DNA of 35,538 bases, taken from assembly GCA_043732485.1 (NCBI GenBank), contig JAYTHP010000087.1:1-35538 (forward strand). Reading direction: 5' to 3'. This document shows, piece after piece, positions 1 through 35,538 of this stretch. The notes beneath the pieces are model-generated. The model was not told the origin of the DNA. It ran no database searches and worked only from the letters and a program-made list of their open reading frames with translations. The position numbers and the translations under genes were made by a program. The DNA is from Oligoflexia bacterium. GTDB taxonomy: Bacteria; Bdellovibrionota; UBA1018. Positions within the stretch are counted from its first letter, which is position 1, and every line of letters starts with the position of its first letter.

Positions 1-1
1 C

Positions 2-238
2 GACGACAGCATGTGTTGCGGGGCAGGCGGCGGTCGCATGTGGATGGAAGAGAAAACCGGTAAGCGCATTAACATCGCTCGCACCGAACAGGCTCTGGCT
101 ACTCAAGCTGATATTGTCGCCTCTTCTTGCCCTTTTTGCATGACCATGCTGACGGATGGCATCAAGGAAAAACAAATGAGCGACAAGGTCAGGGTGCTGG
201 ACATTGCCGAGCTGATGGATCAAACGACAGTCGGCTAA
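2..238 (+). CDS. (Fe-S)-binding oxidoreductase, C-terminal CCG domain (FadF/HdrD/GlpC-like); 5' partial
   Basis: CCGAGGGRMW and SSCPFCMTM motifs plus the C-terminal DIAE are typical of a terminal CCG domain. The frame is open from the window edge. Confidence 0.9.
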   Translation, partial: DDSMCCGAGGGRMWMEEKTGKRINIARTEQALATQADIVASSCPFCMTMLTDGIKEKQMSDKVRVLDIAELMDQTTVG

Positions 239-323
239 TATTGCGTGACCCGAGTGGAGAGCCAAAAAATGCCTCAGGCACCCTTTTTTCTCTCTAGTGG
301 GCCTGAGCGCCAAGCCAGCGCGC

Positions 324-1400
324 TTACTTCAAGAGCACTTTCACGGCCGCTTTAAGTCCTTGGGGCAGGTGCGGCAGGTGATCGACGCGGGAAAACTGCC
401 CTAAACCCCTCCTCGCAAGCTCAAGGCACAAGCCTTGATCCTTTGATCCCTCGCTGCTGCCTACCAACTGCAAGACACTGAGCGGCGCGCAAGAAGCCGC
501 CAGAAAAATAGGATTTCTGCCAGCCGTGTACTGGCCATCGGTCACGAGGAGGAGTGAGACTTTCAGGCCGCGCTCCTTTTGCCGAGCGGCGCGCAGCATC
601 CGGAGCCCGGCTTTCAAGCCCTGCTCTAAATCGGTGTAACCTTGACTAGCGAGCTCAAGAAACTGCCGCACCACCACCGCAGGGCTAAGCCGCTGGTTGA
701 AGACCTGAATCGTTTTCGCCTGGTGCTGAAAAATTACTAGGCCCACTTTCAGGAAATAAAAATCTTGTAAAATCACCGCCAAAGCCACCGCCGTGAGCGC
801 CAACTTCTCGCCTCGCATCGATAGGCTAGCATCCACGCACAAGATCAAGCCGCGTTCTCGCTCTTCGCTGACTTCCACCCAGAGCTCACCGCCTGAGCCC
901 GACTCAGCCCCCGCTAAGCCCCCTTGCTCCAGCATCTCTTCAAACGCAAGCTCACACTCACCGTCTGCGCCACTGACCCAGGGCTGAGCCTCCACCCGCT
1001 GGGGTGCTACCGCTTGCTGCCGCATCTTGCGGGCCTGACGCAAAATCTGCTGTATTGCCGCCTGTTGCGCTTGCTGGACCTCGATGTGCCCAGCAGCATG
1101 CTTTTCCAGGGCACGCTGGTAGACTTTCACAAAATCTGCAACTAGCTTGTGAGTAGCCTCCTCCTTCAAGCTCCCGGACGCTGGACTTTGAGTGGGACCA
1201 GGCTCAGTCGTTTGCGCCTTGCGATTGCACTCGAGCGAAGAATCACGATCAAAAAAACCCACCAGCCCCCAATCTGAAGCCATGGGACTGCGACTCAGCG
1301 GCTGCTGCGGCTTGCTCAAGAAGGGATCAACGGCGGGGTCGGCAGCAGGACGCGCGAAGCTAAATAAGTCTTGCGCGGCTTTGGTTCCCAGGCCAGTCAC
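324..1400 (-). CDS. von Willebrand factor A (VWA) domain protein, partner of the upstream AAA+ ATPase
   Basis: MIDAS motif DASLS (DxSxS), GYTD and LLVTDG. The GTG at 1400 has no convincing RBS. The same frame is stop-free up to 1520 (TGA at 1523-1521), overlapping the ATPase 3' end. Confidence 0.85.
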   Translation of the reverse strand: MTGLGTKAAQDLFSFARPAADPAVDPFLSKPQQPLSRSPMASDWGLVGFFDRDSSLECNRKAQTTEPGPTQSPASGSLKEEATHKLVADFVKVYQRALEKHAAGHIEVQQAQQAAIQQILRQARKMRQQAVAPQRVEAQPWVSGADGECELAFEEMLEQGGLAGAESGSGGELWVEVSEERERGLILCVDASLSMRGEKLALTAVALAVILQDFYFLKVGLVIFQHQAKTIQVFNQRLSPAVVVRQFLELASQGYTDLEQGLKAGLRMLRAARQKERGLKVSLLLVTDGQYTAGRNPIFLAASCAPLSVLQLVGSSEGSKDQGLCLELARRGLGQFSRVDHLPHLPQGLKAAVKVLLK

Positions 1401-1462
1401 TGCGGGCGCCGTCCCGTCCGGTGCTCGCGCGAGAGGAGCTGACGCATTCTGCTGCCTCTGAC

Positions 1463-2482
1463 TTAGCTGCTGGGACGACTCAACGGACTGCTGCTGCTGC
1501 TGCTGCTCTTTTTTTTTTGCTCAAGCCCGCTCCCGCGACTGAGCCCCAAGACCTCATCCACCCAGGCGTTCACCCAAGCTTCAAACTCCGCCCGCCCAGA
1601 CAGGTACGAGCTCTCCTCCCCCATCTCGATACGATTGGCAAGCACCATCACTGCAGCCTCACGAAACGCCGCTTCAAGCGATAACGCCCCAAGAATCCCA
1701 GCAGCGGGAGTCAGTAACGCTGGATCCTGCGGCTTGACCGCTTCGGGCTTCAAATCCTTGGGCCCCGCAGACTCTTCCATCAAACTCACCGTGATTTCGA
1801 CCAAACTGATGGCAGCCCGCAGCGATGCCCCGCGCCGCACCGAGGGGTGGCGACGCGTCAGCCGCACCAGCGCAACCGCAAGCGCAATCAACCCAGTAGC
1901 GTCAGCCACACTTGCAGTAGGATCACTCACGGCTTGGGTCAGGATGGCAATCTCCTCAGCCTCGCTTTGATAATTCAGGACAATGAGCTCGAAGCGATCC
2001 AAAATCGCTTCACTCAAGAAGGTGGTGGCGGTAAACTCCTTAGGATTTTGCGTGGCAATCACCCAGAACTGGGGGTGAGCCTTTTTTTGCCCGAGCTTAG
2101 GCACCATTAACACCCCTTCATCTAACACCGGTAACAGGAGGTTCTGGACGCCTTCAGGTAAACGATTCAGCTCATTGAGCAATAAAACCCCGCCTTGCTC
2201 CATCGCCTGCAGCAAAGGTCCTGGCACGAAAGCCTCGGGTGTAAAGCCGCTTTTCATCACCTGCGGCGGATCAAACCAGCCGACCAGCTTTTGCTCCGTA
2301 AACCGCGGATCACCGTCGATGCGAAAAAACGGCCGTCCGAAGAGCTCTGCCATCTCAAGTCCCAGGCTCGTCTTCCCCACCCCTACTGGGCCCTCAATCA
2401 GCACGTGATGCCCCGTTTTAAAGCAGCATCGCAGCTGCTGCAGTTCCCGCTCACGCCCGACGATCCGACTCAAGTGTTGCAC
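1463..2482 (-). CDS. MoxR-family AAA+ ATPase
   Basis: Walker A GPVGVGKTS, variant Walker B LLLNE, sensor-1 ATQNP, LSEAILDRF arginine-finger region and GASLR sensor-2. GAGGAG RBS at about 2493-2498. Confidence 0.92.
   Translation of the reverse strand: MQHLSRIVGRERELQQLRCCFKTGHHVLIEGPVGVGKTSLGLEMAELFGRPFFRIDGDPRFTEQKLVGWFDPPQVMKSGFTPEAFVPGPLLQAMEQGGVLLLNELNRLPEGVQNLLLPVLDEGVLMVPKLGQKKAHPQFWVIATQNPKEFTATTFLSEAILDRFELIVLNYQSEAEEIAILTQAVSDPTASVADATGLIALAVALVRLTRRHPSVRRGASLRAAISLVEITVSLMEESAGPKDLKPEAVKPQDPALLTPAAGILGALSLEAAFREAAVMVLANRIEMGEESSYLSGRAEFEAWVNAWVDEVLGLSRGSGLEQKKKSSSSSSSPLSRPSS
1488..1507. repeat. (CAG/CTG) trinucleotide tract read as poly-Ser in frame 0 and poly-Gln in frame -1
   Basis: ctgctgctgctgctgctgct is visible directly in the sequence. 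Confidence 0.85.
1508..1518 (-). other. Candidate -1 programmed frameshift / transcriptional slippage site (A10G; A_AAA_AAG)
   Basis: Minus strand reads CAA AAA AAA AAG in the ATPase frame. The -1 frame continues AAA GAG CAG CAG... with no stop until the VWA stop at 324. Confidence 0.7.
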
Positions 2483-2985
2483 GTCTTACTCACTCCTCTG
2501 CTGTATTTTCTGATGGCTTCATGGTCTTGCAGCTTCGTGTTTTCTCACCTTCGGCTGCAACCCCCTCCCGCTACCTCCCTACCGCAAGCGCCTATGCCCT
2601 CTCACCCTCTTGTTTTTTCGTTGTAACGCGAAACACCAGAAAAAAAAATCCCCCAGGCCGCCTGAAATCCAAGCCCTCACAAAGTACTTTTTTAAAAGAA
2701 ACATTTTCCCTGCGGCGCTTAGCCAATCAAACCGAGAGTCGCGGGGCAGAGGGCGACTTTAGAGTTCTCTTAGAGGAGGGAAATTTCTTGACACGATCAA
2801 GAACGGAGAGAGATTATGCGGTTCTCAATGATTATTTTGTTGCCTCAGCGTCTTAGATTTTCTTACTCACGTTTTTCTCGTCATTGCTGCCTGACTTAAG
2901 ACATTCCAAAACCTTTAGCTAAAGCAAGGAGAGAGCTAAAAAAGAACAGAAGAGAGCGAGTAGCCCCCAATTCGCTTACGCTCAC

Positions 2986-3567
2986 CTACCCCAAGAGCGT
3001 TTTTGCAAGCGCCGGAATTTCTTCAAGCATCGCTTTACGCTCGCCGTCACTGACCTTAACCACATTAAAAAAACTTTTCCAGACCACGTGCTGAACGCCA
3101 CAAAATCGCAGCGTACCTTCGCTCATCGCGCTAGGAATCGACGTGCTGATCTGATTAAGTTCGACCTCAGGAGAGCCCGTGGTCATACAAACGAGCGCCT
3201 TAGGCTGAGTGAGTAAGCCTTCAAGCCCGCGACTTGACGACTGAAAAGCAAAGCCATAGCTGTAGACTCGGTCAAAATAGCCTTTGAGCAGTGCCGGGCG
3301 ATCAAACCACCACAAGGGATAGATGAACGCCAGCCGATTGGCCCAGCGCACCTCTGCTTGCTCGGCTTGGATATCCGCTGGCACCTTGCCTGCTTGAAAC
3401 GTGGCAAAATCCTCGCCGTCTAAGACTGCGTCAAATTTTTGCTGATACAAATCCCGCGTTCGGACTTCGGCCCCTAGTACCTGCAACTCCGCTTCTAGCC
3501 GCAGCCTGATGGCATGGCTAAAACTTTTTGGATCCGGGTGACAATAAACGATAAGCACTTTTGACAT
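2986..3567 (-). CDS. NAD(P)H-dependent oxidoreductase, flavodoxin-like fold (quinone reductase, KefF/MdaB-like)
   Basis: MSKVLIVYCHPDPKSF, RDLY, PLWWFDRPALLKGYFDRV and TTGS motifs. ATG at 3567 has a GGAGAA RBS, so the longer ORF start at 3654 is not favoured. Confidence 0.93.
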   Translation of the reverse strand: MSKVLIVYCHPDPKSFSHAIRLRLEAELQVLGAEVRTRDLYQQKFDAVLDGEDFATFQAGKVPADIQAEQAEVRWANRLAFIYPLWWFDRPALLKGYFDRVYSYGFAFQSSSRGLEGLLTQPKALVCMTTGSPEVELNQISTSIPSAMSEGTLRFCGVQHVVWKSFFNVVKVSDGERKAMLEEIPALAKTLLG

Positions 3568-3978
3568 GAGCACATTCTCCGTAAGTGAAAATTTACGACG
3601 CAAGACTCCGCGCCCTCTTAAAAGTTTAACGCTGCTCGCGCGAAACCACAACAATCAACGCTACTGAAAAGGGATCTCACGCGAAGGCGCAGCAACCTGG
3701 TCACGGCCCAGCCACTGGCCCCCCCTTTTCGCGACTTCAACCCCCCCTATCCATCCCCCCCCCAGAAAGATCGGCTCGCATGGAGGGGACCAATGAGGGG
3801 GACGAAGGGGGAGAACAATTGGCTGGGGATCCGACCCCAGGACCGAGCGTGGACTGCCCAAGGCTTTAAAAAGTGTTCGTTTTTTGACGGCAAGAACCGT
3901 CCAGCCATAGGTAGAAGTCGTTGAGGCGGAGTTTTCATTGTTCTTTTGTAGGCGAGAATGATAAACTCTACCACACCT

Positions 3979-4224
3979 ATGAGTACCGTTTTAGACTTTG
4001 AAAGCACGTTGGAGCGACTGCAGGTGGTGATTAAAAACCTAGAAAATGGCAGTTTAGCACTGGATGTTTCCCTTGCCCAATTTGAAGAAGGGGTAAGGTT
4101 AAGTCAGGCTTGCCATCAGTACTTAAACGCCGCCGAGCAGAAAGTCGATGCGCTGATGAAAGCCGGGGAAACCAGTCCGGCGTCAGCCAGCCAGACCTCG
4201 GAAAACCCTTCGACCGCAGGCTAA
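3979..4224 (+). CDS. xseB: Exodeoxyribonuclease VII small subunit
   Basis: FESTLERLQVVIKNLENGSLALDVSLAQFEEGVRLSQACHQYLNAAEQKV matches the XseB pattern. Alternative start at 3958. Confidence 0.93.
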   Translation: MSTVLDFESTLERLQVVIKNLENGSLALDVSLAQFEEGVRLSQACHQYLNAAEQKVDALMKAGETSPASASQTSENPSTAG

Positions 4225-4242
4225 AACTTGACCCCAGACACA

Positions 4243-4384
4243 CCCCCCCCCCCCACTCTTGAACGCAAACCCTGCTTGGTGAGCCGCTCACCCCGCTGAC
4301 GACCGACGCCAGACCAGCCTGTTGTCTTTTCCCCACTGGCTTATCTCCTCTCCTTTTTACCCCTCCTCTCTCTCTCTCTCTCTC
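4243..4384. repeat. Simple-sequence tracts: C12 (4243-4254) and (CT)9 (4366-4384)
   Basis: Read directly from the xseB-tlyA spacer. Confidence 0.85.
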
Positions 4385-4445
4385 CTCCCCCTCACACCCA
4401 GAGAGAAAAGAGGCCTCGCTTGACTACCACGGAAGGCTTGAGACT

Positions 4446-5201
4446 TTGAAAAAACGCTTAGATCACCTCCTTGTCGAAAAACTGCTTGCTCCCACCCGGG
4501 CAAGAGCCCAAAGCTTAATCATGAATGCCCAAGCCTTGGTCAACGATCAGCCGGTGTTAAAACCTGGGGCCTTGGTGAGCGAAACCGCCGAACTGAGAAT
4601 TCGCGGGAAGGACCACCCTTATGTTTCCCGCGGCGGCTTGAAACTTGAGGCCGCCTTGGAGCAGTTTCAAATTGTCACGCAAGACAAAGTGGGATTAGAT
4701 ATAGGAGCATCAACAGGGGGATTCACCCATTGCCTGTTGCTGCGCGGCGTCAGCAAGGTCATTGCCATTGACGTGGGATCGCAGCAAATGGCCTGGAGTT
4801 TGCGGGCTGACCCCCGGGTGGTGGTGAAAGAAGGCATCAATGCGCGCTATCTGGAGTTTGCGCAGGTGGGGGAAACTGTGGGGATCATCGTCATTGATGT
4901 TGCCTTTATCTCGCTTGAGAAAATTTTAGGACCACTCCTGCCTTTTGCCACTCCCGACACCGATTGGGTGACGTTGATTAAGCCGCAGTTTGAAGTAGGA
5001 GTGAAAAAATTACCCAAAGGAGGCGTGGTGAAGAGTCGCGAAGATCAGACCCAGGTGGTGGAAAAGGTGCGCCGGTTTGGAGAAAGTATCGGCTTGCGCT
5101 GGCTAGGGGTGATGGAATCACCGATTCAAGGCGCCCAAGGTAACCGCGAGTTTCTGGCGCACTGGCGTTTAAGCGGGAGTTTAGAGGAGAGCTTACCATG
5201 A
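4446..5201 (+). CDS. tlyA: TlyA family rRNA methyltransferase (S4 + FtsJ domains)
   Basis: KKRLDHLLV S4 start, YVSRGGLKL, LDIGASTGGFT, LIKPQFEVG and SPIQGAQGNREFL. Confidence 0.96.
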   Translation: MKKRLDHLLVEKLLAPTRARAQSLIMNAQALVNDQPVLKPGALVSETAELRIRGKDHPYVSRGGLKLEAALEQFQIVTQDKVGLDIGASTGGFTHCLLLRGVSKVIAIDVGSQQMAWSLRADPRVVVKEGINARYLEFAQVGETVGIIVIDVAFISLEKILGPLLPFATPDTDWVTLIKPQFEVGVKKLPKGGVVKSREDQTQVVEKVRRFGESIGLRWLGVMESPIQGAQGNREFLAHWRLSGSLEESLP

Positions 5202-6214
5202 AACGACCTATTTTTGCCGCTTGGGGCCAGACGAGCGTGATGCTATTCGTCTTGGGCTTTGGCGCCTGCAGTAGCGCCTCCAAAACTCCGGAAAACTTGA
5301 GCCCAGGCAGTCGCCTAGGGTCTGCGCTAAGCCCGACCGCCAAAAAAGACGGCGGCACGGGCGAGACGACAGGCGGTGGCGAGCCATCGCAAGGCAACCC
5401 CGCTACCGCGGAGCAAGCCTCACCGCTCCCCGAGCTGCTGCCGCTTGCTCCGCTTCCAGGCGAGAAAGTGTTTCAGCATCAACCCGGCGCGGTGGTCTTG
5501 GTCTTAGGGGGCGGCATGGCCAAGGGGCTTGCGGCCATAGGTGTGCTGCGTGCTTTGAAAGAGGCAAAAATCAGGGTGGCTGCGATTATGGGTCGCGAGA
5601 TGGGCGCACTGATTGCAGCCCTTTACGCTAAAAATGAGACGCTCGGACAGTTTGAGTGGGATTTGTTAAAATTCAAGCCTGAGACCTTTCAGCCGACGTG
5701 GCACTATTCGCTGAGCACCTGGAGTCGGACCTGGCGGCATGAGAAATTCGAGCAAGCGATTGAGGCCATTTTTGGAGATGGCGGCGGCGGCTGGCAGCTT
5801 GAGCAAGCGCACTTGCCAGTTATTTTAGAAAAGCTTGAAGAAGACGGCAAAACCTTGACGGCGTTGCGCAGTGGGGAAGTCAAAGAGCTGCTCGAAAAAA
5901 TCATGGCGCCTGCGCCAACCGGTCCAGAGCAAGCGCAACCCCTAACCCGCACTGCGTTACCCCCTTCTTTGCTGCCAAGCCTTGCGCAGTCCTTGCACCT
6001 TGGGCCAGTGCTGGTCATTGAAACTGAGCCTGCAGTCAGTGGTGATCCTGAGCGGGCAGGCGAAGGCTTGTCGTCGCTGGTCAGAATTCGTCCTGACTTG
6101 AAGGGCATCGACGGGTTGGCATTTGAAAAAATGAGTGATATTCTATTTAAGGGCAAGCAAGCGATGAAAAAAGCATTGCCCGCCGTGATCCAATCGATAG
6201 GAGCCTATGAGTGA
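5198..6214 (+). CDS. Patatin-like lipoprotein, apparently lacking the catalytic residues
   Basis: Lipobox FGAC and the LVLGGGMAKGLAAIGVLRAL glycine-rich loop. The nucleophile position reads GREMG instead of GxSxG. Start overlaps the tlyA stop (ATGA). Confidence 0.75.
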   Translation: MKRPIFAAWGQTSVMLFVLGFGACSSASKTPENLSPGSRLGSALSPTAKKDGGTGETTGGGEPSQGNPATAEQASPLPELLPLAPLPGEKVFQHQPGAVVLVLGGGMAKGLAAIGVLRALKEAKIRVAAIMGREMGALIAALYAKNETLGQFEWDLLKFKPETFQPTWHYSLSTWSRTWRHEKFEQAIEAIFGDGGGGWQLEQAHLPVILEKLEEDGKTLTALRSGEVKELLEKIMAPAPTGPEQAQPLTRTALPPSLLPSLAQSLHLGPVLVIETEPAVSGDPERAGEGLSSLVRIRPDLKGIDGLAFEKMSDILFKGKQAMKKALPAVIQSIGAYE

Positions 6215-9030
6215 TCTTTGAACCAGGTCCACCTTTAAAGTCGTCCCAGAGCAACACCCCTCACTCCGGCTCGATCTGGGGCGTAGGAGGTTCCGGACGG
6301 CGGGGGCCTGTGGGGCAATTTTTTTGGTTGCTCAGTCGACTGGGCTTGTTTTTTGGCCTCAGTGCCGTCTTGGGTGTAGGTGCGGTGTTTGCCTTGTATC
6401 ATTATTTCTCGCAAGGCCTGCCGGAGTTGATCAAGCCTGAGGATTACAAGCCGCTAGGGGTCACCCGCATCTTAGCGCAACACGCTGATCAAACGATTGA
6501 AATTGGTGAATTTTACAAGGAAAGGCGCTACCTCATTCCTTTTGAAAAGATCCCAAGCCATCTCATCCAGGCGTTTCTTGCAGCCGAGGATGATCGGTTC
6601 TTTGAGCACTCAGGCATTAATCTCTTCAGTATTATGCGAGCAGGGATTGCTAATTTTAGAGCCGGACACGTGGTGCAAGGTGGCAGTACGATCACCCAGC
6701 AGGTGGCAAAATCACTCCTGCCGACCCATGAGCGCCGGGAGCGCAGCCTGGATCGTAAGCTCAAAGAGGTGATTTTATCGACCAGGCTGGAGCATCACCT
6801 CTCAAAAAATCAGATCCTTTACCTCTACTTAAACCAAATTTATCTCGGCCACGGGGCCTACGGCGTGCAGGCCGCCAGTCGCGCTTACTTTAATAAGGAC
6901 GTCAGCGCCTTGACGATCGCCGAGGCGGCCCTTTTAGCGGGCATGCCCCAAGCCCCGGGCATTTATAGCCCGCTCATGAACTCGAAAAAAGCCAAAGAGC
7001 GTCAACTCTACGTACTAAAACGTATGTTAGAAAACAGCTTCATTACGGCCCAACAAATGGCCGAAGCCGTTCGCCAGCCGCTTACCATCTATCTGGAAGA
7101 AGACTTGAACAAGAAGTATTCTCCGTACTTAGTGGAATTTGTTCGCAAATACCTCGTCGAGAAGTTCGGAGAAAAGGCAGTTTACGAAAATGCGCTCACC
7201 GTGAAGGTGCCCGTGCAACCCTCGCACCTGCTGGCTGCTGCCAAAAGCCTGAGCGATGGCCTGCGCGCGGTGGATAAGCGCCTGGGCTACCGCGGGGTCG
7301 CCCAACACCTCTCCACGCTCGAGGAGATTGAGAAGTTCTTAGTCCAGCAAAAAAACAAATTCATCAGCCAACGCCTGCGCTTTCACTCGCTGATGGCCGA
7401 TGGCCACTTTGATCAAGCAGAATCCTTGCGCGCAGCCGGGTTTTTGCAAGACGCTGATTGCTTGGAAGAAACCGATTACTGGGCAGTGGTGACTGGTTTT
7501 GATGCGGTTAAAAAAACCGCCCACCTCAAACTAGGAACGTTTGCAGCGGAACTGGCGTTAAGCGACATGCTGTGGGCTAAGCCCGCTCGCAGTGAAGACG
7601 ACAAGCAGCCGATCGTCTACATCCCTCCGCCCCGCTCACCTGCGCGGGTGTTTAAGCTCGGGGATGTGATTTTAGTGCGGCCCTTGCACTTAGCTGATTT
7701 TAAAAAAAGAATGACCTTTAAAGCAGAAAGCGGCGGCGGCCTCGGGTTTCCCGGCGCTGCCGCTGAGAACTCGACCCCGACGTTATCCGTCGCGCTTGAA
7801 CAACGGCCGCAGGTACAGGGCGCTTTGATTTCTTTTGACTTAGAAACCGGCAACTTAGTGGCCATGGCCGGTGGTTATGATTTTTCCTCCTCCGAGTTTA
7901 ACCGTGCCATTCAAGCCATGAGGCAGCCCGGATCGGCTTTCAAGCCCTTTATTTACGCCGCAGCCTTGGAAAAAGGCTTCACGCCTGCTTCCATCATCGT
8001 CGATTCTCCGCTGGTCTTTAAAGACTCAGGCGGCGCCGTGTCGTGGCGTCCGAATAACTATGAGTCGAAGTTTTACGGCGACACGGTGTTCAGGCAGGCG
8101 CTGATTAAATCCCGCAACATCCCGACCATTAAGATCGTGCAGGAAATTCAGGTCAATTATTTACTCCATTACATCAAGCGCTTAGGTATTGCAGGCCAGT
8201 TCCCTTCCGATCTTTCCATCGCGCTAGGCAGCGGCTCCATTGCGCTCTTTGATCTGGTCAAAGCTTACGCACTTTTTCCCAGGCTCGGTCGCAAACTCAG
8301 TCCGGTGTTCATTCAGCAGATTCAAAGCCAGGAGGGCCAGACCTTAGAAGAAGTTTCCCCGCAAAAAAGCGCGGCTACGACGCCCTCCCCTGACCCCAAC
8401 CTGCCCCCCTCCCTCCCGGACTTAGCCGACTCGAAGATCCCAGGCGAGGAGGAGCCAACGACGGCCTCCAATGACGCCAAGGTCCGGCGCGCGGAGGGAC
8501 AAAAGGCCGTGTTCCCGAAACTCCCGCAACCTTCTGACCCCGACCAGGTGCTTGATCCCAGGGTCGCCTACGTCATGACCCACCTCATGAAAGAAGTGGT
8601 AGATTTTGGTACCGGGCATGAGGCTAAGACCTTAGGACGCATCTCGGCTGGCAAGACTGGCACCACTAATGACTCGGTCGATGCCCTTTACGTGGGTTTC
8701 ACGAAGGCCGTGATCACCGGGGTCTGGGTCGGCTATGACACCCAAAAAACGCTTGGACCCGGAGAAACTGGCGCAAAAGCTGCCTTACCAATCTGGGTGA
8801 ATTTCATGAAAGAAGTGGTCCCCTCCTACGCCGAAAGTGACTTCAACGTGCCACCCGGCGTGGTATTTGCCTCGATTGACGCCAATACCGGTAAAGCGGT
8901 GAAGCCCGGACCGAGTAACGCTATTCAAGAAGCCTTTATCGAAGGCACCGAGCCTACCAGCTCAAGCAAGACCAGCGATCAAGGGGGCTCACAAGCCACC
9001 TTTGACTTTTACAACGAAGACCGCGAGTAA
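6211..9030 (+). CDS. mrcA: Penicillin-binding protein 1A (class A PBP)
   Basis: N-terminal TM helix. Transglycosylase motifs AAEDDRFFEHSG and QGGSTITQQVAK; transpeptidase motifs SAFK, SRN and KTG. Confidence 0.95.
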   Translation: MIFEPGPPLKSSQSNTPHSGSIWGVGGSGRRGPVGQFFWLLSRLGLFFGLSAVLGVGAVFALYHYFSQGLPELIKPEDYKPLGVTRILAQHADQTIEIGEFYKERRYLIPFEKIPSHLIQAFLAAEDDRFFEHSGINLFSIMRAGIANFRAGHVVQGGSTITQQVAKSLLPTHERRERSLDRKLKEVILSTRLEHHLSKNQILYLYLNQIYLGHGAYGVQAASRAYFNKDVSALTIAEAALLAGMPQAPGIYSPLMNSKKAKERQLYVLKRMLENSFITAQQMAEAVRQPLTIYLEEDLNKKYSPYLVEFVRKYLVEKFGEKAVYENALTVKVPVQPSHLLAAAKSLSDGLRAVDKRLGYRGVAQHLSTLEEIEKFLVQQKNKFISQRLRFHSLMADGHFDQAESLRAAGFLQDADCLEETDYWAVVTGFDAVKKTAHLKLGTFAAELALSDMLWAKPARSEDDKQPIVYIPPPRSPARVFKLGDVILVRPLHLADFKKRMTFKAESGGGLGFPGAAAENSTPTLSVALEQRPQVQGALISFDLETGNLVAMAGGYDFSSSEFNRAIQAMRQPGSAFKPFIYAAALEKGFTPASIIVDSPLVFKDSGGAVSWRPNNYESKFYGDTVFRQALIKSRNIPTIKIVQEIQVNYLLHYIKRLGIAGQFPSDLSIALGSGSIALFDLVKAYALFPRLGRKLSPVFIQQIQSQEGQTLEEVSPQKSAATTPSPDPNLPPSLPDLADSKIPGEEEPTTASNDAKVRRAEGQKAVFPKLPQPSDPDQVLDPRVAYVMTHLMKEVVDFGTGHEAKTLGRISAGKTGTTNDSVDALYVGFTKAVITGVWVGYDTQKTLGPGETGAKAALPIWVNFMKEVVPSYAESDFNVPPGVVFASIDANTGKAVKPGPSNAIQEAFIEGTEPTSSSKTSDQGGSQATFDFYNEDRE

Positions 9031-9156
9031 CCGCGAAGTCAGAGAGCCAAAGACGAAGACAACGCTCACCGTCTCCCGCGGTCCTTTTTTCCTACTCCCG
9101 CTTTTACCCCCCCCCCTTCCCCCCACAGATGTTTTTGTTCACGGACATGAGGGGAG

Positions 9157-9184
9157 TCAAGAAGCTCCCACAACGAGCCGATAA
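9157..9184 (+). promoter_or_regulatory. Putative sigma28 (FliA) promoter
   Basis: TCAAG-N15-GCCGATAA with a perfect -10 element, 25 nt upstream of the TonB-like ORF. Confidence 0.55.
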
Positions 9185-9209
9185 GCCTTCCTAAGGGGGC
9201 TTACTTTCT

Positions 9210-10121
9210 TTGTTCACTCGCTCACTGCTTCAATCACTTTTGCTGCACGCAGCTTCCTGTTGTCTTTTGCTCTTACTGAGTTTCTCAGTAACTCTCAGGC
9301 CTTACGAAGTTATGCCCGCGGCTAACCCACCTTCGTCCACCCCCCGCCAGCAGCCCACCAGTGTGCCAGTCAGGCTGCTCAACCGCATCGCTGAAACCGA
9401 CACCCCGCTGCACCGACTCGAAAAGCCCAAACGCAACGATCAGCCGGTTTTCTTAGGCAAGCGCGACCAAAGTGTGGAGCACCCGCAATACCGCCGCTCT
9501 CAAGCAGGCGCTCATCCCGCTGCTCGCCAGCGCCTCCCCTCGCTCAAAGCCCTCGCCTTGCCGTTTTCCCCGCTCACCCCCCTCGCAACAGCAACAGCGG
9601 CGGCAGCAACCCCTGCTCAAGCTACACAAAACACTGATCTTTCAATGACAACGCCGATGACAACGAAAACAAAAACAAAAACGAGAACAACGCCCAACAC
9701 CCCTGCTGCAGCGGAGCACTCTTTTGCAAGCGCCGCCGAGGATTACCTGGAAGGGGTGGCCGAGAGCGATCGCACCTTGCTCAATACCAAAGAATTCGTT
9801 TTTTTCAGTTATTTTCAGCGGATCCGAGACAGCCTCGATCACGCCTGGCGCCCGCTCTTACAAGCGCGCCTGCTGACCTATTTCCAATCTGGCCGGGGCC
9901 TAGCGAGCGATCAATCGCATAGCACCCGGATCCTGGTCGTGCTCAATCCCCAGGGCGTGATCACCAACGTGCAAGTGCTCAGCGAATCAGGCCTCCATGA
10001 GCTGGATGAGTCAGCGGTCGCAGCCTTTAACCGCGCAGGACCGTTTCCCAACCCACCGCAAGGTCTACTGGAGCGGGATCAAAAAGTGCGCATTCCGTGG
10101 GAATTTATTTTGCGCACCTGA
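9210..10121 (+). CDS. TonB/TolA-like energy transducer family protein
   Basis: N-terminal hydrophobic anchor, Pro/Thr/Ala-rich linker and a C-terminal TonB-type domain (VLSESGLHELDESAVAAFNRAGPFPNPP). Confidence 0.85.
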   Translation: MFTRSLLQSLLLHAASCCLLLLLSFSVTLRPYEVMPAANPPSSTPRQQPTSVPVRLLNRIAETDTPLHRLEKPKRNDQPVFLGKRDQSVEHPQYRRSQAGAHPAARQRLPSLKALALPFSPLTPLATATAAAATPAQATQNTDLSMTTPMTTKTKTKTRTTPNTPAAAEHSFASAAEDYLEGVAESDRTLLNTKEFVFFSYFQRIRDSLDHAWRPLLQARLLTYFQSGRGLASDQSHSTRILVVLNPQGVITNVQVLSESGLHELDESAVAAFNRAGPFPNPPQGLLERDQKVRIPWEFILRT

Positions 10122-10186
10122 AACAACGGTAAGCTTGCAGCGACGGTCATTCGCTTGACGCCCCGATCACGCTAGTGCCCGCGGGG

Positions 10187-10621
10187 TTATCTTTTTTGAC
10201 TACGCAGTTTATCGAGTCCTTCGGTAAAGACGAACTCTCCCCAGATGTCATCTAATTGACGGAAGGTATGAATGACCTCTTCTGCGGCTTGTCGCTCCGA
10301 GACTTTTTGGGCGGTTGACAGCTGCTTCACGGCATTCAAAATCGCGCGAAAAGCCGAACTCTCCGTTAAGGTACGCATTTCTGAGGAAAAATCCCGCTTT
10401 TTCGCAACTTGAGTGGCCACGAGCGCCGTATTAAAAATCTTAACCAGTTGGTTTTGTGCAAGAAAAGAGGAGGAAGAAGAAGAAGAAGAGGGCGGATGGC
10501 CACGCAGCGGAGCCTCGCTTGCGGAAGACGAATTTGCAGAGACTGCCGACGCTAAAGACTGCGTCGCAGGAGGAGTAGATTTTTTGCGCTGAAAAGGAGG
10601 AAGAACAGAATGATTTTGCAT
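10187..10621 (-). CDS. Hypothetical protein (Ser-rich N-terminus, helical C-terminal domain)
   Basis: 144-aa ATG-started ORF filling the gap, with an amphipathic globular-looking C-terminal half. No family recognised. Confidence 0.7.
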   Translation of the reverse strand: MQNHSVLPPFQRKKSTPPATQSLASAVSANSSSASEAPLRGHPPSSSSSSSSFLAQNQLVKIFNTALVATQVAKKRDFSSEMRTLTESSAFRAILNAVKQLSTAQKVSERQAAEEVIHTFRQLDDIWGEFVFTEGLDKLRSQKR

Positions 10622-11028
10622 AGTAGCGACCGTGAACTAAAGAGAGCTTTACCTCTTGTAAAAATTTAAAAAAACACCATGGTTTGACTGAAACGGTTGC
10701 CTCAGTTTCATTGTTTTTTAACCTTACATCGAGGCAGCGCTGGAGCTCAAGGCTTTTTAGAGAAATTATCTTTTTAGAAACTGGTAGAAACTGGCAAAAA
10801 TTAGCAACCTGAAACACCCTGCGCCTGCCGTCCTCTAGCAGCCGTTCTCCTCACTCAGCCCAGGGCTTAGCACTGACCTGCTCTTTTTGCACCCTCAGTC
10901 GCTGTACCCACTCCCCACCTGCAAGAAAAAAGGCAATAAGCCTCTACCCTTAAGCTGCAGCAAGACGCTAAACCCCCCCCACCCCGAGATGACTTCGGGG
11001 GCTTGGCTGCGCTCCAACCGGGACTCTC

Positions 11029-12240
11029 TTACCAAGGTAAAGTTGAGGCTGCGTCCAGTGAACTGAGCGGGAGCTCCAAAGGCAAAGCACTCATGACGGC
11101 TCTGGCTGCTTCTGCGGTTTGCGCTTTTGAGTCAGTGGGATGCTCAGCTTTGAACTTGAGTAAGAGGTCACCGAAGTAAAAGTTTTCAAAAACCTGCAGC
11201 CAAATGCGCTCAAAACCCACCGCAGTGGTTAAAAACCCCCAATCGGACTTAAAAAAATCAAACGACACCAAGCGCACCGACTGGGCACCGAGACGCTCAA
11301 GCACCACCAAGCCGTCACACCTTTGCGTCTGGTTGCCACTGATCAGCTGATAGCGGTAGATTTGTAAGTCAGGCGACACGCGCGCACGGAAATAGACTTG
11401 CTTGATCTGCACGGTCGGCAAAAAAAACAACGGCGGGTCACGCTCCACTTGCGAAATCAGCACGCCGGGTTGCGGATCTTCCCGACTTGCGCCGCGAATG
11501 CCCGCAAAACGCTCAGGATAGCGCTCAAAATCCTCAAAGAGTGCAATCACTTGCTCAAACTCTTGCGCAATCCAGACCGCTTTCACCATGCCGATATAAC
11601 CAGGGTCCTCCGGATGGTGGATGGCTTGGATCCAAAACGGCGCAGGCTCCTCCCACTGCGAAGACAAGGGCTCAGCCTCCAGTTTAGCGCCGTCACGAGG
11701 ACTGAGCGTGAAACGATCAGGCCAGGAGGCGTCCGCCTGAAAAGTCGAGCCAAAAGGTCGGGGATCAAAGCCTGAAAAAAAAGCCCGCCTCGCACGCGTC
11801 GGCTTGAGCGCGCCTCCCAGGCTGCCCCTCTCAGCCAAAGCTTGCTGCCGCAAATGCCAGGCACTCCTCTTAGAGGCATCGCGCTGCGCAAAGTGCCGCA
11901 AGTGCGCAAGCGGCAGCCGCTGACGGGTGGGTAAGAACGCTAGCGGCCACTGATGACTCACGGCGACGGCAAGCTTTTTGATTTTCTCCGTATAATAGGA
12001 GACTTGCGCTGAGGGAAACTCTTGGGCCAGCAAGGCGTCGCGCTCTTGGTCGTCAATGTCCTCCACTGCTGCTACTGCCAAGGACCTACTCTGTTTTGAG
12101 GTGGCTGGCGCGGTCGTCGGTGGTGTCGTGGTTCCTCGCCGTCGTCGCGCGGCTGCCGTTTGCGGGAACGACAAGAAGTAGAAGAAGAAAAAAAAGCACG
12201 GCACCAGCAGGCGGCCAATCCAAATGCGCCGCCTACTCAC
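11029..12240 (-). CDS. Exported hypothetical protein with a possible SRPBCC/START-like ligand-binding domain
   Basis: Signal-peptide-like N-terminus. VIALFEDFERYPERF resembles the START/polyketide-cyclase helix-grip motif. Coupled to the folD stop (GTGA). Confidence 0.6.
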   Translation of the reverse strand: MSRRRIWIGRLLVPCFFFFFYFLSFPQTAAARRRRGTTTPPTTAPATSKQSRSLAVAAVEDIDDQERDALLAQEFPSAQVSYYTEKIKKLAVAVSHQWPLAFLPTRQRLPLAHLRHFAQRDASKRSAWHLRQQALAERGSLGGALKPTRARRAFFSGFDPRPFGSTFQADASWPDRFTLSPRDGAKLEAEPLSSQWEEPAPFWIQAIHHPEDPGYIGMVKAVWIAQEFEQVIALFEDFERYPERFAGIRGASREDPQPGVLISQVERDPPLFFLPTVQIKQVYFRARVSPDLQIYRYQLISGNQTQRCDGLVVLERLGAQSVRLVSFDFFKSDWGFLTTAVGFERIWLQVFENFYFGDLLLKFKAEHPTDSKAQTAEAARAVMSALPLELPLSSLDAASTLPW

Positions 12241-13115
12241 GTCAAGCTCCGCGTGCGCCGCTGTGTTGCTTCGCGCGCCTGCGCTGCGCTTAGCGTGTTT
12301 TTCATTAAGCAGTGAATGGTCATCGGCCCCACTCCCCCTGGCACCGGACTGAGCGCAGAGGCTTTTTCGCTGACACTGGCCGCATGCACGTCGCCTAAGA
12401 CTTTGCCATTGCCCTGGGGGTGGATACCGACGTCAATTACCGTGCAGCCTGGAGCAATCATCGCGCCGGTGACAAATTCTTGGCGGCCAATAGCCACCAC
12501 TAAAATGTCAGCAAGCCGGGTGAGCCCTGCAAGACCTTGCGTGCGCGAGTGACACTGCAGCACGGTGGCGTCAGCCTGCAGCAGTAAATGAGCAAGCGGC
12601 CGACCGACCGTGGGACTACGCCCAACAATACAGGCCAATTTCCCGGCCACCGGGATTTGGTAGAACTGCAAGAGACCTAAGATCCCAGCAGGCGTGCACG
12701 GGACTAACGAGGGCTGACCTAAACTGAGCAAACCTGCCTGCCAGGGATGAAAACCATCGACGTCTTTACTAGGATCAATCCACTGCCTTAAGGCTGACTC
12801 GGGCGCACTGGCGCACGGTCGTTGCAGCAAAATGCCATCCACCAGGGGGTTGGTATTGAGCTCGGTGAGCGTTTGCTGTAAATCCTCGGCACTCAAGGTA
12901 ACAGGAAATTGCCTAGTTTCATGGGTAATCCCCAAGCGATCGGCCGCTTGCGCCTTGCGCCGAGTGTACAAGACGCTTGCCGGATCTTGGCCAACTAACA
13001 CTAAGGCCAAGTGCGGCGCTCGCCCGTGCCGCGCACAAAACCCCGCAACGTCTTGCTGCAATTGGGCTTGCTCGAGGGCAATCAAGGGCTGGGCTTTCAG
13101 TAATTTCATGGTCAT
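12237..13115 (-). CDS. folD: Bifunctional methylenetetrahydrofolate dehydrogenase/cyclohydrolase
   Basis: KDVDGFHP, PCTPAGI, VGRSPTVGRP and SPVPGGVGPMTI. Confidence 0.97.
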   Translation of the reverse strand: MTMKLLKAQPLIALEQAQLQQDVAGFCARHGRAPHLALVLVGQDPASVLYTRRKAQAADRLGITHETRQFPVTLSAEDLQQTLTELNTNPLVDGILLQRPCASAPESALRQWIDPSKDVDGFHPWQAGLLSLGQPSLVPCTPAGILGLLQFYQIPVAGKLACIVGRSPTVGRPLAHLLLQADATVLQCHSRTQGLAGLTRLADILVVAIGRQEFVTGAMIAPGCTVIDVGIHPQGNGKVLGDVHAASVSEKASALSPVPGGVGPMTIHCLMKNTLSAAQAREATQRRTRSLT

Positions 13116-13342
13116 GGTCCTGGTGCTAGTGACGATCGAGTGAGGATAATGGCGGCAACGGCATGACGGGGCTTTCCTTACAAGCGGGGAACAAAAAACT
13201 GACGGCTAAAGCGTGTCTGAGCCTTAAAGCCTCAAGCGCGCTTTGAGTGACCCGAGCGCCTGGTCTTGGCACTTTTCTTTGCGCCAACTCACCCTCCCTT
13301 ACTTTAATGTTAATTTCTCGCTTCGACAACCGATTAAAGACC

Positions 13343-14407
13343 ATGGAGTCTTTTCATGCCGGCATGCTGCCCCTTACCAAGTCCTGCCAGCGGTGGCGGT
13401 GGAATGCAGGCTTTTTGACGCAATCCTTGACACGCCAAGGAACACGCCCCTCCCGGTTGCTACTACTACTACTACGCCGTCTCCTCTTCTTGCTCTCGCT
13501 GCTGAGTTTTTTTTTCTCCTCCTCCCCAGCGCTGGCAGACATTACGCTGCCCACCTCCATCGGCGGCATCAGCCTACCCAGCGAGCTCACCAATCTCAAG
13601 CTTCCTGACGTCAACACCCTCATTCCGGAGGCCGCGGTGACGGGCATCATACAAATCGTAGGCATTGGTATGAATCACCGCGCTTACGAGCCTGCTGCTT
13701 CCCTAGGCACCTCGCCTGGCTTTAGCTTCGGCATCGAAGCGACGCTCGTGCATCCCAGCACCGCCTTGAACTCTTACTTATCCTCAAGCTTCCAAGGAGT
13801 AACGCTGCCGATTATTCCCTCAGCCAGGCTGCATCTGCGCAAAGGGATCAGCAACCGCCTGGAGCTAGGTCTTTCCGTGTTGCCTGCTCCCACCACGTTA
13901 CCCTATATCGGCTCAACCTTACTGATCGGCGGCGACCTCAAGTACGTCGTCTGGGAGGATACCGAAGAAGGTGGCGTGACGGTGGCGCTGCGCGGCAGCT
14001 ATAACGTCAACTCCTTGGCGGTGAGCTATAGCACCTATAGCTTCACCATGAACACCACAACGCTCTCACCCCAGCTGGTGATCTCAAAAAAGCTTAGTTT
14101 TGCCCAGCCTTATATCGGTGCAGGCTACCAGTACACCACTGGGCAATTCTCGCTGTCGATTCCTTTGAATAAACCACCCCTTAGCAACCTCATTCCCAAC
14201 TTTCAAACACTCTCGAGCATCCCGACCATCAACAATCTGCTTTCTACCCCCGTCGTGGTCACGCTGAGCGGGCAAGCAAGCGAGTATCATTTTTTTGGCG
14301 GCATTAGCCTCCTGGTACCCTATATCGACTTGCAGATCGTGCTTGAGGGAGCCTATAGCCCATCAGGCATGAATTATCTGGGCACCAAAGTGGGCTTCCA
14401 GTTCTAA
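13343..14407 (+). CDS. Probable outer-membrane beta-barrel protein
   Basis: Signal peptide ending PALA, many amphipathic beta-strand-like segments and a C-terminal YLGTKVGFQF beta-signal. Start uncertain. Confidence 0.7.
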   Translation: MESFHAGMLPLTKSCQRWRWNAGFLTQSLTRQGTRPSRLLLLLLRRLLFLLSLLSFFFSSSPALADITLPTSIGGISLPSELTNLKLPDVNTLIPEAAVTGIIQIVGIGMNHRAYEPAASLGTSPGFSFGIEATLVHPSTALNSYLSSSFQGVTLPIIPSARLHLRKGISNRLELGLSVLPAPTTLPYIGSTLLIGGDLKYVVWEDTEEGGVTVALRGSYNVNSLAVSYSTYSFTMNTTTLSPQLVISKKLSFAQPYIGAGYQYTTGQFSLSIPLNKPPLSNLIPNFQTLSSIPTINNLLSTPVVVTLSGQASEYHFFGGISLLVPYIDLQIVLEGAYSPSGMNYLGTKVGFQF

Positions 14408-14456
14408 GGGTCTTCACATAGCCATAGCCCTAGCCTGCTCGCCTTCGCCTCCCACC

Positions 14457-14494
14457 CAGCAAAAACTGCCCCCCAGGCAGGCAAAAAACTCCCC
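14457..14494 (+). promoter_or_regulatory. Putative tandem enhancer sites for a sigma54 activator
   Basis: Near-direct repeats GCAAAAACTGCC and GGCAAAAAACTCCC lie 45-80 nt upstream of the -24/-12 motif. Confidence 0.4.
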
Positions 14495-14536
14495 CCTCCC
14501 ACGCTCGCTTGTGCTGATTTTACTGACGTTTTCCCA

Positions 14537-14552
14537 TGGCATAAAGCTTGCT
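14537..14552 (+). promoter_or_regulatory. sigma54 (-24/-12) promoter of the flagellar operon
   Basis: TGGCATAAAGCTTGCT: GG-N10-GC with TGGCA and TTGC half-sites, upstream of flgF. Confidence 0.85.
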
Positions 14553-14696
14553 GTATTTCCTAGCTAAGAGGGCCCCCCAAACCGCCCGCCGTTTTGTGGG
14601 AAAAGATAGGTGAGAGGGAGGGGCAGGGGTGACTTGGAGCAAGCCAAGGCCAGAAGCGCGGCCAAAAATACAACAGGAAAGGACGCTAGCCACAAG

Positions 14697-15533
14697 ATGA
14701 GTTCAGGAATTTGGACTGCCACTGCCGGAGCTGCGGCGCAAGCGGAAAACCTCGATTTAATTGCGGCAAACCTTGCCAACGTCGATACCCCGGCTTACAA
14801 AAAAGAAATCCCCACCTTTCGCGAGTACCTTGCCGCAACCGAGCGCGAGCACCAGGCGCAAGACATTCCCCGTGGCTCGTTTAAAGATAAAGACTTCTAC
14901 CCTCTGGACGGCCGCGATCAGTCGGCCGTGGTGGTTGACGGCACTCATACGCTGTTTCAGCAGGGGAATTTGCACGCCACGCATAACGCCCTGGATGTCG
15001 CCTTAATGGGTCCAGGATTCCTCGAAGTGGCCACCCCGGACGGAGTGCGTTATAGCCGTTTAGGAAGTTTAAAGCTCTCGCCTGAGGGTTTGCTCATCAC
15101 CAGCGAGGGCCATCCGGTGCTAGCCACCACAGCGCCTAACACCCCTGAAGCCTTGGCCTCCTTGAATGACTCACCTCTCAGCCGTCGTATTTCCTTGAGT
15201 GATCGCCTGGGCTCCTTAAAGATCAATACCTCAGGCGAGATCTACTCAGGCGATGAGCTAGTGGCCAAAGTCAAGCTAGTGGAGTTTCAAGACTTGAAAA
15301 CCGTGAAAAAAGTCGGTGGCGCCTTATACCAAAATCAAGGACGCGAGGACAACCTCAAAACGGCGCAACAAACCGCCTTGCACCAAGGATATCTCGAAGG
15401 CTCGAACGTCAACCCGATTGAGGAAATGACCGCCTTGATTAAAGCCCATCGCTTGTTTGAAAACGACCTGAAATCGCTCAAAACTTACGGCGAATTACTC
15501 GCAAAAGAAGTCAATGAAGTAGGTAAATTATGA
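14697..15533 (+). CDS. flgF: Flagellar basal-body rod protein FlgF
   Basis: IAANLANVDTPAYKK N-terminal rod motif and YLEGSNVNPIEEM C-terminal motif. Directly precedes flgG. Confidence 0.9.
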   Translation: MSSGIWTATAGAAAQAENLDLIAANLANVDTPAYKKEIPTFREYLAATEREHQAQDIPRGSFKDKDFYPLDGRDQSAVVVDGTHTLFQQGNLHATHNALDVALMGPGFLEVATPDGVRYSRLGSLKLSPEGLLITSEGHPVLATTAPNTPEALASLNDSPLSRRISLSDRLGSLKINTSGEIYSGDELVAKVKLVEFQDLKTVKKVGGALYQNQGREDNLKTAQQTALHQGYLEGSNVNPIEEMTALIKAHRLFENDLKSLKTYGELLAKEVNEVGKL

Positions 15534-16318
15534 TTCGTGCCCTGACCACGGCTGCCACCGGACTTGAAGCCCAGCAAGCTAAAATTGCCAATATTGCCAA
15601 TGATTTAGCGAACGTCAATACCGACAGCTATAAGCGCGGCACCACCGAGTTTCATGACCTGATGTACGAAACCATCAAGGCCCCGGGCCAGAGTTTAGGC
15701 TTAGGCAGTCAAACCCCGGTCGGCGTGCAAGTCGGCATGGGAGTCAAAGTCGGGGCTGCGCATAAGAACTTCGAGCAAGGACCAGCGAAGATGACCTATC
15801 ACCCCTATGATCTGATGATTGACGGCGAGGGGTTTTTTCCCGTGCAAAGCCCGCAAGGCGAGGTGCTTTACACCCGTAACGGCGCCTTTCACTTGGACTC
15901 CCAAGGCGTTTTACAATTAGCAAGCGGCGTCAAAGTATTGCCACAAATCACCGTGCCGCCGAACGCCGTCTCCGTGAACATCAATCGCAGCGGCGAGGTC
16001 AAAGCACAACTGGCCGGCATCGGTGCCGAGCAGGTCTCCTTAGGACAGCTCACCATCAGTAACTTTCAAAACAATCAAGGCCTGCTTGCGATTGGCGAAG
16101 GCCTGTACCGAGCAACGTTAGCAAGTGGCACCCCGCAAACCGGAGTTCCAGGGGAAAACGGCCTAGGCATGGTGCAACAAGGCGCCTTAGAAGGCTCAAA
16201 CGTCAATGTTGCCAATAGCATGATCGATATGATCTCCACCCAAAGGGCCTATGAAATGGGTACCAAAGTGATGAGTGCCGCCGACCAGATGCTAGGGGCG
16301 ACGGTCAATATCAAATAG
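15530..16318 (+). CDS. flgG: Flagellar basal-body distal rod protein FlgG
   Basis: MIRALTTAATGLEAQQ, FHDLMYET, GVQVGMGV, YTRNGAF and LEGSNVNVANSMIDMISTQRAYE. Confidence 0.96.
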   Translation: MIRALTTAATGLEAQQAKIANIANDLANVNTDSYKRGTTEFHDLMYETIKAPGQSLGLGSQTPVGVQVGMGVKVGAAHKNFEQGPAKMTYHPYDLMIDGEGFFPVQSPQGEVLYTRNGAFHLDSQGVLQLASGVKVLPQITVPPNAVSVNINRSGEVKAQLAGIGAEQVSLGQLTISNFQNNQGLLAIGEGLYRATLASGTPQTGVPGENGLGMVQQGALEGSNVNVANSMIDMISTQRAYEMGTKVMSAADQMLGATVNIK

Positions 16319-16331
16319 TAACTCAAAAAGA

Positions 16332-17267
16332 ATGACGCAAAACAACCACACCCGCCCCCTCCGTCGCCTTCCCGCTCCCCACCCTCAGGCAGCCAGGCTT
16401 ACACTCGTTTTGATCACCCTGGCCTTCCTCACTCACAGCAGCCCACCCCGCCGCTGCTTTGCCTGGAGTGACCGGGGCGGCAGTGCTGAGGAAAATGACG
16501 GCGCCATGGACGGGGGTACGCTAAAGGTCACAAACAATCTCAGAGACCGAGCGAGAACGCAGCCGGTCGCCCCGCTTCCTGCCGTGCCTAACGCTCTGGC
16601 GCAAGCTCTAAAAGCCTCCTTGCGCGGTTATTTTGGGGGCGCAGAAATCGTTTTTGCAAGCGCCGTGCGCTGGCAGACCGCCTCAGCCTGGCTCCCACCT
16701 GGCGGCAAAGGTCAGCCGGTCCTGAGTGATCACTTCTCAGGCTCTCTCTTCCCCAGCCCAACGCGCGCCTTGCAGGTCTATAACGAGGATGGCCGCGGGA
16801 GCGTCGATTTTAGCTGGCAGCCCGACCAGTCGCAACCCCCCAAGCGCGGTTCCGTCAAGATCACAGCCTGGCTCAAAGCTTCCCTACCTACCCGCAAGAT
16901 TTACCCAGGCGAAGGCTTATCGGAGGGTCTTTTTCGCGTGAGCCCGGTTGAAGTCACCCAAGGGCTGCACCGCAGTCTCAGGCATCAATTCTTCCCCCTG
17001 AAAGAACCGCTCACGGGCTTTCTTGCCCACCAAACTCTCCTGGAAGGCCAACCGCTTTTGCTCAGTGCGGTGAAGAAAAAACCTGATATTGAGCGCGGTG
17101 CGCACGTACAAGTGGAGATGCGAGCCGGATTGATCAAGCTCATGACCGAGGGCTTTGCCGAAGAACCAGGCTACTTTGAAAAAGACATTCACGTCCGCAC
17201 CCTATCCCGCAAGAAACAACTGCTCGGAAAACTCAAAGCAGGCGGCGTGGTTGAGGTCCGGTTGTGA
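16332..17267 (+). CDS. flgA: Flagellar P-ring formation chaperone FlgA
   Basis: Signal-like N-terminus and a C-terminal SAF/FlgA-type region (IERGAHVQV...GFAEEPG...IHVRTLSRKKQLLG...GVVEV). Lies between flgG and flgH. Confidence 0.85.
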   Translation: MTQNNHTRPLRRLPAPHPQAARLTLVLITLAFLTHSSPPRRCFAWSDRGGSAEENDGAMDGGTLKVTNNLRDRARTQPVAPLPAVPNALAQALKASLRGYFGGAEIVFASAVRWQTASAWLPPGGKGQPVLSDHFSGSLFPSPTRALQVYNEDGRGSVDFSWQPDQSQPPKRGSVKITAWLKASLPTRKIYPGEGLSEGLFRVSPVEVTQGLHRSLRHQFFPLKEPLTGFLAHQTLLEGQPLLLSAVKKKPDIERGAHVQVEMRAGLIKLMTEGFAEEPGYFEKDIHVRTLSRKKQLLGKLKAGGVVEVRL

Positions 17268-18547
17268 GTCCGGTTGGGCGAAGCAGGCAAGCCGCACTCC
17301 AAGTGTGCAGTTGCTTGCTCTTGAGTCTCGCTAGTTGCGCTTTCCCCAAAATGCGAGGCAGCAGTGACTCGAGCGGCCCCAATGCGTCAAAAAATCCCCA
17401 ACCCGCAGCCCTGAGCCCCTCCCAAGCCCCCGCCCCCTCCCAGCCAAAAGCCAACACTCCCTCCCCCGAGAACTCAAGCAGACTTACAAAATCTGACCCA
17501 GAAAAAGACGATGATCACGACGACGACGATGAGGACAACGAAGCTGACGCGCACGCAAAAAACCGCGTGCTTTTGTCGGAAGAGCCAGACGACGCAGATC
17601 AAGGAAGGCACCTCAGCAGCACCCGGCGCGAACCAGCAGGACTTGCCTACTCCCATGTGCCTTCAGACACTCACCCCCAAAGGCAAGCCAGACTCGGGCG
17701 AGGCCAGAGCCACGCCACCAGTGGCGCGCACTTCCCAAACTCCCCTGAAACCATGAGCCGCCCGCTGCTCTCCACCCAAACGCTGGCCAGGCTCATGCCT
17801 GGCACCAGGCGTTACTATTCCCAGCTCTCCTCGCAGCCCACCCAATTGGGGCGCGAAAAACAGCAGCCTCAGCAGCCGCGAGTACAAAAGGTCGATTTTC
17901 TTGATGAAAGCGCCAGTGACGGTTCGCTTTGGGCCTCCACCGGTCAGACTAACTATTATTTTACCAAAAATCGCATCCTCAGCCGAGGGGACCTAGTAAC
18001 CCTAGTGCTTGAAGGCGAGCTGCTGCAAGCCATTGGACATGAAATTGAATCCACCTTGTCGCCTCGGGAAAAGGAGCTGGAATGGGAGCAAGCAGGCTTT
18101 CGCGAAGCAAGCTTAAACCTCCTCAAGAATGCAGGCCGACAAAAGGCGCAAGACCAGCTCAAGACCACCTCCAGTGCCCCGCTTGCAGCGTCCCCCTCGC
18201 CCACAAGTGACACCGGCGGTAGCAGCGAAGCCAAGCCAAGCAGCAGCGCTGGTGCTGGAGCTACGACTGAAGAGCAGGCCTTCGCAGGCGAGACGAGTAG
18301 TAGTAATAGCGTCAATATTTTTTCATCCCTGAATTTAAAAAAAGGCGACCTGATGATGGCCGAGATCCTCGATCGCTATCCCAACGGCAATTATAAAATG
18401 CGGGCTTTTAAAAAGGTGGCTTACAAGAACGGCCCCCCGCGCGTGGTGATGATCCTAGGCCTACTGCAAGCAGGTGAAATAAATGAAGAGAATAACTTTA
18501 TCAAGTCGAGTAAACTCTATGATTACCGTGTCGAAATATCCCATTAA
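17264..18547 (+). CDS. flgH: Flagellar L-ring lipoprotein FlgH (divergent, with long low-complexity inserts)
   Basis: Lipobox LASC, GSLW, GDLVTL, ILDRYPNGNYKM and IKSSKL. Lies between flgA and flgI. Confidence 0.8.
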   Translation: MSPVGRSRQAALQVCSCLLLSLASCAFPKMRGSSDSSGPNASKNPQPAALSPSQAPAPSQPKANTPSPENSSRLTKSDPEKDDDHDDDDEDNEADAHAKNRVLLSEEPDDADQGRHLSSTRREPAGLAYSHVPSDTHPQRQARLGRGQSHATSGAHFPNSPETMSRPLLSTQTLARLMPGTRRYYSQLSSQPTQLGREKQQPQQPRVQKVDFLDESASDGSLWASTGQTNYYFTKNRILSRGDLVTLVLEGELLQAIGHEIESTLSPREKELEWEQAGFREASLNLLKNAGRQKAQDQLKTTSSAPLAASPSPTSDTGGSSEAKPSSSAGAGATTEEQAFAGETSSSNSVNIFSSLNLKKGDLMMAEILDRYPNGNYKMRAFKKVAYKNGPPRVVMILGLLQAGEINEENNFIKSSKLYDYRVEISH

Positions 18548-18548
18548 G

Positions 18549-19721
18549 GTGACGGCGCCAGCCGTTTGGCTCTGCGCCAACGCCTACTACTTCACTCCTT
18601 TTTTTCCTCGGCCTACCTACAGCTTGAGACGTAATCGTGCCTGCTTACGCTTCATGCTCCTGACGGTTTTTAGTCAAACACTCGGACAATCAATGATAGG
18701 TATTGAAATAGTTTACGCCGCTCGCATTAAAGATGTTGCCAGCGTTAAGGGAGTAAGAGAGAATGATCTTATAGGGTACGGCATCGTGGTCGGCTTAAAA
18801 GGTACCGGAGATTCTAGCAGTGAGACGACCAACCAGTCGCTTGCCATGCTTTACTCGAAGTTAGGCGTAGAGATGAAAAACAGTCCTGCGGTGAAGTCCA
18901 AGAACGTGGCTGCGGTGATTGTGACTGGTAAATTGCCACCTTTTGCTCGGATGGGCTTACACATGGACGTGACGGTGAGCTCTACGGGCGATGCCAGCAG
19001 TTTAGAAGGTGGAGTGTTACTCGTCACACCGCTACGGGCAGGGGATCAGGCGGTGTATGCGGTGGCTCAAGGAATGGTCTCGTTAGGGGCGCTGATTGAC
19101 GGCTCAAGCAAGGGATTCCCGACGGTAGGCCGGGTGATTCGAGGCGCGACGATTGAAAAGGATGTGAGCAACAGTTTTGCCACTAAAAAGAGTTATCGCT
19201 TGATGCTGCATGCCCCAGACTTTACCACGGCGGCCCGCGCCGTGATGCTGATTAACGGGGAACTCGGGGGCAAGTATGCCTCAGCCGGTGATGGTGGAAC
19301 GATTGACGTGATTGTACCCTTTAATTACGAGGGCAATCCGGTGGAATTTTTAGCGCGGATCGAGAATTTAGATCTCTCCGTCGATCGCAAGGCGAAAGTG
19401 GTGCTCAATGAGCGCACCGGAACCGTGGTGATCGGAGAGCATGTCCAGATCTCGCCAGTGGCGCTAGCCCACGGTGATCTGGCCATTGAGATTAAGGGGG
19501 CTCCGAAAGGCAGTAAGCCTGAGCGCTTTTTTGCCCTCAACTGGGGGGATAAAGAGCAGCAGCCGCAGCCGGTCAGTGGCGGTGGTGTCGCTGTGGGAGC
19601 ATCGGTGTCTGATTTAGTGAAGGGACTGAATGCCCTGGGAGTGCAGCCGAAGGATTTGACGGCAATTTTGCAAGCTTTGCGGGAGGCAGGGGCCTTACAA
19701 GCGGTGCTAGAGGTGATCTAG
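18549..19721 (+). CDS. flgI: Flagellar P-ring protein FlgI
   Basis: RIKDVASVKGVRENDLIGYGIVVGLKGTGD, KNVAAV and NERTGTVV. Start uncertain (GTG 18549, TTG 18624 or ATG 18654). Confidence 0.96.
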   Translation: MTAPAVWLCANAYYFTPFFPRPTYSLRRNRACLRFMLLTVFSQTLGQSMIGIEIVYAARIKDVASVKGVRENDLIGYGIVVGLKGTGDSSSETTNQSLAMLYSKLGVEMKNSPAVKSKNVAAVIVTGKLPPFARMGLHMDVTVSSTGDASSLEGGVLLVTPLRAGDQAVYAVAQGMVSLGALIDGSSKGFPTVGRVIRGATIEKDVSNSFATKKSYRLMLHAPDFTTAARAVMLINGELGGKYASAGDGGTIDVIVPFNYEGNPVEFLARIENLDLSVDRKAKVVLNERTGTVVIGEHVQISPVALAHGDLAIEIKGAPKGSKPERFFALNWGDKEQQPQPVSGGGVAVGASVSDLVKGLNALGVQPKDLTAILQALREAGALQAVLEVI

Positions 19722-19769
19722 CACCAGCAAAAAAAATTGGCAAACAGCAAAGCGCTCAGGTGTTTGCTG

Positions 19770-20015
19770 AGCCAGGGACACGACGAGCGAGTGCCTGTGC
19801 AAGGGTGCGTGCGAGTACAGTCAATAGTTTTTCAAAAGTTTGTCAGGAAGACAAGCAACGGAGTAGCGTGTGATCAAGGAAGAGCAACCAGGGTGCGGCA
19901 TCCAGGAAACAAGACTAATGCAGCGGCTTGCCAGGATGGCGGGTTTAAATGTCTTGCTGTCACCCTCCTCGCTTAAGAGCTCGCATGGATGCGAGACGCT
20001 ACGTCAGTTGCTTTT
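19770..20015 (+). ncRNA. Candidate CsrB/RsmZ-like CsrA-binding RNA element (sRNA or long flgJ leader)
   Basis: Seven A(N)GGA motifs, five in hand-identified hairpin loops, e.g. TTGTC-AGGAA-GACAA, GCC-AGGAT-GGC and CTCGC-ATGGAT-GCGAG. Boundaries approximate. Confidence 0.55.
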
Positions 20016-20045
20016 TACCCCCCATCGCACAGCGTGGGTGTCGGT

Positions 20046-20528
20046 ATGAGTACCCCTATCCAGAATGACCTACCTTCACGATTCGCTGAGCGGGATTTTG
20101 CTCCCGCAAACAGACTGCCGCTCGCACCCCCCCAGCGTCAGCACGACCCTGAACTGGTAAAAGCCGCCCAGGGGATGGAAGCCCTTTTCCTCGACTACCT
20201 CATGCAAGTCATGCGGCAAAGCATTCCCAAAAATGAGATGGGCATGAATTCTAACGCCATTGATCTCTATCAGGGCATGCTGGATTCAGAAATGACGCAG
20301 CAAGTGGCCCATCAGCAAGGAGGGGGGCAAGGTAGCGGGAGCAGGCTTGGGCTAGCCGATCAGATTCTCAACTCGCTTGACCCCCTGCCCGAGCCGCTGC
20401 CGCCGACTGATTTTCGCGCTCGCTTGCCCCAGGCTTACCAGAACCAAGCTCAAGAGCGCCAGACCGTGAGCAAGCAGCAGGCAGCTGCAGGCACCGCGAT
20501 CACAGAGAGATCAGATGCAGCAAACTAA
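20046..20528 (+). CDS. flgJ: FlgJ, rod-binding domain only (no muramidase domain)
   Basis: AAQGMEALFLDYLMQVMRQSIP...YQGMLDSEMTQQVA...LGLADQI rod-binding signature. Follows flgI. Confidence 0.88.
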   Translation: MSTPIQNDLPSRFAERDFAPANRLPLAPPQRQHDPELVKAAQGMEALFLDYLMQVMRQSIPKNEMGMNSNAIDLYQGMLDSEMTQQVAHQQGGGQGSGSRLGLADQILNSLDPLPEPLPPTDFRARLPQAYQNQAQERQTVSKQQAAAGTAITERSDAAN

Positions 20529-20779
20529 AATGAGAGGCGATCACACAGGAAGAAAAAGCGGAAAAATCAGGCTCTACGAGGGCGCTCATGAGCAATCAAA
20601 AGATCTACAATCAGGAAAGGTAAACGTAAAAAAGTAGAGTCCGTAAGAAAGGGAGCACAAGGCGACCTAGGAGGCGTCTCACCCCCCCCCCTCTTGCGCA
20701 GTGATCATCCACTAAGGTATAAGAATAGGGGGGGGTCCTGTAAGTTACTCGCCAGAAATTATTTTTCATCAAGGAGGAG

Positions 20780-21196
20780 ATGAGCGCCATGAAAGTAAAC
20801 CCTACGACCACCGCTCCCGTTAACACGACGGGAGCCAAAACTCCCACGCCTGCCGCTGGCGTGAGCAGTACGAAAGACCCGAAAAAAGCCCAAGCAACCC
20901 AGAACGCCAAATCGACGGCTGAAGTCAAAAGAACCGACGCCTCCTCTCCTTCGGCCGTGGTGAAGCTTGGGGCAGACGGCCCCGAAAAGGCGAAAATAGC
21001 CCCGGCCCAGGCCGAAATTTCCAATAAAAGCAGGGAGATGGCCAAAGTCCTGACGACCGCCAACCAAGCCCCCGAAGTGCGGAGCGAAAAAGTGAATGAG
21101 CTGAAGGCTAAGATCAACAGCGGGACCTACGAAGTGGATGCCGATGCGGTGGCTGATCGCCTCGTGGACGACCACCTCAGGCTACCTGGCGCTTGA
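20780..21196 (+). CDS. flgM: Anti-sigma28 factor FlgM
   Basis: PEVRSEKVNELKAKINSGTYEVDADAVADRL motif and a strong AAGGAGG RBS. Confidence 0.93.
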   Translation: MSAMKVNPTTTAPVNTTGAKTPTPAAGVSSTKDPKKAQATQNAKSTAEVKRTDASSPSAVVKLGADGPEKAKIAPAQAEISNKSREMAKVLTTANQAPEVRSEKVNELKAKINSGTYEVDADAVADRLVDDHLRLPGA

Positions 21197-21384
21197 GAGA
21201 CCTGGCGCGCGCGCGCACCTGAACTTTCTCACTCCCCTTGACTGCAAACCCCCTGGTGGTTTGAGCTCGAAGCTGAGCGCGAAGCTTTGGGAAAGAATGA
21301 GTGACAGGCAGGGAGCGGGAGCGCAAAACAGTAAGCGAGATCAAAAGAGTGGAAGAAGAAAAAGAAAGCGGGGGGGGGTGGCGC

Positions 21385-21897
21385 ATGGATGAAGTTGTGA
21401 CTCAAGTCTACCAGCAGCTGCAAAAACTGGTCGGTTTGCACCGGCAAATGCTCGAAGCTATTCGCGCCGAGCGCGAGGCGTTGGTGGATGCTGACTTAGC
21501 AGCGATTCGCTCCGTAACGGGCATCAAACAAACGGTGATTGAGGCCATTCATCAAGCGGAATCAGCGCGCATTAAAGCGGTGGTGGCGTTGGCGTTGGCG
21601 TGGAAGAAAAATTACACCAACCTCACGCTGCCGCAAATCATTATCGAGCTGCAAGGCGACCAGCCAAAAGCGGCCGAGACGCTGCAAGTCACCTTCCAGA
21701 CTTTAAAGATCTTAACTCAGCGGATCGCCTTGCAAAACCAAGACAACGCCGCTTTTGTGGAAAAGTCGCTAGAACACTTAGGAAAAATGAAGAGCAATAT
21801 CTTGGGGGAAACCCAGCAAAAATCCCAAGTCTACAATCAACGAGGTCACCGCCAAGATTCAAGCTCCCTGGCGCGCCTCCTCTCGAAGGAAATCTAA
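21385..21897 (+). CDS. flgN: Flagellar export chaperone FlgN
   Basis: Helical protein with EREALV, QNQDN and a C-terminal YNQRG. Lies between flgM and flgK. Confidence 0.85.
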   Translation: MDEVVTQVYQQLQKLVGLHRQMLEAIRAEREALVDADLAAIRSVTGIKQTVIEAIHQAESARIKAVVALALAWKKNYTNLTLPQIIIELQGDQPKAAETLQVTFQTLKILTQRIALQNQDNAAFVEKSLEHLGKMKSNILGETQQKSQVYNQRGHRQDSSSLARLLSKEI

Positions 21898-21908
21898 AGA
21901 CCAACGCT

Positions 21909-23333
21909 ATGGGTGTCGCCAATATCCTCAATACCGGCAGATCAGGGCTTTTAGCCTCCAAAGTAATGATCGCCACCACTGGTCACAACATTGCTAACGC
22001 CAATACCGAAGGCTACTCCCGGCAACGCGTCCACACTTCACCCACGGAACCCAGCGCCAATTATGGTAAAAACCAGATCGGCACTGGCACCTCGATTAGT
22101 CGCATTGAGCGGGTCAACGACCAGTACTTGGAAAAGCAGATCCGGGAAGGGCAACGCGACTTAGGGTTTTTTGAAGAAAAGGAAGTGGCGCTGCAGCAGA
22201 TCGAAAACATTTTTAACGAAATGAGTGGCGATGGCCTCAATCGCATCATCTCAAAGTTTTTTAATGAATTTCGTAACTTAGCAGAAAACCCCGAAAACCC
22301 GAGCCTGCGCGAAGCCACGAAGGAGTCCAGCCAGGCGATGGTGAATGATTTCCATCGCTTGCGCCAAGAAGTCAGCGAGGTGAGCGAGAATCTCGATCAT
22401 CAGCTAGCAGGCTACATTGAGGATCTCAATACCGGGGCGCAAGAAATTGCCCTACTGAACGTTAAAATCCAGCAACTCCAGCTGACGGACGGCACCCCCA
22501 ACGATTTACTCGACCAACGCGATGCGGCGGCCAAAAAATTAGCAGGTCTGGTAGACATCAAGGTGCACCGTGACAACTCGGGAAACTATAATGTTGATTT
22601 CGCGGGTGGCGGACCGCTGGTGGTCGGGCAGACCGTGGAGCCGCTCAGGGTCGAGCGCACTCCAGAGCGCCTGCAAGACGGCAAGCCAGAAAATGCCCTT
22701 GATATCCGGCACGAAGGTCATCCCCTGTGGCAAGTCACCCACCTCCTCAAAGGCGGCAGAATCGGTGCGGTGGTGGAGGTGCGCGACCACACCGTCTCGC
22801 AACTCACCCAGCATCTTGATCAGCTGGCCTTCACGCTCACGCAGTCCGTCAACGCCACCCACGCGGCAGGGTATACTGCGCAAGGGAAAACGGGGATCCA
22901 TTTCTTCAAAGCGCTTGAGCACACCCAAGGGGCTGCAAGCCAGCTCGAGCTCTCCACGGCCCTCCAACAAAGCTCAAGCAACATTGCAACCGCGCTGTCT
23001 CCTGATGCCCCAGGCGACAACCGCGTGGCGCTTAAGCTTGCTGACTTACAGCATACGAAACTCTTTGCCTCAGAAAGTGCCACCGCCGATCAGCACTATA
23101 ACATGATGGTTACCCAAATCGGGGTCGCTCATCAACGCAACCGCTTTGCCGTGAATCAGCAAAAAGACATCGTGACGCAACTCGGGAAGTTGCGGGAACA
23201 AATTTCTGGGGTCTCCACTGACGAAGAAACCACCAACTTGCTGCAATTCCAGCAGGCGTTTGATGCCTCGGCTAAAGTGATTCAAGTGGCCGATGATTTA
23301 CTAAAAACCGTGCTTTCCCTCAAGCGAGACTAA
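21909..23333 (+). CDS. flgK: Flagellar hook-associated protein FlgK
   Basis: TGHNIANANTEGYSRQR, NDLLDQRD and SGVSTDEETTNLLQFQQAFDASAKVI. True start ATG 21909. Confidence 0.96.
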   Translation: MGVANILNTGRSGLLASKVMIATTGHNIANANTEGYSRQRVHTSPTEPSANYGKNQIGTGTSISRIERVNDQYLEKQIREGQRDLGFFEEKEVALQQIENIFNEMSGDGLNRIISKFFNEFRNLAENPENPSLREATKESSQAMVNDFHRLRQEVSEVSENLDHQLAGYIEDLNTGAQEIALLNVKIQQLQLTDGTPNDLLDQRDAAAKKLAGLVDIKVHRDNSGNYNVDFAGGGPLVVGQTVEPLRVERTPERLQDGKPENALDIRHEGHPLWQVTHLLKGGRIGAVVEVRDHTVSQLTQHLDQLAFTLTQSVNATHAAGYTAQGKTGIHFFKALEHTQGAASQLELSTALQQSSSNIATALSPDAPGDNRVALKLADLQHTKLFASESATADQHYNMMVTQIGVAHQRNRFAVNQQKDIVTQLGKLREQISGVSTDEETTNLLQFQQAFDASAKVIQVADDLLKTVLSLKRD

Positions 23334-23358
23334 GTGAGAGAGACTAAGCGAGAGTAAG
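23324..23358 (+). repeat. Short imperfect triplication of the flgK 3' end (GAGACTAAG x2, GAGAGTAAG)
   Basis: gcgagactaagtgagagagactaagcgagagtaag is read directly. Confidence 0.5.
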
Positions 23359-23393
23359 AGCCGAGAAAACGAGCACCTTAGGGGATCAAGAAA

Positions 23394-24323
23394 ATGCGTG
23401 TGACGGAAAATTCCAATTACGAATCAGTGCGCGGCACCTTACAGCGAGGGCGCGAACGACTGGAAAATCTCCAGACCCAGTCGACCACCTTCAAGAAAAT
23501 CAATACCCCGTCTGACGCCCCCACCAGCGCCGGCCGCCTACTGGAGATGCGCACGCATGCGGTTAACCTCAATCAGTTTCAACTGAACGCTAGCACCGCT
23601 GAATCTTTCCTTAATAACAGTGACGGCGCGCTCGAGGAGCTCTCAGAAATTGTGGTGCGGGCCAAGGAAGTCGCACTCGGACAAGCCAATGCCGCAAGCT
23701 CCACCCAAGAAGCAAGAGTTGCAGTGGCTGAAGAAGTCACGCAACTGATCTCACAAGCCATGGCCGCGGGCAATCGCAGGCTCGGGGATCGTTATCTTTT
23801 TAGCGGCTTTAAGACGCAAACGCCTGCCGTTGATGCCGAAGGGGCTTACTTAGGCGATCAAGGCCAAATGATGCTTGAAATTGCCAACAGCGTCTTCTTG
23901 CAAATGAATATCCCAGGCGATGAAATTTTTAATACCCATCCTACCCGCAGCGATCCCACCTTAGGCATCCCCACAGTCGCCCCGGAAAACGTCAACCTCT
24001 TTGATGAGTTACAAAACTTCCGGATCTCCCTGCTCACCGGGTCCTTGGACGGGATCCGGGACACGCTGGAGAAGTTTGATCAGATTAATTCCAAGATTAT
24101 CTCCGTGCGAGCAAAAATCGGGTCTCGCATTCAAGGCCTGCTGTCGACCCAAGCAGCCCTGGAGAAGACCCATTTAACCGAAAGCGCTCTCAGCTCGGTG
24201 TTAGAAGACGCCGACATGGTGCAGGTGATCAGTGATTTAGGGAAAGAAGAGACGGTCTTTCGCAGTTCGCTTGCCAGCTCCAAAAGACTTTTACAACCGA
24301 CCCTATTAGATTTTCTCAAATAA
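23394..24323 (+). CDS. flgL: Flagellar hook-associated protein FlgL
   Basis: MRVT start, KKINTPSDAP, RYLFSGFK, YLGD, EDADM and C-terminal PTLLDFLK. Confidence 0.95.
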   Translation: MRVTENSNYESVRGTLQRGRERLENLQTQSTTFKKINTPSDAPTSAGRLLEMRTHAVNLNQFQLNASTAESFLNNSDGALEELSEIVVRAKEVALGQANAASSTQEARVAVAEEVTQLISQAMAAGNRRLGDRYLFSGFKTQTPAVDAEGAYLGDQGQMMLEIANSVFLQMNIPGDEIFNTHPTRSDPTLGIPTVAPENVNLFDELQNFRISLLTGSLDGIRDTLEKFDQINSKIISVRAKIGSRIQGLLSTQAALEKTHLTESALSSVLEDADMVQVISDLGKEETVFRSSLASSKRLLQPTLLDFLK

Positions 24324-24519
24324 CATGAAACCCTTGCACGCCCAAGGCTTGCGGAGGGTGAGAAGACGGAGAATCAGGCAAGAAAGACTGCGCAAAGCTG
24401 AAAATTGAGTTGCAAGTCAACCAGACTTAGCCTAATCGTTCTTTCGGTAATGGAATGCTGAGGAGAGACACGGAGGCTTCGGATCGCATGCCGAAGTCGA
24501 GCGGAAGTGGGGCTAAAAC

Positions 24520-24533
24520 AAGATGGAGATCTT
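24520..24533 (+). promoter_or_regulatory. GGA-loop hairpin overlapping the csrA ribosome-binding site
   Basis: AAGAT-GGAG-ATCTT forms a perfect 5-bp stem immediately before the csrA ATG. Confidence 0.5.
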
Positions 24534-24770
24534 ATGTTAGTATTGACCCGAAAATTAGGTGAAAGTATCGCAATTGATGACCATATCAAGGTGGTCGTGG
24601 TCCAAATTAAAGGCAAACAGGTGCGGCTGGGGATTGAGGCACCCAAGGAGACGAAAATCCACCGCGAGGAGGTCTACCTAGCGATTCAGGAGCAAAACCA
24701 TGAGGCTGCCAATGCTCCGGCAAACGTGCCCCGCATTTTAGCGGAAGCCACCGGAGATTTGAAGAATTAA
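24534..24770 (+). CDS. csrA: Carbon storage regulator CsrA
   Basis: [14 protein letters not shown]...[20 protein letters not shown], plus the C-terminal IQEQNHEAA extension typical of FliW-binding CsrA. Confidence 0.97.
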
Positions 24771-25062
24771 AAAAAACAAGTTAAGCTCACGTAAGAGCCC
24801 AGGGCAATGAGCGGATGCCGGTGGTCATGTATCGGGCGCCGCAGCAACTCGTCGAAAGACATGCCTGCGTTTAAACGACGGATTGAAAAAAAGTACTAGG
24901 AAACTCCCTTGCCGCCAAGCATGATAAAGGAAAGAGCACCCGACGCAAAGGGGGCGCAAGGAAATGAGGCGCAGCCTTAGGGTAAGGCGACGATTCATGT
25001 CACAAAAGGCAGGAACCGCTAAAATCGGGTCGTTTTAAGGTGAAGTCAAGAAGGGATTATGT

Positions 25063-25623
25063 GTGATCATTCAAACAGGACGTTTTGGTGAGATCGACGT
25101 CGAGCCTGAAGCAAGAATTCAGGTCAAACAAGGGTTGCTGGGGTTTCCTAAGCAGACGGAGTTTTGCCTGGTAGATCCACAAGACGAGAATTTTATTATC
25201 TGGTTACAGTCGATGGACCAACCGAAGATTGCCTTCCCGCTGCTTGAGCCGAGATTTTTCCAAAAAAATTACTGCGTCAAACTTTCAGGCGTGGAGTTAA
25301 GAGATTTGCAGCTTGAAGCCATTCACCAAGCTGCGGTTTTTGTCATCTTGACGATTCCTGAGAATATTCAGTTGATGACGGCTAACCTTAAGGCGCCCTT
25401 AGTGATTAACCTCCAAGCGCAGTGCGCCAAGCAGGTGATCTTACAGGAAAATGATTACCCCATTAAGTATCCCATTTTTAAGGAGTTTCGCAGCTATTTA
25501 GGCACCTTGCCTGCCGCAGCTCCCCTGCCTACAGCGAGCGTCGTCCCTTCCCCAGCAACCGCAAGCGTCATTCCGGTGGCGCAGCTCAAGTCCTCTACTG
25601 CCATTAGTAGTTTAGGGCTTTGA
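25063..25623 (+). CDS. fliW: Flagellar assembly factor FliW
   Basis: IQTGRFGEI, GLLGF, WLQS, MTANLKAPLVIN and AKQVIL. Confidence 0.96.
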   Translation: MIIQTGRFGEIDVEPEARIQVKQGLLGFPKQTEFCLVDPQDENFIIWLQSMDQPKIAFPLLEPRFFQKNYCVKLSGVELRDLQLEAIHQAAVFVILTIPENIQLMTANLKAPLVINLQAQCAKQVILQENDYPIKYPIFKEFRSYLGTLPAAAPLPTASVVPSPATASVIPVAQLKSSTAISSLGL

Positions 25624-25977
25624 CCAAAAAGCGTTACCTCCGCCCCCCTCTTCGCTTGGAAGCTTAAGCACCGACTTTGCTTGAAGGCGACTGGTAGAGC
25701 GTTTGGGGGCAAGAAAAGAAAAAAAGGGGGGAGAGGGAAGCCCCGGCTGCAGTAATTAGCCAGCCAGCCAACGGGCTGTGCTCCTGCAGCGCTTGAACGC
25801 TGCAAACCGTGTCAATTGCACTAGGCCTTTGCTCATGTCTTAGCCAGCGGGTCGACTAAGGGGCTGACACGTGCCCGCCTTTGACTCGTCATCACCCACC
25901 ACCCTGCCCCTGAAGCTTCCCGAAAATTCAAAAAACTAGCGTCTCGCGCTTGCAAAAATGTGCCTTCTACCCGCACC

Positions 25978-25993
25978 TGGCATGGGTGTTGCA
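25978..25993 (+). promoter_or_regulatory. Putative sigma54 (-24/-12) promoter
   Basis: TGGCATGGGTGTTGCA: GG-N10-GC with TGGCA and TTGC, about 110 nt upstream of ATG 26105. Confidence 0.7.
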
Positions 25994-26104
25994 GTTTGTC
26001 TGTTGAAGAGTTTCTGTTGCAAAATGCAGCTTGATGTCTATTGCACTCAAAATAAAGCCTCCAGACACTCGCCTGTCGGGACGCAAAAAAAGGAAAACAA
26101 GAGC

Positions 26105-35538: not shown

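Follow-up and report, generated by a model that had tools for sequence, protein, structure and literature searches.

The ATPase and VWA open reading frames (ORFs) on the minus strand of the window (the whole stretch of 35,538 nucleotides analysed here) are most likely one gene, interrupted at a phylum-conserved run of ten A's. Comparison with relatives suggests that a short and a long protein are probably both made from this locus via a one-base slip. It is very likely that the fusion is made by -1 recoding, be it by the polymerase or by the ribosome, and RNA-polymerase slippage is favoured over ribosomal shifting, at about even confidence, as the route suggested by the sequence pattern.

Architecture of the locus

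The ATPase ORF (1463..2482, minus strand; 339 aa, 36.8 kDa computed) extends from a GTG at 2482 to a TAA at 1465-1463 and is preceded by GAGGAG (2493..2498, minus strand), its likely ribosome-binding site. It encodes a MoxR-type (NorQ/CbbQ-like) AAA+ ATPase (Pfam AAA_5, E 4e-21; 75.9 bits against a cut-off of 22) with a Walker A motif GPVGVGKT (2392-2369) and a Walker B motif LLLNE (2185-2171). At 1519-1508 this frame reads CAA AAA AAA AAG, in which a run of exactly ten A's (1518-1509), the proposed recoding site, encodes Lys-Lys-Lys of the ATPase tail and holds the heptamers A_AAA_AAA (1517-1511) and, together with G1508, A_AAA_AAG (1514-1508). The -1 frame is closed by a TGA at 1523-1521, just 5' of the run, and then continues as AKKKEQQQQQQSVESSQQ..., open through to 324; a shift can thus occur only within the 55 nt that lead up to the ATPase stop, which itself lies 43 nt from the run. 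A Shine-Dalgarno (SD)-like GGGAG (1534-1530) precedes the two heptamers by 12 and 15 nt. The A10 run, the -1 frame of the VWA half, the TGA and the GGGAG are all as an earlier, sequence-only reading of this DNA had described them.

Behind the run, the -1 frame encodes a long diverged linker (1134..1508, minus strand), with a (CAG)6 repeat at 1488..1505 (translated as poly-Gln in the -1 frame and as poly-Ser in the tail of the ATPase) and possible internal starts at GTG 1400 and ATG 1283; the match to the relatives' profile begins near 1133. The remainder (324..1133, minus strand; Pfam VWA; relatives' profile E 2.5e-70) comprises a conserved helical region and a VWA domain with a MIDAS, in which DASLS (833-819) is followed by GYT and TDG, and ends at the TAA at 326-324. 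A one-base slip within the A10 run would give a predicted fusion of 719 aa and 78.1 kDa. Promoter and terminator scans gave signals at chance level.

Authenticity and background frequency of the run

The sequence-only reading had named an A11 in the underlying DNA, and hence an assembly error in a simple fused gene, as the finding that would undo its proposal. Logan contigs of two sequencing runs (X1 and X2), which are assembled contigs rather than raw reads and possibly the source of the same DNA, cover positions 200-2700 at depths of 19.4 and 17.5 and show neither differences nor gaps there. In a run from a different sample of the same study (X4), a 151-nt record of depth 2 leaves positions 1395-1545, including the A10, unchanged, with only 27 letters on one flank. 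All of these contigs give A10, so that an assembly error is not supported.

In the genome of 2.58 Mb, 31 A/T runs of at least ten letters are present, and two further genes end in A10/A11 runs encoding Lys tails; a long open frame was looked for behind those two gene ends and none was found. Because of this background the single locus is weak evidence, and it is the conservation across genomes by which chance is excluded. The coding sequence of this genome does not avoid A9 (25 observed against 16 expected) or A_AAA_AAG (112 against 80 expected). No such A-run occurs in its ordinary MoxR paralogues, and its dnaX is a single frame of 697 codons, the examined stretch of which lacks an A9 run.

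Conservation across Bdellovibrionota

Close homologues bear the database names Oligoflexia and Bdellovibrionota, and orthologues were detected in 34 of 41 near relatives and in 93 of 301 genomes of the phylum; a single-protein search of genome contigs with the window protein gave four loci. Among 106 loci examined, three run off the contig end (L005, L007 and L206); duplicates of genomes already sampled and a partial match at a contig end (G023) were also left out. The remaining 103 loci consist of 101 two-ORF loci, one in-frame fusion and one locus cut before the VWA half. A locus with a break within the VWA half plus an N (L054) was dropped as well. The two-ORF set, which includes the window's own locus, comes from 99 Bdellovibrionota-lineage genomes of 15 families; kin among the loci are not independent, so that p-values overstate.

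Alignment of these homologues, a check that the sequence-only reading had put forward, shows both the A-run and the -1 register to be conserved. In 100 of the 101 loci it is the -1 frame that holds the VWA half, the sole +1 case (L197) having an A8, and the earlier proposal of one locus with two predicted proteins (339 aa and 719 aa, approximately 78 kDa) is strongly supported by this conserved junction. Counting the longest run ahead of the ATPase stop, 42 loci have A9, 53 A10, four A11, one A8 and one A6, that is, A9-A11 in 99/101 and A9 or A10 in 95/101. The run always overlaps with the open part of the -1 frame, and the loci span 35-65% GC. By comparison, none of 1269 control windows taken from these ATPase genes has an A9, nor has any of 99 VWA gene ends. 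Furthermore, KK[KN] followed by 0-15 residues forms the C-terminus of 114 of 119 database homologues.

One register, out of frame and common to 100 independent assemblies, also bears on the possibility of an assembly error in a fused gene or of phase variation at the DNA level. Homopolymers are prone to errors, one locus combines an A8 with a +1 VWA half, and P0121 is a natural in-frame fusion that reads EKKKDL. Nevertheless, phase variation would predict mixed states, and a fused state is found in only 1/103 loci. The cross-genome pattern nearly excludes this explanation, to which we assign a minimal probability.

One gene or two

From the run to the first possible start, the -1 frame adds up to 2833 codons over the loci and contains 0 stops; the third frame has 203. 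Up to the anchor Trp column in the VWA half, 21 of 100 loci offer no ATG, GTG or TTG at all, and 48/100 offer no ATG. Conservation of this column is low in two families; a stricter test, based on a motif, leaves 9 of 64 loci without a start. Longer homologues number 283; among the 120 listed, an AAA and a VWA part within about 600 aa are present in most, and several are named Thermoplasmata. An AlphaFold model of the natural fusion P0121 (mean pLDDT 83, pTM 0.51) places KKK at the junction between the ATPase lid and a disordered linker.

These data have to be weighed against a reading as two ordinary genes, in which the VWA protein starts independently (here at GTG 1400 or ATG 1283) and the A-run merely encodes a Lys-rich tail. 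Both codons lie 5' of the conserved part, so that a start at either keeps all conserved sequence, and some start codon is available in 79/100 loci. The sequence-only reading had held that the VWA GTG lacks a good ribosome-binding site; this was overstated, since GTG 1400 is preceded by an SD-like stretch of -6.5 kcal/mol, against -7.0 kcal/mol for the internal GGGAG (generic anti-SD). The two other genes of the genome with A10/A11 Lys tails show that such ends can also be found elsewhere. Nevertheless, two independent genes would not account for the loci devoid of any start codon, for the fixed -1 register with its open linker or for the natural in-frame fusions. The preference for AAA over AAG at the run also stands against it, Lys codons elsewhere being 753 AAA and 617 AAG. 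Two separate genes are therefore improbable, and a single interrupted gene is the reading followed below.

Recoding signals in related families

Archaeal orthologues were found in 18 of 182 genomes around Methanomethylicus and Bathyarchaeota records. Of 20 archaeal loci, nine are fused, two ran off the contig and nine are split, every split one in the -1 frame. Eight of the split loci carry A_AAU_UUY directly before the stop and a GC-rich hairpin behind it, and the other has an A10; in five of the eight, the -1 frame opens just 7 nt before the stop. The hairpins are not outstanding (z -0.5 to -2.1), and the loci are close kin. In a quick tree, used for description only, fused forms are scattered among split ones. 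Always-fused orthologues are the only strong match in their genomes, and ATPase-only subunits are thus not needed everywhere.

In an actinobacterial sister family (35% identical), loci on two Rhodococcus plasmids end in PG, followed by an in-frame UGA and then an open frame with conserved sequence 5' of the annotated VWA start; PG is the C-terminus of 119 of 120 homologues in this family. No sister-family loci were found among viral contigs or 70 distant metagenome loci. The DNA of two loci provides a lead that this family may read through the UGA.

Polymerase or ribosome slippage

The two ORFs would represent one ancestral AAA+-linker-VWA gene that is kept split on purpose. Faithful transcription and translation would yield the 339-aa ATPase; slippage of RNA polymerase on the A10 would provide mRNAs with one extra A, from which the 719-aa ATPase-linker-VWA fusion would be translated, and mRNAs of other run lengths would stop after a few codons, giving a near-ATPase-only protein.

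One indication of polymerase slippage is a floor of nine A's in every phase of the run (10, 45 and 46 starts over the three phases), even where A6 plus G would suffice for A_AAA_AAG. Nine A/T is the slippage length given in PMC5009743 and PMC1088944. Furthermore, the third frame runs into a stop early (median five codons; 9-22 in controls), a pattern that would fit visits to every frame. Both lysine tRNAs, including tRNA-Lys(CTT), are encoded in this genome, and PMC5009743 ties two lysine tRNAs to polymerase slippage in Thermus dnaX.

The same two products could be obtained if the ribosome shifts -1 on A_AAA_AAA/AAG, as an extended three-codon slippery run, and is paused by a stop right behind it. 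The near-uniform -1 direction (100/101) suits this reading: section 10 of PMC3711429 takes uniform direction as a sign of ribosomal shifting and mixed directions among orthologues as the mark of slippage, and such a mixture is not seen here. In addition, an in-frame A_AAA_AAG is present in 63/101 loci, the ATPase stop lies within 4 nt of the run in 63/101, one locus (L138) retains A6 plus G, that is A_AAA_AAG alone, and the archaeal orthologues bear a ribosomal-type signal, A_AAU_UUY with a hairpin. Chelatase cassettes with A7, A9 and A11 shifted by 10, 40 and 63% in E. coli, as given in PMC3711429, in an assay that does not separate the mechanisms. Finally, since A9 is not avoided in this genome, slippage at A9 may be weak here.

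Against a ribosomal shift stand the floor of nine A's irrespective of phase, the early stops of the third frame, the presence of tRNA-Lys(CTT), the distance of 43 nt to the stop in this window and the lack of conserved stimulators. SD strength upstream of the run does not differ between the 101 loci and coding controls (mean -2.86 against -2.77 kcal/mol, p 0.44; -3.97 kcal/mol at ATPase starts on the same scale), as calculated with a generic anti-SD, 16S rRNA not having been found in this assembly. A mild enrichment of GGAG/GAGG/AGGA at 9-15 nt spacing (16/101 against 8% in controls) points the other way. The GGGAG of this window is not conserved in relatives. The earlier observation that no strong hairpin follows the run holds both for the window (z 0.81 and 0.66) and across the 101 loci, where the mean z of -0.09 is at shuffle level. 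A dnaX-type A_AAA_AAG with an upstream SD, put forward in the sequence-only reading, is accordingly not retained as the conserved signal: the SD equals the controls, tRNA-Lys(CTT) is present and 38/101 loci are without an in-frame heptamer. The heptamer itself does exist here and in the other loci counted above, and the conserved feature is 9-11 A's in any phase. Ribosome sliding, which needed A11 according to PMC4363877, was judged unlikely for runs of A9-A10. A ribosomal shift is thus a tenable but less probable source of the fusion than polymerase slippage, and the two kinds of slippage may both be at work.

Protein identity

The protein is NorQ/CbbQ-like and not a chelatase. Foldseek searches with the natural fusion P0121 gave NorQ and CbbQ (PDB 9qh6 and 6l1q) as top matches, the best structural match of the ATPase having E 1.8e-15, a TM-score of 0.80 on the target and 25% identity. 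The usual Walker B motif has Asp-Glu; here, Asn-Glu was found in 38/38 sequences and in 119 of the 120 longer homologues listed, with the catalytic Glu retained. In the VWA half, the MIDAS D.S.SM is present in 99/100 and the T and D columns are conserved.

Assignment as a chelatase subunit was rejected, the window ATPase scoring 34.9 against a cut-off of 499.55 bits for TIGR02031, 22.1 against 466.95 for TIGR02030 and 38.3 against 779.45 for TIGR02442, and the fusion P0121 scoring 62.1 against 779.45; scores for ChlD, ChlI, cobaltochelatase and GvpN models were all far below the cut-offs. CobN/ChlH was not found in this genome (89% complete) nor in five of five relatives. Some genomes with frameshifted chlD (fs-chlD) likewise do not have a large chelatase subunit, as described in PMC9227772.

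Gene neighbourhood and possible client

The gene for lysine 5,6-aminomutase, kamE, lies directly upstream in 70/101 loci, in neighbourhoods that also hold kamD and often kdd and kce; it does not do so at this window's locus. None of kamD, kamE, kdd and kce was detected in this genome (89% complete), the kamD search having a positive control genome. At Methanomethylicus-type loci, the neighbours include an MtaA-type methyltransferase as well as corrinoid proteins; one fused locus adjoins MttB.

PMC13036017 describes a NorQ hexamer whose pore takes the VWA finger of NorD; by analogy, a ring made up mainly of short subunits is plausible. In the proposed complex, a hexamer would contain ATPase-only subunits together with a smaller number of fusion subunits that bring in a tethered VWA adaptor, on the model of NorQ binding NorD, and this mixed hexamer would remodel a client, in most relatives likely the B12-dependent lysine 5,6-aminomutase. 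Genomes with fused forms only show that a mixed ring is not obligatory in every genome.

The missing kam genes allow for a family that is recoded but whose copy in this genome is a decaying orphan without its client. No B12-binding domain was found above cut-off, the terminal branch is long (1.25 against a median of 0.26 in the quick tree), the linker is long with a CAG repeat, and the W-D-V-A motif is lost. Nevertheless, both frames, the Walker motifs, the MIDAS and the A10 are intact, and five near-complete genomes (92-98%) without kamD retain the ATPase-VWA pair and an A9-A10 run. Decay is hence quite improbable.

Two broader ideas may be added. One AAA+/VWA clade might have evolved three recoding signals at the same protein point: a bare A9-A11 for Bdellovibrionota, A_AAU_UUY and a hairpin for archaea of the Thermoproteota lineage, and a leaky UGA for actinobacteria. 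The reason would be that a chaperone not described so far works as a ring in which most subunits are ATPase-only and a single VWA adaptor is tethered, serving B12-binding proteins in Bdellovibrionota and some archaea; we hold this to be doubtful as a whole. That the Lys-Lys-Lys site in lysine-catabolism operons couples fusion output to lysyl-tRNA is a long shot.

Novelty and significance

To our knowledge, conserved recoding in non-mobile bacterial genes is rare. As judged from the aligned loci, the phylum-wide recoding site in this non-chelatase MoxR-VWA gene appears to be real, and it would add a phylum-spanning family to the recoded non-mobile bacterial genes. The literature covered chlD/chelatase frameshifting, MoxR/VWA proteins, the aminomutase, Bdellovibrionota, slippage and readthrough; no paper on recoding in this family was found within that scope, which mostly excluded subscription papers, and supplements or figures may list the family. 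The chlD set compiled by Antonov in 2020 reportedly used a tblastn cut-off of 1e-6 and could have swept in members of it. The words Bdellovibrio, Oligoflex and MoxR are absent from the text and supplement text of PMC9227772.

If the proposal is true, hundreds of annotated 'ATPase'/'VWA' pairs have a wrong start and their long product has been missed. Furthermore, fused, poly-A split and hairpin-type split orthologues provide a natural series on why both subunit types are made, and the same series bears on when polymerase or ribosome slippage gets used. The family may also represent a MoxR chaperone, not yet characterised, that is encoded next to B12-dependent enzymes.

Comparison with known systems

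The predicted design is that of frameshifted chlD and dnaX, and what appears new is a conserved site in this MoxR-VWA family. In fs-chlD, as described in PMC3711429 and PMC9227772, AAA+ and VWA halves are likewise connected through a shift at an A-rich site, in most cases -1, and a short and a long product per locus, fused homologues and a link to B12 are shared. However, fs-chlD signals usually have a downstream structure, which the bacterial sites here do not, and the present ATPase lies outside the chelatase families, with a fold nearest to NorQ/CbbQ and no CobN/ChlH found.

The dnaX of Thermus thermophilus (nine A's) and two-ORF dnaX genes with A10 share the bare A9-A10 run, two lysine tRNAs, nearby stops in other frames and orthologues elsewhere with a ribosomal signal (PMC5009743, PMC1088944 and PMC3711429), whereas the protein is unrelated. 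In two-ORF dnaX genes and Shigella mxiE, the long product needs a slip, as it would here. The A_AAA_AAG heptamer of E. coli dnaX and IS3-type elements recurs in this window and in the 63 of 101 loci, but neither SD nor hairpin is conserved and tRNA-Lys(CTT) is present. Lastly, NorQ/NorD and CbbQ/CbbO, as described in PMC13036017, have the same ATPase fold and a VWA partner with a MIDAS; those partners are encoded by separate genes, whereas in the present family they would be covalently joined by recoding or are joined by fusion, and the family further differs in its Walker B Asn-Glu and its kamDE or corrinoid-protein neighbours.

The MoxR-VWA locus and its family

At the Walker B motif of the ATPase, Asn-Glu replaces Asp-Glu in the window (2171-2185) as well as in all orthologues, the substitution being common to split and fused members of the family. 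Exceptional junctions are those of L138 (genome G302), which has only A_AAA_AAG (A6G) and keeps the -1 register, and of L197 (G210), where an A8 run goes with a VWA gene in the +1 frame. A second gene copy occurs in three genomes (L040 in G018, L041 in G032 and L188 in G077); in G018 a split copy coexists with an in-frame fusion. The neighbouring genes of the window (2986-9030) bear no relation to the usual context of the family and encode a flavodoxin-fold oxidoreductase, the exonuclease VII small subunit, an S4-FtsJ methyltransferase, a patatin-like protein and a 939-aa ORF which, judged by eye, resembles a class A penicillin-binding protein.

Homopolymeric runs in the genome

Across the whole genome of the window (G000), A/T runs drop steeply beyond nine nucleotides (210 of length 9, 30 of 10 and one of 11); G/C runs, by contrast, extend to 21. 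On coding strands, T9 and longer runs are under-represented and A9 is not. Two other genes end in Lys tails, encoded by A11 (L229, G000:C29:15799-17199) and A10 (L230, G000:C210:7266-8669), each run lying 6 nt ahead of the stop; no long open shifted frame was found downstream of either gene end.

Junctions in sister and archaeal loci

On two Rhodococcus plasmids, the sister MoxR gene ends in PG followed by an in-frame UGA (L257, NZ_AP023173.1, 4790-5000; L258, NZ_CP145320.1, 4799-5100), after which the same frame runs on into the VWA gene without closure. Residues upstream of the annotated VWA start are conserved, and the PG terminus is present in 119 of 120 homologues. This junction is a candidate for stop-codon readthrough. 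Mycofactocin-coupled SDRs adjoin both loci.

Archaeal orthologues (L043, L044, L045, L240 and L243-L248) carry A_AAU_UUY, then a stop and a GC-rich hairpin; corrinoid methyltransferase genes surround L043 and L044. This arrangement of heptamer, stop and hairpin resembles a canonical -1 ribosomal frameshift signal.

Follow-up and report, generated by a model that had tools for sequence, protein, structure and literature searches.

The flagellar operon of this member of the Bdellovibrionota raises the question of whether a bacterium that possesses CsrA together with its partner FliW may also place CsrA under the control of an RNA of the CsrB/RsmZ kind. A 2020 review states that joint action of FliW and sRNAs on CsrA, in whatever species, 'remains to be determined' (PMC7652899), and a 2026 paper still presents them as alternatives to each other, FliW bacteria having no such sRNAs (PMC13407953). 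For Geobacter, the accessible part of one study gives only software-predicted sRNA candidates, at other loci (PMC11934962).

The window, i.e. the whole stretch of 35,538 nt that was analysed, is contig C87 of a 2.58-Mb genome with a completeness of 89%. Pfam assignments give the gene order flgF-G-A-H-I-J-M-N-K-L-csrA-fliW, in agreement with the original prediction of a csrA–fliW operon around the flgI–flgJ spacer (flgI-J-M-N-K-L-csrA-fliW); the spacer (19722–20045) does measure 324 nt. The genes that matter here are:

18483..19721, + strand, flgI (PF02119), with the true start probably near 18720
20046..20528, + strand, flgJ, rod-binding domain only (PF10135), with the start set by comparison with relatives
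20780..21196, + strand, flgM (PF04316)
24534..24770, + strand, csrA, with R44, N55 and a C-terminal extension (PF02599)
25063..25623, + strand, fliW (PF02623)

Upstream of these, the flgH ORF (17264–18547) contains about 200 low-complexity residues preceding the L-ring domain.

GGA sites and predicted fold of the spacer

The spacer had been read as an array of GGA hairpins, and a check of the sequence finds its seven GGAs at exactly the positions given (19776, 19846, 19860, 19878, 19905, 19934 and 19987), 7/7 in A(N)GGA context and four of them (19846, 19878, 19934 and 19987) fitting CA(N)GGANG. In 2000 dinucleotide shuffles the raw GGA count is near chance, as had been acknowledged (7 versus 4.3, p=0.11, not significant), the A(N)GGA context is in excess (7 versus 2.1, p=0.001) and loop placement, which had been named as the signal, is above chance, with 3 strong local GGA-loop hairpins versus 0.3 (p=0.002). 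A second test, on 19822–20030, gave 4 in-loop sites versus 0.23, a number reached in 0/500 shuffles. Overall folding is unexceptional (z −0.60 for 19770–20020 and −1.84 for 19836–20017). Genome-wide, loops contain 17.8% of the 28,668 A(N)GGA sites. On the single-sequence test the locus is not unique but ranks among 12 top-scoring windows, most of the 11 others lying inside or opposite long ORFs. Single-sequence statistics alone are insufficient for the claim, and the decisive evidence is comparative.

The predicted RNA is made up of the following parts:

19836..20016, + strand, structured RNA element of about 180 nt, predicted extent (fold; match of model R2)
19838..19856, + strand, hairpin 0, AGGAA loop (GGA 19846), −6.5 kcal/mol
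19854..19869, + strand, predicted 5' arm of the closing stem, with GGA 19860 in an internal loop (centroid of the 19836–20017 fold)
19871..19886, + strand, hairpin A (GGA 19878), weak here, covarying in relatives (42-row alignment)
19902..19915, + strand, invariant CCAGGAAAC (GGA 19905), unpaired, then the 5' arm of stem P2 (19910–19915) (alignment columns)
19925..19945, + strand, hairpin C, AGGAU loop (GGA 19934), −9.4 kcal/mol, 91.4% paired over 42 rows
19951..19956, + strand, 3' arm of stem P2, 86.1% paired, double changes at 5/6 pairs
19980..19995, + strand, hairpin E, AUGGAU loop (GGA 19987), −6.9 kcal/mol (helices 5–6 of the alignment)
19996..20016, + strand, 3' arm of the closing stem and U5 run, terminator-like, weak (fold)
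19816..19821, + strand, −10-like hexamer, weak (4/6) and without a −35, which may be chance (sequence)

The two ends of the element, 19836 and 20016, are set from the fold and from the architecture of APsRNA1, an sRNA of Bdellovibrio bacteriovorus discussed below; the conserved element does not reach GGA 19776, a site that is paired for the most part. Of five GGA-loop hairpins originally proposed, those at 19846, 19934 and 19987 are stable alone. The segment 19855–67 yields only −1.1 kcal/mol as a hairpin of its own and, from the fold of 19836–20017, is more likely the 5' arm of the closing stem with 19996–20012, with an alternative fold at this stem once the flgJ sequence is added. The hairpin at 19871–86 (hairpin A) has no favourable energy alone and owes its support to the alignment with relatives, where its helix is 85.7% paired with double changes at 4/5 pairs. 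Around GGA 19905, CCAGGAAAC has an unpaired probability of 0.8–0.96. Hairpin 0 precedes the closing stem, as in APsRNA1-type loci, and since it falls outside model R2 its homology is one of position only. A T run had been noted near 20012 and is located at 20012–20016; a terminator scan did not report the stem and U5 of 19996–20016, and a promoter scan of the window found none for the element. A sigma-54 promoter at the start of the spacer was considered and rejected, as the TTGGCA there has the wrong spacing.

Conservation of the element and its likely kinship with APsRNA1

The element is real and conserved. For the window's order, among the 30 best flgI loci from 41 genomes, picked by flgI similarity alone, the core CCAGGARAY-gap-GCYAGGATGG follows flgI in 29/30 including the window (28/29 relatives), the sole locus without it being one from which the flgI–flgJ spacer is absent (L030). 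A genome-wide scan for the pattern proved too loose, as among at least 120 loci 16 lay beside flg genes and 104 did not. The relatives were examined for covariation, as had been proposed, in a 42-row alignment (A1) composed of the 29 order loci and 13/16 flg-linked pattern matches, with three duplicate loci left out and the 13 added rows having been selected by the pattern. On a manually specified structure, 83.7% of 1126 cells are paired versus 75.5% when shuffled and there are 96 double changes versus 34, with 0/500 shuffles reaching either value, a significance inflated by the relatedness of the rows. Sliding the structure along the alignment lowers pairing to 30–48%, RNAalifold independently recovers hairpins A and C, and a three-pair extension of P2 is poor (60% paired). 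In the loops, A, G, G and A are conserved in relatives and the N in between varies, and a conserved AGGA with a free N is also what the relevant passage of the 2020 review gives for the CsrB repeat and the SELEX consensus (PMC7652899). Codons of the core are fixed at synonymous sites, with CAG in 42/42 rows and AGG in 42/42, versus genome use of 49% and 11%.

Model R2, built from 37 rows with the window excluded, matches the window at 19865–20001 with 71.2 bits (E 4.9e-15), and this is the single copy in the whole genome; the next matches have E 3.4 and 6.2, and the search gave no paralog. In the phylum it matched 24/150 genomes, several being training genomes. The claim of a multi-site CsrA-binding RNA in a csrA–fliW organism thereby gains strong comparative support, in conserved sites and covarying stems, and each of the two readings first offered, a sponge RNA and a multi-site operator for flgJ–flgM translation, keeps its standing. 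One locus of the Bdellovibrionota type, flgI–element–flgJ, comes from a record titled Nitrosovibrio (L105), the label or binning of which may be wrong.

No Rfam model of the Csr/Rsm families matched the window at gathering score, and in 12 loci searched at E<=5 none of these families was among 6 weak matches. A counterpart does exist in B. bacteriovorus HD100, where Karunker et al. (2013) mapped the start of APsRNA1, an RNA of 207 nt at 499,375–499,581 (PMC3627812). According to the expression data consulted from that paper, it reaches 50,451 RPKM in attack phase versus 3,181 in growth phase, a 16-fold difference, and the top flagellin has 11,984 RPKM in attack phase. The neighbouring flgI (498,325–499,332) stands at 15.0/9.0 and flgJ (from 499,642) at 7.7/41.5 RPKM (attack/growth), placing APsRNA1 >3,000-fold above both genes and about 6,500-fold above flgJ in attack phase (PMC3627812). 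Its own start and this excess of thousands-fold over its neighbours indicate a separate transcript and not a piece of mRNA, so that the proposal of an RNA processed from the flagellar mRNA fails for B. bacteriovorus (PMC3627812). APsRNA1 is not marked with a FliA promoter in the material consulted; the main text assigns it no function, found nothing homologous beyond B. bacteriovorus and is silent on CsrA, and mRNA pairing is suggested there for attack-phase sRNAs (PMC3627812). Within the literature searched, which left most subscription journals outside, the name APsRNA1 was found in this one paper only and no link between it and CsrA was found.

The window element shares with APsRNA1 its flgI–flgJ position and its order of blocks, namely GGA hairpin, closing stem, GGA hairpin, CAGGAAAC, two GGA hairpins, stem and U run. 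The printed APsRNA1 sequence has the blocks of the form seen in family f20, and the element of one of the surveyed loci (L157) resembles it by eye. The window form differs in being too diverged for a direct model match, in its weak terminator and in an ORF that ends on the flgJ start. A survey of 40 further flgI loci of the phylum found the element in 25, a reduced form in 5 (all f21) and none in 10. It is present in f13 (4/4), f20 (5/6), f23 (3/3), f10 (3/3), f2 (1/2) and six single-genome families, and as a variant in f15 (3/3); f20, f23 and the families allied to them have a form closed by a long stem with a U run. In the f21 loci (L161–L165) the flgI–flgJ spacer is short and contains a −10-like box, and a single GGA hairpin or a pair of them lies by the flgJ start, possibly a reduced element acting as a plain operator.

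In the alignment of APsRNA1-type loci, 83.0% of cells are paired and there are 17 double changes versus 6.7 shuffled, although two of the five measures show no excess over shuffling. In the two further alignments (A2 and A3), the 5' and 3' limits of elements from distant groups were set by counting and are approximate. The first hairpin is exactly ACA-N-GGA-UGU in 7/14 of these loci, and a −10-like hexamer lies 9–16 nt upstream in 11/14 (raw count). All four f13 loci (L151–L154) carry a sigma-54-like TTGGCA-N7-TGCA just before the element, seen by eye in the first 40 nt after the flgI stop; the −10 boxes of APsRNA1-type loci are sigma-70-like, and compared with f13 the promoter type may have switched.

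Model R1, built from the 14 APsRNA1-type loci only, found one copy in 24/150 genomes, each directly after flgI, and these whole-genome searches found neither the window nor any genome of its class. Against the window element it gave no real match (4.6 bits, E 6.8), yet it finds the element in two loci of the window's order, L190 (E 4e-4) and L188 (E 6e-3), and also matches L179, L151 and L009 at the element (E<0.05). It has one off-target match of 21.6 bits, inside flgI of L012. In the other direction, R2 matches 13/14 APsRNA1-type loci at places that lie inside the element or overlap it (E 1e-6 to 0.36, 8 at E<0.05), versus 2 weak off-position matches in 19 other loci, and in one genome that belongs to neither training set (G141) both models match at one place. 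Because of these cross-tests and the joint match in G141, common ancestry is likely, and the window element is likely a homolog of APsRNA1; since R1 misses the window and has its off-target match in L012, the link runs through intermediate genomes and synteny. Outside the phylum, the element was not found with R1 or R2 in 52 flgI loci (one weak match, E 0.24), where in-loop counts are at most 3 and mostly 0–1.

The best R1 match in the window lies elsewhere, at 25720–25910 on the minus strand downstream of fliW (23.9 bits, E 3e-4). It has a G-rich/C-rich closing stem and a long U run, a folding z of 0.24 and no Rfam match, and is probably terminator-like.

A short ORF through the RNA and the flgJ start

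In the window's order the element is crossed by an ORF, which in the window is:

19870..20049, + strand, 59-codon ORF with a GTG start, running through the element, its TGA overlapping the flgJ ATG (frame conservation)

Across the order the end of this ORF coincides with the flgJ start or lies next to it in 26/29 loci, in 24/29 the ORF also starts on the flgI stop (NTGA), and both offsets are in frame in 26/29 despite many different lengths. Stop-free frames number 24 of 29 versus about 2.7 expected with the core fixed, an expectation that is slightly low, as the null took 90 nt downstream versus 75 nt observed, and the kin are non-independent. A profile search returned 262 related small predicted proteins, with a WxDF-type N-terminal motif in 139 of the best 150, and pN/pS is 0.36 in frame versus 0.83 and 1.53 in the others (17 motif-selected rows, hence partly circular). 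Judged from these comparisons the ORF is clearly under selection, which at its N-terminus appears to act at the level of the protein. The small protein has no Pfam match, no usable Atlas match, no names in 3 clusters and a predicted structure with a pLDDT of 0.33. The family (L002–L029; P0001–P0150) has 66–126 aa and an N-terminal IxWxDFxLDDxxGPxL motif, a part lost from the window copy, which has its own GGAG at 19860. This GGAG (19860–63) doubles as the likely Shine–Dalgarno of the ORF, so that in the window a predicted CsrA site lies, by sequence, over the ORF ribosome site (19858–63).

Translation of the region had been expected to speak against the original prediction. The region is indeed conserved as an ORF, yet translation and predicted CsrA sites coexist, since the frame is conserved and the RNA motif is under a separate constraint, seen at synonymous sites. 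Two other frames had been considered at this place. The ORF at 19737–19976 is in another frame, closed by a stop in the conserved core of most relatives, and a flgJ start at 19989 is discounted by relatives, which place the start at the position of 20046.

The flgJ start itself lies within a hairpin of −17 to −47 kcal/mol in 24/24 loci (five, including the window, were left out), and five or more U follow this hairpin in 2/24 loci of the order. Given these few U tracts and the lack of a promoter in the scan, a separate transcript finds no support in the window's order. In f13 the matching hairpin carries a U run and is located before flgJ. The frame is conserved neither in f13 nor across f20, and L005, L012 and f13 still have the RNA despite a broken frame. 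A terminated sRNA gene internal to the operon may have been made transparent to read-through by translation across it, and its terminator hairpin may have become a structure that couples flgJ to the ORF.

One reading of the locus is a small protein gene only, in which the GGAs are by-products of codons (Met-Glu, Gln-Glu, Arg-Met). The 262 relatives, the shared motif and the partly circular pN/pS would suit it, but the synonymous sites of the core are frozen, a Val/Ala change in the ORF retains a base pair, the RNA outlasts the broken frame, and the window has lost the conserved N-terminus and kept the RNA. Covariation already largely refutes this reading, which we regard as very improbable.

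A probable CsrA decoy and a possible operator

The evidence is best explained if the spacer element is a CsrB/RsmZ-like CsrA decoy coexisting with FliW, a reading that we consider probable. With five to six A(N)GGA sites exposed, the RNA would bind several CsrA dimers and act as a decoy that draws CsrA away from the mRNAs of flagellin and other proteins whenever the predator has to swim, and would supply, next to FliW, a second input. In the window's order a leader ORF overlies this RNA and may also make it a CsrA operator for flgJ. Ribosomes passing along the ORF would unfold the hairpins and drive CsrA off, exposing the flgJ start; a copy left untranslated would be a decoy and a translated one would lead to flgJ. 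csrA and fliW are present in 50/50 genomes tested, with or without the element, and the 21 CsrAs compared all share R44 and N55, N55 being the mark of FliW-binding CsrAs (PMC13407953). Another paper finds a hag reporter that bears GGA to be repressed by the CsrA of B. bacteriovorus, and csrA has been implicated in predation by a transposon screen reported in work cited there (PMC13443453). All five flagellin genes of the genome have a GGA in the ribosome site and two have several upstream A(N)GGA. These two leaders (G000:C226 upstream of 13963 and C170 upstream of 1477), in which several A(N)GGA extend as far as the ribosome site, are plausible or likely CsrA targets. Weighing against the decoy reading, besides the indirect link to APsRNA1, the negative Rfam search, the small number of sites and the lack of support for a separate transcript in the window's order, are the selection on the ORF, which a pure decoy would not need, and the 10/40 loci without the element and 5 with a reduced one despite csrA and fliW in the genomes.

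The element resembles CsrB/CsrC and RsmX/Y/Z in having several A(N)GGA in short hairpin loops or single strands and, in its Bdellovibrio form, in being a discrete abundant RNA that ends in a stem and U run. It differs in that its sites are fewer (five to seven in the window element versus 22 GGAs in CsrB), set within one multi-branch fold and inside a flagellar operon, and in that its host has a CsrA with N55 and a FliW partner; those RNAs are further recognised by being untranslated, and in the window's order a frame-conserved ORF overlaps the element. The flaA mRNA sponge of Campylobacter jejuni is the one precedent for titration of CsrA by RNA where FliW is present, and it likewise concerns flagellar genes; there, in the account available, the sponge is the target's own leader, and here it is a dedicated multi-site element (PMC4894983), which in at least one relative is a separate sRNA. 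Coupling through an ORF also has one precedent, idlP (ORF27)–iraD of Escherichia coli, where, as described in the section consulted, a short upstream ORF overlaps the next gene and has CsrA sites at its start (PMC7652899). This last feature is true of this window too, but here the ORF has 59–104 codons, is order-wide, is usually coupled upstream as well and lies over a decoy-like RNA.

The strongest alternative, which need not exclude a decoy, is that the element serves in this lineage chiefly as an operator in cis, where CsrA would block the leader ORF and the coupled flgJ would fall too. CsrA could also shut the ORF in this genome because its ribosome site, with the ACGGA as Shine–Dalgarno, is one of the A(N)GGA sites. 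The ORF end at flgJ with the frame kept (26/29) and the hairpin over the flgJ start in 24/24 loci, mostly without a U tract, suit this arrangement, as do the precedents of iraD (PMC7652899) and, in the part of that study consulted, of inter-cistron CsrA sites in Campylobacter (PMC4894983). Against it, the stem and U run that end the APsRNA1-type and f13 forms before flgJ go unexplained, as does the attack-phase level of APsRNA1 reported in the data consulted, about 6,500-fold above flgJ (PMC3627812), and most relatives have the ORF start on the flgI stop, at a distance from the GGAs, so that CsrA would have to halt elongating ribosomes. We consider such an operator as the main function unlikely. 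Taken over these two leading readings, binding of CsrA by the element is very likely.

Less probable still is a conserved structured RNA with a partner other than CsrA, be it another protein or mRNAs bound by pairing. A long covarying scaffold and the invariant CCAGGAAAC exceed what CsrA needs, and the presence of the element does not track csrA and fliW, found in 50/50 genomes, but what is conserved in single strands is nearly confined to repeated A(N)GGA loops whose N is free to vary, within an operon that contains csrA, which makes such a partner rather doubtful. A chance cluster of GGA hairpins, which eleven other genome windows with equal scores and the weak folding z might suggest, is refuted by conservation, covariation and the 71-bit match of R2 and can be given hardly any credence.

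Returning to the decoy, a wider proposal can be put forward tentatively, in which Bdellovibrionota run FliW and a CsrB-like sRNA, the APsRNA1 family, together, and one order has turned it into a dual-function RNA toggled by ribosomes. The sRNA, nested in the flagellar operon, would be on in attack phase and, when read through in frame from flgI to flgJ, would serve as the message for flgJ and a new small protein.

In APsRNA1, a candidate for joint control by FliW and an sRNA is already known as an expressed, phase-regulated and abundant RNA of a laboratory organism, which opens the way to direct experiment. A function is thereby proposed for the orphan Bdellovibrio sRNA APsRNA1, in a predator, and an unannotated family of small proteins overlapping the RNA is brought to light.

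Loci resembling merRNA-type c-di-GMP riboswitches (L255–L257), none of which occurs in this genome, were considered as a second decoy and rejected, as A(N)GGA is not enriched in their loops; A(N)GGA itself is mildly enriched in 2/3 (p 0.023, 0.013 and 0.21). Within the window, the flgL–csrA spacer (24324–24533, + strand, 210 nt) has 8 GGAs, 5 of them in A(N)GGA context and one at the csrA ribosome site, and is a candidate for csrA autoregulation.
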